Positions 1 through 64,000 of a stretch of 64,000 nucleotides of DNA are shown here, piece by piece (positions within the stretch are counted from its first letter, which is position 1; every line of letters begins with the position of its first letter). The DNA lies in the NCBI GenBank assembly GCA_944381075.1, contig CALWJT010000037.1, forward strand, positions 57,879 to 121,878, written 5' to 3'. Made by a program: the position numbers and the translations under genes. Under the pieces are notes generated by a model. It saw only the letters and a list, made by a program, of their open reading frames with translations. It was not told the origin of the DNA and did no database searches. The DNA comes from an uncultured Clostridia bacterium (lineage in GTDB: Bacteria; Bacillota; Clostridia; Oscillospirales; CAG-272).

Positions 1-624
1 TTCCCATTCGCCGGAGCCGCTGACGTACTTCTTACCGTTCATATCTTCCATCAGATCGGAAATCGTAGCGGACACAAAATGGAAGTTGTTGGTAGAGTTG
101 GTGATGAAGCCAAATGTGAATCTGGTGGCGGAGCTGTAGTTTCTGACGCGGATCTTCACATATTCCGCTCTGGGGTTGGAGCCGCTTTCCGCGCCGATCT
201 CCATATTGGTTTTCCGGTATTCGTCGATGACGAAGCCGACGCCGGGCGCCGTGTTTTCACCGGTCACTTCAAAATGGAACACTTCGCCGTTTTCAGTAAT
301 AGACCAGGAAGCGTTCTCCAAATAGGCCTCGTAAATGTGGAGAGCCGGGGCGATCGGGATTCCGTTTTCATCGATCGGCTGATTGTAGTTGGAGCCGTTG
401 ATGACGAAAATATCGCCGTAGTCGTCAGGTCCCTCGTTCTGTTCCCATTCTCCGGTTTCCTCGTTGTATTTTGCCCAGAGAGAGGTCGTATCTGCCGAGA
501 AATCGAGGAAGTCAACGCAATCGACGCCTTGAGAATCCTGCGTGATGGGACCGGCCGAAACGAGCAGCGAGGCTGCGCTTACGACGAACAGTACCGATAA
601 AAATACTGCAAAAATTTTTTTCAT
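1..624 (-). CDS. secreted protein of unknown function (N-terminal 208 codons; C-terminus runs off the window start)
   Basis: Absent from the ORF track because there is no stop in the window. The reverse strand from ATG 624..622 reads MKKIFAVFLSVLFVVSAASLLVSAGPITQDSQ... (signal-peptide-like) and stays open to base 1. Listed + ORF 79..600 is its low-complexity antisense shadow. Confidence 0.6.
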   Translation of the reverse strand, partial: MKKIFAVFLSVLFVVSAASLLVSAGPITQDSQGVDCVDFLDFSADTTSLWAKYNEETGEWEQNEGPDDYGDIFVINGSNYNQPIDENGIPIAPALHIYEAYLENASWSITENGEVFHFEVTGENTAPGVGFVIDEYRKTNMEIGAESGSNPRAEYVKIRVRNYSSATRFTFGFITNSTNNFHFVSATISDLMEDMNGKKYVSGSGEWE

Positions 625-715
625 AAGTAAAAGATCCTTTCTGAAAATTTTTTACAAGAAGATTATACCATTTGACATGGAAAAAGTCAATATGCAATCT
701 TATGTTTTGTGCATA

Positions 716-1168
716 TTAGAAGGGAAGGTTTTCCATGTGATCGAGCATGTCGATGCGTCTTTGGTGCCTTCCGCCGAGAAATGCGGTATCTAAGAAGGCG
801 TCCGTGATTTCGGCCGCTTTTTCAAAGGGAAGAATCCGCGCGCCAAGGCACAGGACATTGGCATTGTTGTGCTGACGGGTCAATACAGCGGAATCCGTAT
901 CCCCGCAAAGAGCAGCGCGGATGCCGATATGGCGGTTTGCGGCGATGCTCATTCCGATTCCTGTGCCGCAGATCAAGATGCCGAATTCACATTCGCCGTT
1001 TTTTATTTTGCCGCATACACGCTTTGCATATACGGGGTAATCGACGGAATCTTCGGTGTCCGTTCCGAGGTTCACACACTCGTAGCCGCGGCCCGTGAGA
1101 TGCTCGATCAGTCTTTTTTTGTAGTCTACGCCGGCATGATCCGACGCGATTGCGATTTTTGTTGCCAT
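716..1168 (-). CDS. rpiB: ribose-5-phosphate isomerase B (RpiB/LacAB family)
   Basis: MATKIAIASDHAGVDYKK...ILICGTGIGMSIAANR...ARILPFEKAAEI is a typical RpiB sequence and length (150 aa). RBS AAAGGAAA lies upstream. Confidence 0.9.
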   Translation of the reverse strand: MATKIAIASDHAGVDYKKRLIEHLTGRGYECVNLGTDTEDSVDYPVYAKRVCGKIKNGECEFGILICGTGIGMSIAANRHIGIRAALCGDTDSAVLTRQHNNANVLCLGARILPFEKAAEITDAFLDTAFLGGRHQRRIDMLDHMENLPF

Positions 1169-1217
1169 ATTGGATTTCCTTTCTGTATGCTGTCCGGCCT
1201 ATGACCGGAAAAATTTT

Positions 1218-1925
1218 TCAGTGACAAAGAGGTTTTTGGAGTGTCCTTTCGGCTTGAGAAGGACGGAGATAGACCGGTCTTAGACCGGCGTCGGTAAAGT
1301 CAGCTGGCTCAGGATTTCTGCGGTATGCTTCCAGTGCCGCAAGCGCCACGCCATAGCCGTTCTGCCATCTTGCGTGCATGGGGGTTTCTTCCATATAAGA
1401 CAAAGAAAGCCCTTCCATGATCTCATAGCCGTCTCCCGTAAAATAAACAGGCTTATCATAAAGTGACAGCCTTTGCGCGAGTGCCTGTGCGGACTCCGGC
1501 GCGTCCTGCGAGAGACGGATGAGCGCTTTGCCGCGGACTTCAAACAGAGCGGTATAAAGCTGACCGCGTCTTGCATCCATCACCGGACAAATCAAAGCGT
1601 CTCCACAAAAGGGCGAGAGGCTTCTCGCCATCGCCTCCAGCGTGGATACGCCGATGCAAAGCTTATGCTTTTCAAAGGCGAGACCTTTAATAAGGGAAAT
1701 CCCGATCCGTATGCCGGTGAACGAACCGGGACCGTGCGAGACGGCGAACATGTCGACGTCATCCAGCCTGGTTCCGGTGTGGAGGAATAGATCGCGGATG
1801 ATGGGCAGCATCGTTTCGCTGTGGGTAAGACCGGATTTCTGGGAATAAACGGCGATCGGCGTCTCGTCCTCACAGAGTGCGGCCGAGGCGACGAGCGCGG
1901 AGGTGTCGATGGCAAGTATCTTCAT
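1218..1925 (-). CDS. tsaB: tRNA t6A37 biosynthesis protein TsaB (YeaZ)
   Basis: MKILAIDTSALVASAALCED...VSHGPGSFTGIRIGISLIKGLA is the TsaB signature. I start at the internal ATG 1925 (ATGA overlap with the tsaE stop); the track ORF extends upstream to 2057. Confidence 0.9.
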   Translation of the reverse strand: MKILAIDTSALVASAALCEDETPIAVYSQKSGLTHSETMLPIIRDLFLHTGTRLDDVDMFAVSHGPGSFTGIRIGISLIKGLAFEKHKLCIGVSTLEAMARSLSPFCGDALICPVMDARRGQLYTALFEVRGKALIRLSQDAPESAQALAQRLSLYDKPVYFTGDGYEIMEGLSLSYMEETPMHARWQNGYGVALAALEAYRRNPEPADFTDAGLRPVYLRPSQAERTLQKPLCH

Positions 1926-2401
1926 AGGCTTTCCTTTCTGCTGCCCGCGGCGTTTCGCCGGATGCGGATGGTACGCATATCGGGATGGGCCGCATCTTTT
2001 TCGATATAAACAGAAATGTAGTCTTCCGGCAGCCACGGTCCGATGTTTTCGCTCCATTCGGCAAAGCAGATGCCACGGCGTTCGAGGTAATCGTCGAATC
2101 CTATGCCGTAAAGGGAATCGTCGTCGCTTATCCGGTACATATCGAAGTGAAAGACGGGGATTTTTCCGGGATATTCATTGACGATGGTGTAGGTCGGGCT
2201 CTGGACGCGCGTACCGGGCGACAAATATGACACCGCTCCGCGGACAAACGCTGTTTTGCCGGCACCGATCTCCCCAAATAGAGCGACAAAGTCACCGGGA
2301 ACAAGTGTCTTGGCAAACGCGACGCCGGCAGCTTCCGTTTCGGCGGGATCCCGCGTGAGGATTTTTTCCGTTGTCATTTCTTCTCTCATCCTAAATATCA
2401 A
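1922..2401 (-). CDS. tsaE: tRNA t6A37 biosynthesis ATPase TsaE (YjeE)
   Basis: P-loop FGEIGAGKTAFVRG and SPTYTIVNEY...FHFDMYR motifs; translationally coupled to tsaB. The start may be one of the in-frame Met codons at 2389 or 2377. Confidence 0.85.
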   Translation of the reverse strand: MIFRMREEMTTEKILTRDPAETEAAGVAFAKTLVPGDFVALFGEIGAGKTAFVRGAVSYLSPGTRVQSPTYTIVNEYPGKIPVFHFDMYRISDDDSLYGIGFDDYLERRGICFAEWSENIGPWLPEDYISVYIEKDAAHPDMRTIRIRRNAAGSRKESL

Positions 2402-2407
2402 ATTCCG

Positions 2408-3625
2408 TTATCGCTTGACTCTTGCGAGCGTATGAAGACTGACCTCCAGCGCTTGACAGAGGGCTTCGATATCCTCCTCTGTGTTCTGCATGCCGAAGGA
2501 GATCCGTATGGTGCAGTCCGCGTCCTGCTTTGAAAGTCCAAAGGAGCGCAGCGTATCGCTGGCATGTCCGGTGTTGGAGGAGCAGGCGGAGCCGCTTGAA
2601 ACGAATACTCCGCGGGCGGAAAGGCTGTGCAGAAGGGTTTCGCTGCGGATCCCGGGGACGGTAAGGCTTACGATATGCGGCGCGACGGAAACGGTCTGCG
2701 GGAGGTTGATCCTTACGCCGGATCCGGAAAAGCGGGCGAGCCGGTCCTCCAGCATATGGCGCAGCGACCGCATTTGCGAGAGGAAATCGGGAAAATGCTT
2801 GCTGCCGTCCGCTGCCGCAGCACCGAAGCCGGCGATGCCGATGACGTTTTCCGTTCCGGAGCGCATCCCCCATTCCTGTCCGCCGCCGAAGATGACGGGG
2901 GAAAGCGCGCGGGTCTTTCGTATTTTATCGTTGATATAAAGCGCGCCGACGCCCTTCGGACCGCCGATTTTATGCGCGCTTATCGTCACCATATCCGCAT
3001 GCTCTGCGGGGGAGCCCTCGATTTTGAGAAATCCCTGTACCGCGTCGCAGTGGATGAGCACGTCGGGATTTGCCGCTCTTGCCAGGGCTGCGATTTGCGC
3101 AAGGTCATTCACGGCGCCGGTTTCATTGTTGACGAGCATGGCGCACACGAGGATGACGTCCTTGCCTAAGGCGTGGCGGTAGGCTTCCATATCCCATGCG
3201 CCCTGCGGCGAGGGGATGCGGACGACATGGAATCCAAGCGATGCCAGATGAGCGGCTGATTCCAGAACGGACGCATGCTCCGTTTCTCCGACGAGGATCG
3301 TTTTTCCGCGGTTGCGTTCCTTGGCTGCCGCCGAGCCGATGATGGCAAGATTGTTGGCCTCCGTGCCGCTTGCGGTAAAAATCAGGTTCTCCGGCTTCGG
3401 ATGCAGCCCTATTTTAATCGGAGAAAGCGCCGCCAAGACATTTGACCGCGCTTCGTTGACTGCTTCCTCCGCTTCTACGCCGAGTGTATGGAGCGAGGAA
3501 GGGTTCCCGTATACATGCTCCATGATCTCTATCATTTTTTCGCGCGCAGCGCCGCAGAGCGGCGTAGTCGCGCTGTTGTCAAGATAATGCTCTTTTCTCA
3601 TTTGCCTGTGTCCGTCAAAATTCAA
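2408..3625 (-). CDS. cysteine desulfurase (NifS/IscS-type class V aminotransferase), copy 1
   Basis: YLDNSATTP N-terminus, PLP-lysine motif SAHKIGGPKGVGALY, active-site loop SSGSACSS. An alternative start (MRKEHY) at 3601 would remove the 11-nt overlap with the upstream gene. Confidence 0.85.
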   Translation of the reverse strand: MNFDGHRQMRKEHYLDNSATTPLCGAAREKMIEIMEHVYGNPSSLHTLGVEAEEAVNEARSNVLAALSPIKIGLHPKPENLIFTASGTEANNLAIIGSAAAKERNRGKTILVGETEHASVLESAAHLASLGFHVVRIPSPQGAWDMEAYRHALGKDVILVCAMLVNNETGAVNDLAQIAALARAANPDVLIHCDAVQGFLKIEGSPAEHADMVTISAHKIGGPKGVGALYINDKIRKTRALSPVIFGGGQEWGMRSGTENVIGIAGFGAAAADGSKHFPDFLSQMRSLRHMLEDRLARFSGSGVRINLPQTVSVAPHIVSLTVPGIRSETLLHSLSARGVFVSSGSACSSNTGHASDTLRSFGLSKQDADCTIRISFGMQNTEEDIEALCQALEVSLHTLARVKR

Positions 3626-4178
3626 AATTTTTCACCATAGAGGAGACCTCCTCCAGATGCTCCGAAAAGACGGCTTCCGCCGCTGTGTAGGTGAAGATAT
3701 AAAGGTAGCCGGCGTTCATCATAAAATACTGCATGATCTTGTAGGTTACTCCGTCGCTCTCTACCGTATATACATATTTTACGCAGCCGACCTCCTGTAC
3801 GCCGAAATACTGTCCCTCTGTGCTGCATTCATCTTCTAACAGGACGGTATTTTTGAAGGTGGACTGTATTTTTGTGTAATAATTTGTACGGAAATAATCA
3901 TCCGCGCTCGCATAGCTTCCGCTCGGCGTCATGGGAACAAGGGAAACGTTGCTGCCGTCGCTGGCCTTGGCGCCGATCATGCTGGTCCCCGTGTCGGCGC
4001 CGGCATAGGACTGGGGGATCCAGTCGTCCGGCACATACAGCTTGCAGCTTACAAAATCGCTGTCGACAAGGATCATGCCGTCCGGTATGCTGGGGTCGTC
4101 GTTCCCGCAGGAGCAAAGGGCAAACAGTGCCATAGAAACGACGAGCGTGACTGCTGTAATTCTCTTTAATATCCTCAT
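3615..4178 (-). CDS. lipoprotein of unknown function
   Basis: MRILKRITAVTLVVSMALFALCSCGNDD has a signal peptide plus lipobox (LCSC). No recognisable domain. Confidence 0.6.
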   Translation of the reverse strand: MRILKRITAVTLVVSMALFALCSCGNDDPSIPDGMILVDSDFVSCKLYVPDDWIPQSYAGADTGTSMIGAKASDGSNVSLVPMTPSGSYASADDYFRTNYYTKIQSTFKNTVLLEDECSTEGQYFGVQEVGCVKYVYTVESDGVTYKIMQYFMMNAGYLYIFTYTAAEAVFSEHLEEVSSMVKNFEF

Positions 4179-4325
4179 TTGAATTCCTCTTTATTTTATG
4201 CCTCGCGGCTCTCTTTTCATATTTACAAATTATTATATCATATTTTTTTATCCTGTCAATGCGTGGGCCGTGAAAAAACTGTAAATATCCCGTATAAATC
4301 TTCCTTGTGAAATCCAAAATGGGTA

Positions 4326-4354
4326 TTGCATTTGCGGGAAAAATCTGTTATAAT
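4326..4354 (+). promoter_or_regulatory. sigma-A type promoter for the SRP RNA
   Basis: TTGCAT (4326-31), 17 nt spacer, TATAAT (4349-54). Confidence 0.6.
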
Positions 4355-4364
4355 AATCGAAGCG

Positions 4365-4657
4365 AGATATAAAATCAGGTCATACCGGCCGGGGAGTCAG
4401 CGGTGCCCTGTACCTGCAATCCGCTACAGCAGGGGTGGTTTCCCATTTTGAGGGATGATTTTGTGTGGTCTGCGCTGTATCTCCCCCGTGATGACGGGTG
4501 GGTCTCGTGCAATCGGCGGCTGTGAATCATGTCAGGCGGGGAACCGAGCAGCATTAAGCAGCTCAGCCGATGTGCCACGAGGCGGCCTGCCCCGAGCGGG
4601 GAATACGGCTTACGCATGGAGGATCTTCTCGATATTTGGGTGTATGGCCTGATTTTG
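4365..4657 (+). ncRNA. ffs: signal recognition particle RNA (large, Bacillus-type scRNA with Alu domain)
   Basis: Conserved domain IV core GTCAGGCGGGGAACCGAGCAGC...AAGCAGC...GATGTGCC at 4530-4578. A terminal helix pairs AAAATCAGGTCATACC (4371-86) with GGGTGTATGGCCTGATTTT (4638-56). No credible ORF. Sits directly upstream of dnaX-ybaB-recR, as in B. subtilis. Ends are approximate. Confidence 0.8.
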
Positions 4658-4694
4658 TAGCTCGCTCTTAGTTTGATGAGGAGGTGGCGGTTTC

Positions 4695-6293
4695 ATGTAT
4701 CAGGCGCTTTATCGAAAATGGCGTCCTGCGGTATTCGACGATGTTGTGGGACAGGAACACATCACGTCCATTCTCAAAAGCGAGGTCGAAAGCGGAAAGA
4801 TCTCGCACGCTTACCTTTTCTGCGGACCGCGCGGTACCGGAAAGACCACCTGTGCCAAAATCATTGCAAAGGCGGCGAACTGCGAGCATCCGGAGCATGG
4901 GAACCCGTGCGGGAAGTGTCCCTCCTGCCTTTTGGTGGAGGAGGGCTCGGCAACGGACATCATCGAAATGGACGCGGCGAGCAACAACGGCGTCGACAAC
5001 ATCCGGGACCTGCGGGACGGTATCCTCTATACGCCTGCGGATTTAAAATACCGCGTCTATATTATCGACGAAGTGCATATGCTCTCGATCTCAGCCTTCA
5101 ATGCGCTTTTGAAAACACTTGAGGAGCCGCCGGAGCACGTCATTTTCATTCTTGCAACAACGGAACTGCATAAAATCCCGGCGACGGTGCTCTCGCGCTG
5201 TCAGCGATTCGACTTTCACCGCGTTTCCTCTGAGGCGATCGTCGGTCGGCTGAAAACGGTATGCGCAGGCGAGGGCATCGAGGCGGAGCCGCGTGCCCTG
5301 TCGCTGATCGCCGGTCTTTCGCAGGGCGGACTCCGAGATGCGCTCAATATGCTGGAATACTGTGCGGGGGAAGGAGAGGTCATCACGGCGGAACGGGCGG
5401 AAAATCTGCTCGGCGCCTCGCCTCGCTCGCTCCTTGCTTCGTTTGCCGATGCGGTCGCTGTGCGCGACGCGGTTCCGGCCCTTGCTGTGATTGACGAGGT
5501 TTATCAGTCCTCGCGCGATATCGCGGTGTTCTGGCGGGAGCTTGTCTCCTTTTATCGGGACATGCTCATCGCGCTGGGCACGAAAATGGCAAGGGCAGGC
5601 GACGAAACCGTGAAGCATTCGGCGGGCGCTTATTCGCTGCCGCGCCTTTTGTATGTGATGGAGATCCTTATTTCGGCGGAAACGGATATGCAGAAAAATC
5701 CGTCCGGCGCAAGATTATATGCGGAGATGGCGGTCATTCGCGCGTGCGACAGCTCGCTTGAGGGAAGCCCGTCGGCGCTTGCCGAACGGATCTCCGCGCT
5801 GGAGCAGAGACTTGCCGAGGGTCCCGCGTCGCCCTCCGAGCCTTTGAGACCTGAGCCCAAGGCCGATCCCGATATGACGAAAAAGGAGGAGCTGAAAGCG
5901 CCTGCCGCGTCTCCAAAGGAAACGGCTCCGCAGCCTGCCCCGCCGCAAAAGGAAAAATCTCGTGAAAAAACTCTGCGGGGATTCCGGAAATGGCCGGAGG
6001 TGATACGGAAGCTTTCCGCCACGGAAGGGCTGCTGGTTCCGTTTTTGCAGTCCGCCTATGCGTATGAAGGGTCTGACGGCAGGTTCTACCTGTATTTTGA
6101 AAATTCCTTTGCCGTATCCCTTTTGACGGAGGAAAAAAAACGCACGCTGTGCGCCGCCGTCAATGCGGCGGGCGGCGGAAATTACCAGCCGTCTGAAATC
6201 ATCGGGACGGTAAGGGAGGATGCGGGAGGACTGCGCGAGCCGATCGACGATCTTCTCGATATGGAGACTCAAAAGGAGAACTCCGGATTTTGA
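4695..6293 (+). CDS. dnaX: DNA polymerase III subunit gamma/tau
   Basis: MYQALYRKWRP..F.DVVGQEHI...YLFCGPRGTGKTTCAKI...C..C..C clamp-loader signature. RBS GAGGAGGTGG. Confidence 0.95.
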   Translation: MYQALYRKWRPAVFDDVVGQEHITSILKSEVESGKISHAYLFCGPRGTGKTTCAKIIAKAANCEHPEHGNPCGKCPSCLLVEEGSATDIIEMDAASNNGVDNIRDLRDGILYTPADLKYRVYIIDEVHMLSISAFNALLKTLEEPPEHVIFILATTELHKIPATVLSRCQRFDFHRVSSEAIVGRLKTVCAGEGIEAEPRALSLIAGLSQGGLRDALNMLEYCAGEGEVITAERAENLLGASPRSLLASFADAVAVRDAVPALAVIDEVYQSSRDIAVFWRELVSFYRDMLIALGTKMARAGDETVKHSAGAYSLPRLLYVMEILISAETDMQKNPSGARLYAEMAVIRACDSSLEGSPSALAERISALEQRLAEGPASPSEPLRPEPKADPDMTKKEELKAPAASPKETAPQPAPPQKEKSREKTLRGFRKWPEVIRKLSATEGLLVPFLQSAYAYEGSDGRFYLYFENSFAVSLLTEEKKRTLCAAVNAAGGGNYQPSEIIGTVREDAGGLREPIDDLLDMETQKENSGF

Positions 6294-6329
6294 TCTATTA
6301 TTCTATTCGCCAAAGGAGAGAACAGGGTT

Positions 6330-6674
6330 ATGAAAGCAAGAGTACCTCAAGGACCTTCCATGAACGCCATGCTGAAGCAGGCGCAGAAAATGCAGGAGGA
6401 TATGGCAGCGCTCCAGGCTGAGCTTGAGGAGCGGGAATATGAGATTTCCGCCGGAGGCGGCGCCGTCAAAATCAAGATCAACGGGAAAAAAGAGATCTTA
6501 TCGCTTGAAATCTCTCCGGAGATCGTCGATCCGGACGATGTAGAGACGCTTTCGGATATTCTGACGGCAGGCATCAACGAAGCGATCCGCCGTGTTGAGG
6601 AAACCTCGCAGCGCGAGATGGAAAAAATCACGTCCGGCATGCCGGGGATGCCCGGCATGCCAGGGCTTTTTTGA
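6330..6674 (+). CDS. ybaB: nucleoid-associated protein YbaB/EbfC
   Basis: 114 aa with the NMNAMLKQAQKMQEDM...GGGAVKIKINGK pattern. Canonical position between dnaX and recR. Confidence 0.9.
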   Translation: MKARVPQGPSMNAMLKQAQKMQEDMAALQAELEEREYEISAGGGAVKIKINGKKEILSLEISPEIVDPDDVETLSDILTAGINEAIRRVEETSQREMEKITSGMPGMPGMPGLF

Positions 6675-6693
6675 GAAGGAGCGGAGCTGAATC

Positions 6694-7290
6694 TTGGAAT
6701 ACATTCTTCCGCTTCAGAAGCTGATCGAGCAGTTCTGCCGGCTTTCCGGCGTCGGACAAAAAACGGCTGTCCGCTATGCGTTTTCCGTTCTGGACATGAG
6801 CGAAGAGGAGGCGAAGGCGTTCGCCGACGCGATCGTTTCCGCCAAGCGGGACATCGTGAAATGCGAGATATGCGGGAACCTCAGCGATAAGCCGGTATGC
6901 AGCATCTGCTCGGATGAGCGTCGGGACCGGTCGGTCGTCTGTGTGGTCGAGGATGCCAAAACGGTGATGGCGCTCGAAAGAGTAAAGGAATACAACGGGA
7001 CGTATCATGTTCTGGGAGGCGCCATATCGCCAATGGACGGTGTGGGGCCGGATGAGCTGCGCATCGGAGAGCTTTTGGACAGGATCCGAAAGGGCGGCAT
7101 ACGGGAAGTGATCCTCGCGACCAATCCCAATATCGAGGGGGAGACGACCGCAATGTACTTGTCGAAGCTGCTTTCTCCGCTCGGCGTGCGCGTGACGCGG
7201 CTTGCCTACGGCGTTCCGGTGGGCGCGGACCTCGAATATGCGGATGAGGTGACGCTTCTGCGCGCGCTGGACGGACGGCGCGATATTTAA
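6694..7290 (+). CDS. recR: recombination protein RecR
   Basis: LIEQFCRLSGVGQKTA HhH motif, zinc finger C..CGN...C.IC, Toprim VCVVEDAKTVMALE. TTG start with GGAG 7 nt upstream. Confidence 0.95.
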   Translation: MEYILPLQKLIEQFCRLSGVGQKTAVRYAFSVLDMSEEEAKAFADAIVSAKRDIVKCEICGNLSDKPVCSICSDERRDRSVVCVVEDAKTVMALERVKEYNGTYHVLGGAISPMDGVGPDELRIGELLDRIRKGGIREVILATNPNIEGETTAMYLSKLLSPLGVRVTRLAYGVPVGADLEYADEVTLLRALDGRRDI

Positions 7291-7814
7291 TCCTGCGGCA
7301 GCAGCAGGCGGCAGATAAGAGAAGAGAAGAATACGCAGAACAGCATTGCGGCAAAGGCGGCGGGCAGGGCATGGCGGGTCTTTCTCACATTGACCGACGC
7401 AAAATAAACTGCGCTTACATAAAGAATGGTATCGGAAGAGCCGAGCAGCACGGAGGCTACGTTTCCCGCAAAGCTGTCGGCTCCGTATTGTTCAAATAGC
7501 TCTGAAATCATGGCGTTCGACGCGCTTCCGGAGATCGGTCTCATGATGACAAGAGGAAGGATCTCGGAGGGGATCCCGATTTTTTCGCAAAACGGCGCGA
7601 TTTTTTCCGCTAAGAAATCTACCAGTCCGGAAGCGGAAAGCATCGATACCGAAACCATCAGGACAATCAGCGTCGGGAGCAGGCCGACGCAGGTCCGGAT
7701 GCCGTCCTTTGTTCCGTCTATAAAATGGTCGAACGATGTCCTTTTGGAAAAAAGGAGAGCAGCGCCGACAAGTACGATAACGCCGCAGATGACGGCGGAG
7801 GCAAGGAGCTCCAA
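7287..7814 (-). CDS. spmB: spore maturation protein B (nucleoside-recognition/Gate-domain membrane protein)
   Basis: Polytopic membrane protein ...MRPISGSASNAMISELF...SAVYFASV. Paired with spmA. Confidence 0.85.
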   Translation of the reverse strand: MELLASAVICGVIVLVGAALLFSKRTSFDHFIDGTKDGIRTCVGLLPTLIVLMVSVSMLSASGLVDFLAEKIAPFCEKIGIPSEILPLVIMRPISGSASNAMISELFEQYGADSFAGNVASVLLGSSDTILYVSAVYFASVNVRKTRHALPAAFAAMLFCVFFSSLICRLLLPQD

Positions 7815-7820
7815 TTTTTA

Positions 7821-8480
7821 TCACTCCGTTCCGGCTTTCGATTCCCGCGTTTTGGGAGGTGCGCTATCCCGTGCGTTTTTCATTTTGTATCCGGCGTGGG
7901 AAAACAGCGCAAAGGCTTTGGCAAAAAACACAGCGACCGCGGCGCAGACCACCGAACAAATCCATACGGGAATCAGAATGGAAAACGGATTTGCCGATCC
8001 TGCCGCCCGCCGGAGTGCAATGAGCGTTGTCGGCATCAGGGAAACGGCGCAGGTATTCATAACGACAAAGGTGATCATGTCATCCGAAGCGGTGCCGTCG
8101 TCTCCGTTTGCTTTGCTGAGCGCCTTCATTGCTTGGATGCCGATGGGGGTCGCCGCATTTCCGAGACCAAGCATATTGGCGCTGATATTGGCGGCGATTT
8201 CGTCGGTCGCGATCCCTTTTTTGCAGTTTTCTGGAAATATGAATTTCAGTATCGGCGCGATGACTTTGGCAAGCAGACGACATACGCCGATATCCTGAAG
8301 AACGCACATGACGCCGCTCCAAAATCCCATCGTTCCGACAAGCGCAAGGGTCAATGTGACCGCTTTCGACGCGCCGTCGAGCATTGCGCCGGCAAGCTGT
8401 GACAAATTTCCTGTGAAAATTGCAAAAATCAGGGAGATTATGCTAATAATTGAGAATATTTTACCTAAGATATGAATCAT
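7821..8480 (-). CDS. spmA: spore maturation protein A
   Basis: ...ANISANMLGLGNAATPIGIQAMKAL... is a typical SpmA motif. Lies upstream of spmB. Confidence 0.85.
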   Translation of the reverse strand: MIHILGKIFSIISIISLIFAIFTGNLSQLAGAMLDGASKAVTLTLALVGTMGFWSGVMCVLQDIGVCRLLAKVIAPILKFIFPENCKKGIATDEIAANISANMLGLGNAATPIGIQAMKALSKANGDDGTASDDMITFVVMNTCAVSLMPTTLIALRRAAGSANPFSILIPVWICSVVCAAVAVFFAKAFALFSHAGYKMKNARDSAPPKTRESKAGTE

Positions 8481-8536
8481 CTCCTTTATGATTTTTGTTA
8501 AATATTACTGAATTTTCGGAATTTTATTTACATTTA

Positions 8537-8565
8537 TTGACAAAATTAACACCGCATGGTATACT
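8537..8565 (+). promoter_or_regulatory. sigma-A promoter of abrB
   Basis: TTGACA (8537-42), 17 nt spacer, TGgTATACT (8560-65 is the -10). Confidence 0.6.
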
Positions 8566-8612
8566 AACCTTACCCTGAATTTAAATTTAATTTTAGAGGA
8601 GGCCTAATTGTC

Positions 8613-8876
8613 ATGAAATCGACAGGAATCGTCAGAAGAATTGATGAGCTTGGAAGAATTGTACTTCCCATTGAAATCAGAAAAAATCTGAATCTCGGAA
8701 GCCGCGATGCGGTGGAAATCTTCGTAAATGAAGATACGATTGTTTTGAAAAAATATGAACCGGCATGCATCTTTTGCGGAAGTATGGACAATGCGTCTTT
8801 GTTCAGAGGCAAAATTATTTGTGATAAGTGTCTCTCTGAATTGAAAAAGACAGACTGCGATAATGCAGATTCGTAA
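8613..8876 (+). CDS. abrB: transition-state regulator AbrB (SpoVT/AbrB swapped-hairpin domain)
   Basis: MKSTGIVRRIDELGRIVLPIEIRKNLNL..RDAVEIFV.EDTIVLKKY matches the AbrB N-terminal DNA-binding domain nearly perfectly. Confidence 0.85.
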   Translation: MKSTGIVRRIDELGRIVLPIEIRKNLNLGSRDAVEIFVNEDTIVLKKYEPACIFCGSMDNASLFRGKIICDKCLSELKKTDCDNADS

Positions 8877-8897
8877 TATTTTTATTCGAGGCTACAT

Positions 8898-8936
8898 AAA
8901 AAAATCACGCATTGTGTTAAAATGCGTGATTTTTTT
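8898..8936. terminator. bidirectional intrinsic terminator (abrB / RNHCP gene)
   Basis: AAAAAAATCACGCATT-loop-AATGCGTGATTTTTTT: a perfect hairpin flanked by an A-run and a T-run. Confidence 0.8.
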
Positions 8937-9264
8937 ATGTTTCTTTTGCCGTCAGAGAGATCAAAAGCTCGATATCGTCGGGCTGGACGCTCGCCTCGTT
9001 TGCCGCCCGGTTGCGGCGGATCTCCCCGCATTTCTCGCATCGGTGTACGATGACATATCCTTTCTTGGAATCGATTTCCACCTTTATCGGCCTCATGATT
9101 CCTCCGCAGGGATTGGCCCTGTCTCCGGGGTGGATATCCACGTGCAGAGAGCATAAGCATTTTGGACAATGATTGCGGGAGCTGTATCCGAGGGGCTTAA
9201 CCTCCAGACCGCAATTTTTACAAATAAAAGAATCGTCGTTTTTCTGGAATCGTTTCTGTTCCAT
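8935..9264 (-). CDS. RNHCP domain-containing zinc-ribbon protein
   Basis: Contains the literal SRNHCPKCLCSLHVD motif plus C..C pairs (CKNCG, CEKCG). Confidence 0.8.
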   Translation of the reverse strand: MEQKRFQKNDDSFICKNCGLEVKPLGYSSRNHCPKCLCSLHVDIHPGDRANPCGGIMRPIKVEIDSKKGYVIVHRCEKCGEIRRNRAANEASVQPDDIELLISLTAKET

Positions 9265-9345
9265 GAAGTGCCTCCAAGCTGAATGTGCAGCATTTTTCTT
9301 ACCATCATCATACCGGTTTTCTTATTTTTTGTCAAGACTGCTTGC

Positions 9346-9374
9346 TTGACAGGCAGGAACGTCCATGATATAAT
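9346..9374 (+). promoter_or_regulatory. consensus sigma-A promoter upstream of the HAD phosphatase gene
   Basis: TTGACA (9346-51), 17 nt spacer, TGaTATAAT (-10 at 9369-74). Leaves a ~165-nt 5' UTR. Confidence 0.6.
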
Positions 9375-9546
9375 AATCAAGTACATGTATAAAAATGTAT
9401 GGTTTTATAAAAAACGGAAAATCAAAACCCACCGCAGAGAAGCGCGGGCGGCTGCGATGCGGCTCCGGTACACTGCCGATGGAGAATGCTTTCTCCGTCC
9501 TGTGGAGGCGGTGCTGCTTTATCAATAATTTTTGGGAAGTTTCTTT

Positions 9547-10353
9547 ATGGATTTAAAAAAAATCAGGCTGTTTCTTTTTGACATGGACGGAACGCTTTAT
9601 CTTGGAGATCGGCTGTTTTCGTTTACAAGGCCGCTTCTGGACGCCATCCGGCAGGCGGGAAAAACATATCTATTTATGACCAACAATTCGTCGAAGAGCG
9701 TCGGCGACTATGTAAAAAAGCTGGAAAGGCTTGGAATTCCCGCGGCGTATGACGATTTTATCACCTCCTCTCAGGCGACAGCGGACTATTTGACGGCGAA
9801 CCATCCGAAAGTGAAATTCTATGTCTGCGGGACGCGCTCTTTCAAGGAAGAGCTGTCCGGTGCGGGGGTCCTTGTGTGCGACGCCTATGCCGAGGATATC
9901 GGGGGCGTTGTCATGGGCTACGATACGGAGCTGACCTATCAGAAGCTCGATGATGTGTCAAGGCTTCTGACGCTGCGCGATATCCCGTATATCGCGGCCA
10001 ATCCCGACCTTGTCTGTCCGACGGAATATGGCTATGTGCCGGACTGCGGATCCGTTTGCGGAATGATTTACAACGCAACGGGCAAGCGTCCGCACTATAT
10101 CGGAAAGCCCCGCCCAGAAATGCCGCTTGCGGCGGTGGCGAGGATCGCGAAGCGGGATGCCGGCGTATGTCCCGATACGACACTTGTCGTCGGCGACCGG
10201 CTTTATACGGACATCGCGTGCGCAGTCGCCGCCGGTATCCATTCCTTGCTCGTGCTGAGCGGAGAATCCACGCTTTCCGACGTGGAAAAAAGTGAGGTAA
10301 AGCCGGAGCTTATCCTGCGCGACTGCGCGGAGCTGCTTGAAAAAATACAATAA
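9547..10353 (+). CDS. HAD-superfamily subfamily IIA hydrolase (NagD-like sugar-phosphate/pNPP phosphatase)
   Basis: LFDMDGTLYLGDRLF (DxDGT nucleophile motif), MTNNSSKS, GKP, VGDRLYTDI. I prefer ATG 9547 over the track's TTG 9532. Confidence 0.8.
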   Translation: MDLKKIRLFLFDMDGTLYLGDRLFSFTRPLLDAIRQAGKTYLFMTNNSSKSVGDYVKKLERLGIPAAYDDFITSSQATADYLTANHPKVKFYVCGTRSFKEELSGAGVLVCDAYAEDIGGVVMGYDTELTYQKLDDVSRLLTLRDIPYIAANPDLVCPTEYGYVPDCGSVCGMIYNATGKRPHYIGKPRPEMPLAAVARIAKRDAGVCPDTTLVVGDRLYTDIACAVAAGIHSLLVLSGESTLSDVEKSEVKPELILRDCAELLEKIQ

Positions 10354-10376
10354 GGGCAAGGCTGCTGGAGGCAAGT

Positions 10377-10931
10377 ATGGCAAGACCAAGGGGGATTCCG
10401 TTTTCGGAGGAAAATGAGAGCTTAGGCTATGCGGAGTTTGCTGTGACCCGCGTTCCGGACAAAAAAATAAAGACGCAGCGGCTGCTGCTTGTGCTGCTTT
10501 ATATCGTGTTTGCGGCGGCTTATTGCGCCTTGTTCCTGGGCGTATGGAAGCTGGGGACGCTCATCGCCGTCCTGCCGCTGCTTTTGCTCATTCTATGGCT
10601 TGTCACCTGGAAATTCACGAAGATCGAGTATACTTATATCGTGTGTCAGGGACAGCTCCATATTTATCGGGTGGACGGATGGAATCGGGCAAGGGAAGTG
10701 TTCTGCGCCAAAATCTGTGAAAGCGAGGGGATCCATCCGGCGAGCGAGGCGGACAAACAGAGGAACATGCTGGACTTTTCGGCGGGGATGGGGACGCCGG
10801 ACCTTTATGTCGGGATCTTCCCTGCGGAAAAGGGGAAAACCGCCGTTTGCTTTACGGCGGCAGCCCGGCTGCTTTCGAGCCTTCGCTATTATGGAGGAGA
10901 ACGGGTCGTTGTGACTGCCGTTTCTCATTGA
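10377..10931 (+). CDS. membrane protein of unknown function (2 TM hairpin + cytoplasmic domain)
   Basis: Long ORF with a hydrophobic hairpin LLLVLLYIVFAAAYCALFLGVWKLGTLIAVLPLLLLILWLV. 23-nt gap after the HAD gene and 8 nt before the PAP2 gene. Confidence 0.5.
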   Translation: MARPRGIPFSEENESLGYAEFAVTRVPDKKIKTQRLLLVLLYIVFAAAYCALFLGVWKLGTLIAVLPLLLLILWLVTWKFTKIEYTYIVCQGQLHIYRVDGWNRAREVFCAKICESEGIHPASEADKQRNMLDFSAGMGTPDLYVGIFPAEKGKTAVCFTAAARLLSSLRYYGGERVVVTAVSH

Positions 10932-10939
10932 GGTGACGG

Positions 10940-11611
10940 ATGAGAGCATTTTTGAAAACGCATCGGCATATTTGGTGGGCGCTTTATTTTGTCGTGTATC
11001 TTGCCGCGTTCTTCCTTGTGGAGCGCATCGTGCCGACGGAAGGCTATCACGTCATGTATCATCCGCTGGACGACAAGATCCCGTTCTGCGAATATTTCAT
11101 TGTTTTCTATTATGTCTGGTATCTGTTCCTTGCCGGGACCGCGCTTGTCCTGATTTTCTGCGACGGACCTGCTTTCCGCCGCTATATGTGGTTTTTGATA
11201 TTAGGGTTTTCCTTTACTCTGATTTTCAATGTCATTTATCCGAACGGTCAGGACCTGCGTCCGGAGCTTTCCTCGCTCGGACGCGAGAATTTTTTCACGG
11301 AGCTCGTCGGGATGATCTACGCTTCCGATACCAATACCAATGTGTGTCCCAGCATGCACGTGATCGGATCCTTTGCGGCGATGTTCTCGGTGTTCGACTG
11401 TAAGAGGCTCAGAAGGACCATTTGGGCGCCGGCTGTTGCCGTGGCGCTCACCATACTGATCTCCGCGTCGACTGTGCTTGTCAAGCAGCATTCCATTGTC
11501 GATGTATTCTGGGGCGTCGTCGCCTCCGCGGTGCTGTTTCCCATCGCTTATGTCCTGCTGCGCGGGAAATCGAATTCGCTGGAAAAGCGAAACGAGAATT
11601 CGCTGATATAA
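10940..11611 (+). CDS. PAP2-superfamily (phosphatidic-acid-phosphatase-related) membrane protein
   Basis: Polytopic protein. C-terminal motifs CPSMH and VKQHSIVDV fit PAP2 motifs C2 (SxH) and C3 (HxxxD). Confidence 0.65.
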   Translation: MRAFLKTHRHIWWALYFVVYLAAFFLVERIVPTEGYHVMYHPLDDKIPFCEYFIVFYYVWYLFLAGTALVLIFCDGPAFRRYMWFLILGFSFTLIFNVIYPNGQDLRPELSSLGRENFFTELVGMIYASDTNTNVCPSMHVIGSFAAMFSVFDCKRLRRTIWAPAVAVALTILISASTVLVKQHSIVDVFWGVVASAVLFPIAYVLLRGKSNSLEKRNENSLI

Positions 11612-11684
11612 ATCCCAGCTGCTGCATTTTCGGGATTTCAAATAAATCGATATCGCCGGAGTCCCCGGCGGAACGGAGCGTTAT

Positions 11685-13097
11685 ATGAGAAAAACAAAAA
11701 TTGTATGTACGATCGGGCCTGCGTCCGCGAGCGAGGAGGTTATCACGGAGATGGCGCTTGCCGGCATGAACGTTGCGCGCCTGAATTTTTCGCACGGGAC
11801 GCATGCGGACCATCAGGAAAAAATCAATACCATCAAAAAGGTAAGGGAAAAGCTGAACCTCCCGATTGCCATCATGCTGGATACCAAGGGGCCGGAATAC
11901 CGGATCGGGACGTTTCGGGATGGCAAGATTACGCTTGCCGACGGCGACCGATTTACCTTTACGACGGAAAACGTCGAGGGGGATGAGCATCGGGTATCCG
12001 TCAACTATAAGGACCTTTGCGAAAATCTTGCACCGGGCGACCGGATTTTGGTCAACAACGGGCTTGTGATCTTCGAGGTTGTGGAGCTGTCCAAGACCGA
12101 AGCGGTATGCCGTGTGCTTGCGGGCGGCGAGATCTCCAACCGGAAGAGCATGAGCTTCCCCGGCAAGCTCATGAGCGGGCCGTACCTCAGTGAGCAGGAC
12201 AAATCCGATATTCTGTTCGGCATCCAGAACGGCATCGATTTTATCGCGGCCTCGTTTGTCTCCGTGAAGCAGAATCTTGTCGATTTGAATGCGTTTCTGC
12301 ACGAGAACGGCGGCGAGGGGATCGACGTCATCGCAAAAATCGAGAACCGCGCGGGGGTCAACAACATCGAGGAAATTTGTTCGGAGTGCGACGGGATCAT
12401 GATCGGACGCGGCGACATGGGCGTGGAGATCCCGTTTGAGGAGCTGCCCGCCATTCAGAAATATCTGATCACAAAATGCCGCCTGCTGGGAAAGCGCGTC
12501 ATTACGGCGACGGAGATGCTGGAGTCTATGATCCATAATCCGCGTCCGACCAGAGCGGAGATTTCCGACGTTGCCAATGCTGTTTATGACGGAACGAGCG
12601 CCATCATGCTCTCCGGCGAGACCGCGGCCGGCAAGTATCCCGTCCTGACGGTGAAGACCATGTCGAAGATCGCGGAGGAGGCGGAGCGGAACATTTCCTA
12701 TGAGGAGCGGTTCCGTACCAATGAATTTTTGATCAAGAATACGACGGACGCCATTTCTCATGCGACCTGCGGAATGGCGATCGATATTCGGGCGCGCGCC
12801 ATCGTGGTATGTACGATTTCCGGCATGACGGCGCGTATGGTGTCTCGGTTCCGCTCTCCGACCGATATTATCGGCATGACGACGAGCGAGCGTGTCTGGA
12901 GAAAGCTTTCTCTCTCATGGGGTGTGACGCCGGTTATGGCAGAGGAATTTACTTCTACGGACGTGCTGTTTTATCATGCGACGACGTATGCGAAAAAATT
13001 CTTCCATCTGGTGCATGGGGATAAGATCGTCATTACCGGAGGCACGAAGAACGGCATATCCGGCACGACCAATCTTATCAAGGTGGAAACGATATAA
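11685..13097 (+). CDS. pyk: pyruvate kinase
   Basis: MRKTKIVCTIGPAS...MNVARLNFSHG...MLDTKGPE.R...IMIGRGDMGVEIP is canonical. Confidence 0.95.
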   Translation: MRKTKIVCTIGPASASEEVITEMALAGMNVARLNFSHGTHADHQEKINTIKKVREKLNLPIAIMLDTKGPEYRIGTFRDGKITLADGDRFTFTTENVEGDEHRVSVNYKDLCENLAPGDRILVNNGLVIFEVVELSKTEAVCRVLAGGEISNRKSMSFPGKLMSGPYLSEQDKSDILFGIQNGIDFIAASFVSVKQNLVDLNAFLHENGGEGIDVIAKIENRAGVNNIEEICSECDGIMIGRGDMGVEIPFEELPAIQKYLITKCRLLGKRVITATEMLESMIHNPRPTRAEISDVANAVYDGTSAIMLSGETAAGKYPVLTVKTMSKIAEEAERNISYEERFRTNEFLIKNTTDAISHATCGMAIDIRARAIVVCTISGMTARMVSRFRSPTDIIGMTTSERVWRKLSLSWGVTPVMAEEFTSTDVLFYHATTYAKKFFHLVHGDKIVITGGTKNGISGTTNLIKVETI

Positions 13098-13105
13098 CGG
13101 ATAAG

Positions 13106-13145
13106 AAAGCAAAAGGATGCGCCGGACTGCGCATCCTTTTGCTTT
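13106..13145 (+). terminator. intrinsic terminator of pyk
   Basis: AAAGCAAAAGGATGCGC-CGGACT-GCGCATCCTTTTGCTTT, a 17-bp hairpin. Confidence 0.8.
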
Positions 13146-13264
13146 CGTCTGGCATTTCTCTTTTTTGTTCCGTGCCGTTCCGCAGAGGGGAAGGTGCCGC
13201 AGCGGGACAAATCCGCTTTTTCGCTTTCCCTTGCGAAGAAATTGTTCCGATTTTTGAAAAAGCC

Positions 13265-13293
13265 TTGACAAAGGGTATGGATTCATGTAAAAT
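13265..13293 (+). promoter_or_regulatory. sigma-A promoter of T-box/ABC operon 1
   Basis: TTGACA (13265-70), 17 nt spacer, TAAAAT (13288-93). Confidence 0.55.
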
Positions 13294-13299
13294 AATTGT

Positions 13300-13583
13300 A
13301 TCATTTTTATGAAGTTTAAAAGCTGTGACCGGAAAGAGTAGGATATCGGAACGCGCATAGAGAGTTATCGGCAGGTGGAAGATAACCGCAAGTAGGATAT
13401 TTGAAGTACGCTCCGCGAGCTTTGCGCCGAACCGGCGGATACCGGACAAGGCGCAACGGGGAAGACCGTTATATCAAAAGCATGAAGCTTCATGCTTGCA
13501 GAGTCCGTATGCGCGAGCGTGCGGTAAAACAAGGTGGTAACGCGGATATTTCGCCCTCGTACAAGATGTGCGGGGGCGTTTTT
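13300..13583 (+). promoter_or_regulatory. T-box leader (tRNA-sensing transcription attenuator); specifier ambiguous, UAC (Tyr) is the best candidate
   Basis: Stem I base AAAGCT/AGCTTT, K-turn GTGA, AGAGAG bulge (13369-74), distal loop GGTGGAA, T-box motif AACAAGGTGGTAACGCGG (13528-45), terminator CGCCCTCG..CGGGGGCG+TTTTT (13552-83). The specifier-loop 3' side is UUUGAAGUACGC (13400-11). Confidence 0.85.
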
Positions 13584-13617
13584 ATTAAATTTCTAAAACG
13601 GAAAGGAAAACAGTCAA

Positions 13618-14586
13618 ATGAAATCATTTATCAGAGTTATGGCAGTCCTGCTCGTGTTTTCAATATTTTCGCTGGCGCTTGTCTCCTGCGGAAACGAAGA
13701 CACCTATGTCATCGGCATCAGCCAGCAGCAGCCGCATGTCGCCTTGGATACGGCGACCGAGGGCTTCAAGCAGGCGCTGATCGATCGGTTCGGCGAGGAC
13801 AAGGTGACCTTTGAAACGCAGAACGCACAGGGGGATCCCAGTACCTGTGTGACCATCGCCAACAACTTTGTTTCCAAAAATGTTGACCTTATCATGGCGA
13901 ATGGAACATCCGCCCTTCAGGCGGCGGCCAATGCCACGACGACCATTCCGATTCTCGGGACCTCCATCACCGAATACAGCGTCGCCCTGAATCTTGAAAA
14001 TTTTGACGGTACGGTCGGCGGAAATATTTCCGGCACCTCCGATCTTGCGCCGCTCGAGGAGCAGGCGCAGATGATCCTCGACCTTTTCCCGGAGGCCAAG
14101 AACGTAGGGCTCCTCTATTGTTCGGCGGAACCGAATTCCAAGTACCAAGTGGAGGTCGTCAAGGCCTATCTTGAGCAGAGAGGCATTGTCTGCACGGAAT
14201 ATACGTTTTCCGATTCCAACGACATTTCTCTTGTAGCGGAGCGCGCCTCCGATGAAAGCGACGTCATCTATATTCCGACTGACAATACGGCGGCTACCTG
14301 TACGGGCACCATCGATAACATTGTCCGTCCGAAAAAGGTGCCGATCATCGCGGGCGAGGAAGGGATCTGTTCCGGCTGCGGCGTTGCGGCATTTTCCATC
14401 AGCTATTATGAGATCGGCTATAAAACCGGCGAGATGGCGGCCGACATTCTGGAGGGAAAAGCGGATATTTCGACAATGGCGATCGAGTATGATCCGAATC
14501 CTGTGAAGAAATACAACAAGGAAATCTGTGAGGAACTCGGCATTTCCATTCCCGACGGATATACGGCGATTGAAGCGGGAGAATAA
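13618..14586 (+). CDS. ABC transporter substrate-binding lipoprotein (COG2984 / ABC_sub_bind family)
   Basis: Lipobox LALVSCGNED. Homologous over its length to the second SBP at 38045..39001. First gene after the T-box. Confidence 0.85.
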   Translation: MKSFIRVMAVLLVFSIFSLALVSCGNEDTYVIGISQQQPHVALDTATEGFKQALIDRFGEDKVTFETQNAQGDPSTCVTIANNFVSKNVDLIMANGTSALQAAANATTTIPILGTSITEYSVALNLENFDGTVGGNISGTSDLAPLEEQAQMILDLFPEAKNVGLLYCSAEPNSKYQVEVVKAYLEQRGIVCTEYTFSDSNDISLVAERASDESDVIYIPTDNTAATCTGTIDNIVRPKKVPIIAGEEGICSGCGVAAFSISYYEIGYKTGEMAADILEGKADISTMAIEYDPNPVKKYNKEICEELGISIPDGYTAIEAGE

Positions 14587-14589
14587 GGA

Positions 14590-15498
14590 ATGGGCGGTTG
14601 GCTGAATGCTTTGCCGGGCGCCGTGGCCCAGGGAATGATCTGGGGCATCATGGCAATCGGCGTATACATTACCTATAAAATACTCGATATCGCAGACCTT
14701 ACCGTGGATGGCTCGATGTGTACAGGCGCCGCGGTATGTACGATGCTGATGCTTTCCGGCGTCAACGTATGGCTTGCGGTTCTTGTCGCGATTTTGGCGG
14801 GGATGCTTGCCGGACTTCTAACGGGTATTTTTCATACGTTTATGGGGATTCCGGCGATTCTCGCCGGAATCCTGACGCAGCTGATTTTGTGGTCGGTGAA
14901 CCTCAAAATCATGGGAAAATCGAATCAATCCCTGCCGGCGCGCAGCTTCGATGTGCTCGTTACCCAGTTGAAACAGTGGGAGACGCTGCTTATCCTTGTC
15001 GCCTTCTGTGCGGTTCTCATCGCCGTTTTGTATTGGTTCTTTGGCACGGAGCTCGGCTCGTCCGTGCGCGCGACCGGCTGCAACATCGGCATGAGCCGCG
15101 CACAGGGCATCAACACGGATTTCAATAAGATCCTTGGACTGATGATTTCCAACGGAATCGTGGCGCTTTCCGGCGCGCTGCTCGCGCAGTATCAGGGCGC
15201 GGCGGATATCAGCATGGGACGCGGCGCCATTGTCACGGGGCTTGCGGCCGTCATCATCGGAGAGGCGGTTTTCTCGAAGGTCCTGCGCAATTTCGCCCTT
15301 CGCCTGACCGGCGTTGTGCTGGGAGGCGTCATCTATTATATCGTATATCAGACGGTTATTTATCTTGGATTTGACACCGACCTTCTGAAGATGCTTTCCG
15401 CAATCGTTGTGGCGTTCTTCCTTGCGGTCCCGTATTGGAATAAAAAATATTTCGTAAAACCGAAAAAGAAGGGGGATGGCGGAAATGCTGGAGCTTAA
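14590..15498 (+). CDS. ABC transporter permease (COG4120 type)
   Basis: Polytopic: GMIWGIMAIGVYITYKILDIADLTVDGS... parallels the permease at 37026..37985. Confidence 0.85.
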   Translation: MGGWLNALPGAVAQGMIWGIMAIGVYITYKILDIADLTVDGSMCTGAAVCTMLMLSGVNVWLAVLVAILAGMLAGLLTGIFHTFMGIPAILAGILTQLILWSVNLKIMGKSNQSLPARSFDVLVTQLKQWETLLILVAFCAVLIAVLYWFFGTELGSSVRATGCNIGMSRAQGINTDFNKILGLMISNGIVALSGALLAQYQGAADISMGRGAIVTGLAAVIIGEAVFSKVLRNFALRLTGVVLGGVIYYIVYQTVIYLGFDTDLLKMLSAIVVAFFLAVPYWNKKYFVKPKKKGDGGNAGA

Positions 15499-16279
15499 AA
15501 ACGTCACGAAGACCTTCAATCCCGGTACGGTGAACGAAAAGATCGCGCTCAAAAATCTCAATTTGCTGCTAAACGACGGGGACTTTGTCACGGTTATCGG
15601 CGGGAACGGAGCCGGAAAATCGACGATGCTCAATGCGATTGCAGGCGTCTGGAAGCCGGATGAGGGGCAGATCCTCATCGACGGCGTCGACGTGACGGGA
15701 ATGGTGGAATACAAGCGCGCTAAATTTCTCGGCCGCGTTTTTCAGGACCCGATGCTCGGTACGGCGGCGGACATGGAGATCGAAGAAAATCTCGCTCTTG
15801 CAGTAAGGCGCGGAAGGAGACGCGGCCTTGGCTGGGGGATCCGCAGCTCGGAACGTGAAAAGTACAAAGAGCTGCTGGCTGAGCTGGGACTGGGTCTCGA
15901 GCATCGTCTTACGAGCAAGGTGGGCCTGCTTTCCGGCGGACAGCGGCAGGCGGTGACGCTGCTTATGGCGACGCTGAACCGTCCGAAGCTGCTGCTCTTG
16001 GATGAGCATACGGCGGCGCTGGATCCTGCAACGGCGGCGAAGGTCATGTCGCTGACAGACCGCATCATCGACGAGGAGCATTTGACGGCGCTGATGGTCA
16101 CGCATAACATGCAGGACGCGATCACGCATGGAAACCGGCTCATTATGATGCATGAGGGGGGTATCATCTTCGATATATCCGGCGAGGAAAAAAGGAAGCT
16201 GACCATTGAGGACCTGCTCGACCGGTTCCGCAAGCTCAGCGGGACACAGTTTGCAAACGACCGCGCATTGCTGAATTGA
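15476..16279 (+). CDS. ABC transporter ATP-binding protein
   Basis: Walker A GGNGAGKST, signature LSGGQRQ, Walker B LLLLDEHTAALD. Overlaps the permease end. Confidence 0.9.
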   Translation: MAEMLELKNVTKTFNPGTVNEKIALKNLNLLLNDGDFVTVIGGNGAGKSTMLNAIAGVWKPDEGQILIDGVDVTGMVEYKRAKFLGRVFQDPMLGTAADMEIEENLALAVRRGRRRGLGWGIRSSEREKYKELLAELGLGLEHRLTSKVGLLSGGQRQAVTLLMATLNRPKLLLLDEHTAALDPATAAKVMSLTDRIIDEEHLTALMVTHNMQDAITHGNRLIMMHEGGIIFDISGEEKRKLTIEDLLDRFRKLSGTQFANDRALLN

Positions 16280-16352
16280 TAGGCTGGATTGCACGACCTT
16301 CTGTCAATTCGCCGCTGCTTTTATACGAAAGACAGGGGCTTCCTGATTTAAA

Positions 16353-16389
16353 ATAGAAAAAGTGCACCTATATGGCGCACTTTTTCTAT
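16353..16389. terminator. bidirectional terminator (ABC operon 1 / cotJ operon)
   Basis: ATAGAAAAAGTGC-11 nt-GCACTTTTTCTAT hairpin between convergent genes. Confidence 0.75.
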
Positions 16390-16397
16390 TTTAAAAA

Positions 16398-16991
16398 TCA
16401 GTCGAATTCAGGATTATAAGCGTAGTAGTTTTTGGGATTCATGTTATCCTGCGCGACACGCAGTGCGTCTCCGAAGCGCTGATAATGCGTGACTTCTCTT
16501 TGGCGCAGAAATTTGATGGGATCGCGTACGTCCGGATCGTCTACAAGACGCAGAATATTGTCATAGGTAACACGAGCCTTTTGCTCTGCCGCAAGATCCT
16601 CGTTCAAGTCGGCGAACAGGTCTCCTTTCACACCGAGATAAGCGGCCGTGAAAGGGACTCCTGCCGCGGAAACAGGATATATCCCAGTGGTATGGTCGAC
16701 GAAATAGGTGTCGAATCCGGATTTTTTGATTTCGTCCATGGAGAGATTTTTGGTCAGCTGATACAGGATCGCGGCAATCATTTCCTGATGCGCAAGCTCT
16801 TCTGTACCTACATCGGTCAGAATGCCGATGATTTCGCCATATGGCATGGAATACCGCTGATTGAGATAGCGGGTCGCAGCGGCCAACTCTCCGTCCGGAC
16901 CTCCAAGCTGGCTTATGATGATTTTCGCGTACAGCGGATTCGGATTTTTGATTTTAACAGGGTATTGTAGCTTTTTTTCGTATGCCCACAT
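16398..16991 (-). CDS. cotJC: spore coat protein CotJC (manganese-catalase family)
   Basis: MWAYEKKLQYPVKIK.PNP..AK.I..QLGGPDGELAAATRYLNQRYSMP...EELAH.E is a hallmark CotJC sequence. Confidence 0.9.
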   Translation of the reverse strand: MWAYEKKLQYPVKIKNPNPLYAKIIISQLGGPDGELAAATRYLNQRYSMPYGEIIGILTDVGTEELAHQEMIAAILYQLTKNLSMDEIKKSGFDTYFVDHTTGIYPVSAAGVPFTAAYLGVKGDLFADLNEDLAAEQKARVTYDNILRLVDDPDVRDPIKFLRQREVTHYQRFGDALRVAQDNMNPKNYYAYNPEFD

Positions 16992-16994
16992 AAA

Positions 16995-17249
16995 TCAGTT
17001 CGCCCCACTTTCCCAAGGCCATGGCTTGTCGATCCAGTGCCAATCGTTCATATCGTTGTTTGCGTAAATGGTAAGAGGGCCAAATTTTCCCTCATATTCG
17101 TCGCGCAGCCCTTTGGCTATCGCACGGTGCTTGTCGTAAAAGGCAAGCGCCTTTTTATTGGTCGGATGTCCGTCGAGATACAGGACGGTTTCCACTACTG
17201 CAAAATCCTCTGCCTGTATGCGGCGGAGAAGTCGTTCTCTCTCGTTCAT
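16995..17249 (-). CDS. cotJB: spore coat protein CotJB
   Basis: LLRRIQAEDFAVVETVLYLDGHP....ALAFY...DEYE.KFGPLT matches CotJB. 84 aa. Confidence 0.85.
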   Translation of the reverse strand: MNERERLLRRIQAEDFAVVETVLYLDGHPTNKKALAFYDKHRAIAKGLRDEYEGKFGPLTIYANNDMNDWHWIDKPWPWESGAN

Positions 17250-17563
17250 CCCATTCTCCCCCTTTGCCCATAAAATGGTTTATCCAGCTCACGGAACAGG
17301 GTCCCTTGGGCCAGTGCTTCGTCGGGTTCATATAGCTCTACGAAATCTTGAAAGGGAATGTATGCCATGGCAAGGCTCAGCGGCATATTGGAAAGGGAAC
17401 CAGAAGCGGTGTCTGCCGTGCTCCGGCTGTCCTGCATTACGCCGGCATTTGCGTACATCATGGGATTTCTATATGGATTCCCTGCGTTCGCGCTGACTGC
17501 CGCAGCATGAATGCGATTTTGATACTCAGGCAGGCGGCGTGCGGAATTCCTGGAATGTTGCAC
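17246..17563 (-). CDS. cotJA: spore coat-associated protein CotJA
   Basis: C-terminal LAMAYIPFQDF.ELYEPDEALAQGTLFRELDKPF is the CotJA motif. The true start is probably an internal Met, since CotJA is usually shorter. Confidence 0.7.
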   Translation of the reverse strand: MQHSRNSARRLPEYQNRIHAAAVSANAGNPYRNPMMYANAGVMQDSRSTADTASGSLSNMPLSLAMAYIPFQDFVELYEPDEALAQGTLFRELDKPFYGQRGRMG

Positions 17564-17721
17564 TTTGCATTTCTCCTTTGCTTGAATAGTTTGACGTGGA
17601 ATCGTCTACTTTCATGATATGTCCGAGCCCGAAAAAAGTCAATTTTGCGTGTGCGTCGTTGACCAAATCAGAAAAAAAGGATATAATATATCAGAAATGA
17701 AATATTTATCGGGAGAACTTC

Positions 17722-18231
17722 ATGAAAAATCAGATCCTGCGATATCTCATGCTGGTTTTGGCCCTGCTGATTGCGGCCGCAATCTTTTTATTTTCTGCTG
17801 AGAATGGGGAAGAATCCGGCCATTTGAGCGATAAAATCGCAGAAAAAATTTTGCAGATCTTCGGCGGTGCAGATGCGGACGCATCCGGCGTGGGTCATGG
17901 GGATGCCGTCGTTTCGGTAGGCTCCGTATTCCGCAAAATCGCTCACTTTATTGAATATTTCGCGCTCGGCGCAGCCTTTTGCGGATTTTTTGCGACTTTC
18001 TCGATATCGAAGCTCCGGTGCGGGATATTTTCCGCCGGAATTTCGATCCTGTATGCTGTTTCCGACGAGGCGCATCAGTATTTTGTTCCGGGACGCAACG
18101 CTTCCGTATGGGATGTGCTTTTGGACAGCGCCGGTGTTCTTTGCGGGGTTTTGGCGGTGCTTGGCGTCGTCACCTGGATTCGGAAAAAAAGAAAAGATAC
18201 GGCCCATTCAGAAAAAAGGAGCTTGTCCTGA
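17722..18231 (+). CDS. VanZ-family membrane protein
   Basis: RKIAHFIEYFALGAAF and SDEAHQYFVPGR.ASVWDVLLDSAGV are VanZ-like motifs. 4 TM segments. Confidence 0.8.
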   Translation: MKNQILRYLMLVLALLIAAAIFLFSAENGEESGHLSDKIAEKILQIFGGADADASGVGHGDAVVSVGSVFRKIAHFIEYFALGAAFCGFFATFSISKLRCGIFSAGISILYAVSDEAHQYFVPGRNASVWDVLLDSAGVLCGVLAVLGVVTWIRKKRKDTAHSEKRSLS

Positions 18232-18269
18232 CAAGCTCCTTTTTTCAAAAGCGTGGATGGCTCCTAATT

Positions 18270-18491
18270 TTATTCGTCGTCTTTTGTTCTCTCCTTTGGG
18301 GGAGATTCCATTTCTTCGGGCGAGGCTGCGGGAGTTGCCTTTTCGGCGGGTTTCTGATAAAGACCGGCGGCGATAAGGATGATTCCGATGATTCCAAGCC
18401 CGATTGCAGTGAGCAGATAGGCGTCGGATATGATATTGGCAATGATGTTGCCGAACAGAAGCAGCGCGAATCCGATATAAACTTTTTTCGT
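18270..18491 (-). CDS. candidate small two-TM membrane protein without a canonical start codon
   Basis: Not in the track. Frame reads (T)KKVYIGFALLLFGNIIANIISDAYLLTAIGLGIIGIILIAAGLYQKPAEKATPAASPEEMESPPKERTKDDE*. A GGAGG (18501-18497) lies 5 nt upstream of ACG 18491-89. An in-frame TAA follows just upstream, and there is no ATG/GTG/TTG. Confidence 0.3.
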   Translation of the reverse strand, partial: TKKVYIGFALLLFGNIIANIISDAYLLTAIGLGIIGIILIAAGLYQKPAEKATPAASPEEMESPPKERTKDDE

Positions 18492-18722
18492 ATATGCCTC
18501 CGAAAAAAATTATGGTTCTCTGTAATAGGTGTTGCCGATTGCAGCGACCGAATCGAAAGAATCGGGAGCTGAAATGGTGATATGAAAGTTTTCTGTAATG
18601 TCAAAATTTTTATTTGTTGAGATAAGAGCATGAAGTACTTATCTTTAAAATGGTTATATCTCTTTTATTTTGTAAAAAAGTGTTGAAATATGGCATTTTT
18701 TTATAAAATAAATATAGATAAC

Positions 18723-18754
18723 AAAAAGAGAGCTGTTTTGACAGCTCTCTTTTT
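18723..18754. terminator. bidirectional intrinsic terminator (end of the Leu T-box operon)
   Basis: AAAAAGAGAGCTG-TTTTGA-CAGCTCTCTTTTT. Confidence 0.75.
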
Positions 18755-18856
18755 GTTATCGGTGACAAGGGCAATGTATGGCTGCGATATGACAGGATTT
18801 GTAAATCCGGCCCGCCGCCTGTGATTGCCTCTTGCCACACTTTCCGACCGCCGGCA

Positions 18857-21367
18857 TCAGCCTTCAGAAAGACCGAATTTTTTTGCCGCATCCTCGCGCA
18901 TTTTATATTTGAGGATCTTACCCGCTGCGTTCATCGGGAAGCTGTCCACGAAATCGACATAACGGGGGACCTTGTGTCTTGCCATGCTGGAGGCGACATA
19001 AGCTTTGATTTCCTCCTCCGTCGCGGTTTCGCCGTCGCGCAGGACGATGCACGCCATGATTTCCTCTCCATAGCGCTTGTCCGGAACCCCGATGACCTGC
19101 ACGTCCTTGACCTTGGGATACGTGTAGAGGAATTCCTCAATTTCCTTGGGATAGATGTTCTCGCCGCCGCGGATGATCATATCCTTGAGCCGTCCCGTGA
19201 TCCGGTAGCTGCCGTCCGGCGTGCGGCAGGCGAGATCTCCGGTATGCAGCCAGCCGTCTTTGTCAATAACGGCAGCGGTAGCGGACGGCATTTTGTAATA
19301 GCCCTTCATCACGTTGTAGCCGCGTGCGACAAACTCGCCGTTTGTACCGTCCGGCGCATCGAGCCCGGTTTCGGGATCTACGATCTTGCATTCCACATGC
19401 GGAAACGCATAGCCGACGGTTTCGCATCGGATGTCGAGCGGATCATCGAGCTCCGTCATGGTACAGCCGGGCGAGGACTCGGTCTGCCCATATACGCTGA
19501 CGATCCCTCTCATGTTCATTTCATCGGGCTGCGCCGCACGGCGCATGAGGTCCGCCGGACAGTTGGAGCCTGCCATGATGCCGGTACGCATATAGGAAAA
19601 GTCCGTTTTGCGGTAGTCCTCATGATTCATCATTGCGATGAACATCGTCGGCACGCCATGGAAGCAGGTGATATGCTCGTCGTTCACGCAGGCGAGCGAG
19701 GATTTCGGAGAAAAATAGGGAAGCGGCAGGACCGTCGCGCCATGCGTCATCGCGGCCGTCATCGCGAGCACCATTCCAAAGCAGTGGAACATCGGCACCT
19801 GGATCATCATGCGGTCCGCGGTAGAAAGGTCCATGCGGTCGCCGATACATTTCCCGTTGTTGACGACGTTGTAATGGGTGAGCATCACGCCTTTAGGAAA
19901 GCCGGTCGTGCCGGACGTATACTGCATGTTGCAGACATCCTGCGGGGATACCTTGGCGGCCATGGCGGCAACGGCTTCCGCCGAAACGCCCGTACTGCGC
20001 CGGAGCGCCTCCTCCCATGTCATGCAGCCCTTCTGGCGGAAGCCAACGGTGATGACGTTGCGCAGAAAGGGGAGCCTTTTTGCGTGGAGCGGTTCCATCG
20101 GCGCTTTTTTTTCAAGCTCCGGACAAAGCTCCGCTATGATCCCTGCATAATTGGAGTCACGCCATCCTTCGATCATGATAAGCGTATGCGTATCTGACTG
20201 ACGCAGCAGATATTCCGCCTCATGGATTTTGTAGGCCGTGTTGACTGTGACCAGCACCGCGCCGATTTTGGTCGTTGCCCAGAACGCGATATACCACTGA
20301 GGCAGATTGGTTGCCCATACCGCGACATGGGAGCCTGCGCGCACGCCCATGTCGACAAGCGCGCGGGCGAAGGTATCCACGTCGTCGCGGAACTGCGCAT
20401 AGGTGCGCGTATAGTCGAGTGTCGTGTATTTGAAGGCATACTGATCGGGAAATTCCTCGACGAGCCGGTCGAGCACCTCGGAAAAGGTAAGGTCGACGAG
20501 CGCCTCCTTCTGCCAGATGAATTTTCCGGTGTGCAGCTTGTTTTCATAGAGCTTTTTTTCCGCCCGCTCGCGGGTCCGGTAACGAGACATGTAGCTTGTG
20601 TAGTGCAGAAGGATGATGTCCATGTCGGTCATGTCGGGCATCCAAGCGGGGTCCCATTCCAGGGAGAGAAATCCGTCGTAGTTGATGGAGCGAAGTGCCA
20701 GCATCATGTCGTCCAAGGGCAGGGTACCTTCGCCGACGAGACGGTATTCCGCTTTGCCGCCGACCATCTCCGAATCCTTGAGGTGGACATGCCTGATATA
20801 AGCGCCGAGATTTTTCAGCGAGACCTCCGCGGACTCACCTGCCTTACGAAAGGTATGGTGCATATCCCAGAGCGCACCGAGGCTGTCGCAGGCGAAGCGG
20901 TCGAGCATCTGCATGAGCCTCGCTGTGTCCGCATAAATTCCGACGGTTTCGAGCAGCAGCGTGACACCTTTCTGTTCTGCCTCCGGCACAAGTGCTTTCA
21001 GATACCGATAGACGGTATCCTCTGTTTTTGGTACGTCTGTCCCGCAGGCGCGGATCCGCACATAGGGAATTTTCAGACTTGCCGCCGTCTCGATACAGGC
21101 GGCGATTTCCGTCGCGGTCACATCAAATTCCGCGGGGTCTCCGATATCGCATACGGAGTCGATGCAGGGGACGGAAAGCCCCATTTCCTGCAGGTTCCGA
21201 TAGGTGGCGCGCACCATATTTTGATCGAATACCGCGTTTTTTCCGGTAAACGTCGGATTGTGGATGTCGTGGATCTCGATTCCCTCATAGCCCAAGTCGC
21301 GGGCCTTCTCTAAATAATCCCCCCATTCGGGAAGATTCCATCCTTTGGTGGAAAATGAAAATTTCAT
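18857..21367 (-). CDS. fusion protein: N-terminal xylose-isomerase-like TIM barrel (sugar-phosphate isomerase/epimerase family) + C-terminal AMP-forming acyl-CoA synthetase/ligase
   Basis: aa 1-~265: MKFSFSTKGW...YEGIEIH...LLLETVG...LWDMHHT...HVHLKD...FLSLEWD (AP_endonuc_2-type barrel). aa ~300-836: YTSGTTGFPKGVMLTH, GYYKMP, HTGDLA..DGSYRITGRLKDMIIRGGENIYPKEIE, GKILK (ANL superfamily A3-A10 motifs). Confidence 0.85.
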   Translation of the reverse strand: MKFSFSTKGWNLPEWGDYLEKARDLGYEGIEIHDIHNPTFTGKNAVFDQNMVRATYRNLQEMGLSVPCIDSVCDIGDPAEFDVTATEIAACIETAASLKIPYVRIRACGTDVPKTEDTVYRYLKALVPEAEQKGVTLLLETVGIYADTARLMQMLDRFACDSLGALWDMHHTFRKAGESAEVSLKNLGAYIRHVHLKDSEMVGGKAEYRLVGEGTLPLDDMMLALRSINYDGFLSLEWDPAWMPDMTDMDIILLHYTSYMSRYRTRERAEKKLYENKLHTGKFIWQKEALVDLTFSEVLDRLVEEFPDQYAFKYTTLDYTRTYAQFRDDVDTFARALVDMGVRAGSHVAVWATNLPQWYIAFWATTKIGAVLVTVNTAYKIHEAEYLLRQSDTHTLIMIEGWRDSNYAGIIAELCPELEKKAPMEPLHAKRLPFLRNVITVGFRQKGCMTWEEALRRSTGVSAEAVAAMAAKVSPQDVCNMQYTSGTTGFPKGVMLTHYNVVNNGKCIGDRMDLSTADRMMIQVPMFHCFGMVLAMTAAMTHGATVLPLPYFSPKSSLACVNDEHITCFHGVPTMFIAMMNHEDYRKTDFSYMRTGIMAGSNCPADLMRRAAQPDEMNMRGIVSVYGQTESSPGCTMTELDDPLDIRCETVGYAFPHVECKIVDPETGLDAPDGTNGEFVARGYNVMKGYYKMPSATAAVIDKDGWLHTGDLACRTPDGSYRITGRLKDMIIRGGENIYPKEIEEFLYTYPKVKDVQVIGVPDKRYGEEIMACIVLRDGETATEEEIKAYVASSMARHKVPRYVDFVDSFPMNAAGKILKYKMREDAAKKFGLSEG

Positions 21368-21386
21368 GGCAGCTCCTTTCCCGCGC

Positions 21387-22787
21387 TTAAATATTCTCTT
21401 CGTATGCGATCTTGTTGAGGGCGTTCACATATGCGCGGATGCTCGAACCGATGATATCCGTGGAAATCCCGTTCCCAGAGTAAAGCTTTCCGTTCTGGCG
21501 GAGTCTTACGAGCGCCGCGCCCATTGCCTCCTTGCCCTCGGTGACGGACCGGATCTGAAAATCGTCCAGCTCATATTTGATGCCGATGATTTTGTCCACC
21601 GCGAGGAAGGCGGCGTCGATCGGACCATGGCCGGAGGAGACCCCCTCAAGGATTTCGCCGTTTTTTTCCATTTTGATATAAGCGGTGGAGGAGATCCCGC
21701 TGCCGTTGGTGACAAGGAAGCCGAGCAGCCGATACGTATCGGGGACCTGGAGGGCGACGGCGGCGATGATCGCCTCCAGCTCCACGGCGCCGACGCTTTT
21801 GCCTGACGCCGTGCTCACGACGGATTCATATACCCTTTCCATGTCCTCGTCGGAAAGATCGTATCCGAGCTTTCGGACAGCGGCGGAAACCGCTGTGATA
21901 TCGTCCCCTTCGCCTAAGGCTGAAATGTCGTTTTCGCTGTCAGGCGCCGGCATCCGGACGGCGGGCGCGTCTGCGAATTTTGCGACCAAGCCAAGCGCGC
22001 GCAGCGCACGATGGATCTCCGTCATCCGGATGCCGCAGGAAAGCCCCATATCCTCCCCGCGCGTGCGCAGGATCCCCGCGATATCGTGCAGATCGGGCGC
22101 GGCGCCCGCGCCGCCGACGGCGACCGCGGCACCCGCGGCGCCGGCGCGGAGCGCGGAGATGGTGCAGGCGGCAGCGAGCGTGATTTCATCGGAGCATTGT
22201 ACTTCGAGCGGAATGTCGGCGAGTGCCGGAACCTTTTCGATGAGCTTTTCGACGAAGGCGGACAATTCCTCCGGCATCATGGTGCCGGCGCTGTCGCATA
22301 CAAGGATTTTGGCGGCTCCTGCTGAAATGGCGGTATCGATTGCCTTTGCAAGGTAGGCAAATTCGCTTCTGGTGGCATCTTCTGCGGCAAAAACGACATG
22401 ATCTGTGTGGCTTTTCGCCTGACTCACGAGCTCGGCTATCATTTCAAGGACAGCTTCCGGCTTTTTTCCGCATCGATATTCCATTCCTACGGCAGAGGTC
22501 GGCGCGGCGATAAAAAGCTCCGGCTTTTCGGCGGTACATATGGCGTTCCATGCCTCGTCGACAGACGACGCCGTATAGCCTGACGGCAGGGAAAGCGTAC
22601 TGTCCGATACGACGGCGGCGATGGTTTTCACCGCCATGGTGTCCGGCTTTGAATCCCGGATGGCGGGCAGTCGGATCGCGTCGAGTCCGATCCTGTCGAG
22701 CACCTTTGCGATCTCGACCTTTTCTCTAAGGGAAAGGGAATTTCCCATTTCATAAAGTGTAATGTCGGTAAATGTAACTTTTTTCAT
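21387..22787 (-). CDS. LeuA-like protein (HMGL-like barrel + LeuA allosteric/dimerisation domain) with degenerate catalytic motifs
   Basis: Start MKKVTFTDITLYEMGN with RBS GGAGG. The overall IPMS layout and C-terminal LeuA_dimer domain (GHGPIDAAFLAVDKIIG...SVTEGKEAMGAALVRLRQNGKLYSGNGISTDIIGSSIRAYVNALNKI) are kept. DTTLRDGEQ is replaced by DITLYEMGN and the HxH metal motif by QCS. The track ORF start at 22931 runs into the T-box. Confidence 0.8.
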   Translation of the reverse strand: MKKVTFTDITLYEMGNSLSLREKVEIAKVLDRIGLDAIRLPAIRDSKPDTMAVKTIAAVVSDSTLSLPSGYTASSVDEAWNAICTAEKPELFIAAPTSAVGMEYRCGKKPEAVLEMIAELVSQAKSHTDHVVFAAEDATRSEFAYLAKAIDTAISAGAAKILVCDSAGTMMPEELSAFVEKLIEKVPALADIPLEVQCSDEITLAAACTISALRAGAAGAAVAVGGAGAAPDLHDIAGILRTRGEDMGLSCGIRMTEIHRALRALGLVAKFADAPAVRMPAPDSENDISALGEGDDITAVSAAVRKLGYDLSDEDMERVYESVVSTASGKSVGAVELEAIIAAVALQVPDTYRLLGFLVTNGSGISSTAYIKMEKNGEILEGVSSGHGPIDAAFLAVDKIIGIKYELDDFQIRSVTEGKEAMGAALVRLRQNGKLYSGNGISTDIIGSSIRAYVNALNKIAYEENI

Positions 22788-22815
22788 TTTGACCTCCGTG
22801 CATCCGATAGAAAAA

Positions 22816-23110
22816 TCAAAAAGTCGCCCCTGTGAAGAATCACAGGGACGACAAATTTCATCTGTTCGCGGTACCACCCCGATTACCGTCCAAAAGAACG
22901 GTCTCTCGATCCGATTCGGCGAGGAACTCATCCTCGTTTAAATCGGTGCAGCTGTAACGGGTGCGCCCGTAGCCTCCTACTTTCGTTTTTTCAGAGACTC
23001 CGCTCCGGAACGAGACTGTACCTGCTTCCGCCGCCGCCTGCTCTCACCGACCGCAGGCTCTCTGGATGCCGTAAAGCTGCACATAATTCCATCGTCGCGT
23101 TTTTGTATAC
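22816..23110 (-). promoter_or_regulatory. T-box leader, leucine specifier (CUC)
   Basis: On the minus strand: AGAGAG (23063-58), distal loop GGTGAGA, T-box motif AATCGGGGTGGTACCGCG (22884-67), terminator GTCGTCCCTGTG..CACAGGGGCGAC+TTTTT (22852-16). Specifier loop is ..ACAGU-CUC-G (CUC = 23014-12), followed by UUCC pairing with GGAA (23090-87). Confidence 0.85.
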
Positions 23111-23118
23111 TATTTTCA

Positions 23119-23147
23119 ACTATATCAGAAAATTTGATGTTTGTCAA
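23119..23147 (-). promoter_or_regulatory. consensus sigma-A promoter of the Leu T-box operon
   Basis: Minus strand: TTGACA (23147-42), 17 nt spacer, TGaTATAGT (-10 at 23124-19). Confidence 0.65.
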
Positions 23148-23195
23148 GCGGAATGTAAAAATTTTAAAAAAGAAAAACTGCGGATCGGTACCGTG

Positions 23196-23212
23196 AAAAC
23201 CGAACGTTCGGT
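23196..23212 (-). terminator. probable terminator of the amidohydrolase gene
   Basis: Palindrome ACCGAACGTTCGGT followed by TTTT on the minus strand, 22 nt after the stop. Confidence 0.5.
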
Positions 23213-23233
23213 CCCCGCGGGTCCTTGCATATT

Positions 23234-24028
23234 TTACTGTTTTGGTCCAAAGAGCCGTTCAAAGTTGCCGGCAAAGTACATTTCATATTCTTTTTCGGAA
23301 AGGCCGAAGGCTTTTACCCGTTCAAGCTCGCCTGTGGCGTTCCAGATCGGGAAGTCCGTTCCGAAAAAGAAACGGTCGATCCCGAATTTGTCAAACATGG
23401 AAAGGGCATAGTCGCGGGAGATAAACATCGTGGAGCTCGAGGTATCGAACCAGAGCCTGTCGGACGGCTCCAGCACGTCATGCGCCTCTTTCCAGCGCCG
23501 GTAGCCTCCGAAATGCGCTGCAATGACGGTAAGGTCCGGGATTTTTCTCATGACGGCGGCGAGCTTTGCGGGCGATGACGCTTCATACCGGTCGTCCCCC
23601 ATGTGCATGAGGATCGGGAGTCCGCGCTTTGCGATCGCACGGTAAAGAGGAAACCGTTTTTCGTCGTCGATATCGAATTTCTGAAAATCGGGATGCAGCT
23701 TGACGCCGCGAAGTCCGAGGCAGATCGCGCGGTCGAGCTCTTCTTCAAAATTCGGATAATCGGGATGGATGGAGGCAAGTGCCGTCATGCAGTCGTGGCT
23801 CCGAATGACCTGCGCCATGAAATCCGTGATCGTTTCAGTCTGCTCCGGCGTGACTGCGGCAGAGCAGACGAGAAAATGGGAAATGCCGGCAGCTTTTCCG
23901 TCTGCCAGCAGATTCGTGACGGAAGCCGGCGCGCAGTAGCGCATGTCGTAAAAGCCTCCGATGGATTTGGAGACCTTTTCTGCGATTTTATCGGGAAAAA
24001 TATGCGTGTGAGCGTCTATGATTTTCAT
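23234..24028 (-). CDS. amidohydrolase-2 family metal-dependent hydrolase (TIM barrel, COG2159-like)
   Basis: MKIIDAHTHIFPDKI (HxH metal site), ...GVKLHPDFQ...ILMHMGD...AAHFGG...FGTDFP are typical Amidohydro_2 motifs. Own promoter TTGCCA-17-TATAAT (24141-24113, minus strand). Confidence 0.8.
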   Translation of the reverse strand: MKIIDAHTHIFPDKIAEKVSKSIGGFYDMRYCAPASVTNLLADGKAAGISHFLVCSAAVTPEQTETITDFMAQVIRSHDCMTALASIHPDYPNFEEELDRAICLGLRGVKLHPDFQKFDIDDEKRFPLYRAIAKRGLPILMHMGDDRYEASSPAKLAAVMRKIPDLTVIAAHFGGYRRWKEAHDVLEPSDRLWFDTSSSTMFISRDYALSMFDKFGIDRFFFGTDFPIWNATGELERVKAFGLSEKEYEMYFAGNFERLFGPKQ

Positions 24029-24286
24029 TTCGCTTTGCCATCCTTTTCAAAAATTTCCGGCATCGGATTTTGATAACTTTGATAATAGGGAAAACACCGG
24101 AATTTTAAGAAAAAATTATAGCACGCTTTTTTTCTTTTGGCAAGAGAAATGGCGAATTTTATTGTTCTTCGGATTTCGGAAGGCAGACAGCCGCTTTTTT
24201 CTAATATTTGTCGAATACAAAATGGAAAATTAAAAAGGACTTCCCGCTCTACCTATTTAAGGAAAAGAAGATTTTTAAAAAAGTGC

Positions 24287-24315
24287 TTGACAAACCGGCA
24301 GAACTGTGATATAGT
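24287..24315 (+). promoter_or_regulatory. consensus sigma-A promoter of the Ile T-box operon
   Basis: TTGACA (24287-92), 17 nt spacer, TGaTATAGT (-10 at 24310-15). Confidence 0.65.
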
Positions 24316-24321
24316 CATCAA

Positions 24322-24596
24322 TAACAAGCAAAAGCTGTGACGGAGAGGATCCGAATACGATGCTTTCAGAGAGCCGGTGGCAGGTGAGAACCGGCAGCGG
24401 AGGATTCAGGCGGTCTATCGCTCCCGAGCTGGAATCGTGAAAATCGCGTGCGATGAAGTAGCGCTTCCCGTGATTGCTGCGTCAAGGCATGGGACTTGTC
24501 GGAGTCCGAGAGGGGCGGTCAGATGGCCGCAATTTGAGTGGTACCGCGGATGTATATTTACACCCGTCTCAAAGAGATTGAGACGGGTGTTTTTTG
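24322..24596 (+). promoter_or_regulatory. T-box leader, isoleucine specifier (AUC)
   Basis: Base stem AGCT/AGCT, K-turn GTGA (24337-40), AGAGAG (24368-73), distal loop GGTGAGA, T-box motif AATTTGAGTGGTACCGCGG (24531-49), terminator ACACCCGTCTC..GAGACGGGTGT+TTTTTT (24560-96). Specifier loop is ..GGUCU-AUC-G (24417-20), then CUCC pairing with GGAG (24342-45). Confidence 0.85.
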
Positions 24597-24676
24597 TTTA
24601 TAGCGCCCGTCCGGAACCTTATATTTTTATTTATCTAAGCTCCGCGACCGACGCGCGGAGGGAAAGGTTGAGCAAA

Positions 24677-26953
24677 ATGGACGCAAAAACACAGACCATG
24701 TCGGGGCAGCTTTTGGAAATTGCCGAGCGCATTCGGGAGATGCGGCGGGTATCGGGCTTTTCTGAGGAGGAAATGGCGCAAAAAACGGATACCTCGCTCG
24801 CCGAATACCGTCAGTATGAGGCGGGGGCTTTGGATTTTCCTTTTACCTTTATCCATAAGTGCGCGATCGCCTTCGGCATCAGCATCGCGGATATCCTGGA
24901 AGGGGAGAGCCCGAAGCTTTCTTCCTATATGGTGACAAGAAAAGGCGAAGGGCAGCAGACGGCGAGGGAGGACGGCATCAGCATCCAAAACTTGGCGCCG
25001 CTGTTCCGCGGAAAGCTGGCAGAGCCGTACTGGGTACGGTACGAGTATTCGGAGGAGCTGCAGCACCGGCCGATCCATTTGACGACGCATTCCGGCCAGG
25101 AATTTGACATCGTGCTTTCCGGAAAGCTCAAGGTCCAGGTCGGCTCCAATACGGAGATCCTGAACGAGGGGGACAGCATCTTCTATGATTCCTCCACCCC
25201 CCACGGCATGATCGCCGTAGACGGTCAGGACTGCTGCTTCTGCGCCGTCGTCATTCCCGGCGAGAGTACGCCGGAACGGGAGATCCGGGACAGTGTGGTC
25301 TCTGCCCGGCGCGTAGAAAAGCTCGTCTGCAGCAAATTCATCGAAACCGTCGAGGACGAGAACGGAACGCCGCTTGAGATCCGTTATAAGGATCAGGAGC
25401 ACTTCAACTTCGCGTTCGATATCGTCGATGAGATCGCCGCCAAATATCCGGATAAAACGGCGATGGTCCATCTGGACCGCGACAAAAACGAAAGGCGCTT
25501 TACTTTTGCGGACATGAAGCGTGCTTCTTCCCAGTGCGCGAATTATTTCAAATCGCTCGGCATCCGGAAAGGCGACCGTGTGATGCTGGTCCTCAAGCGC
25601 CACTATGCGTTCTGGTTCGCGATCCTCGGCCTGCATAAGCTCGGCGCGATCGCGGTCCCCGCTACCAATCTTTTGAAGGACCATGATTTTGTGTATCGCT
25701 TCAACGCGGCCGGCATTTCCGCTATTCTTTGTACAGCGGACGGCGACGTGGCGGAGCAGGTCGAGCTTGCCGAGCGGGAGTCCCCGACGCTGAAAACAAA
25801 AATTCTTGTCGGCGGTACGCGCGACGGCTGGCATGATTTTGACAGCAGCTACAGCCTGTTTTCCGGAAAGTTCGCACGCGGCGAGGACGCGCCCTGCGGC
25901 TCGGATACGATGCTGATGTTCTTTACCTCCGGCACGACCGGCTATCCGAAAATCGCCGCGCACAGCTATACATATCCCTTAGCGCATTTCGCTACGGCAA
26001 AATACTGGCATTCGGTGGATTCCGACGGCCTGCACTTTACCATTTCCGATACGGGCTGGGGAAAGGCGCTCTGGGGCAAGCTCTACGGACAGTGGCTCTG
26101 CGAGGGCGCGGTGTTTACCTATGATTTCGACCGCTTCCATGCCGCCGATATCCTGCCGCTGTTTGCGAAATATCATATCACGACGTTCTGTGCGCCTCCG
26201 ACCATGTACCGCATGATGATCAAGGAGGATATCTCCAAATACGATTTCAGCTCGGTCAAACGGGCGACGACGGCAGGGGAGGCGCTCAATCCGGAAGTAT
26301 TCCTCCAGTTTGAAAAGGCGACGGGGCTCAAGCTCATGGAAGGCTTCGGCCAGACGGAAACCACGCTTACCATTGCCAATCTGACGGGGACGACCCACAA
26401 GCTCGGCGCAATGGGAAAGCCGGTCCCGCCCTATCAGATCGAATTGCTGTCACCGGACGGCAAACCGGTCGCGGACGGCGAAACGGGAGAGATCTGCATT
26501 CGCGCGGAAGAGGGCAATCTCCCGTGCGGACTGTTCCAAGGCTATTGGGGCGAGCCGGAGAAAACGGCGGAGGTTTGGCACGACGGCTATTATCATACGA
26601 GAGACGTCGCATGGCGGGATGAGGAGGGCTCTTTTTGGTACGTCGGCCGCAGCGACGACGTCATCAAATCCTCCGGCTACCGCATCGGACCATTTGAGAT
26701 CGAGAGCGTTATCATGGAGCTTCCGTATGTGCTGGAGTGCGGCGTTTCCGCGGCGCCGGACGAGGTCCGCGGACAGGTCGTCAAGGCGAGCGTCGTCCTG
26801 ACGAAGGGAACCGAGCCGTCCGAAGCGCTGAAAAAAGAAATTCAGGAATACGTCAAGGAAAAGACCGCGCCGTATAAATATCCCCGCATCGTCGTGTTCC
26901 GTGATGAGCTGCCGAAAACCATCAGCGGAAAGATTATCCGCAATCAGCTGTGA
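24677..26953 (+). CDS. fusion protein: XRE-type HTH + cupin domain + AMP-forming (medium-chain/ACSM-like) acyl-CoA synthetase
   Basis: Start MDAKTQTMSGQLLEIAERIREMRRVSGFSEEEMAQKT (HTH_3) with RBS GGAGGGAAAGG. Cupin: HSGQEFDIVLSGKLKV..G.....L.EGDSIFYDSSTPHG. ANL motifs: FFTSGTTGYPK, GYWG.PEKT, YHTRDVA, GRSDDVIKSSGYRIGPFEIES, PKTISGKI. The track ORF (from 24377) reads through the T-box. Confidence 0.85.
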   Translation: MDAKTQTMSGQLLEIAERIREMRRVSGFSEEEMAQKTDTSLAEYRQYEAGALDFPFTFIHKCAIAFGISIADILEGESPKLSSYMVTRKGEGQQTAREDGISIQNLAPLFRGKLAEPYWVRYEYSEELQHRPIHLTTHSGQEFDIVLSGKLKVQVGSNTEILNEGDSIFYDSSTPHGMIAVDGQDCCFCAVVIPGESTPEREIRDSVVSARRVEKLVCSKFIETVEDENGTPLEIRYKDQEHFNFAFDIVDEIAAKYPDKTAMVHLDRDKNERRFTFADMKRASSQCANYFKSLGIRKGDRVMLVLKRHYAFWFAILGLHKLGAIAVPATNLLKDHDFVYRFNAAGISAILCTADGDVAEQVELAERESPTLKTKILVGGTRDGWHDFDSSYSLFSGKFARGEDAPCGSDTMLMFFTSGTTGYPKIAAHSYTYPLAHFATAKYWHSVDSDGLHFTISDTGWGKALWGKLYGQWLCEGAVFTYDFDRFHAADILPLFAKYHITTFCAPPTMYRMMIKEDISKYDFSSVKRATTAGEALNPEVFLQFEKATGLKLMEGFGQTETTLTIANLTGTTHKLGAMGKPVPPYQIELLSPDGKPVADGETGEICIRAEEGNLPCGLFQGYWGEPEKTAEVWHDGYYHTRDVAWRDEEGSFWYVGRSDDVIKSSGYRIGPFEIESVIMELPYVLECGVSAAPDEVRGQVVKASVVLTKGTEPSEALKKEIQEYVKEKTAPYKYPRIVVFRDELPKTISGKIIRNQL

Positions 26954-26973
26954 TCCCGCAAGGAGGGCTTTTC

Positions 26974-27654
26974 GTGAATATTTCTCGCGTGACATTGTTC
27001 GCCGGCCACTATGGAAGCGGCAAAACCAATATTGCGGTAAATTATGCGGAATACCTTGCAGCGCTGGGATATCCTGTAACGATTGCGGACCTTGATATCG
27101 TCAATCCCTATTTCCGCACGTCAGACAGCGAGGCGGAGCTTGCCGCCCGCGGCATACGGCTGCTTCGTCCCGTTTATGCGAATACCAATCTCGATCTTCC
27201 GGCACTGCCGGCGGAGATGTACGATGTCGTACGGGATACCGACCGGTTTGCGGTGCTGGATATCGGCGGAGACGACAGGGGCGCATATGCGCTGGGAAGG
27301 TATGCCCCTTCTATTCTCGAGGAAAATCGTTATGAAATGCTGTTCGTCGCGAATTTTTACCGTCCGCTGACAAGAGATGCGGGAGCGGCGCTCGAGGTGA
27401 TGCGGGAGATCGAATGTGCCTGCGGCATCCGTTTTACCGCGCTTGTCAACAACTCCAACCTTGGAGAAGAAACGACGCCGGAGGCGGTGCTGGAAACGGC
27501 GCCGGAGATCGAGCGGCTTTCCGGCATGTGCGGGCTTCCCGTCAAAATGACGACGGTGCGCCGGAGACTCGTTCCGGCGCTTGCGGACAGCGTGCGGCAT
27601 TTATTTGCGCTGGACCTTCAGAAAAAATATTTTGAATCATTTCCATCCGCTTAA
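26974..27654 (+). CDS. P-loop NTPase (SIMIBI class, MinD/ParA/CooC-like) of unknown role
   Basis: GTG start 6 nt after AAGGAGGG. Walker A FAGHYGSGKTNIAVN, Walker B-like AVLDIGGDD. Embedded between the ligase and the oxidoreductase genes. Confidence 0.7.
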   Translation: MNISRVTLFAGHYGSGKTNIAVNYAEYLAALGYPVTIADLDIVNPYFRTSDSEAELAARGIRLLRPVYANTNLDLPALPAEMYDVVRDTDRFAVLDIGGDDRGAYALGRYAPSILEENRYEMLFVANFYRPLTRDAGAALEVMREIECACGIRFTALVNNSNLGEETTPEAVLETAPEIERLSGMCGLPVKMTTVRRRLVPALADSVRHLFALDLQKKYFESFPSA

Positions 27655-27689
27655 AAACGGATGTCTGATAGGAAGGAGATCAAAAACCG

Positions 27690-27896
27690 ATGGCAAAGCT
27701 TACGTTTCAAACGGACCTCTGCAAGGGCTGCGGACTGTGCGTGGACGCCTGTCCGAAAAAAATCCTTGCGCTGGCAAAGGGCAAGATCAACAAAAAAGGA
27801 CACAATCCGGTCGAGGTAATCGACGAAAGTCTCTGTATCGGATGCGCTTTCTGCGCGACGATGTGTCCGGACTGCATCATTACGGTCGAAAAATAA
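27690..27896 (+). CDS. 2x[4Fe-4S] ferredoxin, delta subunit of 2-oxoacid:ferredoxin oxidoreductase
   Basis: 68 aa with CKGCGLCVDACP and CIGCAFCATMCP cluster motifs. Confidence 0.85.
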   Translation: MAKLTFQTDLCKGCGLCVDACPKKILALAKGKINKKGHNPVEVIDESLCIGCAFCATMCPDCIITVEK

Positions 27897-27941
27897 AATA
27901 TACCGCTTTCCGGTTCATGCCGGAGGCTATGGAGGTTAAGT

Positions 27942-29006
27942 ATGGCAGAAAAAGTTTTGATGAAAGGGAATGAGGCGATCGCCGAGGCGGCAATCGCCGC
28001 CGGGTGCCGCCATTATTACGGATATCCGATCACGCCTCAGACGGAGATCGCCGCCTATATGGCGAAGCGCATGCCAAAGATAGGAGGCGTGTTCCTTCAG
28101 GCGGAAAGCGAGATTGCCGCCATCAACATGGTGTATGGGACCGCGTCGGCGGGATACCGCGTCATGACGTCCTCGTCGAGTCCCGGCATATCGCTCAAAT
28201 CCGAGGGACTGTCCTACATCGCAGGAAGCGATCTGCCCTCTCTTGTTGTCAACGTACAGCGCGGCGGTCCGGGTCTTGGAAGCATCCAGCCTGGGCAGTC
28301 CGATTATTTTCAGGCGACCAAGGGCGGAGGACACGGCGACTATCATATGATCGTGCTGGCGCCTGCGTCCGTGCAGGAGATGGCGAGCCTGACGGTAAAG
28401 GGGTTCGATCTTGCGGACAAATACCGCATGACGTCTATGATTCTTGCCGACGGAACCATGGGGCAGATGATGGAGCCGGTGTCCTTTGAACATATCGAAG
28501 TCAAGACCTATGACAAGCCGTGGGCGCTGACAGGCACGCGGGGGAAGCGGAAGCATAACATCATTACCTCACTTTCCCTTGTTCCCAAGGAGCTGGAGGA
28601 ATGGAATTTCTCCCGTTATGAAAGATATCGCCTCATTGAAGAGAACGAGGTGATGTACGAGGAATTCATGATGGAGGACGCAGAGGTCTGCATCGTCGCG
28701 TTCGGCATTTCCGCGCGCGTGTCGCAGAATGCGATCCGCATGGCGCGGGCCAAGGGTATACGCGCGGGGATGATCCGTCCTATCACGCTCTGGCCGTTCC
28801 CGAAAGCGCCGCTTGCCAAGGCTGCGGACAAGGTACGCGCGTTTATCAGCGTTGAGCTTTCCATGGGACAGATGATCGAGGACGTCGAGCTTGCAACAAG
28901 ATGCAAAAGGCCGGTGCTCCTCTGCAACCGGGTGGGCGGCATGATTCCTTCGCCGGAATCGGTGCTCGCAAAGATCGAAGAAGCGATGGGAGGCGACAGA
29001 ACATGA
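27942..29006 (+). CDS. 2-oxoacid:ferredoxin oxidoreductase alpha subunit (VorB/KorA type, ~350 aa)
   Basis: MAEKVLMKGNEAIAEAAI.AGC..YYGYPITPQTEI... and ...GGPGLGSIQP.QSDY are canonical for the alpha subunit. Confidence 0.9.
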   Translation: MAEKVLMKGNEAIAEAAIAAGCRHYYGYPITPQTEIAAYMAKRMPKIGGVFLQAESEIAAINMVYGTASAGYRVMTSSSSPGISLKSEGLSYIAGSDLPSLVVNVQRGGPGLGSIQPGQSDYFQATKGGGHGDYHMIVLAPASVQEMASLTVKGFDLADKYRMTSMILADGTMGQMMEPVSFEHIEVKTYDKPWALTGTRGKRKHNIITSLSLVPKELEEWNFSRYERYRLIEENEVMYEEFMMEDAEVCIVAFGISARVSQNAIRMARAKGIRAGMIRPITLWPFPKAPLAKAADKVRAFISVELSMGQMIEDVELATRCKRPVLLCNRVGGMIPSPESVLAKIEEAMGGDRT

Positions 29007-29773
29007 TCGTATTTGAAAAACCGAAGGCGCTGACCGACGCGCCGCTGCATTATTGTCCGGGCTGCACGCACGGGATCATCCACAGGCTGGTCGCCGAAGC
29101 GATCGATTCGCTCGGCATCGAGGGGATCACCGTCGGCGTAGCACCGGTCGGCTGCGCGGTGTTCGCCTACAACTACTTTTCCTGTGATATGGTCGAAGCC
29201 GCGCATGGACGTGCGCCGGCGGTCGCGACGGGACTCAAGCGCGCGGAGCCGGAGAATATCATTTTTACCTATCAGGGCGACGGTGACCTTGCCTCCATTG
29301 GCATGGCGGAAACCGTGCATGCCGCTGCGAGAAACGAGAACATCACCATTGTTTTTGTCAACAATGCAATCTACGGGATGACGGGCGGACAGATGGCGCC
29401 GACCTCGCTTCCCGGTCAGGTCACACAAACATCTCCTTACGGACGCGATACGTCGGTCTGCGGATTTCCTGTGCGCGTGTGCGAGATGCTCTCTCAGGTG
29501 GACGGCGCCGAATACATCGAGCGCGTCGCCGTCAATAACGTGAAAAACGTCAAGAACGCTGGACGCGCGATCAAAAAGGCGTTTGAAAATCAGATCAACA
29601 AAAAGGGATTTTCCTTGATAGAGGTGATCTCCTCCTGTCCTACCAACTGGGGGCTCACGCCGCAGAAGGCGCTGGAATGGGTAGAGGAAAAAATGATCCC
29701 GTATTATCCGCTCGGCGTATATAAGGACCGCAGCGCCGGATTTGTTTACGGAAAGGAGGGCGCGGCAAGATGA
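29003..29773 (+). CDS. 2-oxoacid:ferredoxin oxidoreductase beta subunit (TPP-binding)
   Basis: Start MIVFEKPKALTD.PLHYCPGCTHG (ATGA overlap with alpha). GDGD...NN..YGMTGGQ TPP motif. The track ORF start at 28901 is an upstream extension. Confidence 0.9.
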   Translation: MIVFEKPKALTDAPLHYCPGCTHGIIHRLVAEAIDSLGIEGITVGVAPVGCAVFAYNYFSCDMVEAAHGRAPAVATGLKRAEPENIIFTYQGDGDLASIGMAETVHAAARNENITIVFVNNAIYGMTGGQMAPTSLPGQVTQTSPYGRDTSVCGFPVRVCEMLSQVDGAEYIERVAVNNVKNVKNAGRAIKKAFENQINKKGFSLIEVISSCPTNWGLTPQKALEWVEEKMIPYYPLGVYKDRSAGFVYGKEGAAR

Positions 29774-30306
29774 GCACGACACAGATTTTGATCGCCGGCT
29801 TCGGCGGACAGGGCGTTCTGTTCGCCGGGAAATTCCTTGCTTATAAAGGGATGCTGGAGGAAAAGCAGATCAGCTGGCTGCCGTCCTATGGGCCGGAGAT
29901 GCGCGGCGGAACGGCAAATTGCAGCGTTATTGTCAGTGACACGCCGGTCGGCTCTCCGATTGTCACGGAACCGGATGTGCTTGTGGCGATGAATCTGCCT
30001 TCCTTCGATAAATATGAAAACGACACGGTCAAGGGAGGACTGATTCTTGTCGACAGCTCCCTGATCGAACGAAAAGCCGTTCGAGAGGACGTCAGCGTAT
30101 TTTACATACCGGCGACCCGAATGGCGCAGGAAGCGGGTTTTCCCACGCTTGCCAATATGATCTTGGTGGGCAAGCTGCTGCGCGAGTGTCCGGAGATGGG
30201 ATACGAAAATACCGAGGCCGCGCTCAAAAAGGTAGTTTCCGCCAAGCATATGGATCTTTTTGATTTGAATCTGAAGGCGATCGACATGGGGTATCGTTTT
30301 GCTTGA
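29770..30306 (+). CDS. 2-oxoacid:ferredoxin oxidoreductase gamma subunit
   Basis: [17 protein letters not shown]........[24 protein letters not shown] is the gamma-subunit signature. 4-nt overlap with beta. Confidence 0.9.
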
Positions 30307-30316
30307 ACGCTGATTG

Positions 30317-30354
30317 AAAGCTGTCCCGCACAGAATTGCGGGACAGCTTTTTTG
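30317..30354 (+). terminator. intrinsic terminator of the Ile T-box operon
   Basis: AAAGCTGTCCCGCA-CAGAAT-TGCGGGACAGCTTT+TTTTG. Confidence 0.85.
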
Positions 30355-30409
30355 TTTTGTCCGTACGAATGGCGCTGACACGAGAAAACGGCCAAATGCA
30401 GGATACCGC

Positions 30410-30438
30410 TTGACAAAGGCGGCGGTCTGCGTTATAAT
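30410..30438 (+). promoter_or_regulatory. consensus sigma-A promoter
   Basis: TTGACA (30410-15), 17 nt spacer, TATAAT (30433-38). Confidence 0.6.
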
Positions 30439-30485
30439 AATCCGGATCGTAAATGATTTTTACTTGCGGAAAAGAGGAGCGATGA

Positions 30486-31349
30486 TTGCAAAAAATGATC
30501 GGAGAAAAAATAAGAGCGCTTCGCATACAGAAAAAAATGACGCAGGCAGAGCTTGCAGGCAGCTTTATAACGCGCAATATGCTCAGCCAAATCGAGAATG
30601 GAGTTGCCATGCCTTCCGTGCCAACGGTCTTAGAGCTTGCAAAACGTCTGGACGTGCCGGCGTCATATTTTTTTTCGGATGCCGGTACGCTCGACGATTA
30701 CCGAAAAATCGGTGCGCTCGATAAAATCAAAAAGCTTTACGCGGCAAAGGAATATGAAAAATGCTTGGGAAAGCTGAGGGAACTCAGCATTTTTGACGAT
30801 GAGACGGAGATGCTCTATGCGTGGGCCAGTCTTTCCTGCGGGATCGAAAAATATCGCGCGGGGTATTTGAAAAGCGCCCGCTCCTACTTTGAGGAAGCGT
30901 TGACGCATTCCCAAAAAAGCTTATACGGAAATCCGGCTCTTTCGGACACGGCCGCGCAGTACCTTGACGCGGTCGCATGGATCCGTGCGGGGGAAAAGAC
31001 GCCTTATCCAAGGACCGAGCGGGATACCGCAGCCGAGCTTGGCGTCCTTGCGGATCTTTCTTATATTCAGGCGGTCGCCGGAGAGCGGGAGACGTTTGAA
31101 TACGGAACAGCCTTTCCGATGTATGCGGACCATTTAAAGGCGCGGGCGGATATGCAAAAGGGAAATTATAGAACGGCGGCGCAATCGCTCAAGGAGCTGG
31201 TGGCCCGGGACGGCGAAAAGCGTTACGCTGTGATGAAATATTACGCATTGCACGATCTTGAGTCCTGCAGCAGCAGGGAAGGCGACTATAAATGCGCTTA
31301 TGAATGTGCGAGCGCCGGCCGTGCGCTTGCGGAAAAAATGAACAAATAA
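30486..31349 (+). CDS. XRE-family HTH transcriptional regulator with helical (TPR-like) C-terminal domain
   Basis: IGEKIRALRIQKKMTQAELAG.....NMLSQIENG.A.PS..TVLELAKRLDVP is an HTH_3 domain. TTG start 6 nt after GAGGAG. Confidence 0.7.
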   Translation: MQKMIGEKIRALRIQKKMTQAELAGSFITRNMLSQIENGVAMPSVPTVLELAKRLDVPASYFFSDAGTLDDYRKIGALDKIKKLYAAKEYEKCLGKLRELSIFDDETEMLYAWASLSCGIEKYRAGYLKSARSYFEEALTHSQKSLYGNPALSDTAAQYLDAVAWIRAGEKTPYPRTERDTAAELGVLADLSYIQAVAGERETFEYGTAFPMYADHLKARADMQKGNYRTAAQSLKELVARDGEKRYAVMKYYALHDLESCSSREGDYKCAYECASAGRALAEKMNK

Positions 31350-31366
31350 AAAGGACAGGTAGAGTG

Positions 31367-33085
31367 ATGTTAAAACGATTCCTTCGGTATTATAAACCCC
31401 ATCGAAAGCTTTTTGCGCTCGATATGCTTTGTTCGTTCCTGCTTTCGATCTGCGATCTTTTTTATCCGATGATCACAAGATCGATGCTGAACGACTATAT
31501 CCCGAACAAAAAGCTGCGTGTCTTGATTGTATGGGGCGTTCTTTTGCTTGTGATTTACCTTGTGAAAATGGCCTTTAAGTATTTTATTCAGTATTACGGA
31601 CATGTCGTCGGCGTCCGCATGCAGGCGGATATGAGAAAAGAGGCCTTTGAACATATCGAGAAGCTGCCGTTTTCCTATTTCGACAACAACAAGACAGGCT
31701 CTATCATGTCGCGGATCGTCAACGATCTGCAGGAGATCGCGGAGCTCGCGCATCATGGGCCGGAGGACCTGATCGTTTCCGTGTTTTTGCTTGTCGGCTC
31801 TTTTATTCTGATGGCGACCATCCACCTGCCGCTGACGCTGATCATTTTTGCCTGCATTCCGTTCCTTGTGATTTTTGCCGCCAGAAAGCGACTGAAAATG
31901 AGCAGAGCATTCACGGAATCCCGTGTAGAGGTCGCCGAGGTCAATGCGACGCTGGAAAACAGCATTGCCGGCATCCGCGTTTCCAAGGCGTTCGACAATG
32001 CCGCCTATGAAACGGAAAAATTTGAATCCAGCAACCGCAGATTTGTCCTTGCAAAATCCAAGGCGTACCGCGCGATGGCGGAATTTTTCGGCGGGAACGG
32101 CTTTATCGTCGATTTTCTGAACGTCGTCATTCTGGTGGCGGGCGGACTGTTCACTTATTACGGCGCGATTAGTTTTGCAGACTTTGCGTCGTTTATCATC
32201 TTCGTCAACATTTTCATGACGCCGATCCGCAATCTCATCAACTTTGTCGAACAGCTTCAGGACGGCATGAGCGGCTTTGTCCGCTTCTGCGAGCTTGTCG
32301 ACACGCCTGTCGAGCAGGATGCGCCGGACGCGCGTGCGCTGGAATCCGTCAAGGGAAAAATCGAGTTTGAACATGTGAGCTTTTCATACGAGGAAGGGGA
32401 AAAGCAGATCCTTTCGGATATCAATCTTGCCATCGAGCCGGGGGAAACCGTGGCGCTGGTGGGACCTTCCGGCGCTGGAAAAACCACGATGTGTCATATT
32501 CTGCCGAGGTTTTATGACCTTGCGGGCGGACGGATCCTCATCGATGGCCAGGACATTACCGGTGTGACCCGCTCCTCCCTGCGCCGAAATATCGGCATCG
32601 TGACGCAGGACGTGTTCCTTTTCACGGGAACCATATATGAAAATATCGCGTACGGCAGGGAAACCGCTTCCCGCGAGGAGGTGGAGAACGCGGCAAGGCT
32701 TGCCAATATCCATGACTTTATCGTATCGCTGCCGGACGGCTACGATACGTTTGTAGGAGAACGCGGCGTCAAGCTGTCCGGCGGGCAGAAGCAGCGGATC
32801 TCCATTGCGCGCGTTTTCTTAAAGGATCCTGCGATCCTGATTTTGGATGAGGCGACGAGCGCGCTTGACAATGCGACGGAGGTCCTGATTCAAAAGTCGC
32901 TGGATCTGCTTTGCCGGGGGCGTACAACGATCGTCGTTGCACACAGGCTTTCCACTGTCAAGAATGCGGATGAGATCATCGTAATAACCGACGAGGGCAT
33001 CCGGGAACGGGGAAGTCATGCCGCGCTGCTTGAGAAAAACGGGATCTATGCGGAGCTTTACCGGTCGCAGTTCGCCTCCGTATAG
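31367..33085 (+). CDS. ABC exporter, fused permease/ATPase (MsbA/multidrug type)
   Basis: 6-TM N-terminal domain (MLKRFLRYYKPHRKLF...). GPSGAGKTT, LSGGQKQRISIAR, ILILDEATSALD. Confidence 0.9.
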   Translation: MLKRFLRYYKPHRKLFALDMLCSFLLSICDLFYPMITRSMLNDYIPNKKLRVLIVWGVLLLVIYLVKMAFKYFIQYYGHVVGVRMQADMRKEAFEHIEKLPFSYFDNNKTGSIMSRIVNDLQEIAELAHHGPEDLIVSVFLLVGSFILMATIHLPLTLIIFACIPFLVIFAARKRLKMSRAFTESRVEVAEVNATLENSIAGIRVSKAFDNAAYETEKFESSNRRFVLAKSKAYRAMAEFFGGNGFIVDFLNVVILVAGGLFTYYGAISFADFASFIIFVNIFMTPIRNLINFVEQLQDGMSGFVRFCELVDTPVEQDAPDARALESVKGKIEFEHVSFSYEEGEKQILSDINLAIEPGETVALVGPSGAGKTTMCHILPRFYDLAGGRILIDGQDITGVTRSSLRRNIGIVTQDVFLFTGTIYENIAYGRETASREEVENAARLANIHDFIVSLPDGYDTFVGERGVKLSGGQKQRISIARVFLKDPAILILDEATSALDNATEVLIQKSLDLLCRGRTTIVVAHRLSTVKNADEIIVITDEGIRERGSHAALLEKNGIYAELYRSQFASV

Positions 33086-33102
33086 GCTTGAGAGGAGAAG
33101 TT

Positions 33103-33303
33103 ATGACGATCAAAAAATTTGAGGTTGGGGATGTTCTGGAAATGAAAAAGCCGCATCCCTGCGGGACAAACCGAATGAGGGTGCTGCGCGTCGGTTCCGA
33201 TATCCGCATCCTTTGCCTTGGCTGCGGACGGGATGTCACGGTACCGCGGGAGAAGCTCGAAAAAAATATCAAGCGTGTGGTAATGCCGTCTGATGGCAAA
33301 TAA
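33103..33303 (+). CDS. DUF951 family small protein
   Basis: FEVGDVLEMKKPHPCGTNRMRVLRVGSDIRILCLGCGRDVTVPREK matches the DUF951 pattern. ATG after GAGGAG. Confidence 0.8.
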   Translation: MTIKKFEVGDVLEMKKPHPCGTNRMRVLRVGSDIRILCLGCGRDVTVPREKLEKNIKRVVMPSDGK

Positions 33304-33491
33304 CAGCAATAATCACAATTTTGAAGATGTCCATTTGGCAAATTTATATAAAATTGATAAGAGCGGGTAAATTATCCCCGAAAATGCTTGAAAAATTTTA
33401 GAATATCGTGTATCATATAATTAAAGAACGGTGCCGGGATGACGAGTAGCGGCGCCGAACAAATTCATTCCGTCAAGAAAGAGGTTTTATT

Positions 33492-33899
33492 GTGGTTAAA
33501 CTGATTATTGGGCTGAAAGGCACAGGGAAAACAAAAACTCTTATCGGTATGGTAAATGCTTCGGTCGATGCAACAGACGGTGCGGTGGTATGCCTTGAAA
33601 AGGGCGATAAGCTTCGTTATGACATCAAATATCAGGCAAGACTGATTGACGTCGATGAATACGGGATCGATGACGCACAGGCGCTTTATGGATTTGTAGC
33701 GGGCATTTATGCGTCCAACAGCGATATTACGCATATCTTTATCGACTCTGCAATCAAAATGTGCCAGCAGGACATGAAATCCTTTGAAACCTTTGTGAAG
33801 GAAGCGGCTGCGTTTGCTGAAAAGTGGAATGTCAATATCGTCATGACCTCGTCTGTTACGGAGGATATGCTCCCTGACGATATCAAACAATATCTTTGA
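33492..33899 (+). CDS. small stand-alone P-loop NTPase-like protein, unknown function
   Basis: GTG start after AAGAAAGAGG. Walker A GLKGTGKTKT, Walker B-like THIFIDS. 135 aa. Confidence 0.5.
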   Translation: MVKLIIGLKGTGKTKTLIGMVNASVDATDGAVVCLEKGDKLRYDIKYQARLIDVDEYGIDDAQALYGFVAGIYASNSDITHIFIDSAIKMCQQDMKSFETFVKEAAAFAEKWNVNIVMTSSVTEDMLPDDIKQYL

Positions 33900-33951
33900 T
33901 GGGAAAATGCCGGATGGCCGGCACAGGCTGGCTGCCGTCGTTTTCAAAAGG

Positions 33952-33989
33952 AAGGCGGAAGCTATCTCTTTTGAGATAGCTTCCGCCTT
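33952..33989. terminator. bidirectional terminator
   Basis: AAGGCGGAAGCTATCTC-TTTT-GAGATAGCTTCCGCCTT between convergent genes. Confidence 0.8.
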
Positions 33990-33993
33990 TGTC

Positions 33994-34242
33994 TTACTTT
34001 TTTACACACAACTCGATGTCGCAGCTGCGGCATTGCTTTTGACAATCTGTCATGCTTACCAGATAATCCAGCGAAACTTGATAATATTCGGCCAGCTTGA
34101 TTGCCGCCCATAAAGAGATTTCTCGTTCGCCTCTTTCGTATCGCTGATATACGGTAAGCTGCATGTTGAGGTATTTTGCGATCTCACGCTGTGTTTTATC
34201 GTGATCCTCCCTAAGGTCCCGTATACGGTGGTAAATATACAC
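33994..34242 (-). CDS. XRE-family HTH transcriptional regulator (82 aa, Cys-containing tail)
   Basis: IRDLREDHDKTQREIAKYLNMQLTVYQRYERGEREISLWAAIKLAEYYQVSLDYL is an HTH_3 domain. C-terminal CQKQCRSCDIELC. Confidence 0.8.
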   Translation of the reverse strand: MYIYHRIRDLREDHDKTQREIAKYLNMQLTVYQRYERGEREISLWAAIKLAEYYQVSLDYLVSMTDCQKQCRSCDIELCVKK

Positions 34243-34553
34243 TGTTTTTCCTCCCCATTATGAAATACAGTATTTACCATAAATTATAATATAACCCGTG
34301 CCTTATTTTATGACGGCAACATCATACGGTGTTTTTCTTTCATAGCGTTGCCGACAGAAGGAGGGGACGTATCCTTTTTAAGAGGTGTTATTTAAGGAGA
34401 AGGAAATTTGCCGCTTTCGCATGCAGGAGCCGTCCTGCGGTGAGAAAAAATCTCACATTTATTTTTCCCTGACATAACATATAGCGAGGAGGAAGTTTGA
34501 AACAAAAGCCTTTCTCCAACAAATCAATTTGATTATATCGGAGGGAAAATTTT

Positions 34554-35399
34554 ATGCCAGATATCAGAAATACCTCGCCGATCTGCGGCGGATCGGGTCG
34601 CGATTCGGTATATATAGACACCAATAGAATTCTTGATAGCTGCCGTGATAAGGACTGCTATGAGGATGTCGTCGTTTATCTTTCGGACGTCGGAAGCGAT
34701 CTTATCGAGAGAAGCGGAAGCGTTCGGACCAAGAGCGCTAAGGTCATCTGCGCGAACATACAGGTCGATACCGTGCCGTTTAACCGCGGTTTTTATCAGG
34801 TCAGCATCACCATGTATATCAAAATCGTATGTGAAGTATGCGCCTGCATCGGCAGACCGCAGGAGGTCGAAGGAATCGCGGTCGTAGAGAAAAAAGTCAT
34901 TCTTTACGGCAGCGAGGGCAATGTCAACATTTTCAAGAGCGAGCCCGGCGCACAGAATTTCTGCGGCTGCTCCTGTGCGGAACAGCCGGGAACGAATCTG
35001 CCGATCGCTGTCTTTGAGGTCGTGGATCCGATCGTCCTCAACACCAAGATCGTGGAGGCCTGCGAATGCCGCAGCTGCCATCCCTGCCTCTCGGCCTCTG
35101 AGCTTCCCGAATCCGTTTGCAGCTGCATCAACGGCAGAATCTGCTGCGAGCCGGCCGGAAAGGTGCTCACCGTATCGCTCGGCTTCTTCTCGGTCGTGAG
35201 AATCGAGCGTCCGGCGCAGTATCTTGTCCACGGTACGGAATATACGGTTCCGGAAAAGGAATGCGTATCTCCTTCGACGGACGATCCGTGCAAGATGTTC
35301 AAGCATATGGCATTCCCTGTGAACGAGTTTTATCCGCCGTCTCTTTGCGATATTAAGAACAGCGGCGACAACGATGGCTGCGGCTGCGGAAAACGCTGA
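34554..35399 (+). CDS. cysteine-rich protein of unknown function (23 Cys in 281 aa)
   Basis: RBS GGAGGG 8 nt upstream. Motifs SCRDKDC, CEVCAC, CGCSC, CECRSCHPC, CSC, CC, CGCG. No enzyme motif recognised. Confidence 0.6.
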   Translation: MPDIRNTSPICGGSGRDSVYIDTNRILDSCRDKDCYEDVVVYLSDVGSDLIERSGSVRTKSAKVICANIQVDTVPFNRGFYQVSITMYIKIVCEVCACIGRPQEVEGIAVVEKKVILYGSEGNVNIFKSEPGAQNFCGCSCAEQPGTNLPIAVFEVVDPIVLNTKIVEACECRSCHPCLSASELPESVCSCINGRICCEPAGKVLTVSLGFFSVVRIERPAQYLVHGTEYTVPEKECVSPSTDDPCKMFKHMAFPVNEFYPPSLCDIKNSGDNDGCGCGKR

Positions 35400-35442
35400 T
35401 TGCGGGTCTTTGCCTCACGTATAGCACCGATAAAATAAATCG

Positions 35443-35487
35443 ATCTCCGAACGTTTCTCCGGCAGGGGAGGCGTTCGGAGATTTTTG
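35443..35487 (+). terminator. intrinsic terminator
   Basis: ATCTCCGAACG-18 nt-CGTTCGGAGAT+TTTTG. Confidence 0.75.
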
Positions 35488-35736
35488 TCGAAAAAGAAAA
35501 TGTTTTACAATTTTTCTCATAATCATTTGTTTTATTATAAAAATTATATTGACAAAAATAGTTTATTGTAGTAAATTAAAATTGAAATGAGAGTGATTCC
35601 ATTGTAATTCTGATGATATTGCCATAATCGATCAAAAATAAAAAGGCATCTTCTCTATAGGAAAACAGTAGATTGGGACATGGGATGAGATGCGAAACCA
35701 ATCAAAAAATGGGAATATCCCGGAAGGAGCCGTGAT

Positions 35737-36075
35737 ATGTCAAAACTTTCTGTTTCATTCTTTGTTCTGTGCTTTCTTTGTATATTGGGATTCTCGTCTT
35801 GCAAAGAACAAGTAATCCCTTATCATGAAGAGAATATGGATACTTATCTGGAACCGGATAAAAAAGACTTGCCCACATCGGAGGAATTTTCAAAGGTAAA
35901 AGAAGGAATGAGCTTTACCGAGGTAGTAAATCTGATTGGACATCCGCAAAGAGAAATTGGTTCAGGGGCGATTATTTATGAATTTGATCTTTCAGATGGA
36001 ACGGCCTGCGCTGTTTATTTTATTCCAAATGACGAAGGTAAGTATATAGTAAACGGAATTATGAAACCGGAATAG
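35737..36075 (+). CDS. small lipoprotein (DUF3862/BLIP-like fold suspected)
   Basis: MSKLSVSFFVLCFLCILGFSSCKEQ has a lipobox. F.KVKEGMSFTEVVNLIGHP motif. The gene and its upstream region are markedly AT-rich compared with the neighbours. Confidence 0.6.
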   Translation: MSKLSVSFFVLCFLCILGFSSCKEQVIPYHEENMDTYLEPDKKDLPTSEEFSKVKEGMSFTEVVNLIGHPQREIGSGAIIYEFDLSDGTACAVYFIPNDEGKYIVNGIMKPE

Positions 36076-36156
36076 GTCGTCGCTGTCGGACTCATCCTTT
36101 CGCTTCGGAAAAGAAGGAAGAGGACCGTCCCGCCCCCGACTTTTTCAAATTCCATC

Positions 36157-36196
36157 AAAAGGGAGCCGGCAAGCTTTTGCTTGCCGGCTCCCTTTT
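36157..36196. terminator. bidirectional terminator
   Basis: AAAAGGGAGCCGGCAAGC-TTTT-GCTTGCCGGCTCCCTTTT, an 18-bp stem. Confidence 0.85.
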
Positions 36197-36259
36197 TTAG
36201 AAAATCAAAAATTTCGGGTCGTTACCGCGTTTTGCCGGATTTGTGATCCGTCTGCGGAA

Positions 36260-37033
36260 TCAGTTGCCGCATTCGACGCTGATTTCATTGAACAGTCCCA
36301 GCAGATCGGAAACGGTCGTTTCCTCTTTCCTCTTGCCGGAGCGGTCGAGGACGATCTGCCCCTTGTGCATCATCAAAAGACGGGTTCCGTATTCGACGGC
36401 ATAGCGAAGGTTGTGCGTTACCATGATCGCGGTAATGTGCTTTTCGCGGACGATCCTGTCGGTCAGGGCCATGATGATTTCCGCCGTTTTCGGGTCGAGA
36501 GCGGCGGTATGCTCGTCAAGGATCAGAAAATCGATAGGCGTCATCGTGGACATCAGCAGCGCTACCGCCTGCCGTTGCCCGCCGGAGAGAGCGCCTGCCT
36601 TGACGTGAAGCTTGTCTTCCAGTCCCAGCCCCAGAACGGCAAGCTGTTCCCGATAAGCATCGATCCTTGCCTTGTCGACGCCTCTGGCAAGGCCGTATGA
36701 CCTGCCCTTGTTGTCGGCGAGCGACAGATTCTCCAGAATAGTGAGCGTCGGGCAGGTCCCCAGCGCCGGGTTCTGATAGACTCGCCCGATGCTTGCGTAG
36801 CGCTTGTATTCGGGAACTTTGGTGATATCCTTTCCTCCGATGAGAATCTGACCCTTTTCTACGGGGATGGAACCGCAGATGATGTTCAGCATGGAGGTTT
36901 TTCCGCTGCCGTTGGAGCCGACAACGGAAACAAATTCTCCATCGGCGACGATAAGACCGAAATCGCGGAAAAGCGTCATTTCCGTGATTTCGCCGGGATT
37001 ATAGATTTTGGTAATGCCGCGGAGCTCAAGCAT
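36260..37033 (-). CDS. ABC transporter ATP-binding protein (operon 2)
   Basis: MLELRGITKIYNPG..., GSNGSGKTS, LSGGQRQ, FLILDEHTAALD. The start overlaps the permease stop (ATGCTTGA). Confidence 0.9.
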   Translation of the reverse strand: MLELRGITKIYNPGEITEMTLFRDFGLIVADGEFVSVVGSNGSGKTSMLNIICGSIPVEKGQILIGGKDITKVPEYKRYASIGRVYQNPALGTCPTLTILENLSLADNKGRSYGLARGVDKARIDAYREQLAVLGLGLEDKLHVKAGALSGGQRQAVALLMSTMTPIDFLILDEHTAALDPKTAEIIMALTDRIVREKHITAIMVTHNLRYAVEYGTRLLMMHKGQIVLDRSGKRKEETTVSDLLGLFNEISVECGN

Positions 37034-37985
37034 GAGGCAGCCCTCCCTTCTTTTCCGCACGGGAACGCCGGCTGAGAAACGCGGAAATTTTTCCGTTGAA
37101 GATGAGGATCAGCATGAACATGACGGCATTCCAGAGCTTTAGATAGATCCCGTCGCTGTCCACGAGCACAAGGTAATTGAGACACAGGGAATAAAAAACG
37201 GATCCGAAAATGACCGAGGTGGTCCCCTTCATAAAGCGAAGTCCGGAGAATACGGCAAGCCCGATGATGACGGAGGCTAGCGCCTGTACGACCTTCCCGC
37301 TGCCGGAGGTGTTGTCGTACTGCGTATAGAGCTGCGCGTAGAGCGCGCCGGATACGGCGGTAAATCCGTTGGCAATGGCAATCCCGAGGATCTTGTACGT
37401 CCCGGCATCGCGTCCGAGGGAGACGACGAGCTTTTCGTTGTCTCCTGTCGCGCGAAGCAGGTATCCCATTTTGGTTTTCAGGAAAAGATCGACAATTATT
37501 TTCAGCACGACTACGATGAGAATGAGAATGATAAGAATGGCGTAATCCTTTGTGCCTTCTCCAAGCCACCTTTCAAGAAAGGTATTGTCGAACAGCCCTT
37601 CAAGGCTTTCGCTGCGATAGGAAAAAATCGTCGTGGTATAGCCGTTCTGCGTCAAAAGCTTTGTCAGAGCGAGATTGACGGAAAGAAGCGCTGTCATGAC
37701 GATGATGCCGGAGAGCAGCTTCGAGATCCGAAAGCGGACATGGAGCAGTCCCGTGACCGTTCCCGCGAGCATGCCGACAAAAAAGGAGAGAAAGACAGCG
37801 AGCAGCGGCGGCAGCCCGAGCCGCAGCATGAAAATGGTGCAACATACACCGCCGAGCGGAAAGGTCCCGTCGACGGAAAGGTCTGGAAAATCCAGAATGG
37901 AATAGGAAATATAGACGCCAAGGGCGAGAACGGCAAAGCAAAGTCCCATTTGCAGACCGTCGATGGTGGTACCGAGAAAAAGCAT
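37026..37985 (-). CDS. ABC transporter permease (operon 2)
   Basis: Polytopic protein, paralogous to 14590..15498 (LGVYISYSILDFPDLSVDGTF...). Confidence 0.85.
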   Translation of the reverse strand: MLFLGTTIDGLQMGLCFAVLALGVYISYSILDFPDLSVDGTFPLGGVCCTIFMLRLGLPPLLAVFLSFFVGMLAGTVTGLLHVRFRISKLLSGIIVMTALLSVNLALTKLLTQNGYTTTIFSYRSESLEGLFDNTFLERWLGEGTKDYAILIILILIVVVLKIIVDLFLKTKMGYLLRATGDNEKLVVSLGRDAGTYKILGIAIANGFTAVSGALYAQLYTQYDNTSGSGKVVQALASVIIGLAVFSGLRFMKGTTSVIFGSVFYSLCLNYLVLVDSDGIYLKLWNAVMFMLILIFNGKISAFLSRRSRAEKKGGLPHA

Positions 37986-38044
37986 GGAAAAATCCTTTCA
38001 AAATCTAATAAGGCAAATTGGAACGGCAGATATCCCGTTTCGGA

Positions 38045-39001
38045 TCATTCTGCGACGTCCGTCGCGTCGATGGTATCGGGCACGGTGAGTCCGAGCAGCT
38101 CGCATACCTCGCTGTTGTAGTAGTTGGCAGGTTCGGTGATGACGGAGACCGGGATCTCCGAGGCGCTCTTGCCGCCCAGAATTTCCGCGGCGGCTTTGCC
38201 TGCGGCACGGCCGACATCGATGTAATCGATGGAGGCGCTTGCAGCGCAGCCAACCTTCACCTGTTCGATCTCCGAGCCGAATACCGGGATTTTATGATCG
38301 TTTGTGATGGGAAGAATGTTGGTTTCCAGTTTGCCGACGATGGTATTGTCGAGCAGATTGACAAAGCAGTCAACGCCGCGGTCGATAAGCTCATTGGTCT
38401 TGGTGTCGATGGTAGTGATGTCCGATACCGCGCTGTCGAGAATCTGCATGCCCGCATAGGCTTCCGCCGCCTTTTTGAGCTGCTCTACCTGGAACGGAGA
38501 GCTGGATTCTTCTGTGGAATATAGGACACCGATGGTAAGGTCGGTTTTGCCCATGAAGGCTGTAACGACCTCGAGCTGCTTTTCAAAATTCGGGATATCG
38601 GAGGAGCCGGTGAGATTTTCATAATTTTCCATTGTCGTGCTGTCGGTCACGGCGCAGTAAACGACGGGGACTTTGCCGTCCGCCGCGTTCGCCGCAGCAA
38701 CAGCGGAGGGCGTCGCGATAGCAATGATGACGGCCGCCTGCTTATTGACGAACGTATTGGCCTGTGACTGTGAGACGCTGGCGTCAAAATTGCTGTTGAG
38801 GTATTCGACGGTATAGGCATCCAGATCGATGCCGCTTTCCTCAAGGCCAGCCATAACGCCGTCGTAGCAGTTGTTGAGCGAGCCGTGCGAACCGAACTGG
38901 ATGATGCCGATGACAGGCTTTTCGCTGCCGCACGAGGAAAGAGCGGAAAGAGCAGTGAGCAAAAGGGCTGCCGAAAGCAGCAGGGAAATGATTTTTTTCA
39001 T
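38045..39001 (-). CDS. ABC transporter substrate-binding lipoprotein (COG2984 family, operon 2)
   Basis: MKKIISLLLSAALLLTALSALSSCGSEKP has a lipobox. Paralog of 13618..14586. The track ORF start at 39058 is an extension. Confidence 0.85.
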   Translation of the reverse strand: MKKIISLLLSAALLLTALSALSSCGSEKPVIGIIQFGSHGSLNNCYDGVMAGLEESGIDLDAYTVEYLNSNFDASVSQSQANTFVNKQAAVIIAIATPSAVAAANAADGKVPVVYCAVTDSTTMENYENLTGSSDIPNFEKQLEVVTAFMGKTDLTIGVLYSTEESSSPFQVEQLKKAAEAYAGMQILDSAVSDITTIDTKTNELIDRGVDCFVNLLDNTIVGKLETNILPITNDHKIPVFGSEIEQVKVGCAASASIDYIDVGRAAGKAAAEILGGKSASEIPVSVITEPANYYNSEVCELLGLTVPDTIDATDVAE

Positions 39002-39042
39002 GGAAGAGACCTTCTTTCGTTGGAATTTGAATTGAATCGAGA

Positions 39043-39324
39043 AAATAAAAAAGCCCAAGCATCGAATCGATGCTTGGGACGAATTTCAAAAGAGAGAAAT
39101 CCGCGGTACCACCCAAATGAACTTGGTGTTCGCTCTGTTCGCATACCCATGATATGCGGCGCGCAGGATAACGGAAGCGCACTCCGTCGGAGCCTACTTG
39201 CGGTTGGCGTTCGGTCCGCCCTCAAAAGCCCATTCGCGTCCTTATACCTGCCGCAATCCCACCGCCTGCGGCTCTCTTGGAAGGAGAAGGGGACGTTACT
39301 CTTCTTTCTCAACGGTTTGGATTA
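39043..39324 (-). promoter_or_regulatory. T-box leader, tryptophan specifier (UGG)
   Basis: Minus strand: GAAGAGTA, AGAGAG (39278-73), distal loop GGTGGGA, specifier loop CGAA-UGG-G (UGG = 39232-30) flanked by helices CGTCC/GGACG and GAAAG/CTTTT, T-box motif CATTTGGGTGGTACCGCGG (39119-01), terminator CCCAAGCATCGA..TCGATGCTTGGG+TTTTTT (39080-43). Confidence 0.85.
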
Positions 39325-39330
39325 TGCTTC

Positions 39331-39359
39331 ATTATAAAAGAAGGCGAGCTTTTTGTCAA
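39331..39359 (-). promoter_or_regulatory. consensus sigma-A promoter of the Trp T-box operon
   Basis: Minus strand: TTGACA (39359-54), 17 nt spacer, TATAAT (39336-31). Confidence 0.65.
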
Positions 39360-39400
39360 GAGGTTTTTAAAAATAATTTTTTGGATTTTTCCGGACATGG

Positions 39401-39429
39401 TTGATTTCCTACTTTTCCTATGGTAAAAT
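39401..39429 (+). promoter_or_regulatory. sigma-A promoter of the Rrf2-nifS-cysK unit
   Basis: TTGATT (39401-06), 17 nt spacer, TGgTAAAAT (-10 at 39424-29). Confidence 0.55.
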
Positions 39430-39452
39430 AGCAAAAAAGGACGGAGGACGCT

Positions 39453-39863
39453 ATGAAAATTTCGACAAAAGGGCGTTACGCGATGCGCGTGATGCTGGAT
39501 CTCGCGGAAAACGGAAGCGCGGGCGGCTTCGTTTCGTTGAAGGAGATTTCAAAACGGCAGGAGATCTCCGTAAAATACCTGGAGCAGATCATCTCTCTTC
39601 TTTTGAAATGCGGCTATGTAGAAAGCTCCCGGGGAAGCGCGGGCGGATACCGGCTTACAAAAAAGCCGGAGGAATATACCTTCGGCGATATTCTTCGCGC
39701 GGCAGAGGGGAGCCTTGTACCTGTCTCCTGTGTGGAGGAAGCTTACTGCACACGATCGAACAAGTGCCGGATCTGTAAATACTGGAAGGGGCTTTACGCG
39801 GTGGTCAACCGGTATATCGACAGCATAACCCTTGCGGAAATCTTACGAAATACGCCATCCTGA
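39453..39863 (+). CDS. iscR: Rrf2-family transcriptional regulator, IscR-like with Cys ligand set
   Basis: MKISTKGRYAMRVMLDLA...SLKEIS.RQ.IS.KYLEQI...L.K.GYV.S.RG..GGY.L is Rrf2. C-x5-C-x5-C-x2-C (SCVEEAYCTRSNKCRIC) has the spacing of the IscR Fe-S ligands. Confidence 0.8.
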   Translation: MKISTKGRYAMRVMLDLAENGSAGGFVSLKEISKRQEISVKYLEQIISLLLKCGYVESSRGSAGGYRLTKKPEEYTFGDILRAAEGSLVPVSCVEEAYCTRSNKCRICKYWKGLYAVVNRYIDSITLAEILRNTPS

Positions 39864-39913
39864 GAGAAGCGCTGGCATGCTGTCTGAAAATTCGATTGAA
39901 AAGGAGGATGGGA

Positions 39914-41059
39914 ATGATTTATGCGGACAACGCCGCGACGACAAGACTTTCCGACGCGGCGAAGAAGGCGATGCTTCCGTATTATGACGTCCGGTACGGG
40001 AATCCGTCGAGTCTCCACACGGCGGGACGGGAGGCAAGGGCGGCGCTTGCGCAGGCAAGGGAAAAGGCGGCGGCGTGCATTGGCGCCTCCCCTTTGGAGC
40101 TTGTGTTTACCTCCGGCGGCAGCGAATCGGATTGTCAGGCGCTTATCACCGCCGCCGAATGGGGGAGACGGCAGGGAAAAAGACATTTTATTTCCTCCGC
40201 CATCGAGCACCATGCTGTTCTGCATACGCTGAAAAAGCTGGAACGGTATGGATTTTCGGTGACGCTCCTTCCCGTGGATAAGAGCGGGATCGTCACAGCG
40301 GAGGCGGTTCGGGCGGCGATTCGTCCGGATACGGCGGCAGCTTCGATCATGTATGCAAACAATGAGACCGGAACGGTGATGCCGGTTTCGGAGATTGGAG
40401 CGGTATGCCGGGAGGCCGGCGTTCTGTTTCACACCGATGCTGTTGCGGCGGCGGGGCATCTCCCCATTGATGTGAAGGCGCAGAACATCGATATGCTGTC
40501 CCTTTCCGCCCATAAATTCCATGGTCCGAAGGGTGTGGGAGCCTTCTATATAAGGGAAGGGATTCCCGCGGCATCGCTCATAGAGGGCGGTGCGCAGGAG
40601 GCGGGACGGCGTGCAGGGACAGAAAATGTTCCCGGCGTTGTCGGAATGGCAGAGGCATTGTCGGAAGCTTGTCTCCATATGGAAGCGAATGCGGCGTATG
40701 TCCGTTCGCTTCGGGATAAGCTGATAGAGGGATTGGCTTCTGTGCCGCGGAGCGTGCTCTGCGGGGATCGGCTGCGCAGACTGCCCGGAACTGTCAGCGT
40801 ATGCTTTGAGGGAATCGAGAGCGAAGCGCTTCTGCTGATGCTCGACGCGCAGGGGATCTGCGCGTCCTCTGGTTCCGCCTGCACGGCCGAGCTGCAAAAG
40901 TCCAGCCATGTGCTTCGAGCGATGGGCTTTTCGGACACAGAGGCGCGCGGCTCTCTGCGCCTGTCGCTTGACGAATACAACACGGAGGTGGAGATCGACC
41001 ATATTTTGGATGTGCTGCCGCGAGCCGTCGCGGCTCTAAGAAGGCTGTCTCCGGCTTGA
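39914..41059 (+). CDS. cysteine desulfurase (NifS/IscS type), copy 2
   Basis: MIYADNAATT..., SAHKFHGPKGVGAFY (PLP Lys), SSGSACT active-site loop. ATG 6 nt after AAAGGAGG; the track ORF starts at TTG 39896. Confidence 0.85.
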   Translation: MIYADNAATTRLSDAAKKAMLPYYDVRYGNPSSLHTAGREARAALAQAREKAAACIGASPLELVFTSGGSESDCQALITAAEWGRRQGKRHFISSAIEHHAVLHTLKKLERYGFSVTLLPVDKSGIVTAEAVRAAIRPDTAAASIMYANNETGTVMPVSEIGAVCREAGVLFHTDAVAAAGHLPIDVKAQNIDMLSLSAHKFHGPKGVGAFYIREGIPAASLIEGGAQEAGRRAGTENVPGVVGMAEALSEACLHMEANAAYVRSLRDKLIEGLASVPRSVLCGDRLRRLPGTVSVCFEGIESEALLLMLDAQGICASSGSACTAELQKSSHVLRAMGFSDTEARGSLRLSLDEYNTEVEIDHILDVLPRAVAALRRLSPA

Positions 41060-41198
41060 ACCGGAAGAGAAAGCTTTTCCAAAAGGATGGCATGGGGAAA
41101 GGGAAGCGCCGTGTCTGGTCTGCACTTGCTTGAAAAAATGGCAGATCTTGTTTTTTACCATATATCAATTCAAATCCTGAGAAAGAAGGCATGTGATC

Positions 41199-42131
41199 AT
41201 GAAAATTTATCAGTCCGTATCCGATCTTATTGGGCGCACACCGCTTCTCGAACTTGTCGGCTTAGAAAAAGCCTATCAGCTTCCGGCAAGGCTTTTCGGC
41301 AAGATGGAGTGCTTCAATCCGGCGGGGAGTGTCAAGGACCGCGTGGCGCTGGAAATGTTAGAGAGCGCCGAACATGCGGGAACGATTACGGGGGATTCTG
41401 TAATCATAGAGCCTACGAGCGGGAACACCGGAATCGGGCTTGCCGCGCTCGCCGCTTCCCGCGGGATGCGTGCCGTCATTGTGATGCCGGACAGCATGAG
41501 CCCGGAACGGATCGCGCTCATGCGGGCATATGGCGCCGAGGTGGTGTTGACGCCGGGGGCGCTCGGAATGCAGGGAGCCGTGGACCGCGCGCAGGCGCTC
41601 GCCGCGGAGCTCCCCGGAGGATGGATCGCCGGACAGTTTGTCAATCCGGCCAATCCCGCGGCGCATGAAAAGACGACGGGACCGGAAATCTATGAGGATA
41701 CAGAGGGGCGGGTCGATATTTTTGTCGCAGGCGTCGGCACCGGCGGGACCGTGACCGGTGTTGGCCGGTATTTAAAATCGCAAAAGCCGCAGGTGAAGGT
41801 CGTCGCCGTGGAGCCCGCATCCTCGCCGCTTCTGTCGAAGGGCCATGCCGGGCCGCACAAGCTCCAGGGGATCGGCGCGAACTTTGTTCCGGAAATCCTT
41901 GACAGGGAGATATACGATGAAATCCTTTGCGTGGAGGATGCGGACGCGATGCGGTGCGGGCGTGAAATCGCGCAGAAAGAGGGGATCCTTGTCGGAATTT
42001 CCTCCGGCGCCGCGGCTTTTGCCGCGATAGCGCTCGCCAAAAGGCCGGAAAACGCCGGCAAATGGATCGTCGCATTGCTGCCGGATTCCGGAGAACGGTA
42101 TCTTTCTACAGAAATGTTCCGAGACTCTTGA
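41199..42131 (+). CDS. cysK: cysteine synthase A (O-acetylserine sulfhydrylase)
   Basis: LIGRTPLLEL......LFGKMECFNPAGSVKDRVA (PLP Lys), EPTSGNTGIGLA, GVGTGGTVTGVG. ATG 41199 is preferred to the track's GTG 41193 on RBS spacing. Confidence 0.9.
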   Translation: MKIYQSVSDLIGRTPLLELVGLEKAYQLPARLFGKMECFNPAGSVKDRVALEMLESAEHAGTITGDSVIIEPTSGNTGIGLAALAASRGMRAVIVMPDSMSPERIALMRAYGAEVVLTPGALGMQGAVDRAQALAAELPGGWIAGQFVNPANPAAHEKTTGPEIYEDTEGRVDIFVAGVGTGGTVTGVGRYLKSQKPQVKVVAVEPASSPLLSKGHAGPHKLQGIGANFVPEILDREIYDEILCVEDADAMRCGREIAQKEGILVGISSGAAAFAAIALAKRPENAGKWIVALLPDSGERYLSTEMFRDS

Positions 42132-42215
42132 TTGTAAAATTTGTATAAAAATTCATAATACAACGTTGTATCCTGAGAAATATTGCATAAAATTTGAAAA
42201 AATTTTGAAAAAATC

Positions 42216-42244
42216 TTGACAGCGATGTGGACGGATGCTATAAT
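42216..42244 (+). promoter_or_regulatory. consensus sigma-A promoter of the metNIQ leader
   Basis: TTGACA (42216-21), 17 nt spacer, TATAAT (42239-44), preceded by an A/T-rich repeated TTTGAAAAAA (UP-like). Confidence 0.65.
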
Positions 42245-42288
42245 ACTGACAATCCCATGAGGAAATTTGTAAAAATTGGAGAACCAAG

Positions 42289-42402
42289 ATGGCAAGCGTA
42301 TTCATGATGATGGATATGATGATGTGCATGTCCCAGATGGACATGGACAGGATTTGTCATGCAGAAAACTCCAATTTGCTTTCCGGCAGAGAAACGGTAT
42401 AA
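42289..42402 (+). CDS. candidate Met-rich leader peptide (37 aa, 10 Met)
   Basis: GGAGA, 7 nt spacer, then ATG. Encodes MASVFMMMDMMMCMSQMDMDRICHAENSNLLSGRETV*, with all nine internal ATGs in one frame. Lies between the promoter and the terminator upstream of metN. Not in the track (under 60 aa). Confidence 0.45.
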   Translation: MASVFMMMDMMMCMSQMDMDRICHAENSNLLSGRETV

Positions 42403-42435
42403 CGGATTTCGGGAACCGAATCTTGAGATTTTTTG

Positions 42436-42473
42436 AGGCAGGAAACCATTTTGGTAGTCCTGCCTTACTTTTT
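42436..42473 (+). terminator. leader terminator/attenuator upstream of metN
   Basis: AGGCAGGA-14 nt-TCCTGCCT followed by TACTTTTTG. 30 nt before the metN start. Confidence 0.65.
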
Positions 42474-42503
42474 GTCATAGGAAAAGCGAAGGAGGTGCCT
42501 TGT

Positions 42504-43547
42504 TTGAGTGATGAAATCATTCGAGTAGAAGAGCTGAACAAAACCTTTACAGGCAAAAGCGGGACCATTGTGGCGCTGGACGGTGTAAATCTTTCCATCC
42601 GGCGCGGCGAGATCTTTGGTATCATCGGGCTTTCCGGTGCGGGAAAGAGCACGCTTGTCCGGTGCATCAATTTTCTGGAACGGCCGACCTCGGGCCGCGT
42701 CCTCTTTCAGGGTCGGGATCTTGCCGAGCTGAAGCCGCGCGAGCTTCTGCTTGCCAGGCAGTCGATGGGAATGATCTTTCAGGGCTTTAATCTGCTGTCT
42801 CAAAGAAATGCCCTGCAAAACATCTGCTTCCCGATGGAAATCGCCGGCGTACCCAGAGCGGATGCGAAAAAACGGGCGAATGAGCTTCTGGAGCTGGTCG
42901 GGCTTTCCGATCGGGCGGATGCCTATCCGTCGCAGATGTCGGGCGGACAGAAGCAGCGGATTGCGATTGCCCGGGCGCTGTCTACCAGTCCGAGCGTTCT
43001 CCTTTGCGACGAGGCGACGAGCGCTCTGGACCCGAATACGACAAGGCAGATCCTGGAGCTTTTAAAGCATATCAACAAAGCGCTTGGCATCACGGTGGTG
43101 ATGATAACGCATGAAATGAAGGTCATCGAGACCATATGCAACCGTGTGGCGGTAATCGATGAAAGCCATATCGTCGAGATGGGAGAGGTAAAGGACATTT
43201 TCATTCGTCCTCAGTCGAAAATCGCAAAGCAGCTGATTTTTCCGCAGGGGGATGATGCGCCGAATATCTCCAAGGCAGGGAAGCGCTCCCTTCGGCTTGT
43301 GTTTGACGGGACATCCGCTTTTGAGCCGATTATTTCTCAGATGACGCTGGACTGTCGGGCCGCGGTTAATATCCTTGCCGCCAATACGAAAAACGTGGAT
43401 GGAAAAACCTATGGACAGATGGTCATCCAGCTTCCGGAGGATGAGGTTTCCGCCGCAAGGATTGAGGCTTATCTGAAAGACCGGAGCATATTCTTTAAAG
43501 AGGAGGTGCCGGAGAATGCTGAATGCGATACTGGTCGGTATTCTTGA
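42504..43547 (+). CDS. metN: methionine ABC transporter ATP-binding protein (with C-terminal NIL domain)
   Basis: TTG start 8 nt after AAGGAGG. IRVEELNKTF, GLSGAGKSTL, MSGGQKQRIAIARAL, LLCDEATSALDP. C-terminal NIL-like LRLVFDG....PIISQM. The track ORF (42276) includes the leader. Confidence 0.9.
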   Translation: MSDEIIRVEELNKTFTGKSGTIVALDGVNLSIRRGEIFGIIGLSGAGKSTLVRCINFLERPTSGRVLFQGRDLAELKPRELLLARQSMGMIFQGFNLLSQRNALQNICFPMEIAGVPRADAKKRANELLELVGLSDRADAYPSQMSGGQKQRIAIARALSTSPSVLLCDEATSALDPNTTRQILELLKHINKALGITVVMITHEMKVIETICNRVAVIDESHIVEMGEVKDIFIRPQSKIAKQLIFPQGDDAPNISKAGKRSLRLVFDGTSAFEPIISQMTLDCRAAVNILAANTKNVDGKTYGQMVIQLPEDEVSAARIEAYLKDRSIFFKEEVPENAECDTGRYS

Positions 43548-44163
43548 AACCGTTTATATGACAGTGGTGTCTACTATTTTTGCATATGTGATTGGCTTGC
43601 CGCTCGGCGTCATTCTCTATGTAACGGATAAGGGAGGCACGCATCCGATTTTGTGGCTGAACCGGGTAATCGGCTTCATCGTCAATTTTCTCAGAAGCGT
43701 ACCTTTTATCATTCTTCTGGTCTGGGTCATGCCGATCACCCGAGCGATCGTCGGAACCACGATCGGTTCCACGGCGGTTATTGTCCCGCTCGTGATTGCG
43801 GCGGCGCCTTTTATCGCGCGCATGGTGGAATCCTCGCTCAAGGAGGTGGACCTTGGGATCATTGAAGCAGCGCAGTCTATGGGGGCCTCCTCTTTCCAGC
43901 TGATTTACAAGGTTCTGATTCCGGAGGCGAAGCCCTCGCTGCTCGTGGGCAGCGCGATCGCCATTACGACGATCCTCGGATATTCCGCTTTGGCGGGGAC
44001 CGTAGGCGGCGGCGGTCTCGGTGCGCTTGCGTATAACTATGGTTATATCCGCAGAGATGAAGATGTGCTTCTGGTGACAGTCATCCTGCTTGTCATCGTG
44101 GTGCAGATTTTTCAGGAGGTCGGCATGCTTATTGCAAAGAAGGCCGATAAACGAGTCAAATAA
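43516..44163 (+). CDS. metI: methionine ABC transporter permease
   Basis: 215 aa, 5 TM, ...RSVPFIILLVWVMPITR.IVGT.IG..A.IVPL... is typical of MetI. Confidence 0.9.
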   Translation: MLNAILVGILETVYMTVVSTIFAYVIGLPLGVILYVTDKGGTHPILWLNRVIGFIVNFLRSVPFIILLVWVMPITRAIVGTTIGSTAVIVPLVIAAAPFIARMVESSLKEVDLGIIEAAQSMGASSFQLIYKVLIPEAKPSLLVGSAIAITTILGYSALAGTVGGGGLGALAYNYGYIRRDEDVLLVTVILLVIVVQIFQEVGMLIAKKADKRVK

Positions 44164-44191
44164 AATTTTTATATAAAAAGGAGATCCATTT

Positions 44192-44995
44192 ATGAAAAAA
44201 ATCCTCTCAACCCTGCTTGCTTTGGCGCTTGTATTTTCCGCTCTGGCATTTGCCTCCTGCGGAAAAACTGACGACAAAACCATCCGCGTCGGCGCATCGC
44301 CTTCGCCTCATGCTGAGATCCTTGCGGTCGCTAAGGATATCCTTGCCGAACAGGGCTATACGCTGGAGATCGTAGAGTTCAACGACTATATCATTCCGAA
44401 CAATTCGGTCGAAAGCGGAGAGCTGGATGCGAATTATTTTCAGCATCAGCCGTATCTGGACAGCTTTAACAGCGAGAACGGAACGCATCTGGTCTCCGTG
44501 CTGGACGTCCATTATGAGCCGCTTGGCATCTATGCCGGAAAAACTTCGTCCCTTGCGGAGCTGCCGGACGGCGCGACCATTGCGATCCCGAATGATACGA
44601 GCAACGAAGCGAGAGCGCTCCTGCTTCTGGAGGCAAACGGCCTTATCACGCTGAAGGAGGGCGCGGGACTGAACGCTACGGTGCTGGATATCGAGAGCAA
44701 TCCGCACGGCTATGAGATCAAGGAGCTTGTCGCTGAACAGATCCCCGTATCGCTTCCCGACGTCGATATCGCTGTCATCAACGGGAACTACGCGCTGACC
44801 AACGAGCTTGGTGAGGCACTTGTCTATGAAAGTGCGGAATCCGATGCCGCTGAAACGTATATCAACGTTCTGGTGGTGAAAGAGGGCAATGAGAACCTTG
44901 ACAAGATCCAAGCACTTGTGGAGGCACTCAGCAGCGATGAAGTAAGAGATTATATTGTCGATACCTATGGGGAGGCGGTCGTTCCGGTGTTTTGA
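44192..44995 (+). CDS. metQ: methionine-binding lipoprotein (NlpA/MetQ family)
   Basis: Lipobox LAFASCGK. IRVGASPSPHAEIL, FNDY..PN.....ELDANYFQH.PYL. Confidence 0.9.
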   Translation: MKKILSTLLALALVFSALAFASCGKTDDKTIRVGASPSPHAEILAVAKDILAEQGYTLEIVEFNDYIIPNNSVESGELDANYFQHQPYLDSFNSENGTHLVSVLDVHYEPLGIYAGKTSSLAELPDGATIAIPNDTSNEARALLLLEANGLITLKEGAGLNATVLDIESNPHGYEIKELVAEQIPVSLPDVDIAVINGNYALTNELGEALVYESAESDAAETYINVLVVKEGNENLDKIQALVEALSSDEVRDYIVDTYGEAVVPVF

Positions 44996-45010
44996 TCGCT
45001 CAGCTTTTCC

Positions 45011-45050
45011 TATAAAAATGTCCTGTGCCGAAGTACAGGACATTTTTATA
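45011..45050 (+). terminator. intrinsic terminator of metNIQ
   Basis: TATAAAAATGTCCTGT-GCCGAAGT-ACAGGACATTTTTATA, a 16-bp palindrome. Confidence 0.8.
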
Positions 45051-45283
45051 GGCTACCGTGCCTGTTTTTTGATCCGAAACATTTTCCTGAGAAGCGGCGA
45101 GAGGAATTTCGGCGATTTGAATACTACGATTTTCACTATGCTCATTCCTTTCGGATTATACTTTTCTGTTTTTATTATATGATAAGAGAAAAACTTGGTG
45201 AAAAAAGAAAAAAGATTTTTCAAAACCTATTGCTTTTTCTTATATTTTGTGATAGACTTTAAAAGAAAAGGATGAAACAGTAG

Positions 45284-45322
45284 AGTTGAGAGTGGGTTCT
45301 TGCCCACTCTCAACTGTTTGTA
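45284..45322 (+). promoter_or_regulatory. leader hairpin upstream of rimP-nusA-infB (possible weak/NusA-dependent attenuator)
   Basis: AGTTGAGAGTGGG-TTCTTG-CCCACTCTCAACT is a perfect 13-bp stem, followed by the interrupted U-tract GTTTGT. 30 nt before rimP. Confidence 0.45.
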
Positions 45323-45351
45323 AAGCGACAAAACTATGATGGGAGGGTCCT

Positions 45352-45855
45352 ATGGCAAAGGGAATGGGAATCGCAGAACGGGTCGAGACGTTGATTGCTC
45401 CGTGTGTTGCGGCACTCGGCTATCGGATTTGGGACGTAGAATATGTAAAAGAGGGCGCAGAGTGGTATCTTCGCATTACCATCGATTCCGACGAAGGCAT
45501 CGGGATCGACGATTGTGAAAAGGTTTCCAAGGCGATCACGCCGGTTATCGACGAAGCGGACCCGATCGAGGATTTCTACTATTTGGAGGTTTCCTCCCCA
45601 GGGATCGAACGGGTATTGAGAAAGCCTGCGCATTTTGCCGCCTCCATCGGTTCTGAGGTTGAGCTGCGCCTATATGCGCCGGACGAACGAAAGCGGAAGG
45701 CATATACGGGGACGCTTCTTTCCTACGACGGCAAGGCGGCCGCCGTTTGCTGCGGGGGAGAGGAGATCGCCATTCCGTGCGAGAAGATCTCCAAAGCGCA
45801 GACGGTTTATGATTTCAGTAAAAATATCAACAAGGAAGGAAAATCGGAAACATGA
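45352..45855 (+). CDS. rimP: ribosome maturation factor RimP
   Basis: ...LG..IWDVEYVKEG.EWYLRI.ID...GI.IDDCE.VS......LD..DPI...Y.LEVSSPGIER.L. Confidence 0.9.
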   Translation: MAKGMGIAERVETLIAPCVAALGYRIWDVEYVKEGAEWYLRITIDSDEGIGIDDCEKVSKAITPVIDEADPIEDFYYLEVSSPGIERVLRKPAHFAASIGSEVELRLYAPDERKRKAYTGTLLSYDGKAAAVCCGGEEIAIPCEKISKAQTVYDFSKNINKEGKSET

Positions 45856-46877
45856 ATACCGAATTTTTTAATGCACTTGACGCGCTGGAAAAAGAGCGCG
45901 GCATTCCGAAGGAATATATGCTCGAGCGTGTCGAAGCGGCGCTCATCAGCGCCTACAAGAAAGACAGCGGCGGCAACAGCAACGTCAGGGTCGTGCTGGA
46001 TCCGGTGAAAAAGGACGTGAAGGTCTATCGGGTCAGAAATATCGTGGAGACCGTCGAGGATCCGGAAACGGAAATCTCGCTCGACGATGCCAAAAAGCTC
46101 AGCCGGCGTTATACGCTTGGCGGGGTTGTCGAAACGGAAGTGAAAACAAAAAATTTCGGCAGGATCAGCGCGCAGACGGCAAAGCAGGTCATCATTCAGG
46201 GGATCCGCGAGGCGGAGCGCTCCATGATGATCCGCGAGTACGAAAGCAAAAAAGAAGAAGTGATTACGGCGACGGTGGTGAAGATCGATCCGCAGAACGG
46301 AAATGTGATCGTCGATACCGGAACCAGCGAGGCCGTGCTTCTGAAAGGGGAGCAGATCCCGGGAGAGGAATTCGAGGTCGGCGAACACGTCAAAGTATTC
46401 GTTATGGAAGTCAAGAACGAATTGAAGGGCCCTATTGTCACGCTTTCCCGCACGCATTTCGGGCTTGTCAAGAGACTCTTTGAGCTTGAGGTCCCGGAGA
46501 TTCAGGACGGTACCGTTATCATCAAGGGGATTGCAAGAGAGGCCGGCTCCCGAACAAAAATCGCGGTGGAAAGCCGGGACGAAAACGTAGATCCGGTCGG
46601 CGCCTGCATCGGGAACCGCGGCAGTCGGATCTCAAGCATTTTGGGAGAGCTTCGCGGAGAAAAAATCGACGTTGTCAAATACAGCGACGTACCGGAGGAA
46701 TATATATCCGCTGCGCTTTCTCCGGCGGCCGTAAAAAGCGTTTCTCTGGACGGCGAGCGAAGCTGCCGTGTTTTGGTAGCCCCCGATCAGCTTTCTCTTG
46801 CCATTGGCAAGGAGGGCCAGAATGCGAGGCTTGCGGCAAAGCTCACGGGCTATAAAATCGACATCAAGACCGAATGA
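45852..46877 (+). CDS. nusA: transcription termination/antitermination factor NusA
   Basis: FFNALDALEKERGIPKEYMLE...; S1 and KH domains (...GACIGNRGSRI..I..EL.GEKIDVV.YS...). ATGA overlap with rimP. Confidence 0.95.
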   Translation: MNTEFFNALDALEKERGIPKEYMLERVEAALISAYKKDSGGNSNVRVVLDPVKKDVKVYRVRNIVETVEDPETEISLDDAKKLSRRYTLGGVVETEVKTKNFGRISAQTAKQVIIQGIREAERSMMIREYESKKEEVITATVVKIDPQNGNVIVDTGTSEAVLLKGEQIPGEEFEVGEHVKVFVMEVKNELKGPIVTLSRTHFGLVKRLFELEVPEIQDGTVIIKGIAREAGSRTKIAVESRDENVDPVGACIGNRGSRISSILGELRGEKIDVVKYSDVPEEYISAALSPAAVKSVSLDGERSCRVLVAPDQLSLAIGKEGQNARLAAKLTGYKIDIKTE

Positions 46878-47176
46878 GGCGAAGGGAGGAGTGCTCCTTG
46901 CAAAATACAGTCCGAAAAAAAATTCCAGAGCGCAAATGTATTGGGTGCGGTGAAAAGAAGGCGAAGAATGAACTGATCCGCATCGTCAGGCTGCCGGACG
47001 ACGGAGGAATCGAAATCGACCGTACCGGAAAAAAATCCGGGCGCGGCGCCTATATCTGCCGTTCCAAAGCTTGTCTGAAAAAGGCGAGACGGAGGCTGGA
47101 GGCAAGTCTTTTATGTGCGATCCCCGATGATATATTTGATAAGCTTGCGCTTGAAATCGAAAGGGAACAGACGTGA
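46874..47176 (+). CDS. rnpM: YlxR/RnpM (DUF448) RNA-binding protein
   Basis: PERKCIGCGEKKAKNELIRIV...........D.TGK.SGRGAYIC.S..CL.KA is the DUF448 signature. Confidence 0.85.
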   Translation: MRRREECSLQNTVRKKIPERKCIGCGEKKAKNELIRIVRLPDDGGIEIDRTGKKSGRGAYICRSKACLKKARRRLEASLLCAIPDDIFDKLALEIEREQT

Positions 47177-47493
47177 ACCATAACAATACGGAAAAAACAA
47201 GAGGGCTTCTTTTTAGGCTGGGACTTGCAAAAAAAGCGGGGAAGCTTATCTCCGGCACCGATATGGTATGCGGCGGCATTCGAGAGGGAAAAGTCCTTGT
47301 GGTGGTAACTTCTTTGGATTTATCCGAGAATACTGCAAAGAGGATCGGGGACCGCTGCCGGTATTATGGCATCCCCCTGATCGTGTGCGAGGCCTCCAAG
47401 GATGTGCTCGGCGCGGCTGTCGGGAAACCGTTTGCTGCGTGCGTTGGGATCACCGATAAAAATCTGTCTCGGCTCATTTTGCGCAATCAATAA
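47173..47493 (+). CDS. ylxQ: L7Ae-family RNA-binding protein YlxQ
   Basis: [13 protein letters not shown].......I..GK..LV....D.SENT.K.I...C.YY.IP. Canonical nusA-ylxR-ylxQ-infB order. Confidence 0.85.
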
Positions 47494-47518
47494 CGTATCC
47501 AGTGAAAGGAATGAGAAC

Positions 47519-50098
47519 ATGGCGATCAATCAAAATCAAATGAAAATCAGCGTTCTTGCCAAGGATTTTAATATAAAAAGCAAGGATATCGTCGATATCC
47601 TTGCCGCTGCTGGCATCGATAGGAAAACCTCTGGAACGATAGGTCCGGAGGAATATTCACTCTTTTTTGACAGGCTGACCACAGCCAATCAAATAACCAA
47701 CATGTCGGATTACCTTGCAGGAAAAGCGGATATCGAGCGTCCCAGGATACCGGAAGCGCCGAAATCTCAGGAAAAACCGCTTGCCGCAGCGGATGCGGTC
47801 AGAACGCAGGAGCAGCCTTCTGAAAAAACAGCTTCGGCAGCAAAAGCGGACGAAAGCAAAAAAACAGAGGTTTCCGAACCGTCTTCGGCGGAAGGACAAA
47901 AAAAGAAAGAAGAAAGGGCGTCCTCTGACTTTGAGAAGAACCCGCAGAGGCAGCAGCCTCATGAGACGAAGCCTCAGGCGGCCCAGCGTCCGGCACAGCC
48001 GCAGCCTCATTCCGCAGGACAGCCGGCGCGTCCCGCGGCGCCTCAGGCCCAGAATCCGGGCAGACCGGTACCGCAGCCGCAGCCTCAGAAGCCGAAAGAG
48101 AAGAAAGAGCAGAAGCCTATGGCGCCCAAGACGACACGTATCGTCGATACCCGGACGACAACGGTTGACCTTTCCAAATACGATGAGCGCCTTGAAAGCT
48201 TCGTGCCGGACAGCGGGCGCCGCGGCGGTTCGGTTCCCGACAGGCAAAAGCTGAAAAAGCAGCAAAACTATAATCCGTATGCCAAGGGAAACAAGGACAA
48301 AAACAGTAAAAATATGAACGGAAAGTTCAAAAAAGCCGAAATTAAAAAGGTGCAGCTTTCCGTTTCCATTCCAGATGAGATCGTGGTCTCGGAGCTTGCG
48401 GCAAAACTCAAGGTGACCGCGAGCGAGGTCGTCAAGCGGCTCATGATGATGGGCGTGATGGCGACCGTCAATCAGGTCATCGATTACGATACCGCTTATC
48501 TTGTCGCAGATGAGCTCGGCGCCAAGGTGACGAAGGAAGTCGTTGTCACGATTGAAGATAAGCTCTTCGATGAGGCGGAGGACGCTCCGGAATCTCTTGT
48601 AACGCGCCCCCCTGTCGTCTGCGTGATGGGACACGTCGACCACGGCAAGACGTCGCTGCTCGACGCCATCCGCAACACCCATGTCACGGCGGGCGAAGCC
48701 GGCGGAATCACGCAGCATATCGGTGCTTATCGAGTCAGCGTGAACGGGCAGGACATCACCTTCCTCGATACGCCGGGACATGAAGCCTTTACTGCCATGC
48801 GTGCACGCGGCGCCAAATCGACGGATATTGCCATCCTTGTTGTCGCCGCAGACGACGGCATCATGCCGCAGACGGTAGAGGCCATCAACCATGCAAAAGC
48901 GGCGGGGATTCCGATCGTCGTTGCCATCAACAAGATCGACAAGCCGGGCGCAAATCCGGAAAACGTCAAGCAGGAGCTGACAAAATACGATCTTGTCCCG
49001 GAGGAATGGGGGGGAGATACCATCTGCGTCCCGGTATCTGCGCTGACGAAAAAGGGCTTGCCGGAGCTGCTTGAAATGGTACTGCTTGTGGCGGAGGTCA
49101 AGGAATTCAAGGCCAATCCGAGCCGCCGCGCAAAGGGACTCGTGATCGAAGCGAAGCTCGACCGCGGACGCGGACCGGTGGCAACGATCCTTGTTCAGAA
49201 CGGCACGCTTCATGCCGGCGATACCGTCATTGTCGGAACAGCGGTCGGCCGTGTCCGCGCGATGACGGACGATACGGGAAAGCAGATCAAATCGGCCGGT
49301 CCGTCTATACCGGTAGAAATTATCGGACTCGATTCCGTTCCTTCGGCGGGCGATGAGCTTGCTGCCGTCGAGGATGAGCGCATGGCAAAGGCGCTTGCTG
49401 AACAGCGCCGTCAAAAGGAGAAGGAAGAGGTATTCAAGGCAAACGCCAAGGTAAATCTCAACGATCTCTTTGCACAGATGAGCGAGGGAGTCAAGGACCT
49501 CAATATCATTGTCAAGGCCGATGTAAAGGGATCTGCGGAGGCTGTCAAGTCCTCTCTTGAAAAGCTCAGCAACGAAGAAGTCAAGGTCAATGTCATTCAT
49601 ACCGGCGTCGGCGGGGTTACAGAGGGAGACGTCATGCTTGCCGCTGCGTCAAATGCAATCATTGTCGGCTTTAATGTGCGTCCGGATAAAGCGGCGCTGG
49701 ATTCCGCTGCGGCACAGGGTGTGGATATCCGCACCTATCGGATCATTTATGAATGTATTGAAGAAATCACTTCCGCCATCAAGGGCATGCTGAAGCCGAT
49801 ATACCGCGAGGTGATCCTCGGCCACGCAGAGGTCAGACAAACCATTCACGTGCCGAATGTCGGAATGATTGCCGGCTCCTATGTGACCGACGGAAAGGTG
49901 ACGCGCAATTCTCAGATCCGCGTAATTCGCGACGGCGTCATCATCTTTGAGGACAAAATCGCATCGCTTCGCCGCTTCAAGGACGACGTGAAAGAGGTGG
50001 CGTCCGGATATGAATGCGGCATAGGACTGGATAAATTTGGAGATATCAAAGAAAAAGACGTTCTCGAAGCCTATACGATGGAGCAGATCGAACGATAA
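47519..50098 (+). CDS. infB: translation initiation factor IF-2
   Basis: Start [16 protein letters not shown]. Pro/Gln/Lys-rich N-terminal region. G-domain [26 protein letters not shown]. The track ORF start at 47402 overlaps ylxQ. Confidence 0.95.
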
Positions 50099-50110
50099 AG
50101 GAGAATTTTC

Positions 50111-52099
50111 ATGAGATTCAGACAGGTTCATCTTGATTTTCATACGAGCGAATGCCTTTCGGGGATCGGCAGCAGGTTTTCAAAGGAGCAGTTTCAGCGC
50201 GCGCTGAAGCTTGGGCACGTGGATTCCATCACTTTGTTTTCCAAATGCCATCACGGATGGGCGTATCATCCTTCCGAAGCGAACGAAATGCATCCGGGAC
50301 TGGATTTTGATCTTTTGGGCGCGCAGATAGAGGCCGCTCATGAGATCGGCGTAAAAACGCCGGTATATCTTTCCGCTGGACTGGATGAAAAAACGGCGCG
50401 CCGCCATCCCGAATGGCTGCTGCGCAATGCGGACGAGACCATCGGCTGGACGCCGGATTTCACACGGCCGGGCTACCACAGGCTTTGCTTCGGGACTCCG
50501 TATCTCGACTATCTTTTGGCGCAGATCGCGGAGGTATGCGAAAATTACGACGCGGATGGCATTTTCCTGGATATCGTCGGGATCATTCCGTGCTATTGTC
50601 AGACCTGTGTGCATAGGATGCGTGAGCGCGGGTGGGATCCGTATAAGCCGGAAAATGCCTACCGTCTTGCGGTGGAAACCTATTTAAACTATACGCGGCG
50701 TGTCAGAGAAACCATTGACAGATACCATCCCGGTATGCCGGTTTTCCACAATGCAGGACATATCGACATCGGCAACCGCGAGTTTGCGCATGCCAATACG
50801 CATCTGGAGCTGGAAAGCCTGCCGACCGGCGGCTGGGGATATGACCACTTTCCGTTGTCTGCGGCATATGCAAGGACGCTCGGCATGGAATATCTCGGCA
50901 TGACGGGAAAGTTCCATCGGAGCTGGGGAGAATTCGGGGGCTTCAAGCATCCGAACGCGCTTCGCTATGAAGCGGCGCTGTCTCTTGCCAACGGTGCGAA
51001 GTGCTCCATTGGAGACCAGCTGCATCCTCTCGGATTCATGGAGGAGGCGACCTACAGACTGATCGGTGCGGCTTATGCCGAGGTGGAGAAAAAGGAGCCC
51101 TGGTGCGGCCATGTGGAAGCGGTCGCCGATGTCGCGATCCTTTCGCAGGAGGCGGTTTTCCACCATATGCACCCTGCGGAGTGTCCGCCCGAACGCAATT
51201 CATGGAAGGGGAGCGCCGGCGCCTCAAGGATCCTGCTCGAGGGCAAATATTTATTCGATGTGGTAGATACAGAAGAGGACTTTGACCGCTATAAAGTGCT
51301 GATTCTGACCGATGATTCTCTTGTCGATGATAAGATCGCAGATAAGCTGCGCGCCTTCGCCGCAGGCGGCGGAAAGATCCTTGCCTCCGGAGAATCGGCT
51401 CTCTACGCCGATGGGCGCGGCTTTGCCGTGGACCTCGGCGCCGAGGCGATAGGAAAGGCAAAATTCGTTCCAAGCTATCTGCGTCCGAAATTCGAGATGA
51501 ACGGGCTCTGGAACGCTGCCTACGTCATATACGAACCTTCGATGGAAGTCCGCGCGACAGGCGAGGTGATCGGCCTTCGAGAGGACCCGTACTTCGAGAG
51601 GACAGTCGAGCATTTTTCCAGTCATGCACAGACGCCGAACGATATTTCCAAATCCTATCCTGCGATCACGGTCGGACGCGACGGCGCTTATATTGCATAC
51701 AATATTTTTATGGAATATGCAAAGATGGGCTCTCTTATCGCGCGCGAGACGGTGACGCATGTGCTGGACCTTTTGCTCGGCGAGGAAAAGACGCTTACGA
51801 CGAACCTTCCGGCGCAGGGCGTGACGACGCTGATGCGGCAGGAAGCAGAGCACCGTTATGTCAATCATCTTCTGTATGCGGCGCCGGTGAGACGCGGCGA
51901 GCGCACGGAAATCATTGAAGACCTTGTCCCGATCTATGGGACGGAGGTGTCCTTGAAGCTGTGTAAGGCGCCCTCGCGCGTATATCTTGCCCCGCAGATG
52001 AAGGACATTGATTTCAGCTATGACGACGGGATACTGACCTATACGGTGGATCGCTTTGAATGCCATCAAATGGTTGTCATCGAGGATTCAGGGGTTTAA
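50111..52099 (+). CDS. putative glycoside hydrolase (GHL6 / GH42-like TIM barrel plus beta-galactosidase-trimerisation-like domain)
   Basis: MRFRQVHLDFHTSE...SITLFSKCHHGWAYHPS... resembles, from memory, the 'hypothetical glycosyl hydrolase 6' family. RBS AAAGGAGAA. Starts 12 nt after infB. Confidence 0.5.
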   Translation: MRFRQVHLDFHTSECLSGIGSRFSKEQFQRALKLGHVDSITLFSKCHHGWAYHPSEANEMHPGLDFDLLGAQIEAAHEIGVKTPVYLSAGLDEKTARRHPEWLLRNADETIGWTPDFTRPGYHRLCFGTPYLDYLLAQIAEVCENYDADGIFLDIVGIIPCYCQTCVHRMRERGWDPYKPENAYRLAVETYLNYTRRVRETIDRYHPGMPVFHNAGHIDIGNREFAHANTHLELESLPTGGWGYDHFPLSAAYARTLGMEYLGMTGKFHRSWGEFGGFKHPNALRYEAALSLANGAKCSIGDQLHPLGFMEEATYRLIGAAYAEVEKKEPWCGHVEAVADVAILSQEAVFHHMHPAECPPERNSWKGSAGASRILLEGKYLFDVVDTEEDFDRYKVLILTDDSLVDDKIADKLRAFAAGGGKILASGESALYADGRGFAVDLGAEAIGKAKFVPSYLRPKFEMNGLWNAAYVIYEPSMEVRATGEVIGLREDPYFERTVEHFSSHAQTPNDISKSYPAITVGRDGAYIAYNIFMEYAKMGSLIARETVTHVLDLLLGEEKTLTTNLPAQGVTTLMRQEAEHRYVNHLLYAAPVRRGERTEIIEDLVPIYGTEVSLKLCKAPSRVYLAPQMKDIDFSYDDGILTYTVDRFECHQMVVIEDSGV

Positions 52100-52112
52100 G
52101 AGCAGGGAAAGC

Positions 52113-52146
52113 AAAAAGGCTGCGGCAGGTTTGCCGCAGCCTTTTT
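52113..52146 (+). terminator. intrinsic terminator ending the rimP...infB-GH transcription unit
   Basis: AAAAAGGCTGCGGCA-GGTT-TGCCGCAGCCTTTTT. Confidence 0.85.
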
Positions 52147-52324
52147 ATGTAAAAAACAGGAAATTTTCCTCTACTTTCCTTTTCACCGCTTTTCGCTGTA
52201 TTTCCGCGGGGATGCTTGAAAAATTGACGCACGCTTCAAATATTTGTTCCAAATAAAAAAAGATACGCAGCGCAAAATAATGACGGACGAAAAAGTCCGA
52301 ATCATAAATAAGGGAGACAGCAAA

Positions 52325-52513
52325 ATGCCGGTTATCACATCCAAAGAGCTGGGGACCATTCAGGACCAGCTCAATCTTGAGAGAAATCTCGTCAACAAAT
52401 ATACCGAATATGCGGAGAGCACAAACGATACGGTGCTCAAGCAAAAATACGAACAGATCGCAGCAAAGCATGAAAGTCATTATGAATCGCTTTTCTGCTA
52501 TCTTACGAAATAA
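52325..52513 (+). CDS. small helical protein paired with the CotF-like gene (spore-coat associated?)
   Basis: MPVITSKELGTIQDQLNLERNLVNKYTEYAESTNDTVLKQKYEQIAAKHESHYESL. ATG after GGGAGA. Adjacent to the Coat_F gene, an arrangement common in Clostridia. Confidence 0.6.
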   Translation: MPVITSKELGTIQDQLNLERNLVNKYTEYAESTNDTVLKQKYEQIAAKHESHYESLFCYLTK

Positions 52514-52525
52514 GGAGGTAGAAAA

Positions 52526-52783
52526 ATGGTACAGCCTTCTTTTTCCGACAAAGACAGAATTACGGATGCCCTGAATTCTCAGAAGTATATCACCGATCAT
52601 TATAACAATTTTGCCAACGAAGCGGCATCGCCCGAGCTTCGCGGTACGGTCATGCAGATTTTGACGGAGGAGCACGATATCCAGTTCGATCTTTTCCGGG
52701 AGATGAGCAGCCGCGGCTGGTATCCGACGGAAGTTGCCGATGCCCAAAAGGTGACGGAAGCAAGAAATAAATATCAGCAGTAA
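52526..52783 (+). CDS. spore coat protein, CotF (Coat_F) domain
   Basis: DKDRITDALNSQKYITDHYNNFANEAASPELRGTVMQILTEEHDIQFDLFREMSSRGWY matches the Coat_F pattern. Confidence 0.8.
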   Translation: MVQPSFSDKDRITDALNSQKYITDHYNNFANEAASPELRGTVMQILTEEHDIQFDLFREMSSRGWYPTEVADAQKVTEARNKYQQ

Positions 52784-52787
52784 GCGT

Positions 52788-52826
52788 AAAAGATGCGCCG
52801 GACTTTTTATCCGGCGTATCTTTTAT
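52788..52826. terminator. bidirectional terminator
   Basis: AAAGATGCGCCGGA-CTTTTTA-TCCGGCGTATCTTT (one G-U pair). Confidence 0.7.
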
Positions 52827-53044
52827 TTTGCTTTTTTGTATTTTTCAGAGCCGTCGAGAGCGGTAACGGGAACGTCGGCGATATCACAGTAGGACTGTGC
52901 TTCTTCTTCCGTTCCGGGAATGGTCGGCGTAATTCCGGTGCAATCCGTTGCCGACGCGATCGGATTGGTCAAAAAGGCGTCCTTGGAGTAATCCGCAGCG
53001 CTTTTATAGTACCGTTCCTTCCGGGATTTATTTTTCAGTGCCAT
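52823..53044 (-). CDS. small hypothetical protein (73 aa)
   Basis: Internal start MALKNKSRKERYYKSAADYSKDAFLTNPIASATDCTGITPTIPGTEEEAQSYCDIADVPVTALDGSEKYKKAK with RBS AAAGGA. The N-terminal part of the track ORF (to 53248) is implausible. Confidence 0.5.
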   Translation of the reverse strand: MALKNKSRKERYYKSAADYSKDAFLTNPIASATDCTGITPTIPGTEEEAQSYCDIADVPVTALDGSEKYKKAK

Positions 53045-53189
53045 TTTATATCCTTTCCCTTTATATTGATAGTCGGAATCTATTTTTATTTTTTCACAGA
53101 AAAAGAACGGATATACGTGTCGGCCTTGACAAAAACAGCGTGCTGAGGTAAAATAATACATCATAGCTTTGTCAGAGGGAGAGAAGATC

Positions 53190-53597
53190 ATGGCAAAAAA
53201 ATTAGGAATCGCGGGATCATTTTGCATATTCTTCCTTTTTTTGTGCATGCTTTCTTCCTGCGGTCCGGCGTCCTATGCCGAAGAAACAGAGCCGCCGACG
53301 GTCATTACGGCGGATCTTTCATTGGACGTTCTATATGACATTCTGGCGGAAAAGGGCGATGATATTCGGTTTTCCGATATCCCGGAGCAATATTTTTATG
53401 TGATCTCCTCGGCATTGGTCCCGCAGCTTCGGTACCCGATCGATGAAAACACTTCCTTCTATATCATGCAGCTTTCGGAGGATGAATTTTCGATCATTCT
53501 TACCGTCGCAACGGAAGAGGGAAGCTTGGACTACAGCGGTGCGGAAGAAATCATGTCTTATATTGAGGGCTTATCGGAGTCTGCGGAAGCTGACTGA
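53190..53597 (+). CDS. lipoprotein of unknown function (1 of 3 in tandem)
   Basis: MAKKLGIAGSFCIFFLFLCMLSSCGPAS has a lipobox. ATG after GGGAGAG. Confidence 0.6.
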   Translation: MAKKLGIAGSFCIFFLFLCMLSSCGPASYAEETEPPTVITADLSLDVLYDILAEKGDDIRFSDIPEQYFYVISSALVPQLRYPIDENTSFYIMQLSEDEFSIILTVATEEGSLDYSGAEEIMSYIEGLSESAEAD

Positions 53598-53650
53598 CGA
53601 CTGACGGATGATGAAAATTTTACCGGATTTTCCGGAGGAAGGATTACCAT

Positions 53651-54274
53651 ATGAAAAAGTTTATCAGTATGATGACGGCGGTACTTCTTGCCGCAATTCT
53701 TTTTGCCTGCGGAGAAGCCTCCGATGCGGAAACGACAGGGAATACAGAGCCTCCCGTGCAGACCTCGGGCACGGAAGCTACGTCCTCGAATGCGGAATCG
53801 ACGCCGGGGGAAACTTCCTCTGTGCAAACGACGAGCGCGCAGGAGACCAAAGCGGCAGAAACCACTTCCGCTTCCGAAGAAACCACGACGGATTCCTCTG
53901 TCCCTGCGGGAGCGCCGGTCGTTTTGGTGACAAACGGGAGCGAAAATGTTTCCTGTTATATGACGGAGCAGTCCCCCGGGATTGCGGGCGGCTTTGATCT
54001 GACAGAGGACTATACGCTTCTTCCGACGCTTGTGGGCGAGAGCTTTTCTCTTGTCGCGTCGGCGGACCGCGACGACCTCTATTACGGGACCTATATGCTT
54101 TACGATAAAAACTTCGAGTCGCAGGGCATGTATTCTTTCAATGAACAGCATCAGATTATCGATACGGCATCTGAGGCGGGTACTTATTATGTGAGGATAA
54201 CCGTTACCGTAGGAGACCCGATTTTATCTACGGAAGTCTATTATGCGTGGGCCGCTCTCATTCTTTCTGAGTAA
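53651..54274 (+). CDS. lipoprotein of unknown function (2 of 3) with Ser/Thr/Glu-rich linker
   Basis: MKKFISMMTAVLLAAILFACGEAS has a lipobox, followed by a T/S/E-rich low-complexity segment of about 70 aa. Confidence 0.6.
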   Translation: MKKFISMMTAVLLAAILFACGEASDAETTGNTEPPVQTSGTEATSSNAESTPGETSSVQTTSAQETKAAETTSASEETTTDSSVPAGAPVVLVTNGSENVSCYMTEQSPGIAGGFDLTEDYTLLPTLVGESFSLVASADRDDLYYGTYMLYDKNFESQGMYSFNEQHQIIDTASEAGTYYVRITVTVGDPILSTEVYYAWAALILSE

Positions 54275-54343
54275 AAGGTGAGATGATAGGGGGAGCATCT
54301 TCGACCAATAACCAAAGCACAGCAGATTGTCGGAGGTGCAGAA

Positions 54344-54976
54344 ATGAAAAAAATCCTTTTGATATTTCTTGCGGGGGTACTTTTGATTGCTTCCGCTTGC
54401 TCCTGTTCGGCGCAGCCGTTTTCCTTTGGAGAGGAATCGTCGTTGAGATTCGATAAGGAAGAGGGCGGTATGCCGTTTCAAGACGGGGCTGAGACGGAGA
54501 CCCATTCCTACGAGCAGACCACCGGAAACGATGGGACCGGTACCGCTTTGGAACGTTTGGAGAAGCCTTCCGTCACGTTCACACGAGTGAGCAAGGATGT
54601 CCAGCCGTACAGTGAGCTGGTTTATATTCAGGCTTCAGAGGAAGGCTTCTTCGCCGACGGCTTCTTGATGTTTGAAAGCGTCTGCGACCGCCTGCCGGAT
54701 ATTCTGAAAGATATCCCTGATATCATTCTTGATCCTTCATCCAAGCTGAATATCCTTGCAGCGCCGGGCGTTTCCGTTCAGCCGGAGATCCGCTATCAGA
54801 TTTATGGCTTTGAGGATTACCGGTTCGTTTTTGAAGCCGACAGTCTTGCGGAGATCGCCGCTTACTGTCAGTCGGCGGCAGAGCATTGTTTTTATCTTTA
54901 TTTTTCGGTTACGACTGTGTGCGAAGCCGGCACGCGCCGCGACGCCTATTTTGCTAGGATCAGCATTGCGGCATAG
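54344..54976 (+). CDS. lipoprotein of unknown function (3 of 3)
   Basis: MKKILLIFLAGVLLIASACSCSAQ has a lipobox. Confidence 0.6.
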   Translation: MKKILLIFLAGVLLIASACSCSAQPFSFGEESSLRFDKEEGGMPFQDGAETETHSYEQTTGNDGTGTALERLEKPSVTFTRVSKDVQPYSELVYIQASEEGFFADGFLMFESVCDRLPDILKDIPDIILDPSSKLNILAAPGVSVQPEIRYQIYGFEDYRFVFEADSLAEIAAYCQSAAEHCFYLYFSVTTVCEAGTRRDAYFARISIAA

Positions 54977-55029
54977 TTTTCATCTTCCGGCTGGATAAAG
55001 CGGGGTTTTGACGGAAGGGAATTTGCGGA

Positions 55030-55066
55030 AGTCTTTGCGACTTCCGCAAATTTTTTGAAAAAGGAC
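55030..55066 (+). terminator. intrinsic terminator
   Basis: AATTTGCGGAAGTC-TTTGC-GACTTCCGCAAATT+TTTTTG. Confidence 0.85.
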
Positions 55067-55169
55067 AAAAAAATACAAAATATATATTCCATTTTCAAAA
55101 AATTTGTGCTATACTATATAAGTTAAATCAAAAAAAGTGAAAATCAAATCAAAAGCGAGGATATAGGAC

Positions 55170-57011
55170 TTGAAACGAGAAGATTTGCGAAATGTCGCCA
55201 TTATCGCTCACGTCGATCACGGCAAGACGACGCTGGTCGATGAAATGCTCAAGCAGGGCGGTATTTATAGAGAAAATCAGGCGACGGAAGAGCGTGTGAT
55301 GGATTCCAACGCCATCGAAAGAGAACGCGGCATCACGATTCTTGCCAAAAATACCGCCGTTCATTATAACGGCGTGAAGATCAATATCGTCGATACGCCC
55401 GGGCATGCGGATTTCGGCGGCGAGGTCGAGCGTATCCTGAAAATGGTCAACGGCGTCATTCTGCTGGTCGATGCTGCCGAGGGCCCGATGCCGCAGACGC
55501 GGTTTGTCCTGAAAAAGGCGCTGGAGCTGAACCACCGCGTCATCGTCGTCGTCAATAAGATCGACCGTCCCGACGCACGGCTCGACGAGGTCGGAGACGA
55601 GATTTTAGAGCTTCTGCTTGAGCTCAACGCAACGGACGAGCAGCTCGACTCGCCGATGCTGTGGTGCTCCGGCAGGACCGGCACCGCTTCCTATTCTCCC
55701 TATGAGCCGGGAAAAGATTTAAAGCCATTATTCGATACGATCTTAGATTATATCCCTGCGCCGGAGGGCGAGGTCGACGCGCCGCTCCAGCTTCTGGTAT
55801 CCTCTATCGATTACAATGATTATGTAGGCAGGATCGGGATTGGACGCATCGAGCGCGGCACCATCCGCCAGAACCAGGAGGCGATGATCTGCAACTTCCA
55901 TGATAAGGACAAGCCGCCGGTCAAGACCAAGATCGTCAGCATCAGCCAGATCGACGGTCTGCGCCGCATTCCGGTGACGGAGGCGAAAATGGGAGATATC
56001 ATCTGCTTTTCCGGCGCCGCGGATATTTCCATCGGCGATACCATCACGGCGGTCGACTGCGTGGAGCCGCTGGAATTCGTCAAGGTCAGCGAGCCGACCA
56101 TGGAAATGACGTTTTCCGTCAACGACAGCCCGTTCGCCGGCAAAGAGGGAAAATTCGTAACTTCCCGCCAGCTGCGCGAGCGCCTTTATAAGGAGCTGCT
56201 GCGGGATGTATCCCTGCGCGTGTCCGACGGGGAGACGACGGACTGCTTCAAGGTCGCCGGACGCGGAGAGATGCATCTTTCCATCCTCATTGAAAATATG
56301 CGGCGTGAAGGATATGAGCTGTGCGTCAGTACGCCGCGCGTGCTGTATCAGCAGATCGACGGCAAGCTTTGCGAACCGATCGAGCGGGTGGAAATCGATG
56401 TGCCGAGCGAATACTGCGGTTCCGTGATGGAGAAGCTCGGCGCGAGACGGGGCGAGCTTGTCAACATGAATCCGTCGTCGCACGGAACGCGCACAAGGCT
56501 TGAATATTTGATCCCGACAAGATGTCTGTTCGGCTACCGCAGCGAATTTCTGACGGATACGCGCGGCGAGGGCATCCTCAATTCCGTATTCGATTCCTAC
56601 GCGCCCTACAAGGGCGATATCACGCGCCGCTTTACCGGCTCGCTTGTCGCTTCGGAGGCGGGAGAGTCGACGTCCTACGGCGTATTCAACGCACAGGACA
56701 GAGGCATTATGTTTATCAGCAACCAGTGTCCGGTCTATGAGGGAATGATCGTCGGCGAGAATCCGAAGCAGGGGGATATTGCCGTCAATGTCTGCAAGGA
56801 AAAGCATTTGACCGCGATCCGCTCCAAGGGGGCAGACGAGGCCCTGCGCCTTGTTCCGCCGAAGATCATGAGCCTGGAAGAGGCCATCGAATTCATCGCC
56901 GACGACGAGCTGATCGAGGTCACGCCGAAATCCATACGCCTGCGCAAGCGGATCCTGTCTGCGGACCAGCGCTATAAGCTTGCCGGAAAAATCAAAAAAG
57001 AGGGCAAATGA
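55170..57011 (+). CDS. typA: translational GTPase TypA/BipA
   Basis: [22 protein letters not shown]......., [19 protein letters not shown]. 613 aa. TTG start. Confidence 0.95.
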
Positions 57012-57772
57012 ACAAAAGGGGAGCAGAGAATATGGATGGTGCGTGGAGCCGAACGGCGAGTCTTATCGGTGAGGACGGGGTAAAAAAGCTGTCCTCTGCG
57101 CGCGTCATCCTGTTCGGCGTCGGCGGCGTCGGGTCCTATTGTGCAGAAGCATTGGCAAGGGCCGGCGTCGGGACGATATGCCTTGTAGATCCGGATACGG
57201 TCGCGGTGTCCAATCTCAACCGGCAGCTTGTCGCCCTGCATTCTACGATAGGAAAGAACAAGGCCGAGGTCATGCGGGAACGGATTCTGGATATCAATCC
57301 GAGCGCCCGCGTGACGGCTGTCCGTCTCTTTTATCTGCCGGAGAATGCAGATGAGATCGAGCTTTCGCATTACGATGTGGTGATCGACGCCGTAGATACG
57401 GTTTCGGCGAAAGTCGAGCTTGCTGTCCGTGCGCAGGCGGCGGGAATTCCAATCCTCAGTGCGATGGGAACGGGGAATAAGCTGCATCCGGAGCTTTTGG
57501 AGCTGGCAGACCTTTCCGAAACGGAAGCATGCCCGCTTGCACGTGTCATGCGCAGAGAGCTGCGGGCGCGCGGCATCACGCATATGCGGGTGGTGTATTC
57601 CAGGGAAATCCCGATCGTGCCGAACACAAAGGATGCAAAAACGGATTCTTTATCCGCTGGGAAACGGAGAACGCCGGGAAGCATCTCCTTTGTGCCTTCC
57701 TGCGCAGGGCTCCTGCTTGCTTCTGAGGCAGTCAATATTTTGCTCGGTCCTACGAAACGAGAGAAAAAATAA
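57008..57772 (+). CDS. tcdA: tRNA threonylcarbamoyladenosine dehydratase (ThiF/E1-like)
   Basis: R...LIGE.G..KL....V.LFGVGGVGSY.AEALARAGVG...LVD.D.V.VSNLNRQ. Confidence 0.85.
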   Translation: MNKRGAENMDGAWSRTASLIGEDGVKKLSSARVILFGVGGVGSYCAEALARAGVGTICLVDPDTVAVSNLNRQLVALHSTIGKNKAEVMRERILDINPSARVTAVRLFYLPENADEIELSHYDVVIDAVDTVSAKVELAVRAQAAGIPILSAMGTGNKLHPELLELADLSETEACPLARVMRRELRARGITHMRVVYSREIPIVPNTKDAKTDSLSAGKRRTPGSISFVPSCAGLLLASEAVNILLGPTKREKK

Positions 57773-57849
57773 AATATCGGTTTTTTCATGACAATGCCAG
57801 GTGAGATAAAATTTTTTCATAAAAACATGAATTTTTTATGAAAAAGCTG

Positions 57850-57877
57850 TTGACAAATGTCATTTTTATGATATAAT
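57850..57877 (+). promoter_or_regulatory. near-perfect orphan sigma-A promoter
   Basis: TTGACA (57850-55), 16 nt spacer, TGaTATAAT (-10 at 57872-77). Confidence 0.6.
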
Positions 57878-57883
57878 ATACTC

Positions 57884-57966
57884 GTTGTTTTTCATTTCCA
57901 TGTTTTCAGGTATGGTCCAATAGGGCTGTACTTTCAATAACAGGTTTTTACCTGTTATTTTTTTTT
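57884..57966 (+). ncRNA. candidate small RNA (~80 nt) defined by promoter + terminator
   Basis: The predicted TSS is ~7 nt after the -10. The region ends in AATAACAGG-TTTTTA-CCTGTTATT followed by a long T-run. It has no RBS and no ORF longer than 7 codons. The next gene (hrcA) has its own promoter and CIRCE. Confidence 0.4.
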
Positions 57967-58101
57967 GCAAAAACGAGCTGTTCCGTTTTTGCTCCGGTAA
58001 AGACATCCGCGCGTTTATATGGATATTCGTCGGATTTTGGCACATCTGCATCATGAGTGTTGAAATTAACAAAATATTCATAAAAAAATTGGGGAATACT
58101 C

Positions 58102-58130
58102 TTGACAAAGCCGTGAAATGGTGGTAAAAC
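58102..58130 (+). promoter_or_regulatory. sigma-A promoter of the hrcA-grpE-dnaK-dnaJ operon
   Basis: TTGACA (58102-07), 17 nt spacer, TGgTAAAAC (58125-30), immediately upstream of CIRCE. Confidence 0.6.
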
Positions 58131-58141
58131 TATACTAAAGT

Positions 58142-58168
58142 TTAGCACTTGCATCTGATGAGTGCTAA
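58142..58168 (+). promoter_or_regulatory. CIRCE operator (HrcA binding site)
   Basis: TTAGCACTT-GCATCTGAT-GAGTGCTAA versus consensus TTAGCACTC-N9-GAGTGCTAA (one mismatch). Confidence 0.9.
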
Positions 58169-58183
58169 AAACGGGGTGAAAAA

Positions 58184-59254
58184 ATGGACAATAAGCTTAC
58201 GGTCGGAGGCGATCTCAGCCAAAGGAAAAAGCTTATTCTGCGTTCTGTCATCGAATCGCATATCTCGACCGGCGAGCCGATCGGTTCCAAATATTTGATG
58301 ACGAACTCCGAGATTCCATATTCTTCGGCAACCATTCGCAATGAAATGGCGGAGCTTGAAAATATGGGATATCTTGAACAGCCGCATACCTCGGCCGGCA
58401 GGATACCGACGAGTCTTGGATACCGCTTTTATGTCGATACGCTGATGGAAAGCTACAAGCTCACCACAACCGAGATTGTTTCCTTGAACAACATTATCAA
58501 AAATAAGATGGGGGAGCTGGATTCCATCCTGAAAAGCGCCTCCAAGCTGATTGCATCGATGACGAATTATACGACGGTGGCGGTAAAATCCCATACCGGC
58601 GCGCTCACGGTTTCGCAGTTTTCCTATATGCTTCTTGAACCGACCGCTTTTCTGCTGGTGATGCGGATGTCGGATGGCAATGTGGAAACAAGGCATATCC
58701 GAACGGAAATCCCTGTGGATGAGGAAATACTGAACCGCCTTTCGGTTGTTTTAAATGAAAATTTCAAGAACATTCAGTCCGGGGCGATCACGCTTCCGAT
58801 GATTATGAAAGCAGAATCGGAGATGGAGGGCGCCGGCACGGTGATTTCATCGGTGATCAAAGCGATCTATGATACGATCGGAAAATCAGAAGAGGCGGAC
58901 ATCAACTTTGAGGGCATCAATAAGCTATTGGAGTATCCGGAATTTTCAGATGTCGGACAGATGAAGAAGATCATCCGCATGTTTGAAAACAAGGACGATT
59001 TGATGAAGATCATTGAGAGTGCCGATGATGACAAGGTGAACATCTTCATTGGCCATGACGGAGAGCTTGTTGACAATTCCGCCTTCGTTTTCAAGACCAT
59101 CAAGGTCGGCGGGAAGCCGGTAGGTGCAATCGGTGTATTCGGACCGAGCCGGATGGATTATTCCAAGGTAATTTCCACCGTCGAATATCTTTCAGAGAGT
59201 TTGTCGGGCGAGCGTGCGGCCGGACTTCTGAAAGAGGCGGACGATTCGGAATAG
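58184..59254 (+). CDS. hrcA: heat-inducible transcription repressor HrcA
   Basis: LSQRKKLILRSVIESHISTGEPIGSKYL......PYSSATIRNEMAELE.MGYLEQPHTSAGRIPT..GYR.YVD. Confidence 0.95.
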   Translation: MDNKLTVGGDLSQRKKLILRSVIESHISTGEPIGSKYLMTNSEIPYSSATIRNEMAELENMGYLEQPHTSAGRIPTSLGYRFYVDTLMESYKLTTTEIVSLNNIIKNKMGELDSILKSASKLIASMTNYTTVAVKSHTGALTVSQFSYMLLEPTAFLLVMRMSDGNVETRHIRTEIPVDEEILNRLSVVLNENFKNIQSGAITLPMIMKAESEMEGAGTVISSVIKAIYDTIGKSEEADINFEGINKLLEYPEFSDVGQMKKIIRMFENKDDLMKIIESADDDKVNIFIGHDGELVDNSAFVFKTIKVGGKPVGAIGVFGPSRMDYSKVISTVEYLSESLSGERAAGLLKEADDSE

Positions 59255-59269
59255 AAAGGACATATCAAG

Positions 59270-59806
59270 ATGGATGAAAAAACGGTAAACGAAGAAAATA
59301 AGGAAGCGCCGGATACGGCGGCGCAGGAAAAGGCAGCGAAAACAGAAAAGAAGGAAATCGCAAAGCTGACGGAGGAGCTGGATAAGGCAAAGTCCGAGCT
59401 TGCTGCGCTGAACGACAAGTATCTGCGTATGATGGCGGAATACGACAACTACAGAAAGCGAAGCGGCAAGGAACGCGAGGGCGTCTATGCAGATGCCTAC
59501 GGAGACGCACTGGCCGCCATTCTTCCGGTGATGGACAATTTGGAGCGGGCGCTCGCCTTTTCCGAAGGGGAAACGCTGACCGAGGGCGTCAAAATGACGC
59601 TGCGGCAGTTTGAAGACGCTTTGAAGCGTCTCGGGGTAGAACCGTTCGGCAAGCGGGGCGATGAATTTGATCCCAAGATCCATAACGCCATCATGCAGAC
59701 GGAGGATGAGGAGCTCGGAGAAAATAAGGTCGCCGAGGTGCTTCAGAAGGGCTATACGAAGGGCGATAAGATCCTTCGCCATGCGATGGTGAAGGTTGTG
59801 AAATAA
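59270..59806 (+). CDS. grpE: nucleotide exchange factor GrpE
   Basis: ...L..L.DKYLRM.AEYDNYRKR..KE........A......LP..DNLERAL..........G..M......L...GV....G..FDP..H.A. Confidence 0.95.
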   Translation: MDEKTVNEENKEAPDTAAQEKAAKTEKKEIAKLTEELDKAKSELAALNDKYLRMMAEYDNYRKRSGKEREGVYADAYGDALAAILPVMDNLERALAFSEGETLTEGVKMTLRQFEDALKRLGVEPFGKRGDEFDPKIHNAIMQTEDEELGENKVAEVLQKGYTKGDKILRHAMVKVVK

Positions 59807-59876
59807 TTTATAGATCGCTGAATATATATTATCCATTACAATATATAGAATTTTTACTTTACGGAGGAAATAGATT

Positions 59877-61700
59877 ATGGGAAAAATTATAGGCATTGAC
59901 CTTGGTACGACGAACTCTTGTGTTGCGGTATATGAGGGCGGCGAACCCGTTGTCATTACAAATCCTGAGGGGTCCAGAACGACGCCTTCCGTCGTCGCCT
60001 TTTCTAAAGACGGCGAGCGTATGATCGGTCAGATCGCAAAACGGCAGGCCATCACCAATCCGGAAAGAACCGTGATGAGCATCAAGCGCCATATGGGCAC
60101 GGATTATAAAGTCGAAATCGACGGCAAAAAATATACACCTCAGGAAATTTCGGCAATGATTCTGCAAAAACTGAAGGCGGATGCCGAGAGCTATCTGGGA
60201 ACCACGGTGACGCAAGCGGTCATCACAGTGCCTGCGTACTTCTCGGATTCGCAAAGACAGGCGACAAAGGATGCCGGCAAGATCGCCGGATTGGAGGTCC
60301 TGAGGATCATCAACGAACCGACGGCCGCGGCGCTTGCTTATGGCATCGATAAAGACGGCGTCAACCAGAAGGTCATGATTTTCGACCTCGGCGGCGGTAC
60401 ATTCGATGTTTCAATCCTTGAGATTTCAGACGGTGTTTTTGAGGTGCTGGCCACCAACGGCAATACTCATCTCGGTGGAGACGACTTTGATAACCGTGTG
60501 ATCGACTGGATCGCAGAGACCTTTATGAAGGAGAACGGCGGCATCGACCTGCGCAAGGATAAGATGGCGCTCCAAAGACTGAAGGAAGCGGCAGAAAAGG
60601 CGAAGATCGAGCTTTCCGGCATGACGAGCGCCAATATCAATCTGCCGTTTATCACGGCGGATGCAACGGGACCGAAGCATTTCAATGCAGATCTCTCCAG
60701 AGCGAAATTCAACGAGCTGACGGCCGACCTTGTCGATAAATGTATGGGTCCGTGCCAGCAGGCGCTGAAGGACGCCGGACTTTCGATTTCTCAGATCGAC
60801 AAGGTGCTTCTTGTCGGCGGTTCGACAAGAATCCCGGCGGTCCAGGATGCGGTAAAGAAATTCAGCGGTAAGGATCCGTTCAAAGGGATCAATCCGGATG
60901 AATGCGTCGCCATTGGCGCCGCGATCCAGGCGGGCGTGCTCGGCGGCGAGGTCAAGGACCTGCTGCTGCTCGATGTGACACCGCTTTCTCTTGGCATCGA
61001 GACGCTGGGCGGCGTCTGCACAAAGATCATCGACCGCAATACGACCATTCCGGTCAAGAAGTCGCAGATCTTCTCGACGGCGGCCGACGGACAGACGTCC
61101 GTTGAAATCCATGTCCTGCAGGGCGAGCGCGAACGCGCCGCGGACAACACCACGCTCGGACGCTTCTCGCTCGACGGAATTCCGGCGGCTCCGCGCGGCG
61201 TTCCGCAGATCGAGGTGACGTTTGACATCGATGCCAACGGCATTGTCAATGTCACGGCGCTCGATAAGGGAACCGGCAAAGAGCAGCATGTCACCATCAC
61301 CTCCTCGACCAATATGAGCAAGGAGGACATTGAGAAGGCGGTCAAGGAAGCGGAAAAATTCGCAGAGGAAGACAAGAAGTTCAAAGAGCTTGTCGATGCG
61401 AAGAATCAGGCGGAATCGATGATCAGCCAGAGCGAAAAGGTCATTTCGGAGTCCGGCGACAAGATATCCGAGGACGATAAGCAGGCGCTTCGTGCCGAGG
61501 CCGACAGCCTCAAGGAAGCCGTCAAGTCGGACAACGTGGACACCATCAAGAGCGGACTGGAAGCGTTCCAGAAGAAATTTTTCGAGGTATCGGAGAAGCT
61601 CTATAAGAACGCGGGAGGTGCCGGTCAGGACGGCGGCTCCGGTTCTGCCGGCACGCAGAATGAGGATGGCAGCTTCAACGCGGATTACACCGAAAAATAA
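59877..61700 (+). CDS. dnaK: molecular chaperone DnaK (Hsp70)
   Basis: [50 protein letters not shown], etc. Confidence 0.98.
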
Positions 61701-61766
61701 TAGAATCATGGTTGTTAAGGGCGGACTTTGCGTTCGCCCTTAACAGGGTTAGGACGGTCACAGGAT

Positions 61767-62903
61767 ATGAGAGATTATTATGAAGTCCTCGGCGTTTCCA
61801 AGAATGCCTCGGACGATGAGATAAAAAAAGCATACCGGGCGCTTGCGAAAAAATATCATCCCGATATGAATCCCGGGAACAAGGAAGCAGAGGAAAAATT
61901 CAAGGAAGTCAATCAGGCGTATGCGGTTTTGTCGGATCCCGACAAAAAAGCAAAATATGACAGATTCGGTCCCGAAGCGGCGGAGGGTGGTGCTTCCGGT
62001 TTCGAGGGCTTTGGCGGCTTCGGAGGATTTTCCGGCGATGGCTTCGACATCAGCGATATTTTTGAAGGCTTTTTCGGAGGCGGCGGCGGAAGCCGCAGGA
62101 CCCGCAACGGTCCGATGCGCGGCGATGATCTGCTCCAGAGGATTTTTATTTCTTTTGAGGAGGCGGCGTTCGGCTGCAAAAAGGAAATCAAATATGCAAG
62201 GGTAGAAAAATGTCCGGACTGCAGCGGCACCGGCTGTGCAGCCGGCACCGCTCCCAAGGTCTGCTCCAAATGCGGCGGTACGGGACAAATCAAGGTGCAG
62301 CAAAGAACACCGCTTGGTGTTTTTCAAACGACTAAGACCTGTGACGCCTGCGGCGGTGCGGGACAAACCATCGCCAATCCCTGCAAGACCTGCCGCGGTA
62401 CGGGACTTGTCAGCGTCACCAAGACGCTTGAGGTATCCATCCCCGCCGGCATCGACAACGGGCAGCGCGTCACACTTCGCGGCATGGGAAACAGCGGAAA
62501 GAACGGCGGCCCTTCGGGCGATCTTTACATCGCAGTTCAAGTGAGAGCCCATCCGATCTTTACCAGAGACGGATTTAATCTTTATTGCGAGATACCGATT
62601 ACATTTCCCGAAGCGGCGCTGGGGGCAGAGATCCGCATCCCGACGCTGGAGGGCGATACCACCTATACCATTCCGGAAGGGACACAGACCGGAACGACCT
62701 TTTCCATCAAGGGAAAGGGGATCCCCTACATCAATGGAAAGGGAAGAGGCGACATTTTATTTAAGGTGACAGTAGAAGTGCCAAAGGGCATGAATGAATC
62801 TCAGAAGGAAGCGCTCCGTAAATTTGCGAATGCATGCGGCAAATCCAATTATTCCAAAAAGGAAAAGTTTTTCTCTAAAATCTTCGGGAAGGACAAAGGC
62901 TGA
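61767..62903 (+). CDS. dnaJ: co-chaperone DnaJ
   Basis: [33 protein letters not shown] (J domain), G/F-rich region, four CxxCxGxG zinc motifs ([32 protein letters not shown]). Confidence 0.95.
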
Positions 62904-63826
62904 TGACGTGGACACAGATAAAGGTCACTTGTAAAACAGAAGAGCTGGAGATGGTCTGTGCCGTCATGTCGATGGTGGATCCATCTGTCATGATAGAGGA
63001 CTACAGCGATATCGAAACGGAGCTGCAAACGGTTTACGGCGATTTGATCGACGAATCCATCCTGAACAGCGATAAAAGTGTTGCCTCCTGCAGCGTATAT
63101 GTGCCGGAGGATAAAAATGCGGGAGAGGTGATTTCCTACCTTGAGAGCATGCTTTCGGCGGACAATATCCATGCAAAAATTGAAAGCTTAGGGACAAATG
63201 AAGAGGAATGGTCCACGGCCTGGAAACGGTATTATAAGCCGACGCCTATCGGGAAGCGTCTTGTCGTCGTACCGAGCTGGGAGTCCTATGAAAAGCGTCC
63301 GGGCGAGCTTGTCATTACCATGGACCCCGGCATGGCGTTTGGCACCGGCACACACGAGACGACGCGTCTTTGCGCGCAGCTGCTGGAAGAATACATGATA
63401 AAGGGCAGCCGCATGCTTGACATTGGAAGCGGAAGCGGGATCCTCGCAATTTGTGCGGCAAAGCTCGGCGCGGCGGAATGTCTTGCATGCGACATCGATC
63501 CGGTTGCCGTTCGTACCGAGGAAGAAAACGTAACGCGCAATGGCTGCGGCAATATCCGGTGCCGGGTTTCCGACCTGCTGTCAAACATAAGTGCATCAAC
63601 GGACGGCGTTTTTGATGTAGTGACGGCTAACATCGTTGCCGATGTCATCATAAAGCTCGTTCCCGAGCTTGGCGGCTTCCTCAAAAAGGGAGGACGCTTT
63701 ATTGCATCCGGTATTATTGAACCGAGGATGGCGGAGGTGGATGCAGCAGTGGAAGGGTGCGGATTTGCGAAAATCGACGGAAAAAAGGAAAACGGCTGGT
63801 ATGCAGGAGTTTATGAGAAAACGTGA
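62903..63826 (+). CDS. prmA: ribosomal protein L11 methyltransferase
   Basis: W......YY.P..IG.RL.V.PSWE......GE..I.MDPGMAFGTGTHETT.LC...LE, LDIGSGSGILAI SAM motif. Confidence 0.9.
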   Translation: MTWTQIKVTCKTEELEMVCAVMSMVDPSVMIEDYSDIETELQTVYGDLIDESILNSDKSVASCSVYVPEDKNAGEVISYLESMLSADNIHAKIESLGTNEEEWSTAWKRYYKPTPIGKRLVVVPSWESYEKRPGELVITMDPGMAFGTGTHETTRLCAQLLEEYMIKGSRMLDIGSGSGILAICAAKLGAAECLACDIDPVAVRTEEENVTRNGCGNIRCRVSDLLSNISASTDGVFDVVTANIVADVIIKLVPELGGFLKKGGRFIASGIIEPRMAEVDAAVEGCGFAKIDGKKENGWYAGVYEKT

Positions 63827-63862
63827 ATTTGTAAAAATTTACGTAAAATTTTCTCAAAATTC

Positions 63863-63891
63863 TTTACAAAACAGCCTTTTTGGTATATACT
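63863..63891 (+). promoter_or_regulatory. possible sigma-A promoter ahead of rsmE
   Basis: TTTACA (63863-68), 17 nt spacer, TATACT (63886-91). Confidence 0.4.
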
Positions 63892-63976
63892 AATATTTAA
63901 AGCGGGATATGTGAGTGGATTCTATATCCCGTTTCTGTATGTATCAGAGTCCGTGCATGGGGAGGCTTCGTTAAAA

Positions 63977-64000
63977 ATGCCGCGTTTTTTCCTTTCATCC
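63977..64000 (+). CDS. rsmE: 16S rRNA (uracil1498-N3)-methyltransferase RsmE, first 8 codons only
   Basis: GGGGAGG RBS followed by ATG. MPRFFLSS matches the conserved RsmE N-terminus (MPRFF). The position after prmA matches the B. subtilis dnaK-operon order. Confidence 0.5.

Follow-up and report, generated by a model that had tools for sequence, protein, structure and literature searches.

Textbook accounts of methionine regulation in Gram-positive bacteria centre on S-box riboswitches, Met-specific T-boxes and regulatory proteins. Attenuation by leader peptides is established for His, Trp, Leu, Thr, Phe and Ile/Val and, in actinobacteria, for Cys. The only precedent for a Met leader-peptide attenuator that we found in the openly accessible literature is ‘metL’, a leader peptide (MSTTSDRTPATEATTTPGARCMCRRMCAF) with Met and Cys codons that lies immediately before metNIQ in Streptomyces lividans TK24 (PMC8079986). 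This is a putative annotation, presented by its authors without functional test or comparative analysis, and it concerns an actinobacterial leaderless transcript with three internal Met codons and no typical intrinsic terminator seen (PMC8079986). In Bacilli, His leader peptides are found upstream of hisS/hisZ paralogs (Naville and Gautheret 2010, PMC2965389). Furthermore, polycysteine leaderless short ORFs of mycobacteria are Cys-responsive attenuators (bioRxiv 10.1101/834739), and candidate Cys leaders have been listed (Seliverstov 2005, PMC1262725).

We analysed the leader of a metNIQ importer operon within a 64 kb stretch of DNA (the window, to which all coordinates refer; every feature described lies on the + strand). 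Judged from its sequence and from modelled folds, this element is very probably a leader-peptide transcription attenuator that senses charged elongator Met-tRNA and controls the importer. A sequence-only reading of the locus had proposed a Met attenuator of this kind, and each attempt at refutation that could be run turned out in its favour. The same reading knew of no described Met version, which is essentially so, the putative S. lividans metL annotation excepted (PMC8079986). Most likely the element is a ribosome-attenuation theme known elsewhere, here with methionine and essentially undescribed before.

The promoter, leader ORF, terminator, repeats and complementary segments named in that reading are all in place. 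Transcription is driven by a strong sigma-70 promoter (42216..42244), with TTGACA at 42216-21, a 17-nt spacer and TATAAT at 42239-44; besides the TTGACA-17-TATAAT already recognized, which scores 12/12, there is an extended -10 TG at 42236-37. Both hexamers are conserved in all aligned relatives. With transcription probably starting around 42251, the leader RNA is about 225 nt long, and its folding beats 200/200 dinucleotide shuffles (z = -4.2). Alignment and folds place a small 5′ hairpin, TCC-CATGA-GGA (TCCCGAAAGGGA in close relatives), at 42254..42263; it occurs in the window subgroup only and is possibly a 5′ stabiliser. One or more spacer hairpins (42404..42433), supported by covariation and folds, separate the leader stop codon from the terminator. 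The spacer stem AATCT/AGATT covaries in relatives to GAATC/GATTC, AAATC/GATTT and GATCC/GGATT.

The hairpin and U-tract that had been noted before the metN RBS were confirmed as an intrinsic terminator (42435..42476), identified by folding probability and compensatory changes. It comprises a 5′ arm GAGGCAGGA (42435-43), an inner stem ACC/GGT and a 3′ arm TCCTGCCTT (42458-66), followed by ACTTTTTGT, and sits about 30 nt upstream of metN. A simple terminator scanner makes no call here (loop >8 nt) and folding was used instead; in full-length folds (ViennaRNA) the terminator formed with probability >0.98. Two compensatory pairs, GGCAGGA/TCCTGCC to GACGGGA/TCCCGTC, are present in 4/9 sequences, and a terminator was seen in 28/28 family leaders folded (at least 18 among those listed). 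The regulated operon, metN-metI-metQ (42490..44995), was assigned with Pfam: metN (SD AGGAGG 42490-95, TTG 42504 to 43547; ABC_tran+NIL), metI (43516-44163; BPD_transp_1) and metQ (NlpA; 44192-44995; Lipoprotein_9). The true metN start is most likely TTG 42504, after AGGAGG. No promoter-like site was found between the terminator and metN.

The leader ORF (42289..42402), supported by ORF calling and conservation, has 37 codons, ten of them Met, and ends in a TAA stop at 42400-02; it encodes MASVFMMMDMMMCMSQMDMDRICHAENSNLLSGRETV. Its ATG at 42289 follows an SD, GGAG (42278-81), after a 7 nt gap. Codon count and alignment delimit a regulatory run of Met codons (codons 6-8, 10-12, 14, 17 and 19; 42304..42345), in which nine ATG fall within 14 stop-free codons (binomial P ∼1e-13), so that the SD-led, Met-rich 37-codon ORF reported earlier is both real and far from a chance occurrence. 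Across all six frames of the 64 kb, this run is the sole site with at least five ATG per 14 codons, the next-best count outside the leader ORF, among 90,884 windows, being four.

Closer relatives were gathered by protein search and contig look-ups. The same layout is found in about 40 leaders from relatives and metagenomes, with the SD and start codon kept and, despite their diversity, no in-frame stops. The DNA pattern of the Met run alone retrieved 28 short SD-led ORFs from metagenomes; in 25/25 of the retrieved leaders with enough downstream DNA, a terminator and then metNIQ or metQNI followed. In an alignment of nine close, non-redundant leaders no Met column varies, the intervening codons encode three to six different amino acids, and the indel following codon 5 measures either 0 or 3 nt throughout (none, ACC, TCG, AAA or GTT). 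Met makes up 26% of the residues across 26 leader peptides, and the C-terminus and length of the peptide vary among relatives. A peptide-profile search with the 45-aa extended ORF recovered close relatives only. The more distant metN loci L002, L003, L005 and L013 carry unrelated Met-rich ORFs in the same place. The invariant Met codons, the indels in multiples of three and the kept SD and start support translation of the leader ORF, with selection apparently retaining Met codons and frame, not the peptide. Conservation of a Met-rich ORF in orthologous leaders, on which the sequence-only reading had staked its case, is thus seen at the level of Met codons and reading frame, and by its sequence the element is conserved in many uncultured Clostridia.

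These data bear on whether the ORF encodes a functional Met/Cys-rich micropeptide (metal binding, a MetNIQ modulator or a Met reserve), which we consider very unlikely. The ORF would then be the first gene of the operon, co-transcribed with the rest across a hairpin acting as a leaky terminator, an arrangement to which we give an equally slim chance. Gene calling does pick up the peptide on many contigs (peptide P0121, identical to that of the window, on 67 public contigs), and an M-[AT]-N-V-F N-terminus, MCxFCH and RAQK..[FI][IV]SD recur within subfamilies; Met-rich and Cys-rich motifs are, moreover, able to bind Cu(I). However, the residues between the Met are hypervariable (C/D/N/R/S/Y at one column), as are length and C-terminus variable, and the C-terminal ‘motifs’ show conservation down to third codon positions together with complementarity to the RBS or the Met run, indicating that the constraint acts on the RNA. 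Orthologs, moreover, hold a T-box or S-box at the same slot. The peptide also lacks a recognizable family or export signal: with six representative leader peptides, NCBIfam profiles gave no family at E ≤ 1 and Pfam one chance-level match (E = 0.095) and no family, and neither a signal peptide nor a transmembrane segment was found. The heme-like CxxCH motif of some peptides is absent from the peptide of the window and lies within the RNA-constrained block, and was rejected as meaningful.

Within the Met run, the hairpin previously pointed out is present, formed by CATGTCC (42327-33) and GGACATG (42339-45), and it recurs across the family as AUGUGCAUG..CAUGYGCAU. Cys codons straight after a Met codon are TGC in 51/51 cases, followed by A in 45/51, against TGT 16 and TGC 9 for Cys codons elsewhere in the leader peptides and a background TGC usage of 70%. 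This TGC-A bias points to a nucleotide-level constraint within the Met run. The Cys codons themselves vary (C/Y, C/D/G) and look partly structural.

Such a recurrent hairpin, the TGC-A bias and the far better folding of the leader than of its shuffles would also fit an unrecognised SAM/Met riboswitch or the target of an RNA-binding protein, with a structural AUG segment and an incidental ORF. To this we give little chance, given that the ATGs share one frame (ten of those in the leader ORF in frame 0, one out of frame), that indels preserve this frame, and that SD and start are kept, correctly spaced, in leaders free of in-frame stops; moreover, no covarying partner accompanies the variation between the ATGs, and there is no conserved multi-helix junction of the kind typical of aptamers. 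Likewise, no Rfam family matched the leader at gathering score, the E-value mode returning only junk snoRNA/lncRNA (best E = 0.056). SAM/SAH riboswitch models, including RF00162, gave no match on 42100-42560 even at E ≤ 10, and the T-box model RF00230 gave no match in the leader. The same search did detect the T-boxes of L087 and L088 and four at other sites in the window, as well as SAM-I upstream of metN in L016 and L017. Both Rfam modes found nothing relevant on leader-ORF loci (20 related loci searched). The absence of an S-box core and of a T-box motif, as first read by eye, is therefore borne out by Rfam, and a known riboswitch covering the leader is excluded as tested.

The slot upstream of metN is occupied differently in orthologs. 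L087 and L088 (MetN 68-71% identity) and L008-L012 carry a T-box with an AUG specifier there, and Desulfosporosinus carries SAM-I. As MetN orthologs at equal divergence hold a Met T-box or S-box at this position, it is a Met-regulatory slot. Bacterial arrest peptides governing downstream genes are known, and some peptide conservation within subfamilies (MMM[CY]M and M-C-M) could be taken as a sign of TnaC/SpeFL-like nascent-peptide arrest triggered by free Met, SAM or a metal as the small-molecule signal, in place of Met-tRNA shortage. We regard this as extremely unlikely: arrest requires specific residues, yet those between the Met are hypervariable; an importer induced by an excess of its own substrate is illogical; and the tRNA-sensing T-boxes that replace the element in orthologs point to tRNA charging as the signal.

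For the attenuator that we favour, alternative RNA pairings were sought in the leader. Region 1 (42273..42296) is the leader RBS, AAATTGGAG including the SD, followed by ATGGCAAG from the start codon, and it pairs with 42353-42377. Its partner, region 2 (42353..42384), identified by alignment and folds, is the nucleotide-conserved 3′ block of the ORF, TTTGTCATGCAGAAAACTCCAATTTGCTTTCC, which is invariant even at third codon positions. The complementarity first noticed between AAATTGGAG (42273-81) and CTCCAATTT (42369-77) is part of this larger conserved RBS:ORF-3′ helix, for which the RNAalifold consensus is SD:CTCC plus ATGRCAAR:YTTGTYAT. In the window the duplex has -17.9 kcal/mol, compared with -11.5 for shuffles (p = 0.02), and dinucleotide shuffles are beaten at p < 0.05 in 17/30 leaders, where about 1.5 would be expected. 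L086 shows a compensatory GGGAG:CTCCC in the region 1:2 helix. In the single-sequence MFE of the window this helix is not the top structure; that MFE also shows region 2 paired with the metN SD, an interaction that is not conserved and was dropped. The 1:2 pairing is predicted to sequester the whole leader RBS in a conserved helix and, as is characteristic of an attenuator, to tie up the antiterminator strand unless a ribosome is stalled. One subfamily uses the Met run itself as region 1, with GGAUAUGA pairing to UCAUAUCC at the ORF end, a placement exactly as in the trp leader; there, the helix GGAUAUGA:UCRUAUCC carries a compensatory GGAG:CUCC change.

Antitermination was analysed on transcripts ending before the terminator 3′ arm. 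A candidate antiterminator strand, CCAATTTGCTTTCC (42371-84), can pair with GGAAACCATTTTGG (42441-54), that is, the terminator 5′ arm and loop. With a ribosome in the Met run and the 3′ arm unmade, this helix is the MFE in 8/8 close homologs; RNAalifold arrives at it as the consensus too, and it is predicted for most other leaders. With the ribosome stalled, the terminator 5′ arm is predicted in most leaders to pair with the final ∼20 nt of the ORF, which a terminating ribosome would mask, its partners being confined to at most 22 nt upstream of the stop in 23/26 leaders; the median probability of 5′ arm capture is 0.79 when stalled, 0.49 with no ribosome and 0.29 with a ribosome at the stop. 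Shuffled upstream sequence captures the 5′ arm equally well in a median of 14.5% of shuffles. Within the close family the two strands hardly vary. With almost no covariation and a weakly significant shuffle control, the folds are suggestive of the antiterminator and support it weakly. For the window subgroup, the distance from region 2 to the downstream stop is 16-29 nt, which places it only at the edge of the footprint of a terminating ribosome. The near-repeat of GGCAGGAAAC (42437-46), the terminator 5′ arm, at GGCAGAGAAAC (42385-95), also described earlier, is present; its conservation is limited to the closest relatives, and it was given no role in the model.

In equilibrium folds of the full leader the terminator has P > 0.98 under every ribosome mask. 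A purely thermodynamic switch was rejected on this ground, and the switch must be kinetic. In the folding check with a ribosome footprint, proposed in the sequence-only reading, the terminator prevailed in all full-length states and the antiterminator was predicted in truncated transcripts.

The locus has the features of an attenuator, namely an SD-led leader ORF, conserved enrichment in the cognate codon and a terminator with no later promoter, and may work as follows. A ribosome would load on the leader as soon as the RNA is made. With ample Met-tRNA it would reach the stop, and region 2 would be covered by it or recaptured by region 1, so that regions 3 and 4, the terminator arms, could pair and halt transcription before metN. 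When Met-tRNA is scarce, the ribosome would stall in the Met run, in the loop between regions 1 and 2, and region 1 would be masked by the stalled ribosome or by one queued behind it. The free region 2 would pair with the emerging terminator 5′ arm and loop, the terminator would not form, and metNIQ would be transcribed. Without any translation, the 1:2 helix should form and termination would be the default. Two points weigh on this model. Stalls at later Met codons would leave region 1 uncovered, such that the model must invoke steric exclusion or a second ribosome queued behind the first; and under severe Met starvation fMet-tRNA, and with it initiation, would become limiting too, leading in this model to termination, which counts against it.

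A broader reading joins several further proposals, and taken together we find them doubtful. These are a widespread, uncatalogued class of Met-sensing attenuators in uncultured gut and rumen Clostridia; a disome-type read-out, in which the RBS as region 1 would make read-through dependent on a stalled plus a queued ribosome; AUG-UGC-A units that would form a pause or structure hairpin and at the same time provide a second input (Cys), giving multivalent sulfur amino-acid sensing; and kinship with the Streptomyces ‘metL’ ORF, which would make the system ancient across Gram-positive phyla.

If the attenuator reading holds, a conserved Met-codon attenuator would add a ribosome-based solution as the third one for this operon, and close orthologs would offer a clean natural case in which T-box, S-box and leader peptide replace one another. 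Annotation of many metagenome-derived Clostridia, in which the ORF is now missed or called a hypothetical protein, would also improve, and synthetic biology would gain a compact sensor of Met-tRNA charging.

Compared with described systems, the Met leader shares with the polycysteine ORFs a short, upstream, sulfur-amino-acid-rich ORF, an association with sulfur-metabolism operons and, as proposed here, the use of ribosome stalling; the polycysteine ORFs differ in sensing Cys, in being leaderless and in having no intrinsic terminator. The metL core CMCRRMC resembles, by eye only, MCMRRMCM of the leaders L106, L112 and L136. The His leaders of Bacilli are regular Firmicutes attenuators that replace T-boxes at syntenic positions, but with a different amino acid, different genes and unrelated sequence (PMC2965389). 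The Met T-box and SAM-I leaders of Firmicutes occupy the same slot before the same metNIQ operon and their output is likewise control over an intrinsic terminator; the Met T-box reads tRNA-Met charging, like the proposed leader. However, T-boxes and S-boxes are protein-free RNA sensors with conserved cores; here there is no such core, and the ribosome would be the sensor.

The classical attenuators of E. coli and Salmonella (trpL, hisL, leuL, thrL, pheL and ilvL) have no sequence similarity to the Met leader, which matches no Rfam or NCBIfam family and differs from them in its predicted sensing of methionine, in targeting an importer and not a biosynthetic operon, and in its clostridial hosts. 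Nevertheless, they likewise have an SD-led ORF rich in cognate codons and a terminator before the first structural gene; and, as predicted here for the Met leader, termination is their default without translation, their 1:2, 2:3 and 3:4 pairings are exclusive and region 2 lies at or near the leader stop. Unlike the classical arrangement, region 1 in the window subfamily would be the leader's own SD and start codon, with the Met run in the 1:2 loop, and this use of its own RBS as the anti-antiterminator strand would be a twist on the trp paradigm.

Directly 5' of the leader promoter lies a sulfur-metabolism cluster (39453-42131) encoding an Rrf2 regulator, a class-V aminotransferase/cysteine desulfurase and CysK (PALP); at one related locus (L082) a NifU gene replaces cysK. 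An AT-rich spacer of 85 nt separates the cluster from a perfect extended sigma-70 promoter (TTGACA 42216-21, TG 42236-37, TATAAT 42239-44; score 12/12), which is followed on the same, forward strand by a Shine-Dalgarno (SD) sequence (GGAG, 42278-81) and a 37-codon ORF, MASVFMMMDMMMCMSQMDMDRICHAENSNLLSGRETV (ATG at 42289, stop TAA at 42400-02). The intrinsic terminator pairs a 5' arm, GAGGCAGGA (42435-43), with a 3' arm, TCCTGCCTT (42458-66), around an inner ACC/GGT stem and ends in ACTTTTTGT. The metN SD, AGGAGG, lies at 42490-95 (forward strand), the most plausible metN start is TTG at 42504, and the genes that follow encode MetN (ABC_tran and NIL), MetI and MetQ (NlpA). A promoter scan gave no promoter-like site between the terminator and metN, and the leader fold was better than 200 of 200 shuffles (z = -4.2).

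All the elements that the sequence-only reading had listed in this leader were recovered in their places. The near-repeat of the terminator 5' arm (42437-42446) that it pointed to, GGCAGAGAAAC (42385-42395), is present and is conserved in the nearest relatives only, as is a second repeat, TTTTGTCATA 3' of the terminator (42470-42479), matching TTTGTCAT of region 2 (the ORF 3' block) at 42351-42360. A small 5'-terminal hairpin of TCCC-GAAA-GGGA type (42254-42263) directly after the inferred transcription start also occurs in three related leaders of the window's subgroup (L081, L082 and L097).

Nine ATG codons occupy a single 14-codon stretch, the sole locus with at least five among 90,884 stop-free 14-codon windows in six frames (binomial P ~1e-13). 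Of the 11 ATG triplets inside the ORF, 10 are in frame. The Met cluster is not due to chance.

The leader falls outside the S-box, the T-box and every curated leader family. The absence of a known RNA element was borne out by Rfam, which at gathering thresholds across the whole window reported nothing in the leader, and a permissive search of 42100-42560 returned snoRNA/lncRNA noise only. For six representative leader peptides there was no NCBIfam family, and the sole Pfam match was at chance level (E = 0.095). Elsewhere in the 64 kb, Rfam gathering scores were reached by a large SRP RNA (4380-4647, forward strand) and four T-box leaders, at 13316-13561 and 24328-24574 on the forward strand and 22841-23104 and 39072-39321 on the reverse strand. 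The genome therefore uses T-boxes freely, yet metNIQ has a leader peptide.

Relatives were collected by gathering MetN homologs, fetching their contigs and then searching with a leader-peptide profile. The profile matched an identical peptide on 67 public contigs and, besides, five relatives. Nine non-redundant leaders, alignable end to end (MetN 71-98% identical), constitute the close family. All nine keep the promoter hexamers, the SD and the ATG; of the Met columns, six are invariant and a further three nearly so, whereas the codons between them are hypervariable (C/D/N/R/S/Y, D/G/Q/R, D/I/L/V, C/D/G, K/R/S/T). The sole indel in the 5' half of the ORF is of 0 or 3 nt (none, ACC, TCG, AAA, GTT), so the reading frame is maintained, and Thr codon 2 varies synonymously (ACG, ACA, ACT). 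The 3' block of the ORF, TTTGTCATGCARAAAACTCCAAWTYGCTTTCY, is kept even at third codon positions, a pattern that indicates constraint at the RNA level. Absence of conservation in orthologous leaders, which would have refuted the sequence-only reading, is thus not what was observed; what is conserved is the Met codons and the frame, not the peptide.

The kept frame, with indels in multiples of three, the conserved SD and start and the lack of an aptamer-like core argue against a riboswitch or protein-binding RNA in which the ORF would be incidental. A functional micropeptide is likewise disfavoured, as residues other than Met are hypervariable, its C-terminus varies, the peptide 'motifs' are conserved at the RNA level and orthologs hold a T-box or S-box in the same slot.

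Beyond the close family, distant metN loci (L002, L003, L005 and L013; MetN 54-64%) carry different Met-rich ORFs, e.g. MTTNKKMMMVMGMMGMCMCSQNIT, with a consensus promoter 5' and a terminator 3'. A metagenome scan with a DNA pattern for the Met run alone gave 39 loci, 28 of them SD-led ORFs of 26-41 codons, e.g. MKSFSFAMMDMMMCMCSMRMMTRAQKCGPSCIVS; in 25 of the 25 loci with enough downstream DNA, a terminator and then metNIQ or metQNI followed. The remaining 11 matches were long low-complexity ORFs and were taken as chance. In metQNI-type operons behind such leaders the MetQ/NlpA lipoprotein appears circularly permuted by tblastn and ORF analysis (L101, 2596-3459; also L106, L112, L119, L121, L128, L131, L135 and L136), its N-terminal half matching residues ~127-264, and its C-terminal half residues ~30-121, of MetQ in the window. 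The closest metN locus among the GTDB-representative matches listed (L001, ~1170-1320; Acutalibacteraceae, 65% MetN identity) has, before metN, a promoter of consensus type, an ORF of three codons (ATGGTAGTGTAA) and a hairpin resembling a terminator (GTCGTCC..GGACGGT, with a T-tract). Its leader holds neither a Met run nor a T-box, and may be a degenerate remnant or under different control.

Two orthologs, L087 (71% MetN identity) and L088 (68%), whose divergence is that of the leader-bearing L083 and L086, have a T-box at the leader position, as do the Oscillospiraceae loci L008-L012, while Desulfosporosinus L016 and L017 have a SAM-I element there. The specifier, GAA-N-AUG-G, reads Met in the printed alignments of L087, L088 and L012, and by eye in L008 and L011. 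With different regulators at one position in MetN orthologs, the slot is thus methionine-regulatory. In sister lineages a sensor of tRNA-Met charging occupies it, and among the indirect arguments on the signal read by the Met-codon ORF this is the strongest.

Support for the terminator comes from compensatory change at two pairs (GGCAGGA/TCCTGCC to GACGGGA/TCCCGTC). In the close family, RNAalifold pairs the leader ribosome-binding site (region 1) with the ORF 3' block (region 2, 42353-84), SD GGAG with CUCC (42369-72) and the start-codon segment AUGRCAAR with YUUGUYAU (42353-60), in a 1:2 helix that encloses the Met run and shows a compensatory change in L086 (GGGAG:CUCCC). The corresponding duplex beat dinucleotide shuffles (p < 0.05) in 17 of 30 highly divergent leaders (median p 0.03). 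The helix is missing from the window's single-sequence minimum free energy (MFE) fold, although the window's duplex is significant against shuffles. The RAQK..ISD subfamily differs in that its consensus helix pairs the Met run (GGAUAUGA) with the ORF end (UCRUAUCC), with a compensatory GGAG:CUCC in L116, a classical trp-like layout. A second subgroup lacks the 5'-terminal hairpin, and AGAAAG there pairs with CUUUCU of region 2.

For the stalled state, transcripts that end just before the terminator 3' arm were folded after deletion of the sequence up to a stalled ribosome within the Met run. The MFE structure then contained a candidate antiterminator, CCAA(A)U..GCUUUCY (42371-84) paired with GGAAACCAUUUUGG (42441-54), the terminator 5' arm plus loop, in 8 of 8 close homologs, and the wider family behaved in the same way. 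In most leaders the 5' arm has its partner in the last ~20 nt of the ORF (in 23 of 26, confined to the 22 nt preceding the stop codon), where a terminating ribosome would cover it; in 16 of 26 this partner overlaps or adjoins that of the ribosome-binding site. Median probabilities of 5' arm capture were 0.79 when stalled, 0.49 with no ribosome and 0.29 with a ribosome at the stop; in a median 14.5% of trials, shuffled upstream sequence was no worse than the native sequence at capturing the arm. Both strands of the candidate antiterminator are almost constant across the close family, making covariation uninformative. In the window's subgroup, 16-29 nt separate region 2 from the stop, which places it just at the margin of the terminating ribosome's footprint. 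Full-length equilibrium folds gave a terminator probability above 0.98 under every ribosome mask, so the switch must be kinetic, as in the trp attenuator.

In the proposed mechanism, ample Met-tRNA would bring the ribosome to the stop, region 2 would be masked or would pair again with region 1, and the terminator (arms 3 and 4) would form. When Met-tRNA is scarce, the ribosome would stall in the loop, this ribosome or one queued behind it would mask region 1, and region 2 would pair with region 3, allowing read-through into metNIQ; no translation would lead to termination. Regulatory logic and the variable non-Met residues both disfavour a TnaC-like arrest peptide. Weak points of the attenuation model are that stalls at late Met codons would not cover region 1 directly, and that Met is needed for initiation too.

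Cys is the third most frequent residue in the leader peptides (8.6%), in columns that are not invariant (C/Y, C/D/G). All 51 Cys codons directly after a Met codon are TGC (the search pattern forced about half of these), with A next in 45 of 51; TGT predominates among the other Cys codons (16 vs 9), and background TGC usage is 70%. The ATG-TGC-A unit recurs in the window (42311-42345) and in the Met runs of L099-L136, its AUGUGCAUG form giving a recurrent hairpin inside the run (AUGUGCAUG..CAUGYGCAU), which amounts to a nucleotide-level constraint within the coding run. With the TGC-A bias and this hairpin, the Cys codons of the run are therefore read as at least partly structural, perhaps forming a pause hairpin; the leader could conceivably co-sense Cys.

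Five of the six defining features of a leader-peptide attenuator that can be examined in silico were found, together with a candidate for the sixth, the antiterminator. The comparative evidence favours the attenuator originally proposed, and the leader probably belongs to this mechanism class. Leader peptides for His are known to replace T-boxes in Firmicutes (PMC2965389), and actinobacteria provide known cases of upstream ORFs rich in Cys (PMC1262725; bioRxiv 10.1101/834739). For Met operons of Actinobacteria, Seliverstov et al. explicitly reported no RNA regulation (PMC1262725). The literature searched, which did not extend to subscription-only papers, held one Met precedent, 'metL' 5' of metNIQ in Streptomyces lividans, a one-line annotation without functional test (peptide ...ARCMCRRMCAF) and with no typical terminator (PMC8079986). 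Its core resembles the MCMRRMCM of some leaders here. New here are the amino-acid specificity (Met) and a sizeable family in uncultured Clostridia; region 1 is unusual.
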